Translations under genes and position numbers: made by a program | Assembly: GCA_963675595.2 (NCBI GenBank) | Contig: CAXXLZ010000002.1 | Coordinates: 2,272,001-2,336,000 of the forward strand | Origin: Thermodesulfobacteriota bacterium | GTDB taxonomy: Bacteria; Desulfobacterota; Desulfarculia; JACQYL01 | DNA length: 64,000 nucleotides | Direction of reading: 5' to 3' | Notes under the pieces: model-generated | Seen by the model: only the letters and a program-made list of their open reading frames with translations | Database searches by the model: none | Told to the model about the DNA's origin: nothing | Part shown: positions 1 through 64,000 of the stretch, in pieces | Position numbering within the stretch: the first letter of the stretch is position 1 | How the letters are laid out: the number at the start of each line of letters is the position of its first letter

Positions 1-1458
1 AATCTCCCGATTCATCACCGTCTCGCCGCAGTCGGCACACTGGAACAAAGTGATGGGCACTCCCCAAGCACGTTGTCTCGAGATGCACCAGTCCGGACGG
101 CCCTCGATCATGCCGTAGATCCTCTCCCGTCCCCATGAAGGCAGCCAAGTGACTTGATCGATGGCCTCCAGAGTCTTCCGCCGCAGGTCGTTCTTTTCCA
201 TGGAAATGAACCACTGGGGAGTTGAACGGAAGATCACCGGCTGCTTGCATCGCCAGCAATGGGGGTACGAATGGGAGAATTGTTCCTGGTGTACGAGATT
301 GCCCGCCTCCTCCAGTTTCTTGATGACGTGACCGTTGGCGTCGAACACGAACATGCCCGCGAAGTACTCCACGTCTTTTGTAAATTTCCCCTCGTCGTCC
401 ACCGGAGAATAGATGTCCAATCCGTATCTGAGGCCGGATTCATAGTCCTCCCTACCGTGTCCGGGAGCGGTGTGCACGCATCCCGTGCCGGCTTCGAGGG
501 TAACATAAGGGGCCAGCAGGACCAAGGATTCGCGGTCGTACAGAGGATGTCGGCACTTGAGGCCTTCCAGCACCCCGCCGTTGAAAGTATCGAGAATCTC
601 GTACCGCTCAATCCCGAATACGCTCATGCAGGCCAACAGCAGACCTTCCGCCACGATGAGAACCTCTTCCCCGGCTCTCACGGCAACGTAGTTGAAGTCG
701 GGATGCACCGCTACGGCAAGGTTCGCCGGAATAGTCCAGGGAGTGGTGGTCCAGATGACCATGGAAACCTTCTCCCCTTTCAGGGCCGGCACCCTTTCTC
801 CCGCGTCGGATATCATGGGAAAGCGAACGAAGATGCTGGGGGAGCGGTGGTCGTGGTATTCGACTTCGGCCTCAGCCAAGGCGGTCCGGCATGAGTTGCA
901 CCAGTAAATGGGCTTCTTGCTGCGAATAACGCCGCCGTTCAGGTAAACGTTGCCGAATTCCCGAACGATAATGGACTGATACCGCTGCGCCTTGGTAAGG
1001 TAGGGGTTTTCCCATTCCCCCAAAACGCCCAATCGCTTGAATTCCCCGCGCTGAATGTCGATGAAGGAGTCGGCGTACTCGCTGCAACGCTTTCTGATCT
1101 CAGCCACGGACATCCGGTTCTTGGCCTCGCCAAGCTCTTTTTCCACCTGATGTTCAATGGGTAATCCATGGCAATCCCAACCGGGGACGTAAACCGCGTC
1201 AAATCCGGACATCTGATGAGATTTGACCACGATGTCCTTGAGGATCTTGTTGAAGGCGGTCCCCATGTGGATGTGCCCGTTGGCGTAAGGCGGGCCGTCG
1301 TGAAGAATATAGCGTTCTCTGCCCCGGGAAATTTCACGAATCTTATGGTAAAGCCTGTTTTCTTCCCATTTCTTGAGCAGTTCCGGCTCGAGTTTCACCA
1401 AGTTCGCTTTCATCGGAAAGGAAGTGGTGGGCAAATTCAGTGTGCTTTTGTAGTCCAT
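1..1458 (-). CDS. ileS: Isoleucine--tRNA ligase (5' part; runs off window start)
   Basis: Manual translation from ATG at 1458: [20 protein letters not shown]...[24 protein letters not shown]...[18 protein letters not shown]...[16 protein letters not shown]. Not in the ORF track because it has no stop in the window. Confidence 0.97.
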
Positions 1459-1521
1459 GAAGTCCTCCGGCGCTCCCCGCAGAATTCGAAATGCGAAATA
1501 GACCACACGGGATGGAGGTTG

Positions 1522-2589
1522 TCAAGAGTTGCAGCGTTTCGGAATGGATCTTGCACGATCCAGAAGGGCGCGGAGGAGGGCGTAGGTTTGCAGCACGTCC
1601 TGCTCACAGGCCAAGCTCACGGGAGAATGAATATAACGACAAGGCACGCTCACCACCGCGGTGAGGACTCCACTCCCCGACAAGTGAATGGCGCCTGCAT
1701 TCGTCCCCCCGGTAAGGGGCCGTTTGACCTGATGACGGATTTCCAGTTCCTTGGCAACCTCAAGAATGAATTCCACCAGTTCCGGCCGGACCAAGATGCT
1801 TCTGTCCGCCACGGTCACGGCGGGACCGAACCCCACTTGGGCGGGCCGGCGGTGCTTGGGAAAACCCGGCGTATCACCGGTGGTCCCTTCCACTGCAAAG
1901 GCCAAGTCCGGGCGAATCCGGTTCGCCGCGGTGGTCGCCCCGCGCAATCCCGTTTCTTCCTGCACCGAAAAATTGGCCACAAGAGTGTAATCCGGGGGTT
2001 GGCGAGAGAAGTGCTCCATCAATGCGACCAGCAGGGCGCAGCCCACACGATCGTCCAATGCCTTGCCCGTAAAGGTGCCGCCCGCCAGACGCGTAAAAGG
2101 TACGGAAAGCACTCCCGGAACGCCCACGGTGATGCCCAGGCCCTCCGCTTCTTCTCCGGAACTTGCGCCCACGTCGATGAACAGGTCTTCCACCTGGAAA
2201 GGTTTCTTCTGCTCCTCGGGCCCTTGGGTGTGGGGCGGCGGCGTGCCGATGACTCCTTGAACGATCTTCCCGTGCCGTGATAGCAACTCCACCTGATGCG
2301 CGGGCAGAACCCTCGTATCCCAACCTCCCAGCGTGACGAAACGCAGCCGGCCGTCTTCTTCCACGCAGCTCACCATCAGCCCCACTTCGTCCATATGGGC
2401 GTCCACCATCACGCTGAAATCTCGCCCTTCGTTGAGAACGGCCGAAAGATTCCCAAGCGCGTCGGTTTCCAGACGGACATCGAGTGCGGCAAGCCGCCCA
2501 CGTATGATGTTTCGCACCTCGCCCTCATGTCCACTGACCCCGAAGGCAAGGGAGAGTTGTCGGATGCTGTCCAATATAGAGTCGATCAT
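1522..2589 (-). CDS. M42 family metallo-aminopeptidase (TET/FrvX-like)
   Basis: Motifs GVSGHE, DAHMDEVG, KALDDRVG, VQEETG, RYIHSP. Confidence 0.9.
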   Translation of the reverse strand: MIDSILDSIRQLSLAFGVSGHEGEVRNIIRGRLAALDVRLETDALGNLSAVLNEGRDFSVMVDAHMDEVGLMVSCVEEDGRLRFVTLGGWDTRVLPAHQVELLSRHGKIVQGVIGTPPPHTQGPEEQKKPFQVEDLFIDVGASSGEEAEGLGITVGVPGVLSVPFTRLAGGTFTGKALDDRVGCALLVALMEHFSRQPPDYTLVANFSVQEETGLRGATTAANRIRPDLAFAVEGTTGDTPGFPKHRRPAQVGFGPAVTVADRSILVRPELVEFILEVAKELEIRHQVKRPLTGGTNAGAIHLSGSGVLTAVVSVPCRYIHSPVSLACEQDVLQTYALLRALLDRARSIPKRCNS

Positions 2590-3056
2590 GGATTCTTCAC
2601 CAGCCCCCTCACCGCGCGGAAAAGGCCATCCACGGTCAGGACCCCGATGGGACGGTTTCCGTCCACCACGGGCAAACCCGGAAGGTCCCGCCCCACAAAT
2701 TTGTCGAAGGCTTCCATTATGGACGCCGATGGGCTGATGCAGACATTGGCGTGCATCACTTCCCGGACGCGCCGCTTGGATTCAAGCCTGCAATGGCGGC
2801 TCACATTCTCCACGTCCAAATCGTCTCCCGGACGGCATGAGGAATCGAAAACGGATTTCATCCGCTTGAGAATATCCCGAACACAGATGACTCCTCGAAA
2901 CTGCTTTCGATCACCGTCCACAATAAGAACGCGGCAGGACGTACCTGAAGATTCCTGCTGTCGGAAACGCTCCACGGCCTCGGCCAAGTCGGCGTCTTCC
3001 GAAATCGTGTCAACGGAGGCGTCCATGAACTCCCAGACGTGTTTCTTGAACGGCAT
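2586..3056 (-). CDS. CBS-domain pair protein
   Basis: Two CBS-like units (V.EFM...TIS..A.L.EA; VREVMH...ISPSASIMEA...LPVVDGNRPIGVLT); 4-bp overlap with the peptidase gene. Confidence 0.8.
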   Translation of the reverse strand: MPFKKHVWEFMDASVDTISEDADLAEAVERFRQQESSGTSCRVLIVDGDRKQFRGVICVRDILKRMKSVFDSSCRPGDDLDVENVSRHCRLESKRRVREVMHANVCISPSASIMEAFDKFVGRDLPGLPVVDGNRPIGVLTVDGLFRAVRGLVKNP

Positions 3057-3124
3057 ACTTTATTTCTCTCGCAAAACCGCTTCCATTGGTGAAGGCGGAA
3101 ATGAGTGGAGTTCGTTCATCCCCG

Positions 3125-5689
3125 TTAGGACTGGTCCGCCCACGCCACCTGTCCCATGGCATAGATGTTCCCGATCAGTTTGTGGTAGGGAAGCACACGA
3201 ACCGTAGCCCCGATACTTCCCGTGGCCCGGGTTTCCACCTCACACCGGAATCGGTACACCCCGTGGCCTTCCTCCGCGTAGGGCTCCATTTTCTCCGTTT
3301 CCCTCTCGATGAAATCGCCTTCAGGTTCCAACACGCCATAATAAGTCTGTACCAGCACATCCTCCGGTTTGAGGTCTCCAAGCTCCACGCGCGAGGAAAT
3401 TTCCAAAGCCTCACCCACTATGCGCGTGGGGGGAGTCGAGGTGGTGACTTCGGTCACCTTCACTTCCGGCCAATGCATCATGACTTTCTGGCGCCACTGG
3501 GCCAATTCCTTGGCCTTGGCGAATCCGTCCTCCCGAAGTCCGGTCCAGTTTCGCGCGGACGGCATGTAACACTTGCGTGTATACTCTTCAACCATACGGT
3601 GGGAGTTGAACACCGGACAAAGGTTGCGCATGGAGAGTTTCAACTTCTTCAGCCATTGCCGAGGGAGACCGTCCTCTCCACGGTCATAGAAAAGCGGGAC
3701 GATCTCTTTCTCCAGGAGATCGTAGATGTTGCGGCTTTCCACTTCGTCCTGATACTTGACGTCCTTATATTCTTCTCCGGAGCCGATGGCCCAACCATTG
3801 TCCAATGTGTAAGCCTCGGCCCACCATCCGTCCAAAACGCTAAGGTTCAACCCGCCGTTGGCACTGGCTTTCATCCCGCTCGTGCCGCAGGCTTCCAGCG
3901 GTCTCAAGGGCGTATTGAGCCAGATGTCCGCACCCTGAACCAGGTATCTCGCCACATTGATGTCGTAGTCCTCTATAAAAATGACCCGCTGTCTGAATCG
4001 CTCCAGCCCGGCCACATGAACGATCTTCTTGATGAACTCCTTGCCCGCCACATCCTGGGGATGCGCCTTGCCTGCGAAGATCACCTGTACCTGCTTGTCC
4101 TTGTTGTTGAGAATCCTGGATAAACGATCCAGGTCCTGGAGCAGAAGAATCGCTCGTTTGTATGTGGCGAACCGTCTCGAAAAACCGATGGTCAGGCATT
4201 CCGCGTTGAGTACTTCCTGAGAGGATTCAATCTCTCTTCTGGAAGCGCCTCTTCTTTCCAGCTGCGCGCGAAGTCGAGACCGTGCGAAGGAAACCAGTCT
4301 CTCCCGGAGCCTTTCCCGAGCACGCCACATTTCCGTATCGGGGATATGCGTCACCCGATCCCACAATCGTTCGTGATCCGGATCTTCCACCCACCGGGGA
4401 CCGAGGTAACGATGATATAGATTGGCTACCTCGTCGGATATCCAAGACGGAATATGAATGCCGTTGGTGATGGGCATGATGGGCACGTCTTCCACGGGAA
4501 AATGACGCCACACCGGTTGCCACATCTTCCTCGACACCTTTTCGTGCAGTTTGCTTACCGCGTTGCTCGTGGAAGACAACCGAAGCGCGAGCACGGTCAT
4601 ACAGAACTCTTCCTGGCTGTCCCAAGGATTGGCTCGCCCGTAGCCCAGAAGAGTCTGGATGTTCAGCCCTAAAGTCGGCGCGTAATCGGTAAAATACTCC
4701 CGCATCAACTCGTTGCTGAAGTAATCATTGCCTGCGGGCACGGGCGTGTGGGTGGTGAATACATTGGACGCGATGACCAATTCTCTGGCCTCATCGAAGG
4801 TCAGCCCATGCTCCTCTCTGAGCATGCGGATGCGTTCAAGACTCACAAACGCGGAGTGGCCCTCGTTCATATGAAATACACTGGGCTCAATCCCCATGGC
4901 TTTGAGAGCCCGCACACCGCCGATGCCCAAAAGGATCTCCTGCCGGACGCGCATCTCCCGATCCCCACCGTACAGCTGGGCCGTGGTGTCCCTGAATTCC
5001 ACGGGATTCCGATCAATGTTGGTATCCAGCAGATACAGAGGAATCCGGCCTACCTGCACCTTCCACACCTGCGCGTAAACGGGCCGGTTACGAAAGGAAA
5101 CCTGCACGACAACGGGATCCCCGTGCTCATCCTTGACAACGCTCAAAGGAAGCTGCGGGAAGTCGTTACTGGGATAAGTCTCCTGCTGCCAGCCCTCGTA
5201 GTTCAGGTACTGTCGGAAGTAGCCCTTCTGATAAAGCAGCCCGACCCCCACAAGGGGCAAATTCAAATCGCTGGAGGATTTGAGGTGATCTCCGGACAAT
5301 ATCCCAAGACCGCCGGAATAGATGGGCAGGCTTTCCGCCAAACCGTATTCGGCGGAAAAGTACGCCGTGAGAAAAGTGTCCGGCGTATCGGCGTCCAAGA
5401 TGTTACATTTCTTCTTTCCTACGTAATCATCGATCAGGGAAGCGGCACGCTCAAGGTGGGCCAGAAATCCTTCGTCCTTGGCCGCCTCATCAAGCGTCCT
5501 CTGCTCGATACTGTTCAACATGCGTACGGGATTGTGTTCGCATTTCTCCCACAAGGAACGATCCAATCTCTCGAAAACCGAGTAGACCTCGGGGTTCCAC
5601 ACGAACCAAAGGTTGTAGGCCAGCTTGGTCAACATTCTGAGCTGCTCCGGGAGCGCCGGCAGCACGTTGAATCGAAGTACCGGTTTCAT
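3125..5689 (-). CDS. glgP: Alpha-glucan (glycogen/maltodextrin) phosphorylase
   Basis: AYFSAEYGL, YSGGLGILSGD, HMNEGH, RRFATYKR, PLP-lysine motif EACGTSGMK; 854 aa. Confidence 0.96.
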   Translation of the reverse strand: MKPVLRFNVLPALPEQLRMLTKLAYNLWFVWNPEVYSVFERLDRSLWEKCEHNPVRMLNSIEQRTLDEAAKDEGFLAHLERAASLIDDYVGKKKCNILDADTPDTFLTAYFSAEYGLAESLPIYSGGLGILSGDHLKSSSDLNLPLVGVGLLYQKGYFRQYLNYEGWQQETYPSNDFPQLPLSVVKDEHGDPVVVQVSFRNRPVYAQVWKVQVGRIPLYLLDTNIDRNPVEFRDTTAQLYGGDREMRVRQEILLGIGGVRALKAMGIEPSVFHMNEGHSAFVSLERIRMLREEHGLTFDEARELVIASNVFTTHTPVPAGNDYFSNELMREYFTDYAPTLGLNIQTLLGYGRANPWDSQEEFCMTVLALRLSSTSNAVSKLHEKVSRKMWQPVWRHFPVEDVPIMPITNGIHIPSWISDEVANLYHRYLGPRWVEDPDHERLWDRVTHIPDTEMWRARERLRERLVSFARSRLRAQLERRGASRREIESSQEVLNAECLTIGFSRRFATYKRAILLLQDLDRLSRILNNKDKQVQVIFAGKAHPQDVAGKEFIKKIVHVAGLERFRQRVIFIEDYDINVARYLVQGADIWLNTPLRPLEACGTSGMKASANGGLNLSVLDGWWAEAYTLDNGWAIGSGEEYKDVKYQDEVESRNIYDLLEKEIVPLFYDRGEDGLPRQWLKKLKLSMRNLCPVFNSHRMVEEYTRKCYMPSARNWTGLREDGFAKAKELAQWRQKVMMHWPEVKVTEVTTSTPPTRIVGEALEISSRVELGDLKPEDVLVQTYYGVLEPEGDFIERETEKMEPYAEEGHGVYRFRCEVETRATGSIGATVRVLPYHKLIGNIYAMGQVAWADQS

Positions 5690-6015
5690 AATCCGTTCCC
5701 TTCGTTTCGTTCCAAGTCATAAAATATTGTTCGGAAGTTTGAGATGCGATACGAAGATCACTCATGGTATGTATTGGAAAGCCGGGCTCAATGCAAGCCA
5801 TTTAGCAGACCGGCGAACAGTGCGGTCTCATGCGTTGTGCGTCATCCCTCGTCATTGCGACGGATTCCGTGTACGTTACACTTCTCGGGATTCGCGGGCC
5901 TTACACGTCATAACTTTTCACCGATCTGCAACAAACGGACTTTTTTAACGGGCCGAAGGTAGGCGGCGCACAATCGTTCTTCCCGTTATTGCCAACCTTA
6001 ATAAGGAACGAGGTC

Positions 6016-7011
6016 ATGCAGAACTCTTTGGGTCAATTGCTCCTTATCGGATTCCACGGTGTCGAACCGCCACAGGAACTAATGAACCTCATCGACGACA
6101 TCCAATTGGGGGGAATCATCCTTTTCAAGAGAAACATCGAAGGAGAAGAGCAACTATATTCCCTCGCCCGACGGGTGCAGGATCACGCCCGAAAGAGAGG
6201 CATTCCGACCTTGTTCAACGCCGTGGACCAGGAAGGGGGCGTCGTGGCCCGGCTAAGCGCTCCTTTTACCGTCTTTTCCTCCCAAGGAGAGCTGCCGCCT
6301 GAAACCACGTATGATGATTGTTTTCGGCGGGGGGCCCAAATGGCTGAAGACCTTCACCGAGCCGGATTCAATTTGAATTTGGCCCCGGTGCTCGATGTAT
6401 CCATGCCCGGCGATGTGTCGAAAAACGGCTTGCGCTGCTTCTCTTCGGATCCGACTCGGGTGGCCGAATTGGGCATAGGCCTGATCCGCGGACTACAGGA
6501 GCACGGCATTGCGGCCTGCGCCAAACATTTCCCCGGCCTGGGACGCGCGGAACGGGACCCCCACCAATCACTTCCCACGGTACCGGGTTCCATGGGACGC
6601 GAACTTATCCCTTTCCGGGCGGCTGTCGCACAAGACGTGAGCTGCGTCATGATGGGCCACGCTCTGTATCCCGATTACGATCCGGATCGGCAGGCGAGTC
6701 TTTCCCAAACGCTGATCGAGGAAGTCCTTAGGAAGGATTTGGGCTTCCAGGGATTGGTGCTTTCCGACGACTTGGAAATGGGAGCCGTCGCCAATCAATA
6801 CTCCCTGGCGGACTCGGTGGTGCTGTCCTTTGAAGCGGGTTGCGACGTTCTCCTTGTCTGCAGCCGTATGGAGGAAGTGGCCGACTGTGTGAAGGTCTTG
6901 TCGCGGGAAATCGAAAAAAGCTCGGCTATGAAACGGCGGCTGGAAGAATCCCTCAGGCGGGTTGCATGGGCCAAGGAGCGAATTGCCCGGCCGGGTGAGT
7001 TCCATTCATGA
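6016..7011 (+). CDS. nagZ: Beta-N-acetylhexosaminidase (GH3)
   Basis: GGIILFKRN, VDQEGGVVARL, APVLDV, KHFPGLG, D-x-H dyad (RDPH), SDDLEM. ATG 6016 chosen behind GAGG; the ORF is open from 5989. Confidence 0.9.
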   Translation: MQNSLGQLLLIGFHGVEPPQELMNLIDDIQLGGIILFKRNIEGEEQLYSLARRVQDHARKRGIPTLFNAVDQEGGVVARLSAPFTVFSSQGELPPETTYDDCFRRGAQMAEDLHRAGFNLNLAPVLDVSMPGDVSKNGLRCFSSDPTRVAELGIGLIRGLQEHGIAACAKHFPGLGRAERDPHQSLPTVPGSMGRELIPFRAAVAQDVSCVMMGHALYPDYDPDRQASLSQTLIEEVLRKDLGFQGLVLSDDLEMGAVANQYSLADSVVLSFEAGCDVLLVCSRMEEVADCVKVLSREIEKSSAMKRRLEESLRRVAWAKERIARPGEFHS

Positions 7012-7129
7012 TCAAGGCAACCATCGACGAGATTGGGGCGAAATACCGCCCCGGCGGGAGTTGAGGGCTTCGGCCGAGCCTTCCGTTCCGGAGAATCCGG
7101 CACATGACTCGGCGAGAGGGCGGATCGAC

Positions 7130-7495
7130 TCAGTTCACGGGCTGGTCGGCCGGCGGAGGAGAAGGACTCCGCGTTTTGGATCCCAGGCTCTTCATGTCCT
7201 GCAGCAGACGGTTGGTGGCCTCTTCAAGACGTACCAGGTCCTTTTCTTGTATGGTTCGCGCGTCCAGATTCTGCATCACCGTCTTCAGGCGCTCGAAATG
7301 ATCGATGGTTTCAGGATCCAGCAGAGAATCCGACAGTGATTCGTTCACCTCCAGGATGGTTTCGATGCAACTCTCGATCCTCAAACGATAGGTTTCCACC
7401 CGGTGAACCTCCGAAATCCCGGCACCGTCGGATTCCGCCGTTGTCGCCGGCGGTTTCTTCCTTCCCAAGTTCTTCAACCAACGGGATATTTTCAT
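7130..7495 (-). CDS. Hypothetical helical protein (121 aa)
   Basis: Fills the gap, GGAG upstream of ATG, amphipathic helical composition, near-consensus promoter upstream. Confidence 0.7.
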   Translation of the reverse strand: MKISRWLKNLGRKKPPATTAESDGAGISEVHRVETYRLRIESCIETILEVNESLSDSLLDPETIDHFERLKTVMQNLDARTIQEKDLVRLEEATNRLLQDMKSLGSKTRSPSPPPADQPVN

Positions 7496-7609
7496 GCGTT
7501 AGGTCTCCCGTGGTCCGGTCCGTCAATGCACCTCAGGGGTGGATACTCCTTCTTGCCGGACAAACACGCGAACAAACAGCCTCCTGCTTTCCGCGTTTTC
7601 AATGGCCGC

Positions 7610-7638
7610 ATTATAACGGAGGCCCCACGTGGAATCAA
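7610..7638 (-). promoter_or_regulatory. Sigma-70 promoter for the 7130..7495 gene
   Basis: Minus strand reads TTGATT-N17-TATAAT. Confidence 0.65.
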
Positions 7639-7736
7639 GGAGACCGAAAATAGGGCCTCCCTCGTTTTTCCGCCGCAGTATCCGCCTCTTTCCGACGATA
7701 CGTCCCGCATACGCCCCGTTGTTTTTTTTCTTTTTT

Positions 7737-7770
7737 TATGTTAACCAGGGACGCCTTGCAGGTTAACGAA
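7737..7770. promoter_or_regulatory. BirA operator (biotin box)
   Basis: TATGTTAAC-N16-GTTAACGAA matches the wwTGTtAAC-N16-GTTaACAww BirA consensus and lies 60 nt upstream of bioA. Confidence 0.85.
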
Positions 7771-7830
7771 ACAACCCCGAGGGCAAGGAGACGAATCATC
7801 GTTCGCCCTCCGCCCAAGACAGGACATTTC

Positions 7831-9210
7831 ATGAGCGAAAGCATCCAATATCAGGGTTCCGATCTCGACCGATGTGACCTTGATCATCTCTGGCATCCCT
7901 TCACGCAAATGAAGGAATGGGAACACTTTCCCCGACTGTGCATCGCCGAAGCGCGAGGAAACCATCTGATCGATACACAAGGCAATGCCTACCTGGACGG
8001 GGTCTCCTCCTTGTGGGCCAACATCCACGGCCACGGCCGGGAAGAAATCAACAGCGCCATCCGGGATCAACTGGACCGCATGGCCCATTCCACATTGCTG
8101 GGCCTGTCCCATCCTTCGGCGGTGCTCCTGGCGGAGCGTCTTTGTCGCGTTGCGCCCTCCGGACTGACACGGGCTTTTTACTCGGAAAGCGGCTCCACCG
8201 CCGTAGAGATCGCACTGAAAATCGCTTATCAGTACTGGAAGAATTCCGGAGCGGGTCCGGAAGCCAAGAACACCTTTCTCCGTCTGAAAGAAGGATATCA
8301 CGGGGACACTTTGGGAGCGGTGAGCGTGGGAGGCATCGATCTGTTCCACTCCATCTATCGCCCCATGCTTTTCCCCACCATCGCGGCCCCTTCCCCGCAC
8401 TGCTACCGCTGCGAACAGGGCCTTTCGCCCGAATCCTGCGGCATGGAATGCGCCCAACGGGTGGAAGACATACTCAAGGAGCGTCACGAGGAAATCGCGG
8501 CCATGGTGATGGAACCCTGCGTCCAGGGCGCCGCCGGGATCCTGGTGGCTCCCGAAGGATATCTTCGCCGGGTGCGGGAGTCCTGCAGGAAATACGACGT
8601 ATTGTTCATCGCCGATGAAGTGGCCACGGGATTCGGAAGGACGGGCTCCTTGTTCGCCTGTCAGAGGGAAGGAGTTACCCCCGACCTTCTCACCCTGGGC
8701 AAAGGAATCACGGGAGGGTATCTCCCCCTGGCGGCCACCTTGGCCACGGAATCCGTCTTCAAAGCATTCTACGGCGACTACGAAGAGCTGAAAACCTTCT
8801 TCCACGGTCATACCTACACCGGGAACCCTCTCTCATGTTCGGCGGCATTGGCTTCTCTGTCCCTGTTCGAGCAGGATCGCGTCATCGAAACCCTCCCTCC
8901 GAAAATCGATGAACTCAGCCGGCACCTCGCGCGTCTTGCCGATCACCCCCATGTGGGTCAGGTGCGACAATGCGGCCTCATGGTGGGGATCGAACTCGTA
9001 GAGGACAAGGCATCCAAGGCGCCTTTCCCCGCTCCGGTCCGGTTGGGCCACAAGGTGGCGTTGGGGTGTCGAGATCACGGAGTCATCATCCGCAACCTGG
9101 GAGACGTCCTGGTGTTGATGCCGCCCTTGAGCATCCGTGCGGAAGAAATCACAACCTTGTTCAACGCGGTAGAGGCTTCGCTGGAAGAAAACTTGAGGAA
9201 GATACCTTGA
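7831..9210 (+). CDS. bioA: 7,8-diaminononanoate aminotransferase
   Basis: HLWHPFTQM, DGVSSLWANIHGH, SGSTAVEIALK, YHGDT, DEVATGFGRTG, GKGITGGYLP, HGHTYTGNP. ATG 7831 behind AGGA. Confidence 0.95.
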   Translation: MSESIQYQGSDLDRCDLDHLWHPFTQMKEWEHFPRLCIAEARGNHLIDTQGNAYLDGVSSLWANIHGHGREEINSAIRDQLDRMAHSTLLGLSHPSAVLLAERLCRVAPSGLTRAFYSESGSTAVEIALKIAYQYWKNSGAGPEAKNTFLRLKEGYHGDTLGAVSVGGIDLFHSIYRPMLFPTIAAPSPHCYRCEQGLSPESCGMECAQRVEDILKERHEEIAAMVMEPCVQGAAGILVAPEGYLRRVRESCRKYDVLFIADEVATGFGRTGSLFACQREGVTPDLLTLGKGITGGYLPLAATLATESVFKAFYGDYEELKTFFHGHTYTGNPLSCSAALASLSLFEQDRVIETLPPKIDELSRHLARLADHPHVGQVRQCGLMVGIELVEDKASKAPFPAPVRLGHKVALGCRDHGVIIRNLGDVLVLMPPLSIRAEEITTLFNAVEASLEENLRKIP

Positions 9211-10373
9211 GCACCTCTTGGGAAGCGCACTTTCAACAGACCATCCAATCCCTGAAGGCCCGGGACCTCTACAGATCCCTCCGTTTCGTCGATCCGGCCG
9301 GCGGAGGCGAATGCAGACTGGCGGACCGGACCATGCTTTCCTTCTGCTCCAACGATTATCTTGGGCTCGCCGCCGACCCGAGACTGTCGGCCGTATCCCG
9401 CGACACCGCGGAGAAATGGGGTTCCGGGTCCGGAGCGTCTCGACTCGTTTCAGGAAACCCCAGCCTGTACCGGGAATTGGAGCACGCTGTTTGTCGGTTC
9501 AAGGAAACCGAGGCGGCCCTTGTGTTCGCAACGGGATACGCGGCCAATACGGGCGTAATCCCCGCCTTGGCCGGTCCGGAGGACCTGGTACTGAGCGACG
9601 CTCTCAACCACGCAAGCATTGTGGACGGATGCAAGCTCAGCCGCGGCGAGCTGCGGATCTACCCCCACGGAGACGTCGCCTCCGTTGAGACCATCCTCAA
9701 AGAAAACGAGGGTCGGTTCCGCAGGACTCTGGTGGTCACCGACGGCGTATTCAGCATGGACGGAGACTTGGCGCCGCTTCCGGACCTGATCGAGGTCTGC
9801 CGACGCCGAAACGCCCTATTGATGGTGGACGACGCCCACGGCACAGGCGTCCTGGGCGATAACGGCAAGGGAACCGTTGAGCATTTCGGGGTGAAGTCCC
9901 CGACTCTGGTGCAGGTGGGAACCTTCAGCAAGGCGTTGGGAGGGCTGGGAGGATTCGTCTGTGGATCATCACTTCTGGTGGACTACCTCATCAACAAGGC
10001 CCGCACCCTCATCTACTCCACGGGGCTGCCCCCAGCGGTCCTGGCCGCCAATCGGGAAGCGTTGAATATCGCTTCCTCGGATGGACAACGGCGAGAGCAT
10101 CTCCTCCGGTTGGTGAACATGCTGCGGTCCGGCCTGAGAAAGATGGGCTACGAGGTGCCGCTGGACCCCACTCCCATCATTCCCCTTGTGGTGGGCGACT
10201 CCGCCGCCGCATTGGCCTTGAGCCGAAAGCTTTGGGACCAAGGCATCTACGTGCCGGCCATTCGCCCGCCCTCGGTTCCGGAAGGCGCGAGTCGACTGCG
10301 CATATCCCTGTCCGCCGCTCACCGAACGGAGCAGGTGGAACGTCTTTTGGCAGCTTTGGCCCATTATTCATGA
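9207..10373 (+). CDS. bioF: 8-amino-7-oxononanoate synthase
   Basis: SNDYLGL, GSGASRL, DALNHASIVDG, DGVFSMDGD, DDAHG, GTFSKALG, IRPPSVP. TTG start overlaps the bioA stop (TTGA). Confidence 0.94.
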   Translation: MSTSWEAHFQQTIQSLKARDLYRSLRFVDPAGGGECRLADRTMLSFCSNDYLGLAADPRLSAVSRDTAEKWGSGSGASRLVSGNPSLYRELEHAVCRFKETEAALVFATGYAANTGVIPALAGPEDLVLSDALNHASIVDGCKLSRGELRIYPHGDVASVETILKENEGRFRRTLVVTDGVFSMDGDLAPLPDLIEVCRRRNALLMVDDAHGTGVLGDNGKGTVEHFGVKSPTLVQVGTFSKALGGLGGFVCGSSLLVDYLINKARTLIYSTGLPPAVLAANREALNIASSDGQRREHLLRLVNMLRSGLRKMGYEVPLDPTPIIPLVVGDSAAALALSRKLWDQGIYVPAIRPPSVPEGASRLRISLSAAHRTEQVERLLAALAHYS

Positions 10374-10414
10374 AGGACGGCGGTGAGGCCTGTTTGAGGC
10401 GCTTTGGATGGGGT

Positions 10415-10447
10415 ACGGGGGAAGACCCCTCGAAAGTCTTCCCCCGT
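10415..10447. repeat. Perfect 12-bp inverted repeat between bioF and bioD
   Basis: ACGGGGGAAGAC-N9-GTCTTCCCCCGT. Confidence 0.75.
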
Positions 10448-10539
10448 GAATGCAACCATCTTTTTTTCTTCATTCGACGAAGGGCGGTCCCCCGTTTCTT
10501 GAGTGACGCCCTCGTTTTCATGGAAAGGGATTTCTCGCT

Positions 10540-11310
10540 TTGAGCGCTTTATCTCATGTTTTTTCACATCGAGGATTGTTCGTCACCGGAACGGATACCG
10601 GAGTCGGAAAAACCGTTGTATCCACTTTTCTTCTGGTCGGGCTGCGCGCCTCGGGAATTCGAGCGGGATATTTGAAGCCCGCCGCCACGGGGATCGACCC
10701 CTCCGACTCGATGGGTTTGCCCGAAGACCTGCAATTCGTTGCGGATCACACGCTTCTGGACTCTCCGGACCTGCGCTGCCCCTTGCAATTTCGAGCACCT
10801 CTGGCTCCCTGGATCGCCGGACGTCTGGAAGGCAAAGAAATCGATCCGGGCAGGATATTCGACGCTTGGAACCGACTGCGGGAGACGGATGAATTCTCCG
10901 TGGTGGAAGGAGCGGGGGGCGTGCTGGTTCCTCTCACCGAAAATTTTCTGATCATCGATCTTATGGGGCAAATGGGCCTGCCCGCTTTGGTGGTCTGCCG
11001 CCCGGCTTTGGGAACCATCAACCATACGCTGTTGACCCTGGAAGCGCTGGTCCGACGGAATATTCAGGTGGCGGGATTCGTCACAAGCGGCAGGGCGGAC
11101 CTTTCCGACCCGGCCGCCTCCACCAGCCCGGAGGCCATTGAAGCGTTTTCCGACGGAATTCCCTATCTGGGGCACGTCCCACCCCTGGACTCGGCGTCCC
11201 TCGACCCGAAAAGTCCGCATTTCCCATGGGAGACTTTCCATCGGATCACGTCCGAATTATCCATGAGCCTGACGTCCGTTCAAAGCGAAGAGAACGAGCA
11301 AGGGTCTTAG
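10540..11310 (+). CDS. bioD: Dethiobiotin synthase
   Basis: FVTGTDTGVGKT, KPAATG, VVEGAGG, LGTINHTLLT. Confidence 0.94.
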   Translation: MSALSHVFSHRGLFVTGTDTGVGKTVVSTFLLVGLRASGIRAGYLKPAATGIDPSDSMGLPEDLQFVADHTLLDSPDLRCPLQFRAPLAPWIAGRLEGKEIDPGRIFDAWNRLRETDEFSVVEGAGGVLVPLTENFLIIDLMGQMGLPALVVCRPALGTINHTLLTLEALVRRNIQVAGFVTSGRADLSDPAASTSPEAIEAFSDGIPYLGHVPPLDSASLDPKSPHFPWETFHRITSELSMSLTSVQSEENEQGS

Positions 11311-11398
11311 CAGCCTGCGGCAACCGGCCTTTTTCAGCGGGCTGTATAGGGACTCCGAAGAGATTGAAACAAGGGCTGCATGGCCCCGCAACTTCGGA

Positions 11399-11512
11399 TC
11401 AAAGGGCGTACCCCTTTAAGCGCTTGGATTCTCGTCCGAAAGGAATGCCGAGCTTGTCCATGCGGCTGCGAAGCGTGCTGGGATGGATGCCGAGTACCAC
11501 AGCCGCCCCGTT
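11399..11512 (-). pseudogene. Remnant C-terminal Fis-type HTH of a sigma-54-dependent activator
   Basis: Minus strand reads NGAAVVLGIHPSTLRSRMDKLGIPFGRESKRLKGYAL*; the AAA+ domain is missing. Confidence 0.75.
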
Positions 11513-11663
11513 TACCGGATATGTACACGATGTATTTGTGGAAAATCACGAAACCGTATCCATAGGGCAACCCATTATCTCTCTGGTCGATCTTTCCACC
11601 ATGGAAGTCGAATTGGGGCTCCCGGAAAATCTGTTGGGCCGGGTTTCCGCATTCAGGACATAC
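11505..11663 (+). pseudogene. Internal fragment of an RND membrane-fusion (adaptor) protein
   Basis: APFTGYVHDVFVENHETVSIGQPIISLVDLSTMEVELGLPE is the lipoyl-hybrid/beta-barrel segment of MFPs; no start codon or signal peptide. Confidence 0.75.
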
Positions 11664-12754
11664 ATGGACCACCTTCGGATTACAAGGTGGAGGCACGTTT
11701 CTCAGGGCCCGACCCTATGGTGTTGCGCAAGCCGGCGGAAAGTACCAAGCAAATCATGAGGGCGGAACCCTCTGCAAGATACGTTCTGGATGACTGGCGT
11801 CAGCGCGTGGCTGTGTGGAAACCCGTGTATTCCCAACAACGGGCAAGGAACGTCGGAGTGGAAAGGAAGGACGTGGCCTTTTCCATTCTGGGGGCAACCG
11901 ACGGTGCGCCCGTAGCAACCTTTCGGCAAGGGGATGAATTGATTCCCGTGCTCATCCGATCCTCGGCAGCGGACGGTTCCAGGGTGCCGTCGCAAGAAGC
12001 CACCCCGGTCCGGGGTTCGGGCCCGACCGCCGTGCCCTTGGGTCAGGTCACCAATTATTCGGGACTTTCCTGGGAAGACCCCATTGTCCGGCGCCATGAT
12101 CGTCGCCGGGCCGTCACCGTGCAATGCGATACCTCGGACGTGACCTCCAATACCTTGCTCGATCGATTACGGCCCCGGATCGAGGCGATCCCCTTGCCCA
12201 CGGGTTACACACTGGATTGGGCCGACGACTATGGGCTTTCGGTCGAGGGAAACGCGGGGGTTCGGAAATTCCTGCCCACGACGCTCTTCATGATGTTTTT
12301 CATCCTGGTGGTGATGTTCAACGGCTTTCGCCAACCCCTCATTATCGCGCTGGTGGTGCCCCTGGCCCTCATCGGCATGGTGGTCGGACTCCTTGTGACG
12401 GACCTGCCTTTCGGTTTCCTTGCGCTTCTGGGGGCATACAGCCTCTTTGGAATGCTCATCAAAAACGCGGTGGTATTGCTGGATCAGATCGAGTTCATTA
12501 TCAACAGCGGCAAAGCTCCCTATGAAGCGGTGGTGGAATCTTCCGTGAGTCGCCTGCGGCCGGTGGCCATGGCCTCGGCCACCACTATTTTCGGCATGGC
12601 CCCTCTGTTGACGGACGCCATGTTCGCATCCATGGCCGTGACCATCATGTTCGGTCTAGCCTTTGCCACGGTATTGACGCTGGTGGTGGTGCCGGTCTTG
12701 TAGACTTTGTTCTTCCGGATACAAACCCGGCGCGTCGGATTGGAAATAATATAG
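11660..12754 (+). pseudogene. C-terminal third of an AcrB-family RND permease
   Basis: ARFSGPDP..LR, RHDRRRAVTVQ, LIKNAVVLLDQI, SRLRPVAM, IMFGLAFATVLTLVVVPVL*TLFFRI. About 360 of the usual ~1000 aa; TAG at 12701 replaces the expected Tyr. Confidence 0.85.
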
Positions 12755-12982
12755 GAGCTGAGGCGGCATGTCTTTCGAGCAAATAAGACGGTAGCTGAAA
12801 ATCATTCCGGTCGGGCTTTTCGTGCTTCTCGGGGGAGCGCCATGCATCGCCCCGGAACCCCGAGCCGGAGGCGAGGGTAGGAAACCTCCGCCGTCCTTTT
12901 GACATGATCGATCGACGGTTTCCACTTCTTGTGCATCCCCGCGAGCGCTGCTCGAAGGCCGACGGGGACGCGAAAAATCGTC

Positions 12983-14311
12983 TCACCCGCCGAGTACTCT
13001 TCCCCAAACCCCACCCCGGCTCACATCGAGAATACGCACGGGAACCAATTCGTTGAGCAACGAATCCCGCCCGTCGATCTCGACGTAAACGTATTCATCC
13101 GTATATCCCGCGAGTCTCATCTCCGGTCCGTTCCTTCGTTCCTCCACCAGTAGGCGCGACTCCTTACCCAGCCAGGAGCGGTGGAAGGCGGCCCGTTTTT
13201 CGTGACCCAGACGCCGGAGAACGGCGCTTCGTTCTTTCTTCTCCCTGGGCGGGACTTGGTGAGGCATGTTCGCTGCGGGTGTCCCTTCGCGTTTGGAATA
13301 GGAAAAAACGTGAAGATAGGAAATCGGGAGCCCACGTATGAAATTCACCGTATTCTCGAATCTTGCATCGGTTTCACCCGGAAATCCCACGATGACGTCG
13401 GCGCCCACCGCAGCTCCCGGCATGGCTTTCTTGATTTTGCGAACGACCCGTTCATATGCTGCGGGGCCGTAATGGCGATTCATTTTTCGGAGAATTTCCG
13501 GATCCCCGCTCTGCAGAGGAACATGGAAATGCCCCACCAGATTTCGGCGCTGGGAAACCAGTTCTATAAGGCCATCGGTGACTTCCAGGGGCTCGACGGA
13601 ACTGAGCCGGATTCTCGGCCCATCGCCCGGCCGGGTTTGCAATTCCAGCAGGTCCGCTAAATCAAGGGGCGGATCCAAGTCTTTTCCGTATCTACCCAAG
13701 TGAATTCCCGTCAGGACGACTTCCCGGACCCCTTGAGCGGCGAGCCCTTCGATTCCCCGAATCACCGTTTCCGGAGGAAGGCTCCTAGACGGTCCCCGCG
13801 TCTTCGGCACCACGCAATAGGAACAGAAGGCTTGGCAACCGTCCTGGATTCTCAGGAACGCCCGAGTGCGGCTCGAAGGAGGCAAAGAACACAAATCCGC
13901 CGGCGGAAGTCCGGAATAAATTCCGCCCACGTGCGTCGAAGGCTCCGTCGATGTTTCCAGGTCTTTCACCCACTCGTGGATTTGGAGTTTTTCCGTATTC
14001 CCGAGCACAAGGGCGACCCCCGGCAGCTCGGCGATTTCGCCTGGAAGGAGTTCCGCGTAGCAGCCCGCCACCACGATCTGTGCTTTCGGGGAGGTCCTGG
14101 CCAAGCGCTTGACGGCGCGCCGAGATTCGGCTTCCGCCTTTCCGGTAACCACGCAGGTATTCACAACGGCCAAGTCCGTCGGTTCTTCAGGAAATCCCAC
14201 GGACACCTGATACCCGCATTCCTCCAATCGACGAATCAGATGGGCGGACTCGTTCTGGTTGACTTTGCATCCCAGGGTAATTACACAGGCTTTGTTTTTC
14301 GGTATGGTCAT
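12983..14311 (-). CDS. mtaB: tRNA t6A37 methylthiotransferase (radical SAM)
   Basis: TLGCKVNQNES, VNTCVVT, CQAFCSYC, HVPLQSG, DVIVGFPGET, HVFSYSKREGT. Start could extend to 14344. Confidence 0.92.
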   Translation of the reverse strand: MTIPKNKACVITLGCKVNQNESAHLIRRLEECGYQVSVGFPEEPTDLAVVNTCVVTGKAEAESRRAVKRLARTSPKAQIVVAGCYAELLPGEIAELPGVALVLGNTEKLQIHEWVKDLETSTEPSTHVGGIYSGLPPADLCSLPPSSRTRAFLRIQDGCQAFCSYCVVPKTRGPSRSLPPETVIRGIEGLAAQGVREVVLTGIHLGRYGKDLDPPLDLADLLELQTRPGDGPRIRLSSVEPLEVTDGLIELVSQRRNLVGHFHVPLQSGDPEILRKMNRHYGPAAYERVVRKIKKAMPGAAVGADVIVGFPGETDARFENTVNFIRGLPISYLHVFSYSKREGTPAANMPHQVPPREKKERSAVLRRLGHEKRAAFHRSWLGKESRLLVEERRNGPEMRLAGYTDEYVYVEIDGRDSLLNELVPVRILDVSRGGVWGRVLGG

Positions 14312-14410
14312 ATGCAATGCGTCGCCGTGACCGACTTCGTCCAAGGCTCTTTCCCCTGCCCACGGTGAAAACGCCTCCCGTTCACTCGGCCAAACGTCCT
14401 TCTCGGTTGT

Positions 14411-15538
14411 CTATTCTTGCTCTCGCGGGCGGACAATGAAGCCTCCCCCAAGCACCTCGTCGCCCAGATGAAACACCGCGGACTGCCCCGGAGTCGCGGC
14501 CCGTTGAGGCTGCTCGAACACCACCCGCACTTTCCCGCTTCTCCCACACGGGACGATCTCGGCCGGCGCCGCACGGTGACGGTATCTGATTTTGACTTCG
14601 CAGCGTACGCGCTCACCGACGAACTCGGATCGAATCCAGTGAATGTCGTTTACCAAGGCCTCGGCAGTTGAGAGTTCCTCGTTTCTTCCCAACACCACAC
14701 GATTGCTCTCGAAATCGATGGACAACACGTAGTAGGGTTCCGTCGATGGAATGCCCAAACCTCGCCGTTGGCCCACGGTATAGTGATGGATTCCGCGATG
14801 CCTGCCTATGACCGAGCCGTCCCGCAAGACAAAATCTCCCGGCGGGGGCAATACCCTTCCGAACTCCTCGATCAAACGACGGTAGTCGCCACCGCCGGCA
14901 AAGCAGAACTCGACACTCTCGTTCCGGACCAGGGACCGCAATCCCCATTTCTCGGCCAACGCCCGCACTTGGGCCTTGGTGTAGTCTCCTAAGGGAAACA
15001 GGCAGGCGGAAAGCTGCTCTCGTGATAAACGGTGCAGGAAGTAAGACTGATCCTTGCCGGAGTCAACACCTTTGAATAAACGAGGTCCTTCGGAATCCGA
15101 TCCTTCCTCTACGCGGGCATAGTGGCCTGAGGCAATCCGATCGATCCCTTCCGATGACACCCATTGGAGTAGTTTGCCGAACTTGACGAGCGGATTGCAT
15201 ACCACACAGGGATTGGGAGTGAGCCCTTTAAGATATTCCCGAACGAAGTAGGACAGAACCTCCGATCGGAAAAGAGAGCGATAATCCAGCACGGTGAGGG
15301 GTAGATCAAGCGCCTCGGCCAACCGTACGACACTCGAAACATCCGAGTCCCGCCCGTGGTCCCCCGTCTCTCCCATGAGCAAATGGACGGCACGAATCTC
15401 GTAGCCCGCCTGCTTGAGCAGGACGGCGGCCACGGCGCTGTCGACACCGCCGCTGAGCGCCACGGCGACGGATTCACTCCGTGGAAAACGGCACCCAACT
15501 CGGTGGCGTCGCGTCGGTTGCGAAGAATGAAGAATCAT
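14411..15538 (-). CDS. mnmA: tRNA-specific 2-thiouridylase
   Basis: SGGVDS, TPNPCVVCN, SGHYAR, KDQSYFL, YTVGQRRGLG, TPGQSAVF. Exact start uncertain. Confidence 0.95.
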   Translation of the reverse strand: MILHSSQPTRRHRVGCRFPRSESVAVALSGGVDSAVAAVLLKQAGYEIRAVHLLMGETGDHGRDSDVSSVVRLAEALDLPLTVLDYRSLFRSEVLSYFVREYLKGLTPNPCVVCNPLVKFGKLLQWVSSEGIDRIASGHYARVEEGSDSEGPRLFKGVDSGKDQSYFLHRLSREQLSACLFPLGDYTKAQVRALAEKWGLRSLVRNESVEFCFAGGGDYRRLIEEFGRVLPPPGDFVLRDGSVIGRHRGIHHYTVGQRRGLGIPSTEPYYVLSIDFESNRVVLGRNEELSTAEALVNDIHWIRSEFVGERVRCEVKIRYRHRAAPAEIVPCGRSGKVRVVFEQPQRAATPGQSAVFHLGDEVLGGGFIVRPREQE

Positions 15539-15653
15539 GGGTTCGTCTGCCGGAGGAATGAAATACCGGAGGGTAACAAGAAAAGCAGCAGAACCGCCCT
15601 GGAGCGGGAAGTCTCAACGCCGCGGCGACTCCCCCGTAAATGGGGAGTAGGCG

Positions 15654-16601
15654 CTATTTTCGGGCTTCCTTGAGTACCACCGAATATCCCAGCCGCTTGA
15701 GTTTGGTCGATACTCTGCTCGCCTCCGCTCGACCGCCGTAGGGCCCCACCCAGGCGAAGTGAAGCCTTCCGGAAATCGTCGAGTCGGTGTTCACATCGGC
15801 CGGGAAACCCTGTTTCTTGAGGGTGTCAACCATGCCCACGGCGTTGTCCTTCACTCGAAAAGCACCCACTTGAACATACCAGGAAGGTGTCGGGGCGGGT
15901 TCCGTCCGCACTTCGGCCGCCGGTGGAGGGGATTCGGGCACCTTGGCTGTTCTCACCTCCTGCTTGGCTTCCGCGGGTTCGGCAACGGTTTCAACGGTCT
16001 TTTCGGATGACTTCTTTTCGGACTCTTCTGAAACCGTCACGTCGCCTTTCTCGTTAACCGGTTCTTCTTGGGAAGGCGACGACTTGACTTCATTCGAGCT
16101 CGCCGAAACCGTTTCCGGCCGGGATGGAGCCAAGGCGTCCATCCTTTCCGAAGTCAGGGATTCGGTACCCGTCGACTCCGCCTCGGCCGGGCCGGACTCT
16201 TCGCCGGCCGTTTCGCGATCGCTGTTCCCGTCGATTCGAACATAGGTGGACGAAGGGGACTGTTTGACCTGTCCGAACAGGTCTCGTTCCGAAGTAAGCG
16301 GTCTTTCGGGTTCACTTGGGGCGGTGTTTTCCTCGCCTTGCATCACCGCCGTTTGAGACGGTTCGACGCGTTCGCTTTGCATGTTTCCGGACCCAAAGGG
16401 ATTCAGCAGATAGACGACCGCCGCGATAACGAGAATCACCAGAACCGCCAGACCGATAATCCACTTGTAAAGGTGGGCGCGAATATCCGATCCGAGCCCG
16501 GGGGCCGGTTCATCGTCGTACTCTTCGAACTCGTCTTCCAACTCTTCGCCGTCGAACGTAAGCCTGCCGTCCGACAAGTCGTCCTTATCTTCCATGCTCA
16601 T
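15654..16601 (-). CDS. SPOR-domain bitopic membrane protein (FtsN/DedD-like architecture)
   Basis: Acidic N-terminus, single TM (WIIGLAVLVILVIAAVVYLL), long E/S/P-rich linker, C-terminal WYVQVGAF...NA...VGPY. Confidence 0.85.
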   Translation of the reverse strand: MSMEDKDDLSDGRLTFDGEELEDEFEEYDDEPAPGLGSDIRAHLYKWIIGLAVLVILVIAAVVYLLNPFGSGNMQSERVEPSQTAVMQGEENTAPSEPERPLTSERDLFGQVKQSPSSTYVRIDGNSDRETAGEESGPAEAESTGTESLTSERMDALAPSRPETVSASSNEVKSSPSQEEPVNEKGDVTVSEESEKKSSEKTVETVAEPAEAKQEVRTAKVPESPPPAAEVRTEPAPTPSWYVQVGAFRVKDNAVGMVDTLKKQGFPADVNTDSTISGRLHFAWVGPYGGRAEASRVSTKLKRLGYSVVLKEARK

Positions 16602-16716
16602 ATCTTCTGCCGTCCATTCAATTGGGTTCGACGCCGTGCTTTGATTTCCCGCCGACCCTCATGCCCGGCACGCCCGGGATTGACGCTTCCCCCGGTGCGA
16701 CCGGTTGTGCCCGAAA

Positions 16717-17898
16717 TCAGCCGACCGCTTCCATGGCTCTTTTGAAGCCGGGGCCCGCTCCTTCGATGGTTCGATCGTCCACGCAGTACGCCAAGCGAAA
16801 ATATCCCGGTCCCCCGAATCCTCGACCGGGAACCGCAAGGATGTTCTCCTTCTGCAATTCCCTGACAAAGGCCACTTCATCTTCAAGAGGAGACTTGGGG
16901 AAAAGGTAGAATGCACCCTCGGGTTTATGGAACTTGTAACCGGCGTCTTCCAGAACTGCGGACAATAGATCCCGCTTCCTCTGATAAACGCCCACGTCCA
17001 CGCTAAAGCCCTGAAGGCGCCCGACGACCCGTTGCATCAGCGCGGGTGCGTTGACGAATCCAAGAATGCGGTTGGCCAGCACCGCACTGTCCATCAGGTC
17101 CTTTCCCTCGCCGGCTTCCGGGTGAACCGCCAGGAATCCGATCCGCTCTCCGGGAAGAGACAGGTCTTTGCTGTAGGAGGTCACCACCATACTGCTCTTG
17201 TAGGACTGAAAGGGACTGGGAACTTCCAGGCCGTCGTAGACGATTTTGCGGTAGGGCTCATCGGAAATCAAATAAATGGTCCGTCCGGCTTCCGCGCTCT
17301 TGGCTTCGAGCAAACGGCCTAAGGCGTCGAGCTCGGATTTTGCGTACACCTTGCCGGTGGGATTGTTGGGAGAATTGATCAGGACGGCCGCCGTCTTGGG
17401 AGTGACGGCTTTTTCCAGGGCATCCAGGTCCATGGAGAAATCGTCCAGAGTCGGAACTGTGACGGCCTGAGCTCCGTGGTTATCCGCATAAAAAGTGTAC
17501 TCAACGAAATACGGTCGAAACGTAAGGATTTCATCACCCGGATTCACCAGGGCTTTAATGGCTACGTTCAACGCGCCGGCGGCGCCGCAAGTCATGATCA
17601 CATTTTCCGGTCCGAAACTCACCCCGTGGGTTTGCTTTAAATGTTCGGCCACGGCCGAGCGTGTCTCCACATAGCCCGCGTTGGGCATGTACCCGTGGCT
17701 GCCGGTTTGCGGCCGGTCGACGACTTCCCGAATGGCCTGGTCGAACACGGGCGGAGGCTCCATGTTGGGATTCCCCAAACTGAAATCGAACACATTCTCC
17801 GCACCATACTGAGCCTTCATTTTCGCCCCTTCTTCGAACATCTTTCGAATCCAGGACGACTGCTCCAGGAACTGCTTCATCTTGCGCGCGACCGCCAT
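16717..17898 (-). CDS. PLP-dependent class I/II (aspartate-type) aminotransferase
   Basis: FDFSLGNP, INSPNNPTG, SDEPYR, SYSKDLSLPGERIG, PEGAFY. Confidence 0.92.
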   Translation of the reverse strand: MAVARKMKQFLEQSSWIRKMFEEGAKMKAQYGAENVFDFSLGNPNMEPPPVFDQAIREVVDRPQTGSHGYMPNAGYVETRSAVAEHLKQTHGVSFGPENVIMTCGAAGALNVAIKALVNPGDEILTFRPYFVEYTFYADNHGAQAVTVPTLDDFSMDLDALEKAVTPKTAAVLINSPNNPTGKVYAKSELDALGRLLEAKSAEAGRTIYLISDEPYRKIVYDGLEVPSPFQSYKSSMVVTSYSKDLSLPGERIGFLAVHPEAGEGKDLMDSAVLANRILGFVNAPALMQRVVGRLQGFSVDVGVYQRKRDLLSAVLEDAGYKFHKPEGAFYLFPKSPLEDEVAFVRELQKENILAVPGRGFGGPGYFRLAYCVDDRTIEGAGPGFKRAMEAVG

Positions 17899-18181
17899 TC
17901 CATCTCCTCCGCAATCACAATCCGGTAACCCGACCGGCTCGTCTTCGAGCCGAGCCTTCTCCGTAAGCCCTACCGCTGCACCGTTTTCTCACCTTCAGCC
18001 AAGGACGATTCGAGCTGTAACCTAACACAAAGCTCTTTTGTGACGCAAGTAAACCACAATTGTTGATAAACACCTCTCCCTTGGAATAGAATGAACGTCG
18101 ATCACGTCTCCGGTGCCGGCTACTCGGACTCGAGGAGTTCTCCAGAGCCTACTTCCCACCCCGTACTAGGTAACATTCCCA

Positions 18182-20845
18182 ATGCCTCCAAGAGAGTTTT
18201 TTAAGTTAAAAGTGGGCCCGGGGGTCGAGAAGGCCCTTCAAAAGGTGGGCGTCCCCAGAAAGAGAGCCTTCAAACCCGACGCTTTCCAGTTGGAAGCCGT
18301 GGAGAAACTACGGGAAAGCGACGTACTGGTTTCCGCGCCGACCGGAGCCGGCAAGACCTGGATTGCGGCTCAAGCCATGGAAGAGCGTCTCGATCAGGGA
18401 GGAGTCACATGGTATGCTTCTCCCCTGAAAGCTTTGTCCAATGCCAAGTACAGGGAATTCCAGGATCAATTCGGTCCGTCGAACGTGGGGATTCTCACGG
18501 GCGATCGAAAGGAGAACACCTCGGCGCCCATCCTCATCGGCACCACCGAGATTTTCCGGAATCGCCTTTACGACGCCATGCACCGTGGGGAAAACCTGCA
18601 CCTCAATCTGGTCATTCTGGACGAAGCACATTATCTCGGGGACCCGGACCGAGGCATGGTATGGGAAGAAATCCTGATTTACCTGCCTTCCAGAATCCGC
18701 CTGCTGCTCCTGTCCGCCACTATTTCCAACGCCGAACAAATCGCGGAATGGCTCATTGCCTTGAGAGGCAATTCCACTTCGGTGGTCAAGTGGGACAAGC
18801 GTCCCGTCCCCTTGTTCAGCCTGTTCCTGTTTCCGGACGGAGAACTCGAGCCCTTGCTCGAACGAGGCAGGCTGTCCGCCCGGATCCGAAAGTTTGAAGA
18901 ATCCCGCAAAAGCAACCGGTTTCGGTCGCCACTCAAGCCCATCCCCCTTTGGAGGGTCCTCTCCGTATTGCGGGAACTCCATCTGACGCCGGCCATTTTT
19001 TTCCTCAAATCCCGCTCCGACTGCAACATGGCAATATCACAATGTTTCCCCCCGAAAGACGAAGGGGACGGAAAACAGGCGCGATTCGAGAAGGCTTTGG
19101 ACGAGCTGTTGCGGGAAATGCCCTTTCTTGAAAACTATCCTCAACTGGCGGACTTGCGCAAAGCTCGTGTGGCTTCACATCATGGAGGCCAGTTGCCGTA
19201 TTGGAAGCTGCTGGTGGAAAGTCTGATGAAAGAGGGGCACCTCGACGCCATATTCGCGACATCCACGGTGGCGGCGGGGGTCAATTTTCCAGCCCGCACG
19301 GTGGGTTTCATGAACAGCGACCGGTTCAACGGTCGGACTTTTCAGAATCTTACCAGCACGGAACTGCACCAGATGCTCGGCAGGGCGGGGCGACGAGGTA
19401 TGGACCGCATCGGTTTCGCTCTGGTCCTCCCCGGACCTTACCAGAGGCCGGCCCTGGTCGCGGAACTGCTTAAGTCCGAGCCCGAACCGATCATGAGTCA
19501 AATGCGGGTCAGTTTCTCCATGGCCTTGAACATTCTACTTTCCCATGCGCCCGAAGAAGCCCGCGAACTGCTCCGTCAATCATTGTATTTGTATCAAAAC
19601 GCATCGGAGCTCCAAGAGCTGGAGGAAGAGCTAGACGCCCTGTTGGAGGAGCTGGATGACGGTATGCTCCACCCCAGGTGCGGAAGTCTTAAGGAAGCCC
19701 TGCGACTCATGGAGAAACAGCAGGAACTCACGCATCTGGAAAGATATCTGAAACGAAAAATCAAAGGAGACCGTCTCGAATGGTTCCGGCGGTCCCATCT
19801 CGTGCCCGGACGCGTCTTTTTCAGCCGAAAAAGAAAACGATATTGCGTGGTCGATCCTCCGGATCTTAGAGAGGGGAACCTCTTCAGGGCCACACCCCTC
19901 ACCCAGGGAGCAAGACCGAAGAAGGGACGGCTCAAGCTCCGGGAATTCGACATTCGCCGCATCGGGGTGTTGCTGGACAAAGTCGTGGATTTGTCACCGG
20001 AGATCAAGGCGGACCAAGCGACCGACCATATCCGGTCGGCCGCCGACCTAAACTACCCGACCCTCTCCATGAGTGCCCCGCTGCACACTTATTATGCGGA
20101 AAAGATGAATCGGATGGAGGGGGAGCTGAAGGAGGCGAGAGACGCGCTGAAACGCCTTCCGTGCGAGGAGTGCGGGCACAAGGAGCTATGCCATGGGTAC
20201 GACGATGTGGATTGGAAGAACCGCAGCGCCCAGGCCGGCTTCTTGCTCAAGCGAATCGACGCCCAAAAAGAGCAGGTCTGGCTGGACTTCAAGCGCCACC
20301 TGGAATTCATGCAGGAAAAACACTTCGTGGACGGTCAGGGCCGCCTGACGGAAGACGGCTTGTGGGCGGCACGACTGAGGCTGGACCACCCCCTGCTGAT
20401 TGCGGAGGGCATCCGTAAAGGCGCCTTCCATTCCGAAAACCCGGCGGTCCTCTGCGGACTCGTCGCGGTTTTCATCTGGGAACGCACGGCGGATTCGGAC
20501 CTGCCCCAGGGGTGGGTGCAGGGAGACGAAGAGCTTTTCGACGCCTTTGAGAATTTGGCGGACCTGACGTTGGAGTTCAAGGAAGCGTTGGAGCAAGCGG
20601 GATTTTCGACCCCTCGTTTCCAGTATCGTCCTGCCGCCACCTTGTTCTCTTGGGCGTCGGGAGCCACCTGGGAAGAGATCGTCTACCTCTCCGACCTCGA
20701 CGAAGGGGACTTGGCCATGATGATCTACCGAACGGCCGACAACCTGAGACAGCTTGCGGACCTAAAAGACTCCCATCCCGAACTGGCCGCCCTGGCCGCA
20801 TACGGGGCCCATCTCATCCTTCGGGAACCCGTTCTTCCTTACTAA
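18182..20845 (+). CDS. Ski2/HelY-like SF2 RNA helicase
   Basis: APTGAGKT, PLKALSNAKY, GILTGD, DEAH, LSAT, HHGG, TSTVAAGVNFPARTV, QMLGRAGRRG; C-terminal DSHCT-like WASGA.W...DEGDL. Confidence 0.9.
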   Translation: MPPREFFKLKVGPGVEKALQKVGVPRKRAFKPDAFQLEAVEKLRESDVLVSAPTGAGKTWIAAQAMEERLDQGGVTWYASPLKALSNAKYREFQDQFGPSNVGILTGDRKENTSAPILIGTTEIFRNRLYDAMHRGENLHLNLVILDEAHYLGDPDRGMVWEEILIYLPSRIRLLLLSATISNAEQIAEWLIALRGNSTSVVKWDKRPVPLFSLFLFPDGELEPLLERGRLSARIRKFEESRKSNRFRSPLKPIPLWRVLSVLRELHLTPAIFFLKSRSDCNMAISQCFPPKDEGDGKQARFEKALDELLREMPFLENYPQLADLRKARVASHHGGQLPYWKLLVESLMKEGHLDAIFATSTVAAGVNFPARTVGFMNSDRFNGRTFQNLTSTELHQMLGRAGRRGMDRIGFALVLPGPYQRPALVAELLKSEPEPIMSQMRVSFSMALNILLSHAPEEARELLRQSLYLYQNASELQELEEELDALLEELDDGMLHPRCGSLKEALRLMEKQQELTHLERYLKRKIKGDRLEWFRRSHLVPGRVFFSRKRKRYCVVDPPDLREGNLFRATPLTQGARPKKGRLKLREFDIRRIGVLLDKVVDLSPEIKADQATDHIRSAADLNYPTLSMSAPLHTYYAEKMNRMEGELKEARDALKRLPCEECGHKELCHGYDDVDWKNRSAQAGFLLKRIDAQKEQVWLDFKRHLEFMQEKHFVDGQGRLTEDGLWAARLRLDHPLLIAEGIRKGAFHSENPAVLCGLVAVFIWERTADSDLPQGWVQGDEELFDAFENLADLTLEFKEALEQAGFSTPRFQYRPAATLFSWASGATWEEIVYLSDLDEGDLAMMIYRTADNLRQLADLKDSHPELAALAAYGAHLILREPVLPY

Positions 20846-20858
20846 GACACGTCGATGG

Positions 20859-20887
20859 GCGGAGGGAACACGCCGCGTTCCCTCCGC
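20859..20887. terminator. Hairpin between convergent helicase and flavoprotein genes
   Basis: GCGGAGGGAAC-N7-GTTCCCTCCGC, perfect 11-bp stem, no clear U-tract. Confidence 0.55.
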
Positions 20888-20903
20888 ACCGGTTGTTTCG
20901 CCC

Positions 20904-21461
20904 TTAGCCCAGCCACCGCTTGGCCAAGCTCTCCGCTTCCGCCAAGATTTCGGGTTTCGAGCTCACCAAACCCGCTTCCTGAAGCCCCGAGGCCACGATC
21001 AGCTCGCTTTCCCCGAAGCCGTAAAAATTCAGCCAAAATCCATACCTGTCGAATACGTCTCGATACTTCCCCGGATCCGGTTGTCCTTGGGAAAGGATCA
21101 TGAGCGCCTTCTTTCCGGGTTCGAGCCTGGTGGTGAATTGAGGAGTGACAAAGGAATAGGTCCGGTCGAAAAACGACTTGAATTGACCGCTGACTTCACT
21201 GAAATAAACCGGAGAGGCGAGAACCGCGATATCGCAATTGCGGAGGTCTTCCAGGGCCTGGAGAAGATCATCCTCCACCACACAGGTTTCGCTCTTGGTC
21301 TTGCATCCGCCGCAGGCGATACATCCGCTGTAATTCATATCGGAAAGGCGGTGGATGGTTACTTCGGCGCCCATGGTCGCCGCCTGATCGAGGAATTTCT
21401 CCGCTACCGCGGCGCTGTTGGACTTCGGCCTGGGACTGCCCAGGATTCCGACACACTTCAT
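20904..21461 (-). CDS. Iron-sulfur flavoprotein (Isf / NADPH-dependent FMN reductase fold)
   Basis: ILGSPRPKSNS, CIACGGC-x6-C, ASPVYF, KSFFDR. ATG 21461 behind GGAGG. Confidence 0.88.
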   Translation of the reverse strand: MKCVGILGSPRPKSNSAAVAEKFLDQAATMGAEVTIHRLSDMNYSGCIACGGCKTKSETCVVEDDLLQALEDLRNCDIAVLASPVYFSEVSGQFKSFFDRTYSFVTPQFTTRLEPGKKALMILSQGQPDPGKYRDVFDRYGFWLNFYGFGESELIVASGLQEAGLVSSKPEILAEAESLAKRWLG

Positions 21462-21535
21462 AACCTTACCTCCCTGCGCTGTATCGTTGTGGAAGCCGAC
21501 GCCGCACGTCCAAATCCGCGCGGGTCCGCCTTCCG

Positions 21536-22210
21536 TCAAGGAATGAAATGAGATAAAGACAAGGGGATCAGTCCATACATCAGGTGCGCCCAAAATGCGA
21601 TCTTCAGGTATTCCCAGAGGGACAGGGACGAGTCTTCGCCACATACCAGGGCGGCTCCCCCTCCCCCTCCGACCACCACGTTGATGGGTGTGATGAGCAA
21701 CACGAAGACCATGGTCTTCTCTGAAGTCAACACCGGAAGCGGGAGCCTGTTGAGCACCCGATTGATCTTTCGCCCCATCCGGTCCTTTTTCAAATAGTTT
21801 TCCACGATATAGAAAATACTGACGTTTTCCCCCTCGGGCCACCAGGACTTTCGGTTGAGCTTCTTTTCCAACATTCGTCGAAAAAGTTTCATAATAATAG
21901 GATAACGCCTACCGATCAGGAAATTCAAACCCATGGACATCATACTGCCTGCCATGAAGTAGGACAGCCCTTTCACCCCCGCGAACATCACGATGAAAAG
22001 GCCGAGCCCACCGGGAATGTACGGTATGCAGAGCATGATGGCGTACACCAGAGTGACGTACAGTACCACGCTCTCGCTTTGGCGCATGGTTTCCTTGAGT
22101 TGTCCGAGTTTCTCTCCAATATTCCAGGGAGTGGCCCCAAGCATCCAACAGAGCAACAGAAAAAGACAGGAGAAAAACAAGGCCAAGCAAATCAGGTTTC
22201 GGTATTTCAT
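21536..22210 (-). CDS. Hypothetical polytopic membrane protein, possibly DedA/VTT-like
   Basis: Several hydrophobic segments; LCIPYIPG, FLIGRRY, TPINVVVGGGGG. The family assignment is inference. Confidence 0.6.
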   Translation of the reverse strand: MKYRNLICLALFFSCLFLLLCWMLGATPWNIGEKLGQLKETMRQSESVVLYVTLVYAIMLCIPYIPGGLGLFIVMFAGVKGLSYFMAGSMMSMGLNFLIGRRYPIIMKLFRRMLEKKLNRKSWWPEGENVSIFYIVENYLKKDRMGRKINRVLNRLPLPVLTSEKTMVFVLLITPINVVVGGGGGAALVCGEDSSLSLWEYLKIAFWAHLMYGLIPLSLSHFIP

Positions 22211-22301
22211 CGAAGTCCGGCTACTTACAAGATCATAGGCAGGTTGGCGTCCACCGTTGCTTCCGGCGGAATTCCCATGAACCGCATACCACTCGGACGG
22301 A

Positions 22302-25019
22302 TCACCCTGAAGGAACCCGCTTTCGTAAACCAAAAGGCATATTGAGCAGCGCGGGCAGATAGAACACCGCCGAGGCCATCACGCACAGGCTGCCCACCGC
22401 GGCGAGCAAGCCCAGACTGTGGATACCCCGGTGTGAGGAAATCATCAATGTCCCGAACCCGACCGTAGTCGTCAAAGCCGCCAGCACCACTCCCTTCAGG
22501 GAGCCCTTCGTCGGTCCTCTCCCACCGGAATCCCGGACGGCAAGCACGACAATAATACCGTATTCGACTCCGGCACCCACGATCAAGGGAAGGAACATGC
22601 TGTTGGCCAAATTGAAGTCCAGCCGCAGCAGACGCATAAGTCCCAACGTCCACCCGGTTCCCACCACCAAAGGGACCAACGCGAAAAGACTTTTCACAAT
22701 GTCCCGTAGAGAGAATATGAGCAAGAGAAAAATCGCGCCCACCGAATAGAACGCCGCCTTGATGCACGCTCGTCTGAACTCACGAGTGAATACAAATAAT
22801 GTAACGGCGTCTCCCGCCGCGTCGGGAGCCACCTGCCGAACGGCCGTGACGAACTTGTCGAGACGCTCGGGATTCCAAACATTGCCCTCGGGATAGATCC
22901 GGATACGGTAAAGGGGGCCGGACCCTACATAACGTTTCAGCACCTCGTCGGGCAAGTCGTCGATTCGCATGAAATCGGCCGTTGAAGCCCTTCGAATCAG
23001 GTCCAATGACTCCGAAAGTCCTCGAAACAGCTCCTGCTGAAAATACGCGAGGCGCGCCCCCATGATCCGGGGTTCACCTCCATCGAGCACATCCAGAATA
23101 CGCGTAATTCGGTCTTTCACCTCTTCCATCCGCGTTGCTTCGAGGGGACTGAGATCCCAATCCGAATCAGGAGCCGTTTTTAAACGAATTTTGGACAAGA
23201 CCTCCTCCAGTCCCTGCCGGTCCGGAACTTCCCGGGGAATCGGAAAAGGAGCGAGTGCCCGCCGCCCTTCAAGCTTTCTCAGCCGCTCCAATTTGTCTTT
23301 CTGTTGCTCTGGGAGATAGGAAAGAACGCTTTCCACCGAAGCGACCTCGGGGAGTGATTCAAGTTCCGCAGTCTTTAGACGAACTTCGTCCAAAGAAGGC
23401 ACCAGCACCGACGCCGTAAGAGCCGAATGCTCGGCGTCGGCGGTCAGTCGATGCTCCCAGATCACGGATTCGGCGCCTTTCGGCTGTAAATTCAGCATAT
23501 TAAGGTCGAACTTCACTCCGTGAGCCGTGGCGATGGACATGATGAACGCCACCGTTCCCACGACGAGCACGATTCGAGCCTTGCCCGGGCCGAGTTCGAA
23601 ATAACCCACACCGCCTTGTTTTCTCCGTGGAAGCGGGGGCAAATAATGCTCGGCTATGTGCGTGAGTGCGGGCAGGACGCAAATGGTGGTCAACGTGGTC
23701 AGGATCATTCCCAGTCCGGTGATGAGGCCGAGCTCCATCAGACCGCGAAATCCCGTAAGCACAAGAGGAAGAAACGAAAAAGCGGCGCACAGACCGGAAA
23801 GCACGATCCCGGGCCCCAGCTCCACATGAGTGCGTGTAATTGCCCGCTCCGCGGATGGATCCGCCCGATACTTCTCCTCGAAACGCGCGAACCAATGAAT
23901 CCCATAGTCGATTCCCAGACCGAGCAACAAGGGAGCGAACACGACGGAAAGAATGTTCAGGTGGCCCACCACCAGTGTGGCCAGACCGAAAGTCCAACTC
24001 AAGGCTACCAGCAGCTCCGCGATTTCGAGAATAGGCCTGCGGACGTTCCTCCAGAAAAATAGGAGAAGCGCCGATAAGCCCGCCACGGACAGCAGCGTCG
24101 CCGTCTTCATGTCCGACAAAGAAACGGACATTTGATCGGCGTTGAGCGCCTCTTGTCCGGTGACCCCGGCGTCCAGTCCGGGAAACCCGGTCTTAAGCCG
24201 CTGAATTACGTTTCTCAGGTGTTCCAAGGATTCGGCGGTGCGCCGGAAGTCTTTCCCCGCCTTGGCCGGCGTAACGAAAAGGAACAGCCGTGCCCCGTCT
24301 TCGGACCAGAAATATCCGGGCTCCTTTTCCGAATCCCAATGGACTCCTGAAAATTTTTCCCAGGAAACTCGGACGTCCGTCTCGCCGTCCAAAGAGCTCT
24401 CCAAATCACTTAGCACCTCGATCAGAAAGGTCGAATCAGGGCCTCGGCCGGCGCGCGATACGGAAGTCGAGTCCTCCAGAAATCCAGTGAACAACTCATC
24501 CACCATCTTCGAGGTAATCTTGTCGTTGAGTCCAAGAAAGAAGGTGTTCAGCGTCGGATTGGAACGAAGGATCTCCAGAAATCCTTCATTTTCCGTCACC
24601 TGCTCCGAGATCCTCTCCACATCCGCAATATCTGCATACAAAAGCGCATGGGAACGAAAACGTTCGGGATCTATGCGATAGAGCAGCCCCGGGTATCGGT
24701 CGCGTTGGTCGGCGAGTTCGTTCACCAGAGCACGGAGGAAGGACAGGGATTGTTTCGCCCCTCTCCCCTGAACGACCACGAGAAAGGAGTCCTGTTCGTC
24801 AAAGGGTTTCAGGGAATCCGTGAGTCGGATCAGAGGATGTTCCGGGGAAATCAGGTCATGCTGGCTCGTGAGAAAGTCCAGATTCCGCGCGGTGTAGACC
24901 CAGGACAGCGCCGCCAGGCAAAAAGCCAGTCCCACCGTAAGCCACGGACGCCACAGGGTAATCCTGAGCACGCCCAAAAGCAGCCTTTGCAGGACGGTAT
25001 AGGGGGGTTGCGTCTTCAT
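22302..25019 (-). CDS. MMPL/RND-family transporter, HpnN (hopanoid-associated)-like
   Basis: 905 aa, two TM blocks with LLGLGIDYGIH and IVGAGVEYGI, GHLNILS, LTTTVGFGTLMISSHRGIHSLG. Confidence 0.85.
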   Translation of the reverse strand: MKTQPPYTVLQRLLLGVLRITLWRPWLTVGLAFCLAALSWVYTARNLDFLTSQHDLISPEHPLIRLTDSLKPFDEQDSFLVVVQGRGAKQSLSFLRALVNELADQRDRYPGLLYRIDPERFRSHALLYADIADVERISEQVTENEGFLEILRSNPTLNTFFLGLNDKITSKMVDELFTGFLEDSTSVSRAGRGPDSTFLIEVLSDLESSLDGETDVRVSWEKFSGVHWDSEKEPGYFWSEDGARLFLFVTPAKAGKDFRRTAESLEHLRNVIQRLKTGFPGLDAGVTGQEALNADQMSVSLSDMKTATLLSVAGLSALLLFFWRNVRRPILEIAELLVALSWTFGLATLVVGHLNILSVVFAPLLLGLGIDYGIHWFARFEEKYRADPSAERAITRTHVELGPGIVLSGLCAAFSFLPLVLTGFRGLMELGLITGLGMILTTLTTICVLPALTHIAEHYLPPLPRRKQGGVGYFELGPGKARIVLVVGTVAFIMSIATAHGVKFDLNMLNLQPKGAESVIWEHRLTADAEHSALTASVLVPSLDEVRLKTAELESLPEVASVESVLSYLPEQQKDKLERLRKLEGRRALAPFPIPREVPDRQGLEEVLSKIRLKTAPDSDWDLSPLEATRMEEVKDRITRILDVLDGGEPRIMGARLAYFQQELFRGLSESLDLIRRASTADFMRIDDLPDEVLKRYVGSGPLYRIRIYPEGNVWNPERLDKFVTAVRQVAPDAAGDAVTLFVFTREFRRACIKAAFYSVGAIFLLLIFSLRDIVKSLFALVPLVVGTGWTLGLMRLLRLDFNLANSMFLPLIVGAGVEYGIIVVLAVRDSGGRGPTKGSLKGVVLAALTTTVGFGTLMISSHRGIHSLGLLAAVGSLCVMASAVFYLPALLNMPFGLRKRVPSG

Positions 25020-25127
25020 GGGTAGGTCGAATCACAGAATAATATGGAATCCCTAAGCCGGCGGAACGAGCCTTCATTCGCGACGAGAAATTCCGTCTTT
25101 ATCCGCCGGATTGTCGCCGGATAACGA

Positions 25128-26147
25128 TCATCCTGAACCCGGCACGCTCTCTTTCTCTTCCTTCGGGTGTCTCCCGTAACCTTCATCCATCCGATGTATG
25201 GCCGCATAGCATGCCAAACCCAGCCCTCCCCAGAAGAAATCGATGAGTCTCAGGACCATGGAGAAGGCCAATCCAAGTGCGGCAGGGTATCCCAGAACGA
25301 CGAGAGCGATCACTCGGGATCCTTCCTGCACTCCCAACCGCAGGGGAACGGCGAAGCCCGCCAGATCGAACCAGCTGCCGAGGAACCAGATGCCGGCGGC
25401 CGCGATCCAATCCCCTCCTCCGGCGGCCAAGTCCAGAAAAATCTTCACTTGACAGATATAGCAGGCGAATCCTCCGAGATACCAAAGCATGGCTCGGACC
25501 ATGCCCCAAGGGCGTTCCTTGTGGAAAGCCGCCAGCTCACGGTCTACGGAGGCGACCCCGGCCATGAGGTCCGAAAAACGTTTTCCCCCCAGTTTCTTCA
25601 AGGCCGGTCTTCGGGCGAGGGTCCCCAACAGCCCTTTTCGCTGCAAGATCAGGAAGGCCGCAAGTCCCAAAGCCAGGAGCCCACCGCCCAGTAGCATGCC
25701 TTCTCCGAGCCCCGGCACCGTATTTTCGCCGTGGAACACGAGTATGGACCCCACGGCGGTCAGTCCGAGTTGCGCCGCCACGAAGGAGACTTTGGACAGA
25801 ATGACCCCGCAGGCCGCTTGAGGAGCATCTCCAAATCCTGCCAGAAGCGCCCCTTTGGTTACTTCGCCCCCCACGTTGGCCGTGGGAGTGAGATTATTCA
25901 CCGCGTATCCGGCCAGTTTGACGGCAAACAGCTTCCGAAAAGGAACGGACCTGTGCCGAGCCGACATACAGGAACGCCAACCCAGGGTATGGAATACCTC
26001 CGCAACCCCTTCCAGGGCCAACACAGGGACCAAGCCCCATCCGAATCCGCACAATTCTTTCCATACGGCCGAAGGCCCGATCCTCCAGATAAGTACGACG
26101 AGAAGAACCGCACCTAACGTGATGCTGATTCGGTGAAAGCGTTTCAT
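25128..26147 (-). CDS. Lysylphosphatidylglycerol-synthase TM-domain (flippase-like, HpnL-like) protein
   Basis: AVNNLTPTANVGGEVTKG, VPLRLGVQEG, multiple TM helices. ATG 26147 behind AGGAGG. Confidence 0.8.
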   Translation of the reverse strand: MKRFHRISITLGAVLLVVLIWRIGPSAVWKELCGFGWGLVPVLALEGVAEVFHTLGWRSCMSARHRSVPFRKLFAVKLAGYAVNNLTPTANVGGEVTKGALLAGFGDAPQAACGVILSKVSFVAAQLGLTAVGSILVFHGENTVPGLGEGMLLGGGLLALGLAAFLILQRKGLLGTLARRPALKKLGGKRFSDLMAGVASVDRELAAFHKERPWGMVRAMLWYLGGFACYICQVKIFLDLAAGGGDWIAAAGIWFLGSWFDLAGFAVPLRLGVQEGSRVIALVVLGYPAALGLAFSMVLRLIDFFWGGLGLACYAAIHRMDEGYGRHPKEEKESVPGSG

Positions 26148-26643
26148 GGTCCTCCTTGCCGGCACCATGTCCTATGATTCGGAACTTGTTCGCTCAAACG
26201 CTTCCGACCCGCCCCGCGAGGTCTTTTCAGGATACCGCCGGCTATCCGTAGTCTCCGAGAAGAGCCCGGCTTGCGGGCTCCCAACCGTCGTTTCAAGACA
26301 TGTGAAAAGAGCGGATACGCATCTTCGGGGATCCCGGCCGGGATTACCTCGCGCCTTCAAAGGGGAATTCGCGCCGAACCGGTGGAGAAAATCTCGTTTC
26401 CGGAACACATATGGGAATCATGCGCGTTCCCGGAGCACTTCGGAGTATGAAAGAAGAGATTGCCTCTGCGCCGTTCGGGGTGCACGCCGGATGCCGGGCA
26501 ACTCCAATAGCACGATTGCGGTACCGATTCAACGAAGGAGCGAAACCGAAAAGAAACCGTAATAACTCGGCATCTACGTGTCCGCGAGGAGGCCGACCCT
26601 TATTTGGGATGCAGGCCGACTTTGAGGAGGACGCCGGAGGGAT

Positions 26644-27942
26644 TCAGCCCGCGTAGCCGTAGACGATGCGGGGCAACCATAGAACCGAATCGGGCCAGTA
26701 AGTGAGGACGAAAAGAATCAGCACTTGAATGATTACGAAGGGAAGCACGGAACGGGTCATGTAGATCAGGTCTCGGTTGCACAAGGCACCCGTAATGTAC
26801 AGGCTGACTCCCAGAGGGGGAGTACAGTAGCCGATCCCCAGGTTCACCGTCATGAGCAATCCGAAGTGCAGAGGGTCGATTCCGAACTTGTACAACATGG
26901 GCAGGAAAATCGGGCCCAGAATCAGAGTGGCCGAAATGATGTCCATGAACATGCCCACAATGAGCATGAGAATGTTGATGGTAAGCAGGAAAACCCAGGG
27001 TTGCGTGATATTCTGTGTCACCGCATCCGCGACCTGGCTCGGAATGCTTTCCAGGGTCAGATACAGGCCGAAACAGCTGGCGCCCGCCACGATGATGAGG
27101 AGCGTGGCGGAGGTCACCGCGGAAGAGACCACCACCTTTTTCACCTGGCTCAGCTTCATGTCCTTGTGAATGAAAATCTCTACGATAAAGGCGTAAACGC
27201 AGGCCACCACCGCCGCTTCGTTGGCGGTGAACATTCCCGAGAAAATTCCGCCGAAAATGATCACCGGCAGCATCAGGGACCAAAATCCTTCCTTGAATGC
27301 CGCCAATGCCTGGCCGAAGGTGGGAACCGGTTGTCTCTTGAATTTGGGATGCCGGACACAGAAGAAGAAGCTGTAAATGCAGAACCCGAAAATGATCATG
27401 AAACCGGGCACAAATCCTGTTAGGAAAAGCGTCTCAAGGGACACGGCACTGATCATGGAGTACAGAATCATGGAAATGCTGGGGGGAATGACCACTCCCA
27501 GAATGGGCGCCGTGGTCATGATGCCCAGAGAGAATTTCTCATCGTAATGGTTCTCGATCAACGCCGGGATCATGAATCCGCCGATGGCGACCACCGTGGC
27601 CACCGTGGATCCGGAAATGGCGCCGAACAGCCCACAGGCGATGACACCCGCCATGGCCAACCCACCGGGCAGGAATCCCACGGCCACATTGGCCACCTTG
27701 ATCAGCTTGTCCACAATGGACCCTGAGGTCATGATGTTCCCGCAAAGAACGAAAAAGAGCACCACAACCAGGGCGAATTTGTCCATACTCCGCAGAAGGG
27801 TCTGCGCCAGGATCATCAGGGGCAAGTCCGTAAAGGCGACAACCCCGAAAAAGGCCGTGAAAAACAGCGCCATAAATACGGGCATGGTTGAAGCCAACCC
27901 GCCGATCAGAACCAGGAGTACGATAATGGTCGTTGTTTCCAT
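26644..27942 (-). CDS. dctM: TRAP transporter large permease
   Basis: FGAISGSTVAT, IPPSI, GMFTANEAA, GIDPLHFG, TPPLG. Confidence 0.93.
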   Translation of the reverse strand: METTTIIVLLVLIGGLASTMPVFMALFFTAFFGVVAFTDLPLMILAQTLLRSMDKFALVVVLFFVLCGNIMTSGSIVDKLIKVANVAVGFLPGGLAMAGVIACGLFGAISGSTVATVVAIGGFMIPALIENHYDEKFSLGIMTTAPILGVVIPPSISMILYSMISAVSLETLFLTGFVPGFMIIFGFCIYSFFFCVRHPKFKRQPVPTFGQALAAFKEGFWSLMLPVIIFGGIFSGMFTANEAAVVACVYAFIVEIFIHKDMKLSQVKKVVVSSAVTSATLLIIVAGASCFGLYLTLESIPSQVADAVTQNITQPWVFLLTINILMLIVGMFMDIISATLILGPIFLPMLYKFGIDPLHFGLLMTVNLGIGYCTPPLGVSLYITGALCNRDLIYMTRSVLPFVIIQVLILFVLTYWPDSVLWLPRIVYGYAG

Positions 27943-27989
27943 AGCCGAGAACTCACCGCTTTTCTTCCGCTATCCGGAAGGATTGACGC

Positions 27990-28481
27990 CTATTGACTTT
28001 TTTCCTTAGTCGCGTCTTCGTAGATGACCTGAATTGTCCGAAGAAACATCATTAGTCCCATCAGCGGTAGAAACCCGATGATAAATACGAGGGGAATCTG
28101 AAGAATAATCGTCTTCTGGTTGGTGGCCACCTGGAGAGCGGCGAACTTCGTACCGAAGTACATCATGAAACAGCTGAACAACAACGTGCACAGGTGGCTG
28201 AAATACGTCAACGTAACCTTCAGGGACGGGGCAATTTGCACCAAGGCGTCGATTTTGATCATGGAGCGATTCTTGATCGCGGCGCTGCACCCGATCAAGG
28301 TGGTATAGATGATCACTTCCCGAACCAGCTCTTCGGACCAACCCAGGGTGTAACTGAATCCGTAGCGCGTGATCACGTTGATGAACAGGGAGATCAGCGC
28401 GACCATCACGGTAACGTACAGGGTCCATTCCTCGAAAAAGGTCATCACCTTATCGATCCGTTTGATGATCCTGCCGAACAT
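27990..28481 (-). CDS. dctQ: TRAP transporter small permease
   Basis: Four TM helices, NVITRY...WSEELVR; lies between dctP and dctM. Confidence 0.9.
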   Translation of the reverse strand: MFGRIIKRIDKVMTFFEEWTLYVTVMVALISLFINVITRYGFSYTLGWSEELVREVIIYTTLIGCSAAIKNRSMIKIDALVQIAPSLKVTLTYFSHLCTLLFSCFMMYFGTKFAALQVATNQKTIILQIPLVFIIGFLPLMGLMMFLRTIQVIYEDATKEKSQ

Positions 28482-28561
28482 GATTCCTCACCTCACCGGG
28501 CACACATGCAAAACGGGGGAAGCCCTTTCCGGAACCTCCCCCTCAAGAAAGGGCATTCCAG

Positions 28562-29610
28562 TTACTTGTATTCCATGAATTCTTCGACCTTTTTCAGATA
28601 GTCGGGACCGATTTCCTCGGCGTATTCCTTGTGCACCACATCGGCTTCATTCTTCAGTGTGGCCATGTCTTCATCGGACAGCTTGATGAACTCGACTCCC
28701 GACTCCTTGGCGTTCGCGATCTGGTCCGCCTCTTGAGCCCGGGTCTGCACACGGATATCGGCGCAAACTTCATTCACGACCTCTTTAAAGGTCTTCTGCA
28801 GGTCGGCGGGAAGCTTGTCGAACCACGCTTTGTTGAAAATCCAGATGAAAAGTCCCTGGGCGTAGTTGATCTGGGTGAAGAATTTGCACACCTCGAACTT
28901 CTTGGTGATGTTACAGACCATGGGAGTATGATCCAGCCCCGTAATGACTCCGCGCTGCAACGCCGTGGGCACGTCGGGCCACGGCATCACCACCGGGTTG
29001 AAGCCCCAGGCTTCGTACGTCAGCTTGTTGACGGCGGCTTCCGCGATACGGATTTTGACCTTCTTGGCGTCCGCAATATTCCTGACGGGCGTCGTGGTAG
29101 CCCAGCCGTAGTTCCCATAGCCCGTGATATCTAGGCCCATGATTCCCTGGTGCTCCATGCCGTCCAGGAAATGCCCAAAAAGCTCTTTGTTGCCGATGAA
29201 TTTGTCCAGCTTGTCGAAGGAATTAATGAGGAACGGCAGGTTGACGATCCCCATTCTGGGGCCCAGATTGGTGGAGGCCACGGAGGAAACACTCATGCCC
29301 TGAATGGCGCCCATTTGAAGTTGGTTGAGCACTTCCACTTCGCCGCCGAGCATGGAGAAAGGAAGGTACTCCAAATACATTTGGCCGTTGGTTCGTTTCC
29401 AGAGCTCGTCCCGAATGGCAAAACCGGCATACACGCCTTTAAGGGCCGGATGGGAAACGTTGGATACTTTGAATTTGTACTTGGCCGTAGAAGGATCGAA
29501 ATCCGGTTTCCACTTGTCCAGTGAGGGTTTGGCGGCCAAGACGGGACCTGTAAAGAGGGCGATACCGCCACGGCGACCAATACGAACGTCAACCGCTTAA
29601 GGACCAACAT
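28562..29610 (-). pseudogene. dctP: TRAP substrate-binding protein with a frameshift in the signal peptide
   Basis: Mature part (28562..29539) has LGGEVEVLNQLQMG, KIR, MPWPDVPTALQRGVITG. ATG 29610 with RBS (GAGGAG) begins MLVLKRLTFVLVAVA in another frame and shifts near 29565. May be a sequencing error. Confidence 0.75.
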
Positions 29611-30072
29611 AGGCTTTCTCCTCTGGTTCGACTAGTTGGATTCACCTTCTCTCCCGGAATTAAAAAGCGGTACCCCTTCAAGGATTCCCGGCAGACCCGC
29701 CTGCTCAAGGATTTCCCCTCCTCCCATGGGACCGCCTCCACGCTTACCTTGTCATCACCTCCCTCCGACTCCGGAACCTATTGCAATTGTTTTGTAACCG
29801 CGCAGTTCCTACCATGCCGGAGCCTTTGAATGCAATCCAAAAAGGCCTACGTACGGAAGCCGTGAGGGCCGACAACCCTGATCCGCCTCCCTGCAACCGG
29901 GGCCAAGACATGCCGTTCCGTTTCAGGTGTAAGCCGAAAACTTGGACTTTGGAGCAACATCCACCATGTGCCCCCCTTGGGTGATCGGCCGCTTTGCGCC
30001 CGAGAATAACGCATCTGTACGCCCGAAGACCGGTACGCTTACCGTCTCCAATATTTCATCCTGCCGCGCCAC

Positions 30073-31799
30073 CAGCAATTCCCGGTGAAAAAGATAGTCG
30101 GCGAAGCCGAGGGACATAAGGCTGATTCGAGAATATTTTTTCGTAAAGCGGCGATGCCGGTTCGAGTACAGCCTTCTTTCGGAAGGATCATAACCTATTG
30201 GAATTAGGTATGAAATTAAAGTAGATCTTTTGGTGTATATATGGTAGCCTTTATTAGATTGAATACTATATGTAGAGGTTACCAGGGTGCACATGAAGAA
30301 GCACCTCAGCTTCGTGTCTTTGAGAAAGGCGCTGTCCCGTCGGTTCGAGCAGGTCGGGGACCCGCGAGGGGGACGGACGGTTTATTCTTTGCACGATTGT
30401 CTGATGAGCGCCTTTGCCATGATGTACTTTCAGGACCCCTCGCTCCTGCAGTTCCAACGCAGACTGAAGGAGCGGACTCACCGCGACAACCTCAAGACCT
30501 TGTTCTCCGTGACGGAGATGGGACACGCAACTGCGGGACGTGATCGACGCGAGTGATCCGGGAGAGATCAAGGCCGTCTTCTCCGATTTCTTCCGACGCT
30601 TGCAGCGAGGCAAGCATCTGGAATCGTTTCAGGTTCTCGATGGCCGATACCTCATTGTGATCGACGGGTCGGAATATTTCTCCTCGGAAACCATCCATTG
30701 TCCCGGATGTTAGTTCAAAAATCCTCCAAAGGACGGATTCGCTACCACCATCAAATCGTGCAAGCGGCTCTGGTCCACCCGGATCGCCGTCAAGTCGTGC
30801 CTTTGGCTCCGGAATCGATCCAGAACAAGGATGGAGTCCAAAAACAGGATTGTGAGATCAACGCGGGGAAGCGGATATTGAAAGCCATCCGCCGGGACCA
30901 TCCCAAACTCAACATCATTATCGGCGGTGACGGACTGTATTCCAAACAGCCTTTCATCGCCGAGCTGAAGCGGGCGAGCATGTCCTTTGTGCTGGTCGCC
31001 AAACCCGCGGACCACAAAGTGCTCTTCGAGTGGATCGAAGAACTCCGGGGGATGCAAGAGATCGCGGGCCTGGAGATCACCGACGACAAGAAACGGGTGC
31101 ATAGCTACGAATGGGTCCATGGTGTGCCTCTCAACGGAAACGAAGATGCCCCCGACCTCCATTTTTTTGCCTACCGTCTGGAGAATGGAGGAAAGATCAC
31201 CTACCGGAACAGCTGGGTCACGGACATGCCGGTTGACGCGGAAAACGTGGCGGAACTGGTTAGGATCGGCAGAGCCCGATGGAAAATCGAAAACGAAGGA
31301 TTCAATACACTGAAGAACCAAGGGTATCATATCGAGCACAATTTCGGTCACGGCAAGAATCAACTCTCTTACGTCTTTTTCCTTCTGAACTTGGTGGCTT
31401 TTTTCTTCCATCAGATTTTCGAGTTGACGGACCCCTTGTACCAAAAATGTCGGGCGGGATTCAGTGCTCGAACCGAGTACTGGAATCAGCTGCGTTGCAC
31501 GATCCGGATTCTGGTATTCGAGTCGTGGGAAGACCTGTTGGCTTTGGTCCTGGACCCCGAAAGCGCCCGTCCCCCCTGAGGCGAAAAGGCCTCCTATAAC
31601 CCATCGGTCACAAACAAAGGTCCGAACTTTGATGGGACCGGTGCGCCTTCGGTCCAAAAAACTCCGGTCTTCCCTCTGCCTCACCACGCTTTTTCCCCTC
31701 TCATGCGCAAAATCGGACCCTCATTCCACCTATCCTCGCATCTCTACAAAGGCAAAATCTCCCTAAACACACCCAAATTCTCAACACCGAGAATCGCTG
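30073..31799 (+). mobile_element. Insertion sequence, 1727 bp, DDE type (IS4-superfamily/ISNCY-like)
   Basis: Left end CAGCAATTCCCGGTG and reverse-complemented right end CAGCGATTCTCGGTG match at 13/15; flanked by direct repeat CCGCGCCAC at 30064-30072 and 31800-31808. Confidence 0.9.
30293..31579 (+). pseudogene. DDE transposase with two frameshifts
   Basis: Segments MKKHLSF...; DTQLRDVID...IVIDGSEYFSSETIHCPGC; LVQK...QDCEINAGKR...GDGLYS...RARWKIENEGFNTLKNQGY. Frame changes near 30521 and 30710. Confidence 0.85.
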
Positions 31800-31816
31800 C
31801 CGCGCCACTTGAGGGC

Positions 31817-31846
31817 TTGACAGGCCGCAGCCCCCATAAGTATCGT
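31817..31846 (+). promoter_or_regulatory. Sigma-70 promoter for hisS-aspS
   Basis: TTGACA-N18-TATCGT, 36 nt before the hisS start. Confidence 0.55.
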
Positions 31847-31882
31847 ACCGTTTCTTCAGAATTCTCCAAGGAGTATAGTGCA

Positions 31883-33136
31883 TTGATTCAACGAATTAAG
31901 GGAACCCGCGACCTTTTGCCGCCCGAAGTCGATTCTTGGGCGTTTCTGGAATCCATGGCCCGAGAAGTCTTCTCTCGGTTTGGTTATAAAGAGATCCGCC
32001 CGCCCCTCATGGAATGGACCGAGCTTTTCGCCCGAGGAATCGGTGAAAACACGGATGTCGTGGAGAAGGAAATGTATACTTTTCCCGACAGCCAGGGCCG
32101 TTCCATCTCACTGCGGCCGGAGGCCACGGCCGGAGTCGTGAGGGCCTATATTGAAAACAAGCTTTACGCCGCAAATCCGGTGTCGAAATTGTTCACCATC
32201 GGTCCGATGTTCAGGCACGAGCGTCCCCAAAAGGGAAGATTCCGCCAGTTCCACCAGATCAACGTAGAGGCCGTGGGAGACCCCGGTCCCGCCATCGACG
32301 CCGAAATCATCGCCATGGGACTTTGGTTCTTCGAGCGCATCGGACTCCGGGATTTCCGTCTCAGCCTCAACAGCCTGGGGTGTCCCGACTGCCGTCCCGA
32401 TTTCAAGAAGGCCTTACTTTCCTTTTTTGAAACCCGCGAGAGCCGGCTTTGCGAGGACTGCAGACGAAGACTGAACAAGAATCCTCTCCGCATTCTGGAT
32501 TGCAAGGTGCCGACATGTCGGGAAGTGGTCCAGGGAGCTCCGGCAACCGTGGACCATCTCTGTTCGGACTGCGGCGCACATTTCGCCAAAGTCCGCGAAG
32601 GCATGGACCGTCTCGGAATCGATTACGATTTGAACCCCCTTTTGGTACGTGGTCTGGACTACTACACGAGAACCGCGTTCGAAGTGACCACCACCCGTCT
32701 GGGCGCCCAGGACGCCTTCATGGGCGGGGGGCGCTATGACGGTTTGACCGCGCTTCTGGACGGCCCGGCCACACCGGCCATTGGATTCGCCATCGGCATG
32801 GAAAGGCTTCATCTTCTGGTCGGGGACTTGGCCCCGGAAACAAGGCCCGACCTCTACGTAGCGGCCCTCGGTGAAGCGGGCCTCGATCGTGCTTTCGCTC
32901 TCACCCACGCATTGCGCAAAGCCGGGATGTGGGTCGAAACCGGTTATGAGGACAAGAGCCTGAAAAGCCGGATGAAACAGGCGGACCGCCTGGGAGCGAA
33001 ACACGTTCTCATTCTGGGATCGGAAGAGATCGAAAAGGGCAAAGCCGTCTTAAGAAACATGCGGAACAAGGAACAGCGGGAAGTCGACTTGGCCTCCCTG
33101 CCGGAAAGCCTTCTTTCGCTGCTCGGCGAGGAGTGA
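31883..33136 (+). CDS. hisS: Histidine--tRNA ligase
   Basis: KGTRDLLP, VVEKEMYTF, LRPEATA, FRHERPQKGRFRQFHQ, VRGLDYY, GGGRYD. TTG start behind AAGGAG. Confidence 0.97.
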   Translation: MIQRIKGTRDLLPPEVDSWAFLESMAREVFSRFGYKEIRPPLMEWTELFARGIGENTDVVEKEMYTFPDSQGRSISLRPEATAGVVRAYIENKLYAANPVSKLFTIGPMFRHERPQKGRFRQFHQINVEAVGDPGPAIDAEIIAMGLWFFERIGLRDFRLSLNSLGCPDCRPDFKKALLSFFETRESRLCEDCRRRLNKNPLRILDCKVPTCREVVQGAPATVDHLCSDCGAHFAKVREGMDRLGIDYDLNPLLVRGLDYYTRTAFEVTTTRLGAQDAFMGGGRYDGLTALLDGPATPAIGFAIGMERLHLLVGDLAPETRPDLYVAALGEAGLDRAFALTHALRKAGMWVETGYEDKSLKSRMKQADRLGAKHVLILGSEEIEKGKAVLRNMRNKEQREVDLASLPESLLSLLGEE

Positions 33137-33142
33137 GCAACT

Positions 33143-34915
33143 TTGGAAAAACTGAAACGTTCCCGAACCTGTGGAGAATTGAACAGCGCCCATTTGGGGC
33201 AAACGGTCGTGCTCGCGGGTTGGGTTCACCGTCATCGAGATCTGGGAGGGCTCATCTTTGTCGATCTTCGAGATCGAGAAGGGATGACCCAAGTGGTCTT
33301 CAATCCGGACTACGATGCGGAGCCCCTTGAACAGGCCAAGAGTCTTCGTTCCGAATTCGTCATTGCGGTGCGAGGAGTGGTGCAGTCCCGTCCGGATAAC
33401 ATGAAGAACCCCGACTTGGCCACCGGTGAGATCGAAGTGGCGGTCAACGCCCTGGAGATACTCAACACCGCCGAAGTCCTTCCCTTCGTCATCGACGAAG
33501 CTCACACCGCTTCCGAGGTGCTCCGCTTGGAATACCGGTACCTGGACCTCAGACGGCCTACGGTTCTCGAAGCCTTCAAACTGAGGCACCGAGTTACGAA
33601 CACCATACGCAATTACATGAACGACCACGGCTTCATGGACGTGGAAACGCCCATGCTCACCAGAAGCACACCCGAAGGGGCACGGGACTATGTGGTGCCG
33701 AGCCGCACCCAGCGAGGTCGCTTCTACGCGCTGCCGCAGTCGCCGCAATTGTTCAAACAGCTTCTTATGGTGGCGGGTTTCGAAAAATACTTTCAAATCG
33801 TGAAATGCTTCCGCGATGAGGACCTGAGAGCGGATCGGCAACCGGAATTCACCCAGTTGGACATCGAGATGTCTTTTGTTGAAGAAGAAGACGTCATCGC
33901 ACTCATGGAAGGACTCCTTTGTAAGTTATGGCGTGAGGTCCTCGATCAGGAGATTCCCGTTCCCTTTCCCCGCCTCACCTACCTGGAAGCCATGGACCGT
34001 TTCGGAACGGATCGGCCCGACTTGCGTTTCGGCATGGAACTCGTGGATATCTCGTCCCACTGTGCGCAATGCGGATTTCAGGTGTTTGCGGATGCCGTTG
34101 GGTCCGGCGGCGTGGTCAAAGCAATCAACGCGTCGGGATGTGGAACTTTCTCGCGCAAACAAATCGACGAGCTTACCGACCTCGTGAAGCAGAGCGGAGC
34201 CGCCGGACTTGCGTGGGCCAAGCCGAAAAGTCCCGAAGAATGGCAATCCCCCATCGCGAAGTTCCTGACGCCCGGAGAGCGGTCCGCCATCCATCAAGCG
34301 CTGGAGCTCAAGGAAAACGATTTAGCTCTCTTCGTAAGCGGACGAAGCGACATCGTGAACGACAGCCTGGGCAGGCTCAGGATTCATTTGGGTCGCAAAC
34401 TGGAACTCGCCGATCCTTCCGTGTTCCGCTTCACCTGGGTAACCCATTTCCCTCTTGTTGAATTCGATGAGGAAGAAAACCGTTACGCCGCAGTGCATCA
34501 CCCTTTCACCGCCCCCCTCGACGAAGACCTGACGTACCTTGAATCCGAGCCCGGGAAAGTGCGGTCCAGAGCCTACGACGTGGTACTCAACGGAAACGAA
34601 ATCGGAGGAGGCAGTATTCGAAATCACAGAATGGACATTCAAACCCGGGTCTTCCAGGCACTGTCCATCGACGGCGGAGAAGCCGAAGAGAAATTCGGGT
34701 TCCTTTTGAAAGCGCTGACGTTGGGGGCACCGCCCCACGGAGGTATTGCTCTCGGATTGGATCGCCTCTCCATGCTCATGGCGGGCAAACCGTCGATTCG
34801 AGACGTGATCGCCTTCCCTAAAACAACGACCGGAATGTGCCCTCTCACCGGCGCACCGGCGTCAATCGACGAAAGACAGCTCAAAGAACTTGGAATCACG
34901 CCGTTTTCCCGGTAA
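33143..34915 (+). CDS. aspS: Aspartate--tRNA ligase
   Basis: RYLDLRR, STPEGARDY, LPQSPQLFKQ, FRDEDLRADRQPEFTQ, HHPFT, PPHGGIALGLDR. Confidence 0.97.
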   Translation: MEKLKRSRTCGELNSAHLGQTVVLAGWVHRHRDLGGLIFVDLRDREGMTQVVFNPDYDAEPLEQAKSLRSEFVIAVRGVVQSRPDNMKNPDLATGEIEVAVNALEILNTAEVLPFVIDEAHTASEVLRLEYRYLDLRRPTVLEAFKLRHRVTNTIRNYMNDHGFMDVETPMLTRSTPEGARDYVVPSRTQRGRFYALPQSPQLFKQLLMVAGFEKYFQIVKCFRDEDLRADRQPEFTQLDIEMSFVEEEDVIALMEGLLCKLWREVLDQEIPVPFPRLTYLEAMDRFGTDRPDLRFGMELVDISSHCAQCGFQVFADAVGSGGVVKAINASGCGTFSRKQIDELTDLVKQSGAAGLAWAKPKSPEEWQSPIAKFLTPGERSAIHQALELKENDLALFVSGRSDIVNDSLGRLRIHLGRKLELADPSVFRFTWVTHFPLVEFDEEENRYAAVHHPFTAPLDEDLTYLESEPGKVRSRAYDVVLNGNEIGGGSIRNHRMDIQTRVFQALSIDGGEAEEKFGFLLKALTLGAPPHGGIALGLDRLSMLMAGKPSIRDVIAFPKTTTGMCPLTGAPASIDERQLKELGITPFSR

Positions 34916-35100
34916 TGTAAGGGGCCCGTCTTTATTCTTGACAATGCGATGGCGAGTCCATTAGTTTGATTTGGTTTGGTGTGGAGGAATTGTGATGCGG
35001 CCGGCCGGGGTTGCTTCGGTCCCGCCCCCGGCAAAGACAATGGTGATGCTTCGATTGGCTACAAGCATGAAGAGCGTTTTCGAACAGGAGGATGTTTGAA

Positions 35101-35313
35101 ATGAGTGAAGTCTGCGCACCCATGGCAGGAAAAATCATCAAGATTCTCGTTTCTCCGGGGGACAACGTTGCTGAAGACGAGGAAGTTTTGATCATGGAAG
35201 CCATGAAGATGGAGATGCCGGTCGTATGCACGTGCGACGGCGCCATCAAGGATATTAAGGTCAAAGAGGGAGAAGCGGTGGAAGCGGAGCAGGTGCTTAT
35301 CCTCGTGGACTAG
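35101..35313 (+). CDS. Stand-alone biotin carboxyl carrier domain protein
   Basis: APMAGKI...EAMKMEM biotinylation motif; about 70 aa. Alternative start 35092. Confidence 0.88.
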   Translation: MSEVCAPMAGKIIKILVSPGDNVAEDEEVLIMEAMKMEMPVVCTCDGAIKDIKVKEGEAVEAEQVLILVD

Positions 35314-35404
35314 CCCTTCGCAACGGCGTTTCTTGAAAAGCCGTTCCCGGAACCTTTCGAGATACCTACTCTCTCGTCTTGACAAAACCGGATCAGGCTA
35401 TCAA

Positions 35405-35451
35405 AGGGGAAGGTTTCTCGCTAATATTGAGGGGCCTTCCCCTGAGTTTTT
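35405..35451 (+). terminator. Intrinsic-terminator-like hairpin
   Basis: 15-bp stem with 3 G-U pairs (AGGGGAAGGTTTCTC-N9-GAGGGGCCTTCCCCT) followed by GAGTTTTT. Confidence 0.55.
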
Positions 35452-35767
35452 GGGCGCTCGATAGACGCGCTTTTCAGCCGTCGAGGCAAACGTCTTCTGA
35501 TGACGGCCCTCCGCCGAACCCGTTATCCGCCAAGCGTTAGAGGATTTCAGCGACGCGCGTGACGTGCTCTATTCATGGGGGTAAGCGTTCCGGTTCGTGA
35601 TCGCGGTTCCGGCGGCACGCAGGAGAGTCGGCAACCTTTGTCATTCGTATTTCAACGGATGGTGACGGCGGGTGTGTTCTGAACCCATCACAGATGGAAT
35701 CCAATCGACCGAAGAACGACAAGCAAGAACGGGTAACGGACTTCCGTGGAGACGTGGTGATAACGTT

Positions 35768-36208
35768 ATGGAGATGATTGAAACCGCAACACGGCTGCTT
35801 GAGGATTGGCTGCCGGAAGGAGATTGGGAGGAGCTTCGCCAGGTGTTCACGGACGATGTTACTTACGTGGATGCCAACAATCTGGCCACTTCCGGCAAAG
35901 ACTCGGTAATCGGACTCCTAAGAAAGGGCAACCGCCTTGCACGAATGATCTGGGAAGACGAAATCATCCCCCCCAACCGCGTGCTGAACACAATCAAACA
36001 AAATCGGCAGGCATTTGTGGAATGGGAAGCGCGAGGAGCCCTCAAAAACGGAGTTTCCGTAACGATCCCCGGCTGTACCGTACTCCGGTTTCAGAAGTAT
36101 CGCATTCAGTACTACCGCGACTACGTTAATTTTGCCATATTCGTGCAGTGGGCCCAAATGTATCCCGAAGTCTTTCGCGAACTCGCCGAAACGGAAACAG
36201 CCACGTAA
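35768..36208 (+). CDS. NTF2/SnoaL-like fold protein
   Basis: GDWEELRQVFTDDVTY, AFVEW, GCTVLRF..YRIQYYRDYVN pattern. Confidence 0.75.
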   Translation: MEMIETATRLLEDWLPEGDWEELRQVFTDDVTYVDANNLATSGKDSVIGLLRKGNRLARMIWEDEIIPPNRVLNTIKQNRQAFVEWEARGALKNGVSVTIPGCTVLRFQKYRIQYYRDYVNFAIFVQWAQMYPEVFRELAETETAT

Positions 36209-36281
36209 AGAATTGTGCGACCCATGAGGCCGTACCATCGGCCTAAAGAAACGGCGCTTGATCAAGAGCCGTCTTCCACGA

Positions 36282-36734
36282 CTATTCTTTCTCCCCCAGA
36301 CTCCGAATTCTCTCATCCAGAGGCGTGGTTTCCGTCATGCGGAGACCGAAACGATCGTTGACCACCACCACGTCGCCGCGTCCGATGAGATTATCGTTCA
36401 CCAGCAGATCCAACTTCTCCCCCGCGTCCTTGTCCAATTCAATGATGCTTCCCTGGCCCAATTGCATCAGGTCGCTGATCACAAGACGTGTTTCACCCAG
36501 GCGGATCCGCACCACCACGGGAATTCTCAGCAGCAGCTCCAATCCGAGGGTACGAGGCCGTTTAACCGGTTCAGGCGCTTTGGCGGACCGATCCGCCGGG
36601 GGCGCCTCTTCCGACGCAGGAGCCTTCTGTTCGGGCTTCCCTTCTTTGGCGGCCCCCTCCTCGGCGATCCGTTGTTCCTCCAGAGCCTCCGCCCACACGT
36701 CGTCGATATTGTCTATTTGCTCTTTTTCAGACAC
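36282..36734 (-). CDS. fliN: Flagellar motor switch protein FliN (SpoA domain)
   Basis: DDVWAEALEEQ N-terminus; LLLRIPVVVRIRLG...L.QGSIIELDKDAGEKLDLLVN..LIGRGDVVVVNDRFGLR. Confidence 0.88.
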   Translation of the reverse strand: MSEKEQIDNIDDVWAEALEEQRIAEEGAAKEGKPEQKAPASEEAPPADRSAKAPEPVKRPRTLGLELLLRIPVVVRIRLGETRLVISDLMQLGQGSIIELDKDAGEKLDLLVNDNLIGRGDVVVVNDRFGLRMTETTPLDERIRSLGEKE

Positions 36735-36828
36735 CGGGACCTCTTTCCACCAAAATCCCCAAACCGTAACTCCCGCCGTTATGGATCGGCAATCTGAACC
36801 CGCCCGAACGAGAATATCGCATACTCGT

Positions 36829-36837
36829 AGTATACCA
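36829..36837 (-). promoter_or_regulatory. Extended -10 element upstream of fliN
   Basis: Minus strand TG-G-TATACT about 95 nt before the fliN start; no clear -35. Confidence 0.4.
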
Positions 36838-36906
36838 CGAAATTAAAGCCCAACGGCTTCGTAAAAGAAGCAAGGCCCAAAACCGCCTACGGCTTTCGGT
36901 TCTCCA

Positions 36907-38349
36907 CTAAACGTCGAAGACCGCCTGAACTCTCACGGGGACTTCCACCAAGTCCTCCTTGATGACCAGCACTTCCTTACGGCTCACCTTCCTGAGAAAC
37001 ACATGCTTGGCGGGATAGTCCATCCATGCTTCCTGCAATGCCTGTTTCGCCTTTTCCAGAGTTTCGCTTTCCGCCAACTGGGTAAAGGCACCATTTACCA
37101 TGGCATATACTCGGTAGCACTCTCCAAGAATTCTTGCTTCCCCCCGCTCCTCAAGCACGATCTGGGACGGAGGGGCGCCCATGGACTGGGGCGATGCGGA
37201 CCGTTGAGAGCGATCCGCGGCCGGAATCGGATCAAGCTTAGTGTCCGGCAAAGGCTCGGGTTTCGCGGCCGACGGAGGCGGACATTCTCCTCCGTTCATC
37301 TCCTTACGCGCATCCTCCAATAACGCATCCACGGCGCTCTGCTGGGAAAAGTCTTCCGTGTAGGGCGCCGGCTCAATATCCAGAGGAACATCACCCGCAG
37401 TCAAATCAGGGCCCTTGGGAATCATGTCCCGGACGGGCGCAGCAAGAGCTTCCGAATCTTCCTCGACGGCACTCTCCTCAGGCTCCGGAGTCTGTTCCGC
37501 CGGCTCGGAGTCTTCGCTCGCCTCTTCAGGCGCCGGCTCCTCTTCGGCATCCGATTCGATTGAGGAGAAGAGACTTTCGATGGAAGATTGATCCAAAACG
37601 CCGTTGCCTTCGGGTTCTTCCAGCGGAGTCTCTTCTTCCGAATCCGACGAGCCGGATTGGAGCATGTCATTGAGCAGACTGTCAATATCGGCCTGTCCAA
37701 CCAGCCCCCCGGACCCGGTGTCGCCCGTCGACTTCGTCCCGCCGTCGGAAGGCGTTTCGGGTTCAGCCTCCTTCTGCGCGGCTCCGCCCGGCAGACCACT
37801 TAAAAGGGACTCGATGTCGTCTTGAGACATCGTCTCCTTTTTGCGCGGGGGTTCCTTCACGGGTTCGGGTGTCGTGTCACCGCCCGCAGGACTGAACAAC
37901 GCATCAAGGTCGTCCTGCGACAGAACGCTGCCCGGAGACGAAGGTTCCTCGGCTGTTTCCTCCCGATCATCTCCTCCTGCTCCACTCAGCAACAGATCTA
38001 TGTCGTCCTGCGACACGGTACCGCCTGTCTGTTCTTTTTCGGATCCTTTGCCGGACCCGTTGCCTGATTTATTCAAGTACGAATCCATTTCTCTCCGAAT
38101 GGAGGCCATGGTCAACTTGAGAGCGGGTGGAGAGAGCCGATTGAGAAAGGATTCAAGGGCCGCCTTCACCACTTCGACATTGGAATCTTCAAAGTGCTCG
38201 TTATGGCGGTCGAGGAATTGCATGATCTCCTCGACGGTTCCTTTGTACTTCTCTCGCTTGGCAATCTGTATGAGGGCATCCCGTTCGCTGCTGAGCTTCT
38301 TGTTCGCCTCCTCAATGAGCTCGCCCAGTTTGAGTTGTGATCGAGCCAT
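36907..38349 (-). CDS. Hypothetical acidic, largely disordered protein with six SQDDIDALL-like motifs
   Basis: 480-aa frame from ATG 38349: helical N-terminal domain, low-complexity E/P/S/G centre with repeated motifs, small C-terminal alpha/beta domain. Confidence 0.8.
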   Translation of the reverse strand: MARSQLKLGELIEEANKKLSSERDALIQIAKREKYKGTVEEIMQFLDRHNEHFEDSNVEVVKAALESFLNRLSPPALKLTMASIRREMDSYLNKSGNGSGKGSEKEQTGGTVSQDDIDLLLSGAGGDDREETAEEPSSPGSVLSQDDLDALFSPAGGDTTPEPVKEPPRKKETMSQDDIESLLSGLPGGAAQKEAEPETPSDGGTKSTGDTGSGGLVGQADIDSLLNDMLQSGSSDSEEETPLEEPEGNGVLDQSSIESLFSSIESDAEEEPAPEEASEDSEPAEQTPEPEESAVEEDSEALAAPVRDMIPKGPDLTAGDVPLDIEPAPYTEDFSQQSAVDALLEDARKEMNGGECPPPSAAKPEPLPDTKLDPIPAADRSQRSASPQSMGAPPSQIVLEERGEARILGECYRVYAMVNGAFTQLAESETLEKAKQALQEAWMDYPAKHVFLRKVSRKEVLVIKEDLVEVPVRVQAVFDV

Positions 38350-38402
38350 GGTTCTCACCTGTGTCCCGGGTTGTTCGTCACACCGTGTCCCTGTACCCGG
38401 AA

Positions 38403-38418
38403 TACAAAACCCGTGCCG
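38403..38418 (-). promoter_or_regulatory. Candidate sigma-54 (-24/-12) promoter
   Basis: CGGCACGGGTTTTGTA versus consensus TGGCACG-N4-TTGCW; spacing is correct but the -12 dinucleotide is GT, not GC. Confidence 0.45.
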
Positions 38419-38642
38419 GCCCACGAAAGAAATCGTGAATTCTTTCTTGACCGGGCCGTTTCCGTCGTTTCATAAGAAAGAGAGCTCTGCGGGAGATTGG
38501 AGGGAGATCGGCAGCGTTCAGGATCATCGCCCCGAAGTTGATCTCCGGGCGGGAAACGCCGGCAAGGGCGCATTCTTTGCGCACCCTCGTTCCGCCGATG
38601 AGGCGCAAAAAGGGTTCTTTCTCGAAATTATTCTACCCGCCC

Positions 38643-38656
38643 GTCAAAACATTGAC
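38643..38656. promoter_or_regulatory. Palindromic candidate enhancer-binding-protein site
   Basis: GTCAA-AACA-TTGAC, similar to the Pseudomonas FleQ consensus GTCaNTAAAtTGAC; about 225 nt upstream of the sigma-54 candidate. Confidence 0.4.
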
Positions 38657-38760
38657 AAGGTTTCACAGCAACGACAAAAATCGGATGAAACTTCCGATGG
38701 GTACGCGGGGAAAGCCTCACCACCACGGAAACCGGATTGAAGCGCATTGCGGATGCCCCT

Positions 38761-39036
38761 TTAGTGAGTTATCTCACTCTGCGCTTCTTCTTCCTCGCCG
38801 AGGAAATAGGCATGGTATTCCTCCTCGGCCAAATGTTTCTTGAGCAGCCGACTGATCAAATTGAAGATCTCTTCCAGTTCCTCTTCAGACAAGCGCTTTC
38901 GCAGAAGCTCCATCAACCGATCGTCCGAAAACTTCTGTAGAAAGACGATTACGGTGGCCTCATCCGTCTCTCTGTCCAAACCGAATCCCACAAGCCCTTC
39001 GTATTTCTCCACAAACCGATGCAAGTATTCTTTCAT
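38761..39036 (-). CDS. Small hypothetical cytoplasmic protein
   Basis: Protein-like frame (H.FVEKYEGLVGFGLDRETDE...LQKFSDD.L...HL.EEEYH..FL) with RBS AAGGAAGG; alternative start 39060. Confidence 0.75.
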   Translation of the reverse strand: MKEYLHRFVEKYEGLVGFGLDRETDEATVIVFLQKFSDDRLMELLRKRLSEEELEEIFNLISRLLKKHLAEEEYHAYFLGEEEEAQSEITH

Positions 39037-39112
39037 GTACAATTTCCCTTCCTTTTTCATCTCAACGAGCCCGGGTAGTCCCTGATTCTTCCGGGCGTAA
39101 GCAGGCTGAACA

Positions 39113-42100
39113 CTATTGACCCGACGGGTTCGACGGCGGATCGGAGTTCGTTACCGCTTCGTCGGACCTCAAGCTGAATGTATCGGATTTGAACAGAAGC
39201 CGGTACGCCTGCTCGAAATCGGAAAGATAGTGCGCCTTATCCCCTTGTTTATAGCGAGCGGTGCCCCTGGAAAACAAACATACGATCTCTGCAATCTCAG
39301 GATCCAGACTCTCAAACGAAGACGGTCGGAGGCCGAGCCGCTGAAATTCAGCCGGCGGGGATTCGCCCACCAGTTCCATCGCCCGCGTAAAGGCTTCTTC
39401 AGCTCTCTGAAACTGAAACATCTTGAGATGCATGAGCCCTTTCCTAAAGAAGGCGCCACCATTCTTGGGAGCGAGTTCAACCACTTTGGAAAAATCTTTG
39501 GCCGCAAGATCGTATTCCAGTAATCCCTGATAGGCTTTACCTCGGAGGTAATGGAAAATCGCACGATCGGGATCGTAAACGATGGCTTCGGAATAATCCG
39601 ACACCGCAAGATCGACCTCACCCCGACTCTGATACCCGGTTCCCCGACCAACGAGAAAATCGGCAAAGGATTCGGAGGAACTCGCGTCTATCACCTGCTT
39701 TATGCGTTCGAGCAACTTGATCTCGCGCTCCTTTTCCAGGAAAGCCATACTCCTGCCGAGGCCGAACAACACGCTTTCTGAAGAAGCCCCTGCTTCAGCG
39801 GCCTTGAAGAAATCCTCCACGGCTTCGGAGTGACGTCCCATGCCTTGGAGCGCCCTAGCCCGCCCCAGGTAAGCCTCTCCCAGCTTTGAGTTGATGGAAA
39901 GAGCGCGGTCCAGGTCTCGCAGGGCGGGATCCCAAAGAAGCAACGCAAGGTATGCCTCTCCGCGCTTCAACCAGGCAAGCGCTGATTCCGGATGCTCTCT
40001 GATTTTCTTGGTACATTTGAACACGCCTGAAGGAGAAAGCCCCGTGTCGAGATAGATTTCGCCCTTTATCACGCGGCCCGCACCCACCGGCACACGGGTT
40101 TCCTTCGATCCGGATTTCAGTGAGTGCACGGGTTCAGGGGGCGCAACATCCGCACCGATCACCATACGGTAAGCCTCCAGCGCGTCCTCCCGCGCCAAGC
40201 TCATGCCGCCCGCTCTCGAATAACTCGCTCCCCTGGAAATGAGAAACAGAGGCAGCCTTAGATCGGCAGAAACTCCCAAGAACCGGGATGACGCAGCTAA
40301 ATCGCTCGAAAAAACGCTTCCGGAGCGCTCCAACTCGATGGCTGTCTCAAAATCCCGAATCGCCTCCAATGGTTTATGTAGGACGGCATAAGTCTTTCCT
40401 CGCAGGTAAAACGGGTCCGCGGTCGGATGTCCGTCCTCCATCGCAAGCGTATATTCGGCCAAAGCCTCTTCGGGGTGATGGGAAGCCAAACGGACGTTGC
40501 CCGACAACAGCCTGATTCCCGGTAGCTCCGCCGCCTCCAATGCCGTGCGGAAACGCTCCAAAGCCTCTTCAAGATTTCCCCCATCCGCTTCCCCCAGCGC
40601 CAACCCCGCCAGGTACGCAGCCAATGCATCCCGGCCTAATGCCTGCGAATCGATCGACGCAACGGGATCCGGATATTGGGCACTTGTCACGCCGGCGCCC
40701 GCCAGTCGGCCTGAGGCGAAGGCCGCCTTAACGAGCCCCGCATTGCTCTTCAACGCATTCAGGTAATCGTCCAGCGCCCGATCAAATTGAGAGGTCTCTT
40801 CGTACAATTCGCCTCTCTCCATCAACAAGCCCGGATCCGCTCCCCCGTATTCCAGTGCTCTACCGAGGCTTTCGCAGGCGGCTTCCTGCAATCCCAAGGC
40901 CCGCTGAACGGCACCCTTGACTCGATAAGCCTTCGGCAAATCCGAATCCAACGACAACGCTTTGGCCACATCCGCAGCGGCCGCTCCGTAATTTTTCAGC
41001 GCCATTCGAGCTTCCGCCCGCCCCAAGTATCCGTCGGGTCGGCCCGGGTTTGAGCGGATCAGCGTGTCGAAAGATGAAAGGGCCCGGTCGGGCTTGCCGG
41101 ATGCGAGGAGAGCTTTGCCCTGAATCCGCAAAGCGTCGGGATTCCCGGGAGCCCGCTTCAGAGCCTTTGTCGCGTCCTGAACGACGGCATCCCACACGCC
41201 GCGTTTCAAGTATAGTTCACCTCGCGTCAACAGTCCTCTCAATGAGTTGGGCTCCATTGCGAGGGCACGATTCGCATCGGCAAGGGCGGCTTCCCCGTCT
41301 CCCACCTGTTCCCGAAGTCGGGCACGCTGTAGGAGCACTTCAACGTCACCCGGCGCCGCTTCGAAGGCCGCGTCCAATTCCTCGAGGGCCTGAACCGGCA
41401 TTCCCCTCTCATAAAAACCGGAGGCACGCCCCATCAGAAAGTGCGCGTAGCATCTCCGTCCGTCGTCGGTTTCCATGTGGAAATCGTCTCGAGTCGGCGT
41501 TGTTCCGGATTGCGACTCCTCAAGAACGAGACTTCGCCCCAACGCTTCATGCGCATCGAAAAAGACGGGATCCGACTTCAAGAGCTCCTCGAATCGAGTC
41601 ACGGCTGCGGCATGTTCACCGCGAGACTGCCAAATCAGGCCTTGAAGGAACAGGAGTTCCCGATCCTCCGGTTTCCATCGGAGCCCCTCCTCCACATCAT
41701 GGTCCGCCGGCTCCGTCAGCCCCAAATCCAGGTAAGCCCTCGCTCGCATCCGATACGCTTCAGGTACCTCCGGCTTCAGCTCGGCGGCGCGCGAAAGCTC
41801 CCAAATGGCGGAATCCGGTCGGCCGTTGGCCAAGAATGTCGCAGCATCGGCAATCCGCCGCCGAAAACCGGAGAGGGCGGCCGCCGCACCCACTTTGCCG
41901 AAGCCGAATTCGGCGGTTGGCTTCAGATTTTCAATCAGGGAAGAATACGCGGTAAAAAGTTCGTCTCTCCCCAATTCAATTCGGCCCTGTTTCCCCAAGA
42001 GCCTTCCTCGGCACAGGTGTAGGAAGGGGGACGTCGCTTCGGGGCCCAACGACTCGATTCGCGAGCATCTTCGGACTAGAATTTCTCGGATATCCGTGCC

Positions 42101-43759
42101 CTCGACCTCTTCGGCGTGAAGCGCACGCCCGTAATCCCAAAGAGCCCGATGCGGTTCGCCTGCGGCCTCATAAGCCTTTCCCCGATAATAAAGACCCGAT
42201 TTCGATGATGGTTCCAGCGTCAAGGCCTGATCCATGTCTCCGATCGCGACCACGATTCGGCCCAGGGCGAGGTTGGCCTGTCCCTTGAGTATCCACGCAG
42301 AAGCCGACTTGGGTTCCCCGGCCACCGCTTTTTCCAGTTGCTCGAGAGCTTCGGCGGGGCGTCTCATGTCCAATAGGACCCGGCCGAGCAGGCAGCGGGC
42401 CTCGGCTTCCAGTTCCCCGCTTTGGATACTTTCCAGATCCTTTATCGCGATCTCGTAGAAGCCGAGCCGGCGACAGGCCGCAGCACGGAACAGCCGAAGC
42501 TCCGCCGAGCCCGGATTTTCGTTCAACAGGCCCGTCAAGAGCCTGTATGCTTTGTGGTCTTGCCCGGCGAGCAATTGGGAAACCGCTTGAGATCGAACCT
42601 CTTCCGGGTTGTCGGATGAAACATCTTCGGTCCGGTCCGGCGGGGCAATATCATGGATATCGATCCCCAGCACCTTCCCGAGTCCCAGGACAATGTCTTC
42701 ATTCGCCCGGTTCACGAATCCGGCCCGCTGAAGAAGGCTTCCCCGTGCCACCAGCAGCATCCCGAAGGCCGCCGTGGAATCATACGAGGGAGGAATTCCG
42801 AATTGAGGCAACTTCCATCCCCGCGCCCGAAACGATGAGGACGGGAATTCCTCCACCAGCCGATCGAAATCTTCAAGAGCCTCGGGCATTCGTACCATGT
42901 TCCGGCGGAGCCGGCCTCGAAGAAAGAGGGCCCAAACCAGCCGATCGTCGATTTCCAGCGCCCTGGAATACTCCTTCAAGGCATTCTTGGTTCGGCCTTT
43001 CTTCTCATACAGGAGCCCCAAGAGGCAGTGGACCTCGGGCATTTCCGGATTCAATTTCAGGGCCTCCCGATAATCCACGGCTGCTTCCGCCACGCGGCCT
43101 GATTTGTGAAGCACCGCTCCTCGAAAGGCATATGCCTCAGCCTGAGTGGGGTTGGATTCAATGATGCGAGCGCACTCGGAAAGGGCCGCCTCAACGTCGC
43201 CATGATCGTAATACAGCATGGCCCGGCTCAGGCGAGAGCCGATGAGGGAAGGATCCAGCGATAGAGCCCGGTCATAATCCATTGATGCATTGTCCGGCTC
43301 CCCTGCCTCCAGGTAAGTTTCAGCCCGCAGGTTAAGCAACTCCGTATTGTCCGGCTCGGCGTGCAGGACTTTGGAGTAATCGTCCAACGCCTCAGCCAAC
43401 CTTCCCAGCCGCCGCAGAGCGGCTCCCCTTTTGAGCAACAGCTCTCGGTCTTTCGGGAATGCGCCGATCGCTGCGTCAAGATCCGAGATCGCCGCTTGGG
43501 TTTGTCCCATTTCGAGATAAACTTGAGCGCGCAGTGGATATGCAGCCGAGAAATCCGGGGCCTCCGAAAGGACACGGTTGAGTTCGGTCAATGCCTCGGA
43601 ATATCGTCCCTCCCGCACCAGAGCCTCTCCGCGATGATAGACAGCCTGTAGTTCCGAGGATCGACGATGGTGATGCACTCCCCAAATGCCGCCGACGGCC
43701 AAGCCGACCAGGAGCAGCACGAGAACAAACGGATTGAGTCCAAGAAAGCGTGATTTCAT
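39113..43759 (-). CDS. Very large membrane-anchored tetratricopeptide-repeat protein
   Basis: N-terminal hydrophobic segment (FVLVLLLVGLAVGGIW) followed by dozens of TPR-pattern repeats (RG..Y...G....A..D...AL.L.P). Start could be 43867. Confidence 0.88.
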   Translation of the reverse strand: MKSRFLGLNPFVLVLLLVGLAVGGIWGVHHHRRSSELQAVYHRGEALVREGRYSEALTELNRVLSEAPDFSAAYPLRAQVYLEMGQTQAAISDLDAAIGAFPKDRELLLKRGAALRRLGRLAEALDDYSKVLHAEPDNTELLNLRAETYLEAGEPDNASMDYDRALSLDPSLIGSRLSRAMLYYDHGDVEAALSECARIIESNPTQAEAYAFRGAVLHKSGRVAEAAVDYREALKLNPEMPEVHCLLGLLYEKKGRTKNALKEYSRALEIDDRLVWALFLRGRLRRNMVRMPEALEDFDRLVEEFPSSSFRARGWKLPQFGIPPSYDSTAAFGMLLVARGSLLQRAGFVNRANEDIVLGLGKVLGIDIHDIAPPDRTEDVSSDNPEEVRSQAVSQLLAGQDHKAYRLLTGLLNENPGSAELRLFRAAACRRLGFYEIAIKDLESIQSGELEAEARCLLGRVLLDMRRPAEALEQLEKAVAGEPKSASAWILKGQANLALGRIVVAIGDMDQALTLEPSSKSGLYYRGKAYEAAGEPHRALWDYGRALHAEEVEGTDIREILVRRCSRIESLGPEATSPFLHLCRGRLLGKQGRIELGRDELFTAYSSLIENLKPTAEFGFGKVGAAAALSGFRRRIADAATFLANGRPDSAIWELSRAAELKPEVPEAYRMRARAYLDLGLTEPADHDVEEGLRWKPEDRELLFLQGLIWQSRGEHAAAVTRFEELLKSDPVFFDAHEALGRSLVLEESQSGTTPTRDDFHMETDDGRRCYAHFLMGRASGFYERGMPVQALEELDAAFEAAPGDVEVLLQRARLREQVGDGEAALADANRALAMEPNSLRGLLTRGELYLKRGVWDAVVQDATKALKRAPGNPDALRIQGKALLASGKPDRALSSFDTLIRSNPGRPDGYLGRAEARMALKNYGAAAADVAKALSLDSDLPKAYRVKGAVQRALGLQEAACESLGRALEYGGADPGLLMERGELYEETSQFDRALDDYLNALKSNAGLVKAAFASGRLAGAGVTSAQYPDPVASIDSQALGRDALAAYLAGLALGEADGGNLEEALERFRTALEAAELPGIRLLSGNVRLASHHPEEALAEYTLAMEDGHPTADPFYLRGKTYAVLHKPLEAIRDFETAIELERSGSVFSSDLAASSRFLGVSADLRLPLFLISRGASYSRAGGMSLAREDALEAYRMVIGADVAPPEPVHSLKSGSKETRVPVGAGRVIKGEIYLDTGLSPSGVFKCTKKIREHPESALAWLKRGEAYLALLLWDPALRDLDRALSINSKLGEAYLGRARALQGMGRHSEAVEDFFKAAEAGASSESVLFGLGRSMAFLEKEREIKLLERIKQVIDASSSESFADFLVGRGTGYQSRGEVDLAVSDYSEAIVYDPDRAIFHYLRGKAYQGLLEYDLAAKDFSKVVELAPKNGGAFFRKGLMHLKMFQFQRAEEAFTRAMELVGESPPAEFQRLGLRPSSFESLDPEIAEIVCLFSRGTARYKQGDKAHYLSDFEQAYRLLFKSDTFSLRSDEAVTNSDPPSNPSGQ

Positions 43760-43929
43760 CGAGGCACTTTGTTCCAATGGAAGAGAAGAAGTCTTTACGG
43801 CCCCACCGGGCCCGGTTTGTGAAACGAACTTGCAGGTATCATAAGGCCGAATTGAACTATACCGCATCGAACAAAGATGTCCAATGATCTGTGGTTCGCC
43901 GCCGGCGCAAAAAAATCCCGATCTTACTC

Positions 43930-43958
43930 CTGAAAAGGACCACGGCTTGAGGTATAAT
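43930..43958 (+). promoter_or_regulatory. Sigma-70 promoter for the hybrid kinase
   Basis: CTGAAA-N17-TATAAT about 210 nt upstream of ATG 44167. Confidence 0.5.
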
Positions 43959-44166
43959 CGTCGGCAGGGAGGAAAGGACCGGCACGAAGGTTAGCTCCTT
44001 TGCTTCGCGGGATCGTGTAACCCCGGGCAAGTTCGGGACACGAAAGCGGGAAGCGGCCGAACGTATCCGAACGGTCAACTTGGCCGGGTTTGATGGGCCG
44101 AGGGGTTGGGCCCGGTCTCCGCCTCCAATCGGAGGACCAACCTTCCGGTAGCGCGAGGAAGAGGTT

Positions 44167-47100
44167 ATGAGAGAGGAGAATGGAAGCGGCCATGAGGCGT
44201 CGGTTGATGAAATGGATCAGCTCAAGAATCGGCTGAGGGTGTATGAGAATCGTTGTTCTCTCTTTTTGAGAGGCTTCGGCGACGCTGTTTACATTTTCCC
44301 CGTGTGGCCGGGCAACGTTCCCGGCAAATTCGAAGAAGTCAACGAAGCCGCCTGCTCCATGTTGGGTTACTCCCGGGAGGCGTTTCTGGAAATGTCGCCC
44401 TTGGATATTGAAGCCCCCACGCCCACCCCATCCATCACGGCAATCCTCGGAACGCTGTCCCTCAACCAACCCCAAACATTCATCACCGCCCAGAAGTCCC
44501 GAACCGGACGAAACATACCCGTCGAACTCAGTATCCGTCTTTTTGCTCATAACGGAAAGACCATGGCGGCCTCCATCGCTCGTCGGCCCTCGGACTCCGA
44601 TTTGCAGAAAACGGCTCCCGGCACCGAACAGGAGAAGTACAAGGCGGTTTTCGAGAACGCGGGCATAGGCATGGACCTTGTGGATAATGACGGCCGTTTC
44701 ATCGAAGTAAATGCCGCTTTGGCTCGTATGCTCGGTTATACGCAAGAAGAACTACAGCACATGGCCATCCATGACGTCACTCATCCGGATGACAAGGAAA
44801 TTTCCGATCACTATCTTCGGGGGGCGATCTCAGGGGCCTTCCCCTCGTATCGGATAGAGAAGCGTTATCGCCGAAAAGACGGGACTACCCTGTGGGCCGA
44901 CCTATCCGTCTCTGCGGTAAGAGATTCCACCGGCCGCCATGTGTCCACCATCGGAGTCATCCAAGACATTACCCATCGCAAACAGACGGAGGATGCCCTC
45001 CGGGCCAAAGAGGAGAAATATCGAACACTGGTTGAAAACGCCGGAGACGCAATCTATGTCGCTCAAGAGGGCACGCTGATTTACCTGAACTCAAAGACTG
45101 AAGAGATATCCGGGTATACCGAACAGGAATTGAAATCCAGGCCGTTCATCGAGTTCATCCATCCGGATGATCGTGCGATGGTGTTGGAGAGACACATAAG
45201 GAGACAACAGGGAGAGGACCTCCCTTCTCAATATTCCTTCAGGATCGTCCGACGTTCCGGAGAAATTCGCTGGGTGGAACTGAACGTCGTTTGTTTGAAA
45301 TGGGAAGGGAAAAACGCCACTCTCAACTTCGTGAGCGACATCACCGAGCGCAAGCAAGCCGAAGATACCATTGCGCGTCGACTGACCTTTGAGCGGCTGC
45401 TTTCACGTATTTCCTCCAAGGCGGTGAAAGCGGACAATCTGCAGGAATTTTTGGATGACTGTTTGGCGGACATGTGTGGGACCTTGGGCGCGACTCACGC
45501 CCACCTTTTTGAGCACTGCGAGGAAACCGACACCATAGACCGGATATCCTCCATGCGCGCCGATGGAAGGTCCCTTGGTGAAGTGCCCCACGGCAACGAA
45601 TCGGATTCCCTCCCCTCCTGCTGGACGCAAGAGCTGCGCAACGGCCGAGTAATCCGTTGCGACGACGTTGAGAGAATCTCCGACGACGAGACAAGAGCAT
45701 ATTTGCGTCGCGGCAATATCCTCTCCGTCTTGGCCGTCCCGCTTTTCGTCGGGAAGAGTTATTACGGTTTTGTTCGCTTCGACATATGCGGAGCCCATTA
45801 CCCATGGCCGCGGGAGTGCCTGGAACTTTTACCCGCCCTCTCCGGAATCATGTCCGGCGTCATAGAACGAAGACGGGCGGATGAGGCCATTCAGACGGCG
45901 GAGGAAACCTACAGGACCATCTTTCTCAATTCTCAAATCGGTTTGTTCAGGACCGACATGAAGACCGGCCTGATGCTGGACGCAAACGATGCCGTGGCAC
46001 AGTTCGCCGGGTACAAGGACAGGGAGGAACTGCTCGCGGATCGGTTCAACATCGCGGAGCGCTACGTGGGCCCGGACGACCGGCAAAGAATGATTTCTCA
46101 ATTAGAGGCCAAGGGTGAGATAAGAAATTTCGAGGCACCCTTCAGGAAGAACGACGGTTCCGTCATACTCGTTCGATTCTCCGGCAGAGTTCACCATGAT
46201 AAGGGATGGATCGAAGGAGTATCCGAAGACATCACGGAACGAAAGCTGGCGGAGGAGGCGTTGCGCGAAAGCATCCTGCGTTACGAACTCGTTCTGGAGG
46301 GGGCTTCCGGGGGTATTTGGGATTGGGACGTGGCCAAGAAACGTGTGCACTTCTCCTCCAGTTGGAAAGCTATGCGCGGCTACGACGACAACGAAATAGG
46401 CACCGACGAGTCTGAGTGGAGTAAGAGGATTCATCCTGACGACGCCCCTCGAATCATGGAAGGAGTCCGGGCCCACTTCGCCGGGGAATCCCCCTTCTTC
46501 GAAGAAGAATACCGTGTTCGCTGCAAAGACGGCTCCTGCAAATGGGTTCTTGCCCGCGGCAAAGCGTTCCGCGATGCAAACGGTCGGATCGTGCGAATGG
46601 CGGGATCGGAAATCGACATTACCGAGCGGAAACGTACCGAAGCGGAGCGGGTGAGGCTGCAGGCTCAGTTGACTCAGGCTCAAAAGATGGAATCCGTGGG
46701 CCGTCTCGCGGGAGGCGTGGCCCATGACTTCAACAACATGTTGGGCGTGATTCTCGGTCAGACCGAGATGGCGCTGGCCCAGACCGATCCCGCCCATCCG
46801 TTATTCGCCCGTCTCCACGAAATCCAAAAGGCGGCCCAGCGCTCCGCGGACCTTACCCGGCAATTGCTCGCATTCGCCCGCAGGCAAACCATCAGCCCCA
46901 AGATTCTTGACTTGAATGAGACCGTGGAGGGGATGCTCAGAATGCTGAGGCGCCTCATCGGCGAGGACATCGATTTGGCTTGGCATCCCGGCAGAAACCT
47001 TTGGCCGGTCAAGATGGACCCTTCCCAAATAGACCAAATTTTGGCCAACCTGTGCATCAACGCCCGCGATGCCATTGCCTGTGTGGGGAAGGTCACCATA

Positions 47101-47802
47101 GAAACGGGCAAGGCGAATTTTGACGAAGAATACTGTGCGGACCGCCCTGGATTGGTTCCGGGCGAGTACGTTTTGCTGTCCGTGGCCGACAACGGTTGCG
47201 GTATGGAAAAGGCGACACTGGCCAATCTCTTCGAGCCCTTTTTCACCACCAAGGAGATGGGCAAAGGTACGGGCCTTGGATTGGCGACGGTCTACGGCAT
47301 TGTGAAACAGAACAACGGATTCATTGAAGTCCACAGCGAAAAGGGACTGGGCACCGTTTTCAAGCTCTACCTCCCGAAGCACGAGGGCCTGGAGGAGCCG
47401 ACCAACGTTGAATGCGTCATCAAAGATGTGGCTCGAGGCCACGAGACCATTCTTCTGGTTGAGGATGAAACGGCCATATTGGACATGGCTAAAACCATGC
47501 TGGAGAGGCTCGGATACCGGGTCGTGGCCGCCTGCACTCCCGGTGAAGCCATCCGATTAGCCGAGGACCACGCCGAAGAAATCAATCTGCTCATGACCGA
47601 TGTCGTCATGCCCGAGATGAACGGTCGGGAGTTGGCCGAACGCCTGCTTACCCTGTACCCGAACCTCAAATGCCTCTTTACGTCGGGCTACACCGCCGAC
47701 GTGATCGCGCATCACGGCGTCCTCGATGAGGGCTTGAACTTCATTCAGAAGCCTTTCTTGTTTCAGGATCTGGCCTTCAAACTGCGAGAGCTGTTGTCGT
47801 GA
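44167..47802 (+). CDS. Cytoplasmic hybrid sensor histidine kinase (5 PAS, GAF, HisKA, HATPase, REC)
   Basis: Repeated HPDD/DITERK motifs; [21 protein letters not shown]; NARDA; DNGCGM; [13 protein letters not shown]; receiver LLVEDE...MTDVVMP...QKPF. No TM segment seen. Confidence 0.94.
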
Positions 47803-48090
47803 ACCAACCGATTCCGATTCATCGCCCTCTCTCTGAGCGGTTCCGCGATGTACATGTTCGCGATGATTGCCGACCCGTTCTTTCTTGCACGCTTCAAGCG
47901 CCGGCAATGAAAGGCATCGGAAACAACGAGACTGAAATTTGAAAGGAGGGAAAGAAGCCCATTGAGCCGAGGAAATGGGCCCGACCGGCGGCCGCTCTTT
48001 GGTTGGGACGGACGTAGTCAATGAGAGTCCGTGACGTGCGCGGGCGAAATGCCTGCGGGATGATTGAGAGGACAAGGGGGAGACGAAGTG

Positions 48091-49677
48091 ATGATTTGGC
48101 TGAAAAATCTGAAGATCGGTACCAGAGTAGGGCTTGGCTTCACCGTTATTATCATTTTCATGCTACTGATCGGGTATGGCGGTTTTCTTGGTGTCAATAC
48201 CGTAAAATACGAGCTAAACGACATCTTTGAGACCAGATTTCCCAGCCTTGATTACCTGATCGAGGCCGACCGCGACCTTCAACAGCTCCTCGTTGCGGAA
48301 AGGTCCATGATCTTCGCCGACGCGAACTCCGAGGTCTTCAGGCGGTTGCTTCAAGATTACGAGCAGAACCTGAAGCAATCGGAAGAACGGATAGGCAAAT
48401 ACGCCGCTCTCTCCATTACCCCGGAAGAGCGTAAAATCATACTTGAGTACGAGTCCGCCGCGAAAGAATGGAAGGAGGTGTCCAGGCGGGTGCTGGAAGC
48501 TCGGATGGCGGATACTCCCGAAAGTCGTCGAGAAGCCACTGACCTCACCTTGGGCGAGGCGGAAAAGAAATTCGAAGAAATGAGGGAGTATATCGACACA
48601 TTGACGGAGCTGGTACTCAAGCTCGCGCGAGAAGCTCATCAAAACGCCGAAAGCATGTATGACAGGACCATCTACACGCTTATCGGAATCATAGGCGTCG
48701 GCTTACTGGTGGGCATTGTGTTGATGTGGCTCATGAATCGGGCGATCACGCGTCCCCTGAGAGCCGCCATTGAAGGATTGACCGGCATTTCGATGCAGGT
48801 GGCCTCCGCCTCCGGCGAGGTGGCGTCTTCGAGTCAACAACTGGCAGAGGGTTCGTCCGAGCAGGCGGCGTCTTTGGAGCAGACTTCGGCCTCACTGGAA
48901 GAAATGTCTTCCATGACCCGGCAGAATGCGAACAACGCCGGGAATGCCGATGGCCTGATGAAAGGGGCGCAAGAGGTGGTGGACATGGCGAATACGTCCA
49001 TGTCCCAACTCACGGCCGCTATGGAGGAGATATCCAATGCCGGCGCCGAGACATCGAAGATCGTCAAAACCATCGACGAGATAGCTTTTCAGACCAATCT
49101 GCTGGCGTTGAACGCCGCGGTGGAGGCCGCCCGCGCAGGTGAAGCCGGAGCCGGTTTCGCGGTGGTGGCTGACGAAGTGCGGAACTTGGCCATGCGCGCT
49201 GCGGATGCCGCCAAGAACACGGCCGGTCTGATCGAGTCCACCATCAAGAAAGTCGGTGACGGGTCGGAACTGGTCACCAAGACGAACGGCGCCTTTTCCG
49301 AGGTGGCCGCCAACTCTAAAAAAGCGGCCGAGCTGGTCGCGGAAATCGCCGCGGCTTCCAACGAGCAGGCCCAAGGCATCCAGCAGGTCGGGATCGCCAT
49401 CGCCGAGATGGACAAAGTGACTCAAAGGAACGCGGCCAACGCCGAAGAGTCCGCCTCCGCCTCGGAGCAAATGAGCGCCCAGGCGGAACAAATGAAAACG
49501 TACGTTGGCTATTTGGAGAGGTTGGTCGGCAGCCGTAGGGAAGAGTCGCAAACACGGCGGATCGGTTTTTCCCGTGCCGGACGAAAAGGGTCTCCGGCTG
49601 ATGCTGCGGGCGGGAGAAAGAGTCTACCGGCTTCGACGGGTATCGTCAGGCATTCCGGCTCGAAACAGCAGGAATAG
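48091..49677 (+). CDS. Methyl-accepting chemotaxis protein with four-helix-bundle sensor domain
   Basis: Two TM helices; [37 protein letters not shown]; methylation helices EQAASLEQ and [10 protein letters not shown]. Confidence 0.95.
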
Positions 49678-49957
49678 GTTGGATATCCGCGCCGTAAGGA
49701 CCTGGACGAAACCGACGAATGGTCGGCCCGTCAAATCCGCTGGTTGTCCGCTTTGTTATCGCCGGAAAGCTTGCGTGTAACCTGGGTCCTTCTGTGGACT
49801 TCGACTTCACTGACCTGGGTGATGATCTTTTTGGGGGGCCGTACGCACGAAGAACGGCCCGATCGGCACATCCGATCCAACTTGGAGACGACCGCGTTTG
49901 CCGAATGGGGGCTTCGGATCGCGGTCTGAACTTAATCCCCGGATGAGGAACGGTTTC

Positions 49958-50164
49958 ATGGAAGCACCGGGCAGGAAAAGAGCCTCCCGCGGGGGAAGAC
50001 ACAAACAGCACCGATGCCACGTATGCGGGACCGAAGTGCCCTTCTGTTGGTCGTGCACCTGCGGTTTTCAAATCTGTCAGGCCTGCATGGACTTGAACAA
50101 GTGGGGAATGAGCAACGACGTGACCTGGATATGTCCCGACTGCGGCAGGATGCGCAGTTTTTGA
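49958..50164 (+). CDS. Small Cys-rich zinc-finger protein (RING C4C4-like spacing)
   Basis: 68 aa with 9 Cys: CHVC...CWSCTCGFQICQAC...WICPDC; RBS GAGGA. Confidence 0.75.
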   Translation: MEAPGRKRASRGGRHKQHRCHVCGTEVPFCWSCTCGFQICQACMDLNKWGMSNDVTWICPDCGRMRSF

Positions 50165-50193
50165 AAAAACCGGGAGCCGGAGGAAAAGATCAG

Positions 50194-50217
50194 GGGGCTT
50201 CCGGCTCCGGAAGCCCC
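50194..50217. terminator. Hairpin between convergent zinc-finger and fba genes
   Basis: GGGGCTTCCG-GCTC-CGGAAGCCCC. Confidence 0.6.
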
Positions 50218-50227
50218 TTATGCATGG

Positions 50228-51364
50228 CTATTCCTGAAAATACTCCCAGACCTTGTCCGCCAGCATGATGGACTTGGTCGCTTCGAACAGCCGTATGGCT
50301 TCTTCGTAAACGTGCACCGTAATGCGCCTCTTGTATGGCTCATCCAGCGTATTGAATCGATCCGAGAACTGCTTGTTCGCCTTCTTGATATTGCCGCCCG
50401 TGTTTCCGGTTTCGACGGCCCAGGCCCACATTTCCTCCCAAAGCTCATCGGAAACGCCGCGATACGGCCTGCGCACATAGCTTTTGTCTTCGTTGGTAAT
50501 CGCGTTTCCGTTGAAATCCATGGCGATACCGAACGCGATGTTTTGCCAGAAGGTGCCCACGTTCCCTTTCCGGATGCCGTATTTGATGAATTCTTTGATC
50601 TTGTCCATGGAGGTTCCGGTAATCCCGTGTTGCGCGATGTCCACCCCCCATTCCTGGACGGCTTCATAAATATGGCCGGTGAGCTCCAACTGGATCCCTT
50701 CTTGCGCTTCCCCTCCGAAATAGGTGCCGTGAATCGAACCGTTATTGATGGCCAACAAATCGGGGTGAATCCCGGCCTGATTCAGTTCTCCGATAAACCA
50801 GCGTGCTTCCTCGGGCTGAGTGAAGCCTTCCGCGGTTCCTTTCTTGGCTCCGATTTCCCCAAGCTCCACTTCGAGGGACAAGCCGGCTTCCTGCACGATC
50901 TTTCCCAGTTCGATGGTGGCCTGTAAATTCTTGTCGTTCTCCATGTGGGAGGCGTCCACCGCAAAAGAGGTGAAACCGGCCTCCAGCTGTTCGTGAATCA
51001 AATCGGCGACCTTGGAAACCTCGTCCGGGCTCTTCACCCCCAAGTGATCGGCGTGAATTGCAAAAGGAACATAGGTGTTTCCGAGACTTTCGTGCACTTC
51101 CATGACCGCGTCGACAAAGGATTTGGGGTTGAACTCCGTGTAAGCCAACTCCGATTTGGCGATCTCGTACATCATGGGCGCACCGGTGGCCATAGAGGCC
51201 CGCGCCAACCCCTCCATGGGGAGTTTGCAGCGCATGTTCGTGGCCATGATCATGGCGGTGTATTTTTTGGCTGTCTTAACCAAGGCTTTTCCGTTGATCA
51301 ACGGCACCTTGGAGTCCTTAAATCGGGCCTTGACGTTATCCGGCCTCAAGTCCGCATAATCCAT
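50228..51364 (-). CDS. fba: Class II fructose-bisphosphate aldolase
   Basis: IHADH, FTSFAVDASH, EVELGEIG, NGSIHG, AQHGITG, KGNVGT. Confidence 0.88.
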   Translation of the reverse strand: MDYADLRPDNVKARFKDSKVPLINGKALVKTAKKYTAMIMATNMRCKLPMEGLARASMATGAPMMYEIAKSELAYTEFNPKSFVDAVMEVHESLGNTYVPFAIHADHLGVKSPDEVSKVADLIHEQLEAGFTSFAVDASHMENDKNLQATIELGKIVQEAGLSLEVELGEIGAKKGTAEGFTQPEEARWFIGELNQAGIHPDLLAINNGSIHGTYFGGEAQEGIQLELTGHIYEAVQEWGVDIAQHGITGTSMDKIKEFIKYGIRKGNVGTFWQNIAFGIAMDFNGNAITNEDKSYVRRPYRGVSDELWEEMWAWAVETGNTGGNIKKANKQFSDRFNTLDEPYKRRITVHVYEEAIRLFEATKSIMLADKVWEYFQE

Positions 51365-51650
51365 GGGTCTCCTTCCTGATTAGCCGATGGGAATCGGATT
51401 CGTCGTTGGGGTTCCTTCGGCGCTCACCGGTTGTCGATCCGGTCCTTTGGAACGCCGGTGAGGTACGGGGCTTGGGTTGAAGAAATCGGCGAAATGGTTG
51501 GAGGTGGTGTTTTGTGGTCTCGGGTTCGCAACATGGCCGCGCCATGCAGCGAAGATGCGACCAAAAATCATACGGCTTCCGTGGAAACGGAGGAAGCGTC
51601 CGTTGTGGACGCCCCCCGGAAAAAATCACTGCTGCCGTCGGCGAACGTCT

Positions 51651-52667
51651 TTAGAGGTCCCGAGCCAGAACCTCGGCAATCTGAACCGCATTGGCCGCCG
51701 CGCCTTTACGTACATTATCCGCGGCCACCCACATAATCAACCCGTTGTTGTCCGTGGAGAGGTCTTCGCGGATTCGTCCCACCCAGGTAAGATCCTGGCC
51801 TGCGACATCCACAGGCAGGGGATACTCGTTCCGTTCCACTCGGTCCTTCACAAGAATCCCCGGAGCCGCGGAAAGCAATTCCCTCGCCTTTTCCACGGAC
51901 AGAGGCCGTTCCGTCTCGATATGCACCGTCTCACTGTGACCGTACAATACCGGGACCCGCACCGTGGTTGCGGAGATCCGAATGGTGTCGTCCTCCAGAA
52001 TCTTCCGGGTTTCGTTCACCATCTTCATTTCTTCCTTGGTGTAGCCGTTGTCCAAAAAGACGTCGATGTGTGGAAGCACATTGAATGCGATGGGGTGAGG
52101 GTACACCTTGGGTTGAAAGGACTCACCGCTCAGTATGGCGCGTACCTGGTCCATCAGTTCGGTTACGCCTTTTTGACCCGTTCCCGATACGGCTTGATAG
52201 GTCGACACAATGACTCTCGTGATCCGAGCGTAGTCGTGCAACGGTTTGAGCGCCACGACCATTTGGATGGTCGAACAGTTGGGATTGGCGATGATGCCTT
52301 TGTGGTCTCGAATCCGGTGAGGATTGACTTCGGGCACCACCAGCGGAATTTCCGGATCCATGCGGAAGGCGCTGGAATTATCCACCACCACGGCCCCGGC
52401 CGCAGCCGCAATGGGAGCGAATTCCCTGCTCACGGAAGCTCCGGCCGAAAATAGAGCAATATCGATACCCTGAAAGGATTCGGAGCCCAGCACCTCCACC
52501 GGGATCTCGTTTCCCTTGAATTTCAATAGCTTACCTCGCGACTTCTCGGAGGCCAGAAGTCTAAGGTTGCCCACGGGAAAGTCTCGTTCCTCAAGGCTGA
52601 TGATCATCTGATTGCCGACGGCGCCCGTGGCTCCCACCACCGCTACATTCAACTCCCGCTGAGACAT
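51651..52667 (-). CDS. asd: Aspartate-semialdehyde dehydrogenase
   Basis: GATGAVG, DNSSAFRM, ANPNCST, YQAVSG, RVPV..GHSE, DNVRKGAA.NAVQIAE. Confidence 0.97.
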   Translation of the reverse strand: MSQRELNVAVVGATGAVGNQMIISLEERDFPVGNLRLLASEKSRGKLLKFKGNEIPVEVLGSESFQGIDIALFSAGASVSREFAPIAAAAGAVVVDNSSAFRMDPEIPLVVPEVNPHRIRDHKGIIANPNCSTIQMVVALKPLHDYARITRVIVSTYQAVSGTGQKGVTELMDQVRAILSGESFQPKVYPHPIAFNVLPHIDVFLDNGYTKEEMKMVNETRKILEDDTIRISATTVRVPVLYGHSETVHIETERPLSVEKARELLSAAPGILVKDRVERNEYPLPVDVAGQDLTWVGRIREDLSTDNNGLIMWVAADNVRKGAAANAVQIAEVLARDL

Positions 52668-52743
52668 ACTCGATCTTCTCCCTCTATCCTTCAGTACTTT
52701 TCAATCTCCGCCAAGGAGACCGACCCTTCCACGGGACGAGCCC

Positions 52744-53532
52744 CTAACCCCTGGTCTCACTTGAGGCGGGCTCGGATTCGTTCTTGGGAACCTCCTCCGT
52801 CTGCGGCTTTCGTTTCCGGAGCACAAAACCGACCGGTCCACTCAATACGTAGCAGACTCCGAGGAGGAACAGCATCACCTGCGGCTTGGCGGCAACAACC
52901 ACGAAAAGGAGCAGCGCCGCAACCAGCGTATTGAAAGATCTTTTCCTGAAAAAATCCAGATCCTTAATGCTGAAAAACTTGACGGTACTTACCATGAAGA
53001 ACGACAGGACGTAAATCTCGACCATGACCAGAGTCTGGTGCTCGACGGGGGAGATTTCCATATGGCGTAAGAACAACACCGTTGTCGCAAGCATCCCGGC
53101 CGCAGCGGGGATCGGTAAGCCGTTGAAAAACTTGGAGCTGATTTGACCCGTTTGAACGTTGAATCTGGCCAATCGTAAAGCGCCGCATGCCATGAAGAGG
53201 AACGCGGCAAGCCAGCCGAGCCGCCCGATGGACTCAAAAGCCCACAGATAGGCCATCAACGCCGGAGCCAATCCAAAAGCAATCAGATCGGCGAGAGAAT
53301 CGTATTCCACCCCGAAACGCGAGGTCGAGTGCGTCAGGCGTGCGATATGGCCGTCCAGTCCGTCGAACAGGATGGAGCCGAGGATGGCGAAAGCGGCCTG
53401 ATGGAATTGACCGTGTATCGAGGAGACGATGGAATAGAAACCCAGAAAAAGGCTGGCGGTGGTGATCAAGTTCGGAAGTAAATAGATGCCGCGCCTTTTC
53501 CGGGACGAGTTCTTCTTACGTCTTTTCCTCAT
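52744..53532 (-). CDS. pssA: CDP-diacylglycerol--serine O-phosphatidyltransferase
   Basis: LPNLIT, DGLDG.IAR...S.FGVEYDSLAD, RLARFN, GLPIP. Confidence 0.95.
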   Translation of the reverse strand: MRKRRKKNSSRKRRGIYLLPNLITTASLFLGFYSIVSSIHGQFHQAAFAILGSILFDGLDGHIARLTHSTSRFGVEYDSLADLIAFGLAPALMAYLWAFESIGRLGWLAAFLFMACGALRLARFNVQTGQISSKFFNGLPIPAAAGMLATTVLFLRHMEISPVEHQTLVMVEIYVLSFFMVSTVKFFSIKDLDFFRKRSFNTLVAALLLFVVVAAKPQVMLFLLGVCYVLSGPVGFVLRKRKPQTEEVPKNESEPASSETRG

Positions 53533-54173
53533 GACAACACCCCCAAAATGGACTCTCCCGCACGAACCCGCTCTTTGGGTCCGACCTTGGGCTCGAAAGA
53601 AACGGGCAAATAAACGTCGACTCTTGATCCGAATCGAATCAAACCGAATCGACCGCCCTTTTCCGCCCGATCACCTACTTGCGTCCAACAAACGATTCGC
53701 CGTGCGATCAGTCCCGCCACCTGCACCACGACGACTTTTTGGCCTGAGTCCGTCTCCAGGACCACCGCACACTGCTCGTTCCCCGACATGGCTTCTTCCC
53801 GGTCGGCCGGCACGAAACCGCCCGGTCGATACGCCAGATGCCGTACCGTCCCCCGGACCGGGAAACGGTTCACGTGCACATTGAATACGGACATGAACAC
53901 GCTGATGCGCACGCATTCTCCGCCGTAATAACGACTCTCCGTTCCCCGCTTGACAGACAAAACCACGCCGTCCGCCGGCGACAGAACAAATTCCTCGCCG
54001 TATGTGGCCGTTCGCTCCGGATCACGGAAAAAGTAGGCGGTGAACAAGGTGGCGACGAGTCCCAAGATTGCCGGCGGCCACCACCCCAAGACGGCAAACA
54101 CCAGCGTACAGAATCCGCCCGCCAACACGAAAGGAAATCCCTCTTTCGCCAGGGGAAAACGTTCCTCCTTCAC
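53529..54173 (-). CDS. psd: Phosphatidylserine decarboxylase proenzyme
   Basis: FFRDPER, SPADG, FMSVFNVHVNR, IRFGSRVD self-cleavage motif. Confidence 0.95.
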   Translation of the reverse strand: MKEERFPLAKEGFPFVLAGGFCTLVFAVLGWWPPAILGLVATLFTAYFFRDPERTATYGEEFVLSPADGVVLSVKRGTESRYYGGECVRISVFMSVFNVHVNRFPVRGTVRHLAYRPGGFVPADREEAMSGNEQCAVVLETDSGQKVVVVQVAGLIARRIVCWTQVGDRAEKGGRFGLIRFGSRVDVYLPVSFEPKVGPKERVRAGESILGVLS

Positions 54174-54191
54174 GGCAGGTTACCGGGGAAA

Positions 54192-54419
54192 CTAACGGTT
54201 TTTTCGATATTCGGCAATGATCTGTTCAATACGATCCCGCCCCGAAAGCTTAAGCTTCTGAAGACGCTTCCGTTCAATTGCATCTTCGGGGGAAAGATAC
54301 GCGCGGCTGTTAAGATCTTCGATTTGTTTTTCAAATTCGTCATGTTCCGTCATGAGCTGTTTAAGCTCTTCGTTTTGCGGCATCAGACTACGGATCAGCT
54401 CAATATCCTCGTGTTCCAT
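54192..54419 (-). CDS. Small coiled-coil protein (DUF465/YdcH-like)
   Basis: L..EH..FE...L..R.YLSPE...ERKRLQKLKL.GRD.I; RBS GGGGAG. Confidence 0.8.
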   Translation of the reverse strand: MEHEDIELIRSLMPQNEELKQLMTEHDEFEKQIEDLNSRAYLSPEDAIERKRLQKLKLSGRDRIEQIIAEYRKNR

Positions 54420-54529
54420 ATACTCCCCCTGGGCGTGGCATACCAGCGCCGGTGTGAAAGCCTGGGATGTGTGAATCGAGGGGGAACCGCCCCCCGCTCC
54501 AGGGCAACTCATTAATTTTGATAAAATTC

Positions 54530-54558
54530 ACCTTAACTTGTGTGACATTCTTTGTCAA
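54530..54558 (-). promoter_or_regulatory. Sigma-70 promoter for DUF465-psd-pssA-asd
   Basis: Minus strand TTGACA-N17-TAAGGT. Confidence 0.65.
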
Positions 54559-54582
54559 TGAACAGCCACAAAACCGAAAAGT

Positions 54583-55296
54583 TCAAAGCCCACCGCTTCC
54601 GTGCTTATCCTTGAAACGGACCTCCGCCTCGGAGCGGCGTAGATAGTTGGGAACCGCTTGGAACAACGAATCAACCTTGCCTTCCTTCAGGCGCTCCAGA
54701 CCGATACGGGCCACCTCTCCGGCTCTCACATGATGTACGTCCCCTTGCGGAATGACGGCTTTTTTCCCCAGAGTCTCTCGAATGGTCTCCGAATACTTCA
54801 GCGCCCCGTCGCCAACAAGAATCACGTCTCCCCGCTCCGCCAGTCCGGCAAGCCACGGCCCGGGCTCCACGGCTTCCTCCTCTCCCATCAGTTCCAGTCG
54901 GCCTCGGGACGACCGGCGATACTCCGCTGTAAAGAGCTGACCTTTCCGGGCATCCAAGGTGGGGAGGACGGGATGGGAGGACACGGCAACGTTTCCGGCG
55001 AGAGCTTCCAGGGAGGAAACCCCTATGAGAGGCTTTGCGAGAGCGTAGGCCAAGCCTTTGGCCGCGGACAATCCGATCCGCAGGCCGGTGAAGCTCCCCG
55101 GCCCGATGGTCACGGCGATCCCATCGACTTCTCTCAGGGGAATTCCACAGGCTTCCGTGAGGCGCCTAATCAGATCGTGAAGGCGCGAAGCATGCCCTCG
55201 GAGCACTCGAAGAGTGAGCTCCCCCAACACGCCTTCCGAGTCATACAGACAGACTCCGCCCATCATCCCCGATGTATCGAGGGCCAGTACCCGCAT
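54583..55296 (-). CDS. tsaB: tRNA t6A biosynthesis protein
   Basis: LALDTS, GPGSFTGLRIG, DARK, PNYLRRSEAE. Confidence 0.95.
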   Translation of the reverse strand: MRVLALDTSGMMGGVCLYDSEGVLGELTLRVLRGHASRLHDLIRRLTEACGIPLREVDGIAVTIGPGSFTGLRIGLSAAKGLAYALAKPLIGVSSLEALAGNVAVSSHPVLPTLDARKGQLFTAEYRRSSRGRLELMGEEEAVEPGPWLAGLAERGDVILVGDGALKYSETIRETLGKKAVIPQGDVHHVRAGEVARIGLERLKEGKVDSLFQAVPNYLRRSEAEVRFKDKHGSGGL

Positions 55297-55305
55297 TGTC
55301 GGATA

Positions 55306-56382
55306 CTAACGGAGCAGCCGGGTGATATCGTTATAGAACACAAAAACCATCAGCACGGCCAACATCACAAAGCCCACCTGTTGTGCGATCTCGCGTTTTC
55401 GGATGCTCACAGGCTTGTGCATGATCATCTCCAGAAACAGGAAGAGCAGATGCCCGCCGTCCAGAACGGGAATGGGAAGGAGATTCAGAATCCCGAGAGA
55501 AATACTGATCACTCCCATGAAATACAGCAGGTTAAGAGCACCCTCACGGGCCTGCTGACCGGCCAACTGTGCAATGAGAATCGGTCCTCCCACCGAATCG
55601 GCGGGAATCTTTCGCTGGATCAATCGCACCACACTGAGTACGGTTACTTTAGAGACCCAAAAAGTGTTGCCGAACCCGTATTTGACGGCGCCGAGAAATC
55701 CGACTTTCTCCCAGATCAGCTTTCCGGAAGGCGAAATGCCGATTACAGGAACCGGCTGCTCTTCGTCCAACGGGCTGGTCTTAAGTTCGGTCACCCTGGG
55801 TTGAATTTCATACTTGAGTTCCCGACCATCGCGAAGCACGGTGATCCCAATGGGCTTACCGCCGCTCTCCCGGATCAGAACGGCCATGTCCTCCCACTTC
55901 TCCACCGGGACTCCGCTCACGGACGTGACCGTGTCTCCAGCCTGAAGCCCCGCTTGGGCCGCAGGATAGTCCGGCTGGACCGTCCCGATTTCCGTGGTCA
56001 CGGTTCCGAGGCCCGCAACCCAGGCCAGAAGAAAGAAAATGAAAACCGCCAAGATGAAATTGAACAACGGCCCGGAAAAAACAATGAGAAATCGTTGAAG
56101 CGCATTCTTGTGAGAAAAGGACCTCTCCAGCTTGTCTTCGCTGACCATGTCGGCCGGATTCTCGCCTACCAGCTTGACGAATCCCCCCAATGGGACCAAG
56201 GAAACCCGATAGTCGGTTTCGCCGATCTTCTTGCCGAACAGACGGCGTCCAAAGCCCAAAGAGAACACCTCCACCTCCACGCCGAACAGCTTCGCCATGA
56301 TGAAGTGCCCAAACTCGTGGAAGAAAATCAGCACCCCGAGGACGATGGCGGTGGAATAAATCGTATGAGCAAAATTTTCCAT
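55306..56382 (-). CDS. rseP: RIP metalloprotease
   Basis: HEFGH, PLGGFV, single PDZ domain, NLLPIPVLDGG. Confidence 0.95.
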   Translation of the reverse strand: MENFAHTIYSTAIVLGVLIFFHEFGHFIMAKLFGVEVEVFSLGFGRRLFGKKIGETDYRVSLVPLGGFVKLVGENPADMVSEDKLERSFSHKNALQRFLIVFSGPLFNFILAVFIFFLLAWVAGLGTVTTEIGTVQPDYPAAQAGLQAGDTVTSVSGVPVEKWEDMAVLIRESGGKPIGITVLRDGRELKYEIQPRVTELKTSPLDEEQPVPVIGISPSGKLIWEKVGFLGAVKYGFGNTFWVSKVTVLSVVRLIQRKIPADSVGGPILIAQLAGQQAREGALNLLYFMGVISISLGILNLLPIPVLDGGHLLFLFLEMIMHKPVSIRKREIAQQVGFVMLAVLMVFVFYNDITRLLR

Positions 56383-56388
56383 AAGGTC

Positions 56389-57573
56389 TCAAAACTCCTT
56401 GACGTTCGCGAGACCGAAAGCCGTATCACGGGCCCAGCGATCAGCCTCCAGAATGTCCTCGAGGTTTGTTTCTTCTGTGGAATCGTGCCTTTCCATGGTT
56501 TCCTGAATAATCACGGGAATGTCCAGATATCCGATCTTTGATTGGAGAAAAAGGGATACGGCCGTCTCATTGGCCGCGTTCAGCACCGCCGGCAAGGTGC
56601 CGCCGGCCCGCCCCGCCTCTACAGCCAGCCGGAGACAGGGAAATCTTTCCAAGTCCGGCTTCTCAAAGGTCAACGTTCCGACGTCGAACAAATTCAATTT
56701 GGGCAGATCGAGGGGAAGACGTTCAGGATAAGCAACGGCAAAGGCAATGGGAATTCGCATGTCCGGCAGGCTCAGATGAGCTACGACGGAACCGTCGCAG
56801 TACTCCACCATGGAGTGGACAATGCTTTGGGGATGAATGTGCACGTCTATGGCATCCATCGGAAGATCGAAGAACCATTTCGCTTCAATGGCCTCCAGAC
56901 CTTTGTTCATCAATGTGGAAGAATCGATGGTCACTTTGGGGCCCATGTTCCAGGTTGGATGAGCCAGCGCTTGCTCGGGTCCGAGCCGTCTCATATCTTC
57001 CGCAGGTGTATTGCGAAACGGTCCCCCCGAAGCGGTCAACAAAATTCGGCACACTTCCGATCGAGCGTGCCCCATCATACACTGAAAAATGGCGTTGTGC
57101 TCGCTGTCCACGGGAAGAATTACCACGCCCCGTTTTCGGGCTTCCGTCATCACCAAAGCGCCCGCCATGACCAGAGTCTCCTTGTTGGCCAGCGCGATGT
57201 TTCTTCCAGCCCGAATCGCCTGGAGCGTAGGCATGAGTCCCGCGGCCCCCACTACGGCGGAGACCACTAGGTCCGATTCAAGAACGGCCGTCTCGATCAA
57301 ACCGTCGCGCCCGCTCAGCACTCGAACGTCCGACGGCAACCGGTCTCTCAGAAGAGCGGCCTCCCGTTCCCCAAGGATGGAAACGGCCTCCGGGCGAAAC
57401 CTCAATGCCTGCTGAAGCAACAGCTCCCAGTTGTTCCCGGCGGCCAAACCCACCACCCGGAACTTCTCCGGGAAACGGGATACGATGTCCAAGGTGTTGG
57501 TTCCAATGGAACCCGTAGACCCCAAAACAACGAGTCGTTTGGCTTCTTGTTTCTCATCCCTGCGAGTAGTCAT
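56389..57573 (-). CDS. dxr: 1-deoxy-D-xylulose-5-phosphate reductoisomerase
   Basis: LGSTGSIG, ANKE, PVDSEH, TASGGPF, HPTWNMG, NKGLE, NAANE. Confidence 0.97.
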   Translation of the reverse strand: MTTRRDEKQEAKRLVVLGSTGSIGTNTLDIVSRFPEKFRVVGLAAGNNWELLLQQALRFRPEAVSILGEREAALLRDRLPSDVRVLSGRDGLIETAVLESDLVVSAVVGAAGLMPTLQAIRAGRNIALANKETLVMAGALVMTEARKRGVVILPVDSEHNAIFQCMMGHARSEVCRILLTASGGPFRNTPAEDMRRLGPEQALAHPTWNMGPKVTIDSSTLMNKGLEAIEAKWFFDLPMDAIDVHIHPQSIVHSMVEYCDGSVVAHLSLPDMRIPIAFAVAYPERLPLDLPKLNLFDVGTLTFEKPDLERFPCLRLAVEAGRAGGTLPAVLNAANETAVSLFLQSKIGYLDIPVIIQETMERHDSTEETNLEDILEADRWARDTAFGLANVKEF

Positions 57574-58382
57574 AGTCCGCCGGATCGAAAGCAGGTTAGG
57601 TAGAGGTACAGCGGAATTGCCGCGAACAAAGCCCCGTCGATGCGATCGAGCATGCCTCCATGACCCGGCAGAATTCTCCCCGAATCTTTTACTCCTCCGG
57701 CACGCTTGATCAGGGATTCGAACAGGTCTCCGACCTGGCCGAAAACCGCCAAAACCGCGAATAGTCCTATAGACTCCGCCAACGGGGCATTCGGAAAGAA
57801 CAAAGTCCGAAAAAGAAGGCCGAATCCCACGGAAAACAACAGACCGCCAAGCCCGCCCTCAACGGTCTTCTTGGGACTCACCGACGGATAAAGCCGATGT
57901 TTCCCGAAAGTCTTGCCCGTGTAAAGCGCACCGGTATCCCCGGCGAACACCACGAGCATACCGAGAGTGAGCCACCACTCCCCCTGGGGAAATAGTCTGA
58001 TCAGAACAAACACGCCGCCCAGGAGAGGAACGTATGATAACGCGAGAACCTGTTTGCCCGCCTGCACGTGCGCGCTTTCAATTCGTTGAAAGGCGAACAG
58101 ATGAAAAAGCATGCATCCCATCAGGCCCACCGCCACGGATCGAAAGAACCACTCGGACGAGCCCGTTAAAGAGACGATAAGCACAAAACAGGAAAGTGCC
58201 ATCCCCATCAGCACGTAACGTCGCTCCGGTCGCGAAGGAAAAAGAATACCAAGGAGCTCGAATTCGGCAATGGATGCTACGATGAAGATAAGCAGACAAA
58301 AATAGAAGGCCGGTAAGAGGAAGTTGATCATCAATACCAAGGCGGCCAATGTTAAGCCGGTAATCCAGCGCGCCCACCACAT
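57570..58382 (-). CDS. cdsA: Phosphatidate cytidylyltransferase
   Basis: SPKKTVEG, GDLFESLIKR, KDSG.ILPGHGGMLDRID. Confidence 0.95.
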   Translation of the reverse strand: MWWARWITGLTLAALVLMINFLLPAFYFCLLIFIVASIAEFELLGILFPSRPERRYVLMGMALSCFVLIVSLTGSSEWFFRSVAVGLMGCMLFHLFAFQRIESAHVQAGKQVLALSYVPLLGGVFVLIRLFPQGEWWLTLGMLVVFAGDTGALYTGKTFGKHRLYPSVSPKKTVEGGLGGLLFSVGFGLLFRTLFFPNAPLAESIGLFAVLAVFGQVGDLFESLIKRAGGVKDSGRILPGHGGMLDRIDGALFAAIPLYLYLTCFRSGGL

Positions 58383-58386
58383 GAAA

Positions 58387-59169
58387 TCAACCGGCCCCGC
58401 CTTCGGAGTGGACTTGATCGCCCGTCCGCCCGAACCTTCGTTGCCTTCTCCGGTACTCTTTCAGGGCATCGACGAAGTTTTCCTTGCGAAAATCGGGCCA
58501 CAGTACGGGACTCATCACAAGTTCCGTGTAGGAAATCTGCCACAGCAGAAAATTGCTGATGCGTTGTTCGCCGCTCGTGCGAATCAGCAGATCGGGATCG
58601 GGAAGACCCGCGGTGTAGAGGTGGTTCGCGAAAACCTCCTCGTTGATATCGCCGGGAGCCATTGAGCCGTCGGCACACTTCTGAGCCAAAATCCTGGCCG
58701 CGTTCACTATTTCCGAACGGCTGCTATAGCTTAGGGCCAGGTTCAAAACCATATCCTCGTTGTCGCTCGTCAGGGCGGCCACATCCCGAATCTTTTTCTG
58801 AATGGCCGACGGCAGTTTATCCCATCGACCGATAACTCGAAACTTGATGCCCCGCTCTTTGAGCTCGTCTTTCTCCCTGTCGAGGTAGCGGCCCAGCAGC
58901 CCCATCAAAGCGCTGACCTCCGCCCGAGGTCTGCTCCAGTTCTCCTCTGAAAATGCGTACAGCGTCAAGACCCCGATGCCCAGTTCCCGGCCGGCCCGCG
59001 CCACCTCACGCACGGAGTCCGCGCCTTGGTGGTGGCCCCAAATGCGCTTCCTGCCCCTCATCTGCGCCCACCGGCCGTTGCCGTCCATAATGATGGCCAC
59101 ATGTCGTGGGAGTTCCGATGGTTTCAGGTCGTGCTCCAACTCGAGTGTGCCCGCGCTCGGAGTGTTCAT
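58387..59169 (-). CDS. uppS: Undecaprenyl diphosphate synthase
   Basis: HVAIIMDGNGRWA, YAFSEENW, DPDLLIRTSGEQRISNFLLWQ, RRFG. Start codon uncertain. Confidence 0.95.
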   Translation of the reverse strand: MNTPSAGTLELEHDLKPSELPRHVAIIMDGNGRWAQMRGRKRIWGHHQGADSVREVARAGRELGIGVLTLYAFSEENWSRPRAEVSALMGLLGRYLDREKDELKERGIKFRVIGRWDKLPSAIQKKIRDVAALTSDNEDMVLNLALSYSSRSEIVNAARILAQKCADGSMAPGDINEEVFANHLYTAGLPDPDLLIRTSGEQRISNFLLWQISYTELVMSPVLWPDFRKENFVDALKEYRRRQRRFGRTGDQVHSEGGAG

Positions 59170-59477
59170 GGAGATAAACAATGAGGTATGAGATTTGGTT
59201 GGAGGCCCTTTAGACAAAGGGCTGTTCAGATCGGCGAAGCACCCGGTGTGCCCGTCCGGGTCGGATGCGCTGCATCCTTTACCGGTCGGCAATGCGGAAC
59301 GCTCCGGCCAAGATTGCTTAACCAAGATACGAGCACCCCGCACGCCGCGGTCTCCCAGCCGACCTATCGGCAGTCCTGCTTTTCATGGCGTCGGCACGGC
59401 CCCGACGTTTCGGACCGTCGGCAGCGGCGGCCTCACGGGCCGCGGCGGTGCCCCCCCGACGCCGGCAAAGCGATATC

Positions 59478-60035
59478 CTAAACCTCCATCACTTCCCGCT
59501 CTTTCTCAGCGGTGGCCTCGTCAACCCTTTTAACCCCCTCGTCGGTCAGCTTCTGGACCTCTTCCTGGCGTCTGAAAGCCTCGTCTTCGGAGATATCCCC
59601 TTCTTTCTTCAAATCCTTGATCATTTCGTTGGCTTCACGCCTGGCGTTCCGAACGGCGATCTTGGCCTCTTCACTCATCTTGCGAACGAGCTTGACCAAC
59701 TCCTTGCGGCGTTCCTCAGTCAGCATGGGGATGCTGATGCGAATCACCTTGCCGTCGTTCATGGGGGTCAACCCGAGTTCCGATTTCAATATGCCGCGCT
59801 CGATCTGACTCATGATGGTCGTGTCCCACGGTTGTACCATCAGCAGCCGGCTTTCCGGAGCGGTCAGCGTAGCCACCTGATTGATGGGCATCGTGGTCCC
59901 GTAACATTCGACCTTGACCCCTTCGAGCAAAGCCGGCGTCGCCCTTCCCGTCCTCACACGGTTGAAATCTTTCTTCAACGCCTGTAAGGCCTTGTCCATG
60001 CGCTCTTTGGCTTCTTCGATGATCTCCTCGACCAT
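59478..60035 (-). CDS. frr: Ribosome recycling factor
   Basis: RTGRA, P.NDG..IR, LTEERRKELVK, VRNARR; 185 aa. Confidence 0.97.
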   Translation of the reverse strand: MVEEIIEEAKERMDKALQALKKDFNRVRTGRATPALLEGVKVECYGTTMPINQVATLTAPESRLLMVQPWDTTIMSQIERGILKSELGLTPMNDGKVIRISIPMLTEERRKELVKLVRKMSEEAKIAVRNARREANEMIKDLKKEGDISEDEAFRRQEEVQKLTDEGVKRVDEATAEKEREVMEV

Positions 60036-60052
60036 GGGACTCCCCGCAGAAC

Positions 60053-60655
60053 CTATTCCGTTTCCTCACCCAGTTGATATCGCATGAATCGGCGAATGTT
60101 GATGTTCTCACCGATCGAAGCAATGGTTTCATTCAGAAGATCTTTGACCTTCTTATCCGGGTCCTTCACAAAGGCCTGCTCCAAAAGACATACCTCGGTT
60201 TTGTACTTCTGGAGCTTGCCGTCGACGATCTTGTCAACCACCTTCTCGGGTTTTCCGGATTCCAAAGCCTGCTGCCGGTAGATCTCCCGTTCCTTGTTCA
60301 GAAGGTCCTCGGGCAATTCCTCGGGCGACACACAAACCGGGTTGGAAGCCGCTACCTGCATTGCGATGTCTTTGACGAATTCAACAAAACTTTCGTTCTT
60401 GGCCACAAAGTCCGTTTCACAGTTGACTTCGACCAGCACGCCCAGCTTTCCGCCGGCGTGGATATAGGAATGGACCAAGCCCTGAGAAGTGGCTCGCCCC
60501 GCCCTTTTTTGGGCGGTAGCCAGACCCTTCAAACGAAGATACTCCACCGCCTTTTCGAAATCGCCATCGCTTTCCGCGAGGGCTTTCTTACAGTCCATCA
60601 TGCCCGCGTTGGTCTTTTCGCGCAGTTCCTTGACCATTTCTGCCGTTACTTTCAA
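60053..60655 (-). CDS. tsf: Elongation factor Ts (short form)
   Basis: [37 protein letters not shown]. Confidence 0.97.
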
Positions 60656-60770
60656 AACGGAAACCCTCCTTGCCTAACGCCGCCGGAGTATTCAAGCCGC
60701 GATCACATATTCAATCGAACAAACCAATTCCATGAGAGAGTAGGATTCCGGCACCCTGTGGACGAAAAGA

Positions 60771-61646
60771 CTATTCCGCAGGTGTCGCCGTTGTCGCCTC
60801 CGGGGTCTCTCCCGTGCCCTGAGAGGCTTTTTCACGATTGATGATCAGCACTTCGGGACCCGGGGAGTCCTTCCCGGAAGCCATTGGCGCGACGCTTCCG
60901 GCAACGTCGGGAGACGGACCCTCCATCTCCCCTTTGTCGACCAGGGCCTGCTTGGCGGCGTCCTTGCGGTCGATGCCGTCCAGACACGCGTCGGCAATCT
61001 TGGAAGTGATCAGACGGATCGCACGAATGGCGTCATCATTTCCCGGAATCACGTAATCGATGTTTTCCGGATCGCAATTGGAATCCACAATGGCGACCAC
61101 GGGGATGTTCAGTTTATTGGCTTCTTTGACGGCAATGGCCTCTTTCTTGGGATCCACCACGAATAAGGCCCCGGGAAGTCTGCCCATATCCTTGATCCCG
61201 CCCAAGGTACGGTTCAGTTTAACGACTTCCTTTTCCATGTTGAGGATTTCTTTCTTGGGGAACTTGTTGATGGATCCGTCCTGCTTCATCGCCTCAAGTT
61301 TCTTGAGACGATAGATGCTCTTGGAGATGGTTTCGTAATTGGTCAGGGTTCCGCCCAGCCACCGATGGGCCATATAATACATCCCGCATCGCTGTGACTC
61401 TTCGGTGATGGAGTCGTGAGCCTGTTTCTTGGTACCGACAAAGAGCACGGTTTCATTGCTCTGGACCGTTTCGACGATGAAATCGTACGCGGCCTTGAAC
61501 ATGCCGACGGTCTTCTGAAGGTCGATGATATAGATACCGTTCCTCGCCCCAAAGATATAAGGTTTCATCTTCGGGTTCCAGCGACGGGTTTGATGGCCGA
61601 AATGTACTCCGGCTTCCAACAACTGCTTCATCGTAAGATACGACAT
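60771..61646 (-). CDS. rpsB: 30S ribosomal protein S2
   Basis: [37 protein letters not shown]. Confidence 0.98.
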
Positions 61647-61661
61647 GACTCCTCCATTCTT

Positions 61662-61761
61662 GGTTTGACCTCCGCCCCAACCAAAAGCCCCGTCATCCGG
61701 AGGCGCGTACGCCGTTTGGGTACGAGCCCACAGACACCAAAGGGACTACGAGGCGTGTGTT
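61662..61761 (-). ncRNA. rpsB leader (t44 / S2 autoregulatory element)
   Basis: Minus strand ACACACGC...GGTG...GGATG...GCGGAGGTCAAACC directly upstream of the rpsB RBS matches my recollection of the conserved rpsB leader ends; boundaries approximate. Confidence 0.65.
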
Positions 61762-61966
61762 CTCCGAGGACCGACCCTGCAAGGCGGTCCGTCACCTTCT
61801 CCAAAACAACGAGATACCGCAGGTGCGGAATTTCCACCGCGGTATCCGGTCGAACAAAGCTGCAATAGATCTCTATAACACAATTTTCATAAGCACACAA
61901 GGAAGAAATTCCACTCCCGGCCACCTCGGACACGGTTCGGATTCGGGCCGCGAATCTCGTTTCCTC

Positions 61967-63451
61967 CTACTTCAGCACCTTCTCATAAATCTCCAGGTAA
62001 CGCCTTCCCGTGTGCTCGCAGGAGAAATCACAACTCATGGCGTTTTGGATCAACTTTCCTCGATGATCCGCATCCCCCATTAATTCGGTTGCTTCTCGAA
62101 GTTTGGCTGTGAATTCGTCCGCCGAAAACCCATCAAACGCGAATCCCCAACCTTCCCCCGTGTCCGGATCGTACGGGCGCACAACGTCGGCCAATCCTCC
62201 CGTTCGCCGAACCACGGGAATGGTCCCGTACTTAATGGCATACATCTGCGCCAAGCCGCTCGGCTCATACTTGCACGGAAGGAGAAGCAGATCCGATCCG
62301 GCCGTTACTTTCCGCACCAGACGATCGTCGGAAACGAATCTCACCCGAATCCTCCCCGGGAAATGTTGCTCCCAGGACTTCAGCTCCTTCCGATAGGATT
62401 CTTCTCCGTCGCCCGCCACCACCAGAGTCACATTCAGGTTCATGAGATTCCGCATGGCCTGGACGATCAGCCCGGTCCCTTTGTGCTCCACCAGACGCGA
62501 AACCCACCCCAGAACCAGTCCGTCCCGATATTTGGAATCCAACTCCAGTTCCTGAAAGAGCCGATCCCTGCAAACCTTTTTGCCGGACAGGTCCTTCGGA
62601 CCGTAATTCGCCGCAATTTCCGTGTCGGTCTCAGGATTCCACACGTCATAGTCCACACCCGGCAGAACCCCCTGAAAATCTTCCCCCCTACGGTTGACGA
62701 CCCCTTCCATGCCCAACCCGTACTGGGGGGTACGCACTTCCCGGGCATACGTAGGGCTGACCGTGGTCACCGCGTCGGAAAAGACAATACCGGCTTTCAG
62801 CAGGCTGATTTGTCCCCAGAACTCGATTCCTTCGAGATTATAAAGAGAGAAAGGGAGGCCCGTGACCGCGAGCTTCTCCGGCGGAAAGTTTCCCTGGTAG
62901 GCCGCGTTGTGAAAGGAGAACACCGTGGAGGTCTTATAAAAGAACGGATCGTTTCCGTACAGGCTACGCAGGAAGACGCTTACCGCTCCGGTTTCCCAGT
63001 CGTGGAGATGGACGATGCCCGGTCGAAAGCCGATGCGTTTCGCCAGCAGAATCCCGGCCCTGCTGAAAAAAATAAAGCGCTCCAGGTTATCGAAATAATC
63101 CCCGATCTGCCGAGAGCCGTAGAAATTCGGCCGATCGAACAAATCCTCCCGATCGAAGAAGTATACCGATCCCCCGTCCGATTCCGTCGTCCGCCAGACG
63201 TCCGTGACCAGAACCTGGTCTCCGAGGGGCACTTCCATCTTCTCGATCACCGGTTCGAATTCGCAGCCGGACTCCTTCGCGCTTCGGTAAAAAGGCAAAG
63301 CCACCCTGACATCGGCCCCCAACTTTCTTAGAGACTTGGCCAGGGACGCCGAAGCGTCGCCCAGCCCGCCCAATTTGGCATAGGGGCTGACTTCGGAGGC
63401 CAAAATGAGGACTTTCAGCTGTTTGTTCCGGTCCACAGGTTCCATTTCCAT
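61967..63451 (-). CDS. glgA: Glycogen synthase (GT5)
   Basis: SEVSPYAKLGGLGD, HDW, FHN.AYQG, VSPTYAREV, SRL..HKG, YEPSGL.QM, RTGGLAD. Confidence 0.92.
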   Translation of the reverse strand: MEMEPVDRNKQLKVLILASEVSPYAKLGGLGDASASLAKSLRKLGADVRVALPFYRSAKESGCEFEPVIEKMEVPLGDQVLVTDVWRTTESDGGSVYFFDREDLFDRPNFYGSRQIGDYFDNLERFIFFSRAGILLAKRIGFRPGIVHLHDWETGAVSVFLRSLYGNDPFFYKTSTVFSFHNAAYQGNFPPEKLAVTGLPFSLYNLEGIEFWGQISLLKAGIVFSDAVTTVSPTYAREVRTPQYGLGMEGVVNRRGEDFQGVLPGVDYDVWNPETDTEIAANYGPKDLSGKKVCRDRLFQELELDSKYRDGLVLGWVSRLVEHKGTGLIVQAMRNLMNLNVTLVVAGDGEESYRKELKSWEQHFPGRIRVRFVSDDRLVRKVTAGSDLLLLPCKYEPSGLAQMYAIKYGTIPVVRRTGGLADVVRPYDPDTGEGWGFAFDGFSADEFTAKLREATELMGDADHRGKLIQNAMSCDFSCEHTGRRYLEIYEKVLK

Positions 63452-63478
63452 TGTCGTATCCCTAGCCCAGCATGAACC

Positions 63479-64000
63479 CTATTCGAAATGGGAGGAGGAG
63501 TCGGATGACCCGCTCGATCCCGCCACAAGAAAGAATCTCAAATCCATTACATTGGTTCTTGTGGGTCCGGTGCGTACCAGACCGCCGATCCGGTCGAAAA
63601 ACCGGTATGAATCATTATTTTCAAGGAACCGACGCGGGTCCAAATTCAGTCGCTTCGTCTCCTTCTGCAATTCCAGGTCCCAGAAGGCGCCCGCGGCATC
63701 CGTGGGACCATCGGTCCCGTCCGTACCCACGGAAACGGTCAGCACCCCGTCAACTCCTTCCAGTTCGATGGCCGACGCGAGAACGAACTCCATGTTCCGT
63801 CCCCCCAGCCCGCCTCCCGTCACCTTGACCGTGGTTTCCCCCCCCGACAGGATACAGGCCGGAGGAGAAACCGGATTCCCGGTCGCGAGTACCTCGAGGG
63901 CCACGGCACAAAGCACCCGAGCCGCTTCCCGGGTCTCCCCCCCGATGCGCGATGACAGCACCACAGGCCGGTACCCCAACGAATTCGCCTCCGCCGCCGA
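63479..64000 (-). CDS. Glycerate kinase, MOFRL family (3' part; starts beyond window end)
   Basis: GGETTV.V.G.G.GGRN.E, GTDGTDGPTDAAG, TGPTRTNVMD. Confidence 0.9.
   Translation of the reverse strand, partial: SAAEANSLGYRPVVLSSRIGGETREAARVLCAVALEVLATGNPVSPPACILSGGETTVKVTGGGLGGRNMEFVLASAIELEGVDGVLTVSVGTDGTDGPTDAAGAFWDLELQKETKRLNLDPRRFLENNDSYRFFDRIGGLVRTGPTRTNVMDLRFFLVAGSSGSSDSSSHFE

Follow-up and report, generated by a model that had tools for sequence, protein, structure and literature searches.

The DNA analysed here (the window) is a stretch of 64,000 nt, from an uncultured bacterium of the sulfate-reducer type, in which two adjoining genes of the reverse strand were studied, a 480-aa open reading frame named gene X and a FliN-family gene named fliN2. 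The features needed in the text are given below.

36907..38349, (-): gene X, 480-aa open reading frame; N-domain, acidic linker predicted to be disordered and carrying six motifs, C-domain
38065..38349, (-): N-domain of X, aa 1-95, helical; shows the highest conservation within the X family
37987..38016, (-): motif 1, VSQDDIDLLL, aa 112-121; predicted helix 114-122
37894..37923, (-): motif 2, LSQDDLDALF, aa 143-152; Q145 invariant
37801..37830, (-): motif 3, MSQDDIESLL, aa 174-183; Q176 invariant; predicted helix 177-182
37672..37701, (-): motif 4, VGQADIDSLL, aa 217-226; predicted helix 219-230
37567..37596, (-): motif 5, LDQSSIESLF, aa 252-261; from translation and ortholog alignment
37372..37419, (-): second conserved linker element, P..PDL.AGDVPL.IE, aa 311-326
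37318..37347, (-): motif 6, SQQSAVDALL, aa 335-344; predicted helix 339-347
36910..37164, (-): C-domain of X, aa 396-480, predicted small beta-beta-beta-alpha-beta-beta fold
36282..36734, (-): fliN2, 150 aa, second FliN paralog
36669..36704, (-): N-terminal W-motif of FliN2, DDVWAEALEEQR, aa 11-22
36327..36539, (-): SpoA (FliMN_C) domain of FliN2, aa 66-136
38403..38418, (-): sigma-54-like -24/-12 element, CGGCAC-N5-TTGTA, 69 nt ahead of the start of X; pattern match only

Gene X begins with an ATG preceded by AGGTGAG at 38354-38360, its start position is identical in the homologs and orthologs are present in all five genomes of the order. The N-domain is modelled as five helices with pLDDT values of 70-85 and contains many invariant alignment columns. 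The C-domain, modelled alone, reaches a mean pLDDT of 83.5 and its conservation can be summarized as YR.Y...G...E...K...RKE.LVIKE. The 309-aa linker between the two domains is strongly acidic (75 D+E versus 18 K+R) and predicted to be disordered (pLDDT <50), with short helices at the motifs alone. In the second conserved linker element, P311, P314, G319 and V321 are invariant across six homologs.

No significant family was detected in X using Pfam and NCBIfam (best E 0.062 and 0.14, far under the cut-off), and the protein is on this ground considered to be devoid of CheC and SpoA domains, in agreement with the earlier note. LysM, TM and FimV domains are likewise absent, as are a membrane segment (crude test) and, according to the Pfam/NCBIfam and fold searches, any recognisable motor-binding domain. 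No clear structural match was obtained with whole X (Foldseek best E 0.5; VIA-wide best Z 4.9), nor any match with the C-domain alone (best E 0.17 and best Z 4.1, respectively). The CheY-binding P2 domain of CheA appeared in the VIA-wide list at rank 49 with a Z of 3.0, level with unrelated folds, and was given no weight. Look-ups of the N- and C-domains in the ESM Atlas returned nothing usable, and a profile built from 15 X-family members yielded 0 matches at E <= 1 against the PDB sequences.

The second gene is separated from X by a gap of 172 nt. Its product scores above the cut-offs of both TIGR02480 (91.6 bits; cut-off 84.05) and PF01052 (75.4 bits; cut-off 23.8) and belongs to the FliN family. 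The canonical pair, fliM (336 aa) with fliN (111 aa), is located at C2:77043-78318, 2.2 Mb from X, whereas fliN2 lies away from fliM at C2:2308282-2308734. The orphan fliN noticed previously next to X is therefore a second paralog. Three SpoA genes, encoding FliM, FliN and FliN2, are found in genomes G000, G002, G003 and G004; in the 90 other genomes of the class, where the X N-domain query had no match, a third SpoA gene occurs 13 times, counted by genome. FliN2 orthologs have one to three copies of the W-motif, which the canonical FliN lacks. The resemblance of this motif to Pfam FliN_N is weak, at 21.4 bits for a 24-bit cut-off, with two of five orthologs matching at E <= 0.01.

X is directly followed by FliN2 in 5/5 genomes of the order, which represent two families. 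Synteny extends beyond the pair in family f1; the neighbours in family f2 are unrelated (e.g. TonB receptor, enoyl-CoA hydratase, ABC-F, MFS). Three further FliN2 relatives were found on contigs equal in size to those of three X relatives. Two candidate additional members of the unit were rejected: an upstream 1584-aa TM-TPR gene, without tblastn match in L011 or L012, and, in family f2, a possible third conserved gene following fliN2, of which a weak local match of 51 residues was the sole trace. The window contains no flagellar gene besides the pair. An MCP gene is located 10 kb from it. Near-consensus sigma-54-like elements also precede X at loci L011 (TGGCAC-N5-TTGCT at -79) and L012 (TGGCAT-N5-TTGCT at -62); no such element was found upstream of X at L013. 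An uncontrolled prediction of a complex between two FliN2 and full-length X returned ipSAE values of 0.00 and 0.00, to which no weight was given in either direction.

The six motifs and the FliM N-terminal peptide

The six short motifs reported in the earlier note are all present at the positions listed above, spaced by 31, 31, 43, 35 and 83 aa. Five of them conform to a loose pattern, [SGDTENA]Q..[ILVM][DE].[LIMF][LFIM]; the sixth is more degenerate and shifted by one residue relative to this pattern, and its orthologs keep QQ..VDA[IL]. When the sequence of X was shuffled 20,000 times, a mean of 0.014 pattern matches and a maximum of 2 were obtained, to be compared with the 5 observed. A six-frame scan of the 6.79-Mb genome, covering 58,180 stop-to-stop frames of at least 60 aa, identified 77 frames with at least one match. 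Besides X, a single frame contained two matches and none contained more.

Conservation is concentrated in the motifs. Among six homologs sharing 36-93% identity, the invariant columns of the linker are almost solely motif residues, the P..PDL.AGDVPL element being the exception. All six homologs share S113, Q114, D116, D118, L120 and L121 in motif 1, and Q219, I222, D223 and L225 in motif 4. The motifs of X are real and under selection. The earlier statement that linkers and DNA are not repetitive is close to correct: the linkers are unlike one another, and Tandem Repeats Finder detected nothing relevant. The coding cores of motifs 1-3 are nonetheless 74-84% alike over 19-46 nt with a spacing of 93 nt.

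The FliM of the same genome begins with MSQILSQEEVDALLRGVSGGE, and its N-terminal peptide, LSQEEVDALL, closely resembles the motifs of X. The 29 FliM N-termini read in the phylum all conform to [IVL]L.Q.E[VI]D[AS]L[LI]; the motifs of X read [VLM]SQDD[IL][DE].L[LF]SG.GG. The resemblance to the FliM peptide of the genome continues past the core, into LL-[RS]-G-x-[SG]-GG. In E. coli, FliM residue D12 is described as forming a salt bridge with K119 of CheY (bioRxiv 10.1101/781468), and the equivalent position is occupied by D or E in all six motifs of X.

The flagellar cluster of the genome includes a gene for a canonical CheY-like receiver (C2:67804-68217), so that the CheY on which the earlier proposal depended is available; on reading of the sequence, the receiver retains the counterparts of the E. 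coli residues Y106 and K119. Two CheA, CheX phosphatases, a full switch and 36 REC-domain open reading frames of at most 160 aa are encoded as well, and FlhF is found in the flagellar cluster. The CheC/CheX matches of the genome all lie away from X. CheZ (PF04344) has no match in X and none in the genome at E <= 0.001.

Motif arrays in other genomes

A profile search retrieved 261 representative proteins, in most of which the motif array alone was matched. Among the best 150 of these 261, 20 belong to the X family, in that they match the HMM of the N-domain and/or that of the C-domain (14 match both); the chain ends in a FliL-like domain in 41 and in a FliN SpoA domain in 5, and 84 are unclassified array proteins. 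Gene X itself displays the complete family architecture of N-domain, motif array and C-domain. Motif counts in the X family range from 0 to 7 within the same best 150. Whether homologs keep multiple motifs depends on their distance: close homologs of X have 3 to 9, and distant members 0-3 strict motifs.

In the 41 FliL-like proteins the array precedes a TM segment and the FliL-like domain. One of them, a 16-motif array gene of genome G253, is embedded in the order flhA-flhF-flhG-fliA-[array]-...-fliK-flgF/G. The array also comes first in the 5 proteins with a FliN SpoA domain, one of which, the FliM protein P0058, has 5 motifs. Such fusions to FliN, FliM and FliL-like domains lend Rosetta-stone support to a putative motor role of the arrays. 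A crude TM segment is present in 43 of the 84 unclassified array proteins, often followed by TPR-like regions. Alignment by hhalign gave no evidence of a relationship between the N-domain of X and its counterparts in two further array families (probability 0.4% and 0.1%). Long open frames around fliM in genus g9, which resembled FliM proteins with N-terminal arrays, were rejected: they stem from read-through of GC-rich sequence upstream, and no FliM among them has more than one motif.

Not all arrays reside in a flagellar setting. Among the sister families, an acidic array family (LGQDDLDSLL/DDLDALLAELGG) is located between an AP endonuclease and valS, outside flagellar genes, and some arrays thus need not serve the motor. 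The one distant X-family locus recovered, L047, lies between trmD-rplS-yraN and a phosphomutase without an adjacent FliN. X is consequently not dependent everywhere on a neighbouring fliN, and the two-gene accessory module proposed earlier, constant within the order, is lineage-specific and does not define the family. The earlier note knew of no characterised protein with this architecture, and no description of it was found in our literature search.

Proposed function and alternatives

The earlier interpretation is supported in part. On the basis of these sequence features, X is most likely a multivalent docking scaffold of the FliM-N type, its ligand most likely being CheY~P at or near the motor. 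In the specific form that we favour, to which we give not quite an even chance, X and FliN2 would form a cytoplasmic six-site docking scaffold adding CheY~P capture sites at the switch. The acidic, disordered tether of about 300 residues would display six amphipathic helices copying the 'EIDAL' peptide of the FliM N-terminus, and each of them may capture one CheY~P-type receiver through its alpha4-beta5-alpha5 face. X would act together with its dedicated paralog FliN2, which could enter the FliM/FliN base of the C-ring by means of its SpoA domain; the additional capture sites at the switch would follow from this ability. The pair could then collect CheY~P as an antenna, or store it locally as a reservoir, and tune switching sensitivity. 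That CheY~P is the ligand, that X touches FliN2, that the pair sits at the motor and that switching is affected are all inferences. Several observations count against this form: the FliN-less L047 locus, the third SpoA gene in genomes of the class where the N-domain query had no match, the array family outside flagellar genes, the absence of further flagellar genes from the window and the 0-3 strict motifs of distant X-family members.

A different reader of the same peptides has to be considered, since FlhG is described as contacting FliM/N through the FliM N-terminus, or FliY in B. subtilis, the EIDAL peptide being named for FliY (PMC12826062). The arrays of X might accordingly bind this MinD-type ATPase, titrating or concentrating it, and control flagellar number, placement or C-ring completion in the manner of HubP/FimV-type acidic hubs, with FliN2 as cargo or assembly partner. 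The motif sequences by themselves do not discriminate between docking of CheY~P and of FlhG. The presence of FlhF in the flagellar cluster, the G253 array gene directly following flhF, a ParA/MinD-type gene and fliA, and the landmark-protein-like appearance of the TM-TPR array proteins would all suit a role in FlhG binding; the family search of the window genome nevertheless covered FlhF alone. At least six sites per chain would moreover fit the abundant, fast-exchanging CheY~P better than a low-copy ATPase, and the CheZ-like and FliM-like contexts of arrays point to CheY, although the CheZ matches (2/85) may concern the C-terminal peptide only. FlhG is regarded as an unlikely principal ligand. 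Should it read the same peptides, the arrays could also tie chemotaxis signalling to the control of flagellar number.

It is also conceivable, if rather improbable, that X operates off the motor as a cytoplasmic buffer of CheY~P or of other single-domain receivers, the sponge of the earlier note, setting the free CheY~P concentration and the response time, with its adjacency to FliN2 reflecting co-regulation only. The lack of a membrane segment and of a recognisable motor-binding domain, the FliN-less L047 homolog and the large number of small receivers agree with such a buffer. The conservation of the pair in all five genomes despite changing neighbourhoods exceeds what co-regulation usually entails, and the fusion of arrays elsewhere to FliN, FliM and FliL-like motor proteins argues for action at the motor. 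Less probable still is that the acidic helices constitute a general LD-like docking motif whose partner is neither CheY nor FlhG: candidates would be FliN2, a non-flagellar protein or the export ATPase complex, with X serving as an adaptor in assembly or export and resembling FliM-N by convergence. The non-flagellar location of the LGQDDLDSLL family, the extra conserved elements of X (N-domain, C-domain and P..PDL.AGDVPL.IE) and the repeated W-motif of FliN2, which needs a reader, would be accommodated by this explanation. It is opposed by the extension of the FliM match beyond the core and by the FliL-like, FliN or FliM anchors of 46 of the best 150 array proteins.

Returning to the favoured docking of CheY~P, a broader generalization can be offered tentatively, and we consider it rather doubtful: FliM-N-type arrays may be widespread, undescribed CheY~P antennas mounted on varied motor-proximal anchors, X and FliN2 being a split, soluble version. 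The anchors would then comprise the cytoplasmic tail of FliL, FliN, FliM, TM-TPR proteins, or X with a FliN paralog. These antennas would create a local, possibly condensate-like CheY~P reservoir around the switch and set motor sensitivity and response speed. Many bacteria may in this event carry 3 to 23 extra docking peptides per chain at or near the motor, by which local CheY~P capture, cooperativity and adaptation could be tuned. The X-FliN2 pair offers a clean, testable two-gene case.

Comparison with known systems

In present models of flagellar switching, the FliM N-terminal peptide provides one CheY~P docking site per FliM subunit, or about 34 per motor. The motifs of X resemble this peptide (LSQxEIDALL) in their core sequence, in the acidic residue equivalent to D12 and in the short helix predicted for each copy. 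Unlike the single copy at the extreme N-terminus of FliM, they are six in number and internal (aa 112-344), on a disordered chain devoid of the FliM middle domain and of SpoA. The C-terminal peptide of CheZ, acidic and amphipathic, also tethers CheY~P. It is carried in one copy on a phosphatase helix bundle, in contrast with X and its CheZ-free genome. HubP/FimV-type polar hubs and eukaryotic paxillin LD-motif scaffolds display numerous short acidic docking motifs along a flexible chain, by which partners of several kinds or in several copies are recruited; the similarity of X to these proteins is an analogy only.

In FliY of the Bacillus/Thermotoga type, docking peptide(s) for CheY and a SpoA domain of the FliN type are likewise combined in a unit separate from FliM. 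FliY unites an EIDAL peptide, a CheC-like domain and SpoA in one chain, whereas X/FliN2 is split over two genes, with SpoA encoded by the separate downstream gene, no CheC-like domain in the X chain and six peptides instead of one. FtgA of Actinoplanes missouriensis, described as binding the FliN core and stopping the motor (PMC11522434), is similarly a lineage-specific accessory protein acting via FliN, and the FliN that it targets is extended in its N-terminal region. FtgA is set apart from X by being encoded in a che cluster, and its description mentions no docking arrays.

The Caulobacter crescentus protein FssF offers a precedent for a FliN copy specialised in CheY input. This second FliN homolog is reported to localise in a C-ring-dependent manner and to be dispensable for swimming and needed for directional switching, and its authors speculate that it may provide a site for CheYII (PMC11580411). 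FliN2 likewise is an additional FliN paralog with SpoA as its only domain, and its gene lies apart from the canonical fliN. FssF has 103 aa and, in the available text of the same article, no docking-array partner named, whereas FliN2 is extended at its N-terminus by the W-motif and has in X a conserved partner encoded upstream. The X-FliN2 pair would thereby add to recent evidence, such as that on FssF, that FliN paralogs specialise in chemotaxis input.

The motif array of protein X

Features of the window around the gene of protein X (coordinates, strand, description):
36282-36734 (-): fliN2, 150-aa FliN, GTG start at 36734, 172-nt gap downstream of X
36669-36704 (-): D-x-W-A-x-A-L-x-E-Q-R motif of FliN2 (related sites L013:10016-10531 and L014:6565-7068)
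36907-38349 (-): protein X, 480 aa, ATG at 38349 downstream of AGGTGAG, frame ending at 36907
37372-37419 (-): conserved P..PDL.AGDVPL.IE element of the X linker, unrelated to the EIDAL motif
38403-38418 (-): sigma-54-like -24/-12 element upstream of X, pattern match only
38761-39060 (-): 99-aa acidic helical ORF upstream of X, no family match
39113-43867 (-): 1584-aa protein with N-terminal TM segment and many TPR repeats, just upstream of X
44167-47802 (+): PAS/GAF hybrid histidine kinase with receiver domain
48064-49677 (+): methyl-accepting chemotaxis protein

Protein X matched no Pfam or NCBIfam family, which supports the earlier claim that it lacks a CheC-like or SpoA domain. In an AlphaFold model based on six homologs, the N-domain (aa 1-95) is predicted to be helical (pLDDT 70-85), and the small alpha/beta C-domain reaches a mean pLDDT of 83.5 when folded alone. 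Residues 97-404 are predicted to be disordered (pLDDT below 50), with short helices solely at aa 114-122, 177-182, 219-230 and 339-347, which correspond to four motifs. The linker is strongly acidic, its 309 residues including 75 D+E versus 18 K+R.

All six FliM-N-type motifs described in the earlier note were recovered at identical coordinates, spaced by 31, 31, 43, 35 and 83 residues. Five fit the loose pattern [SGDTENA]Q..[ILVM][DE].[LIMF][LFIM], for which 20,000 shuffles of X gave a mean of 0.014 matches and never more than two. A six-frame scan of the 6.79-Mb genome returned 77 frames out of 58,180 with at least one match; one other frame held two and only X held more. The linkers are indeed unlike one another, as had been stated, and the DNA is nearly non-repetitive: likeness is confined to the motif-coding cores, at 74-84% over stretches of 19-46 nt, with a spacing of 93 nt between the first three. 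The pattern fits an old duplication of which the peptides alone were preserved. The proposed selection at the protein level was borne out by six homologs of 36-93% identity, in which the linker columns that stay invariant almost all belong to motifs (S113, Q114, D116, D118, L120, L121, Q145, Q176, Q219, I222, D223 and L225), the exception being the P..PDL.AGDVPL.IE element (aa 311-326). Close X homologs carry 3 to 9 motifs.

The canonical fliM-fliN pair of the genome is located at C2:77043-78318 (contig coordinates). Its FliM begins with MSQILSQEEVDALLRGVSGGE, and the same pattern was found at the FliM N-terminus in 29/29 loci of the phylum. The X motifs have their core in common with these N-termini, several also sharing the subsequent LL-S-G-x-G-G. 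In E. coli, D12 of FliM forms a salt bridge to CheY K119 (bioRxiv 10.1101/781468); each of the six X motifs has D or E at the equivalent position. The FliM EIDAL motif binds CheY and is sporadic in FliN and FliY, according to PMC6946799. No FliM-N-type peptide was found in the 111-aa canonical FliN of the genome, nor in that of the order. In f3, another family of the class (L086-L090), the N-terminus of canonical FliN itself (146-150 aa) bears a single EIDAL-like motif, either LTQHDLDRLM or ISQNDIDKLM, and QDWGDPGP comes next.

The absence of a CheY, which the earlier note considered incompatible with its reading, is not observed: a canonical CheY-like receiver is encoded at C2:67804-68217, one of 36 REC ORFs of at most 160 aa. 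The genome is equipped for chemotaxis, also encoding two CheA proteins, CheX-type phosphatases and, in the flagellar cluster, FlhF; no CheZ was found in it.

FliN2 and the neighborhood of the pair

The gene following X on the same strand was correctly recognized as a fliN, FliN2 scoring 91.6 bits against TIGR02480 (cut-off 84.05) and 75.4 bits against FliMN_C. Its N-terminal extension carries the D-x-W-A-x-A-L-x-E-Q-R motif, absent from canonical FliN; family f1 of the order has a single copy, family f2 two or three. Pfam FliN_N gave only a sub-threshold match to this motif, in 2/5 orthologs.

Queries with the X N-domain retrieved a homolog in 5/5 genomes of the order and 0/90 other genomes of the class. 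A FliN paralog directly follows X on the same strand in all four other genomes of the order. The wider synteny in f1 comprises hisS, aspS, a biotinyl carrier, a SnoaL protein and the 99-aa ORF; the f2 neighbors are unrelated to these (TonB-dependent receptor, enoyl-CoA hydratase, ABC-F, MFS). FliM, canonical FliN and FliN2 are all present in G002, G003 and G004; FliN2 alone was seen in G001 (71% complete). The G001 ortholog of X (L014:7109-8649 (-)) appears split, its C-domain being read in another frame than the part before it, owing to a frameshift or to misassembly of this incomplete MAG. Three more FliN2 relatives from metagenomes are encoded on contigs that match in length those of three X relatives.

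Three of five genomes have the sigma-54-like element at a distance of 62-79 nt before X; the copies in L011 and L012 are near-consensus, that in the window is degenerate. A similar element was judged by eye in L014 and none was found upstream of X in L013. The 99-aa ORF is conserved in the two other f1 genomes (about 64% identity) and was not found beside X in f2. L011 and L012 have no conserved counterpart of the 1584-aa neighbor; TM plus TPR-like proteins are fused to arrays elsewhere (e.g. P0025, P0040 and P0063). The histidine kinase and methyl-accepting chemotaxis protein are 6-10 kb from X.

Motif arrays in other proteins

The profile of six X homologs was compared to 1.84 billion representative proteins. 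It matched 261 at E <= 0.001, 82 of them at E <= 1e-10, mostly over the array region only. Among the best 150 of the 261, 131 contain at least 3 loose motifs, 107 at least 5 and 23 at least 10, with a maximum of 23. These 150 were classed using HMMs made for this analysis: 20 belong to the X family, 41 combine a TM segment, a FliL-like end and 3-16 motifs, and 5 have a FliN SpoA end, including P0058, a FliM with five motifs. The other 84 are of various types, 43 with a crude TM segment and many running on into TPR-like regions. Both terminal domains of X were present in 14 of the 20 family members; strict motifs in distant members number only 0-3.

The stricter Pfam scan of 85 proteins (E <= 0.001) assigned FliMN_C to 3, FliL to 3, CheZ to 2 and FliM to 1, and no family to most; the CheZ C-terminal peptide alone may account for the CheZ matches. 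The ten matches whose database names were checked are all unnamed or labelled hypothetical. A single-protein query gave an array match in 8 of 401 sampled genomes of the phylum. One of these array genes, in G253 (L077:6331-9078 (-)), with 16 motifs and a FliL-like end, is part of a flagellar cluster with the order flhA-flhF-(ParA/MinD-type)-fliA-[array]-...-fliK-flgF/G. Judged by sequence, FliM-N-like motif arrays are a much wider phenomenon than X, involving hundreds of unnamed proteins with 3-23 motifs.

Sister families of the class possess a different acidic-repeat family with up to 9 copies of LGQDDLDSLL/DDLDALLAELGG and conserved ends (IIDLVE at the N-end, FERVARE...EIEAIK at the C-end). 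Besides L034, L036 and L039, it occurs at L080:6644-8287 (+), where its gene is flanked by AP endonuclease and valS.

Possible functions and comparison with known systems

X would be a multivalent scaffold on which CheY~P-type receivers dock, and would act with FliN2 at the C-ring; this prediction is our leading one, held tentatively at somewhat below even chances. It is tempered by several observations. The adjacency to fliN seen in the four other genomes of the order does not extend to L047, the sole distant X-family locus fetched, where trmD-rplS-yraN and a phosphomutase flank a 485-aa homolog that has no FliN nearby. Strict motifs are scarce in distant members, a third SpoA gene exists in 13/90 other genomes of the class without an X match, and the acidic-repeat array of L080 is away from flagellar genes.

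The FliM N-terminus or FliY is also read by FlhG, as reported in PMC12826062, and the X arrays could constitute an FlhG hub, an unlikely alternative at roughly half the weight of the scaffold at the C-ring. A free cytoplasmic buffer is less probable again, and another reader or an adaptor role is the least probable of these.

The earlier note knew of no characterised protein with this architecture, and nothing on multi-copy FliM-N-type arrays or on X was found in the mostly open-access literature covered. The Caulobacter FssF, a second FliN homolog, is required for switching and not for swimming, so a FliN paralog can specialize in CheY input (PMC11580411). FtgA shows that lineage-specific proteins can work via FliN (PMC11522434).
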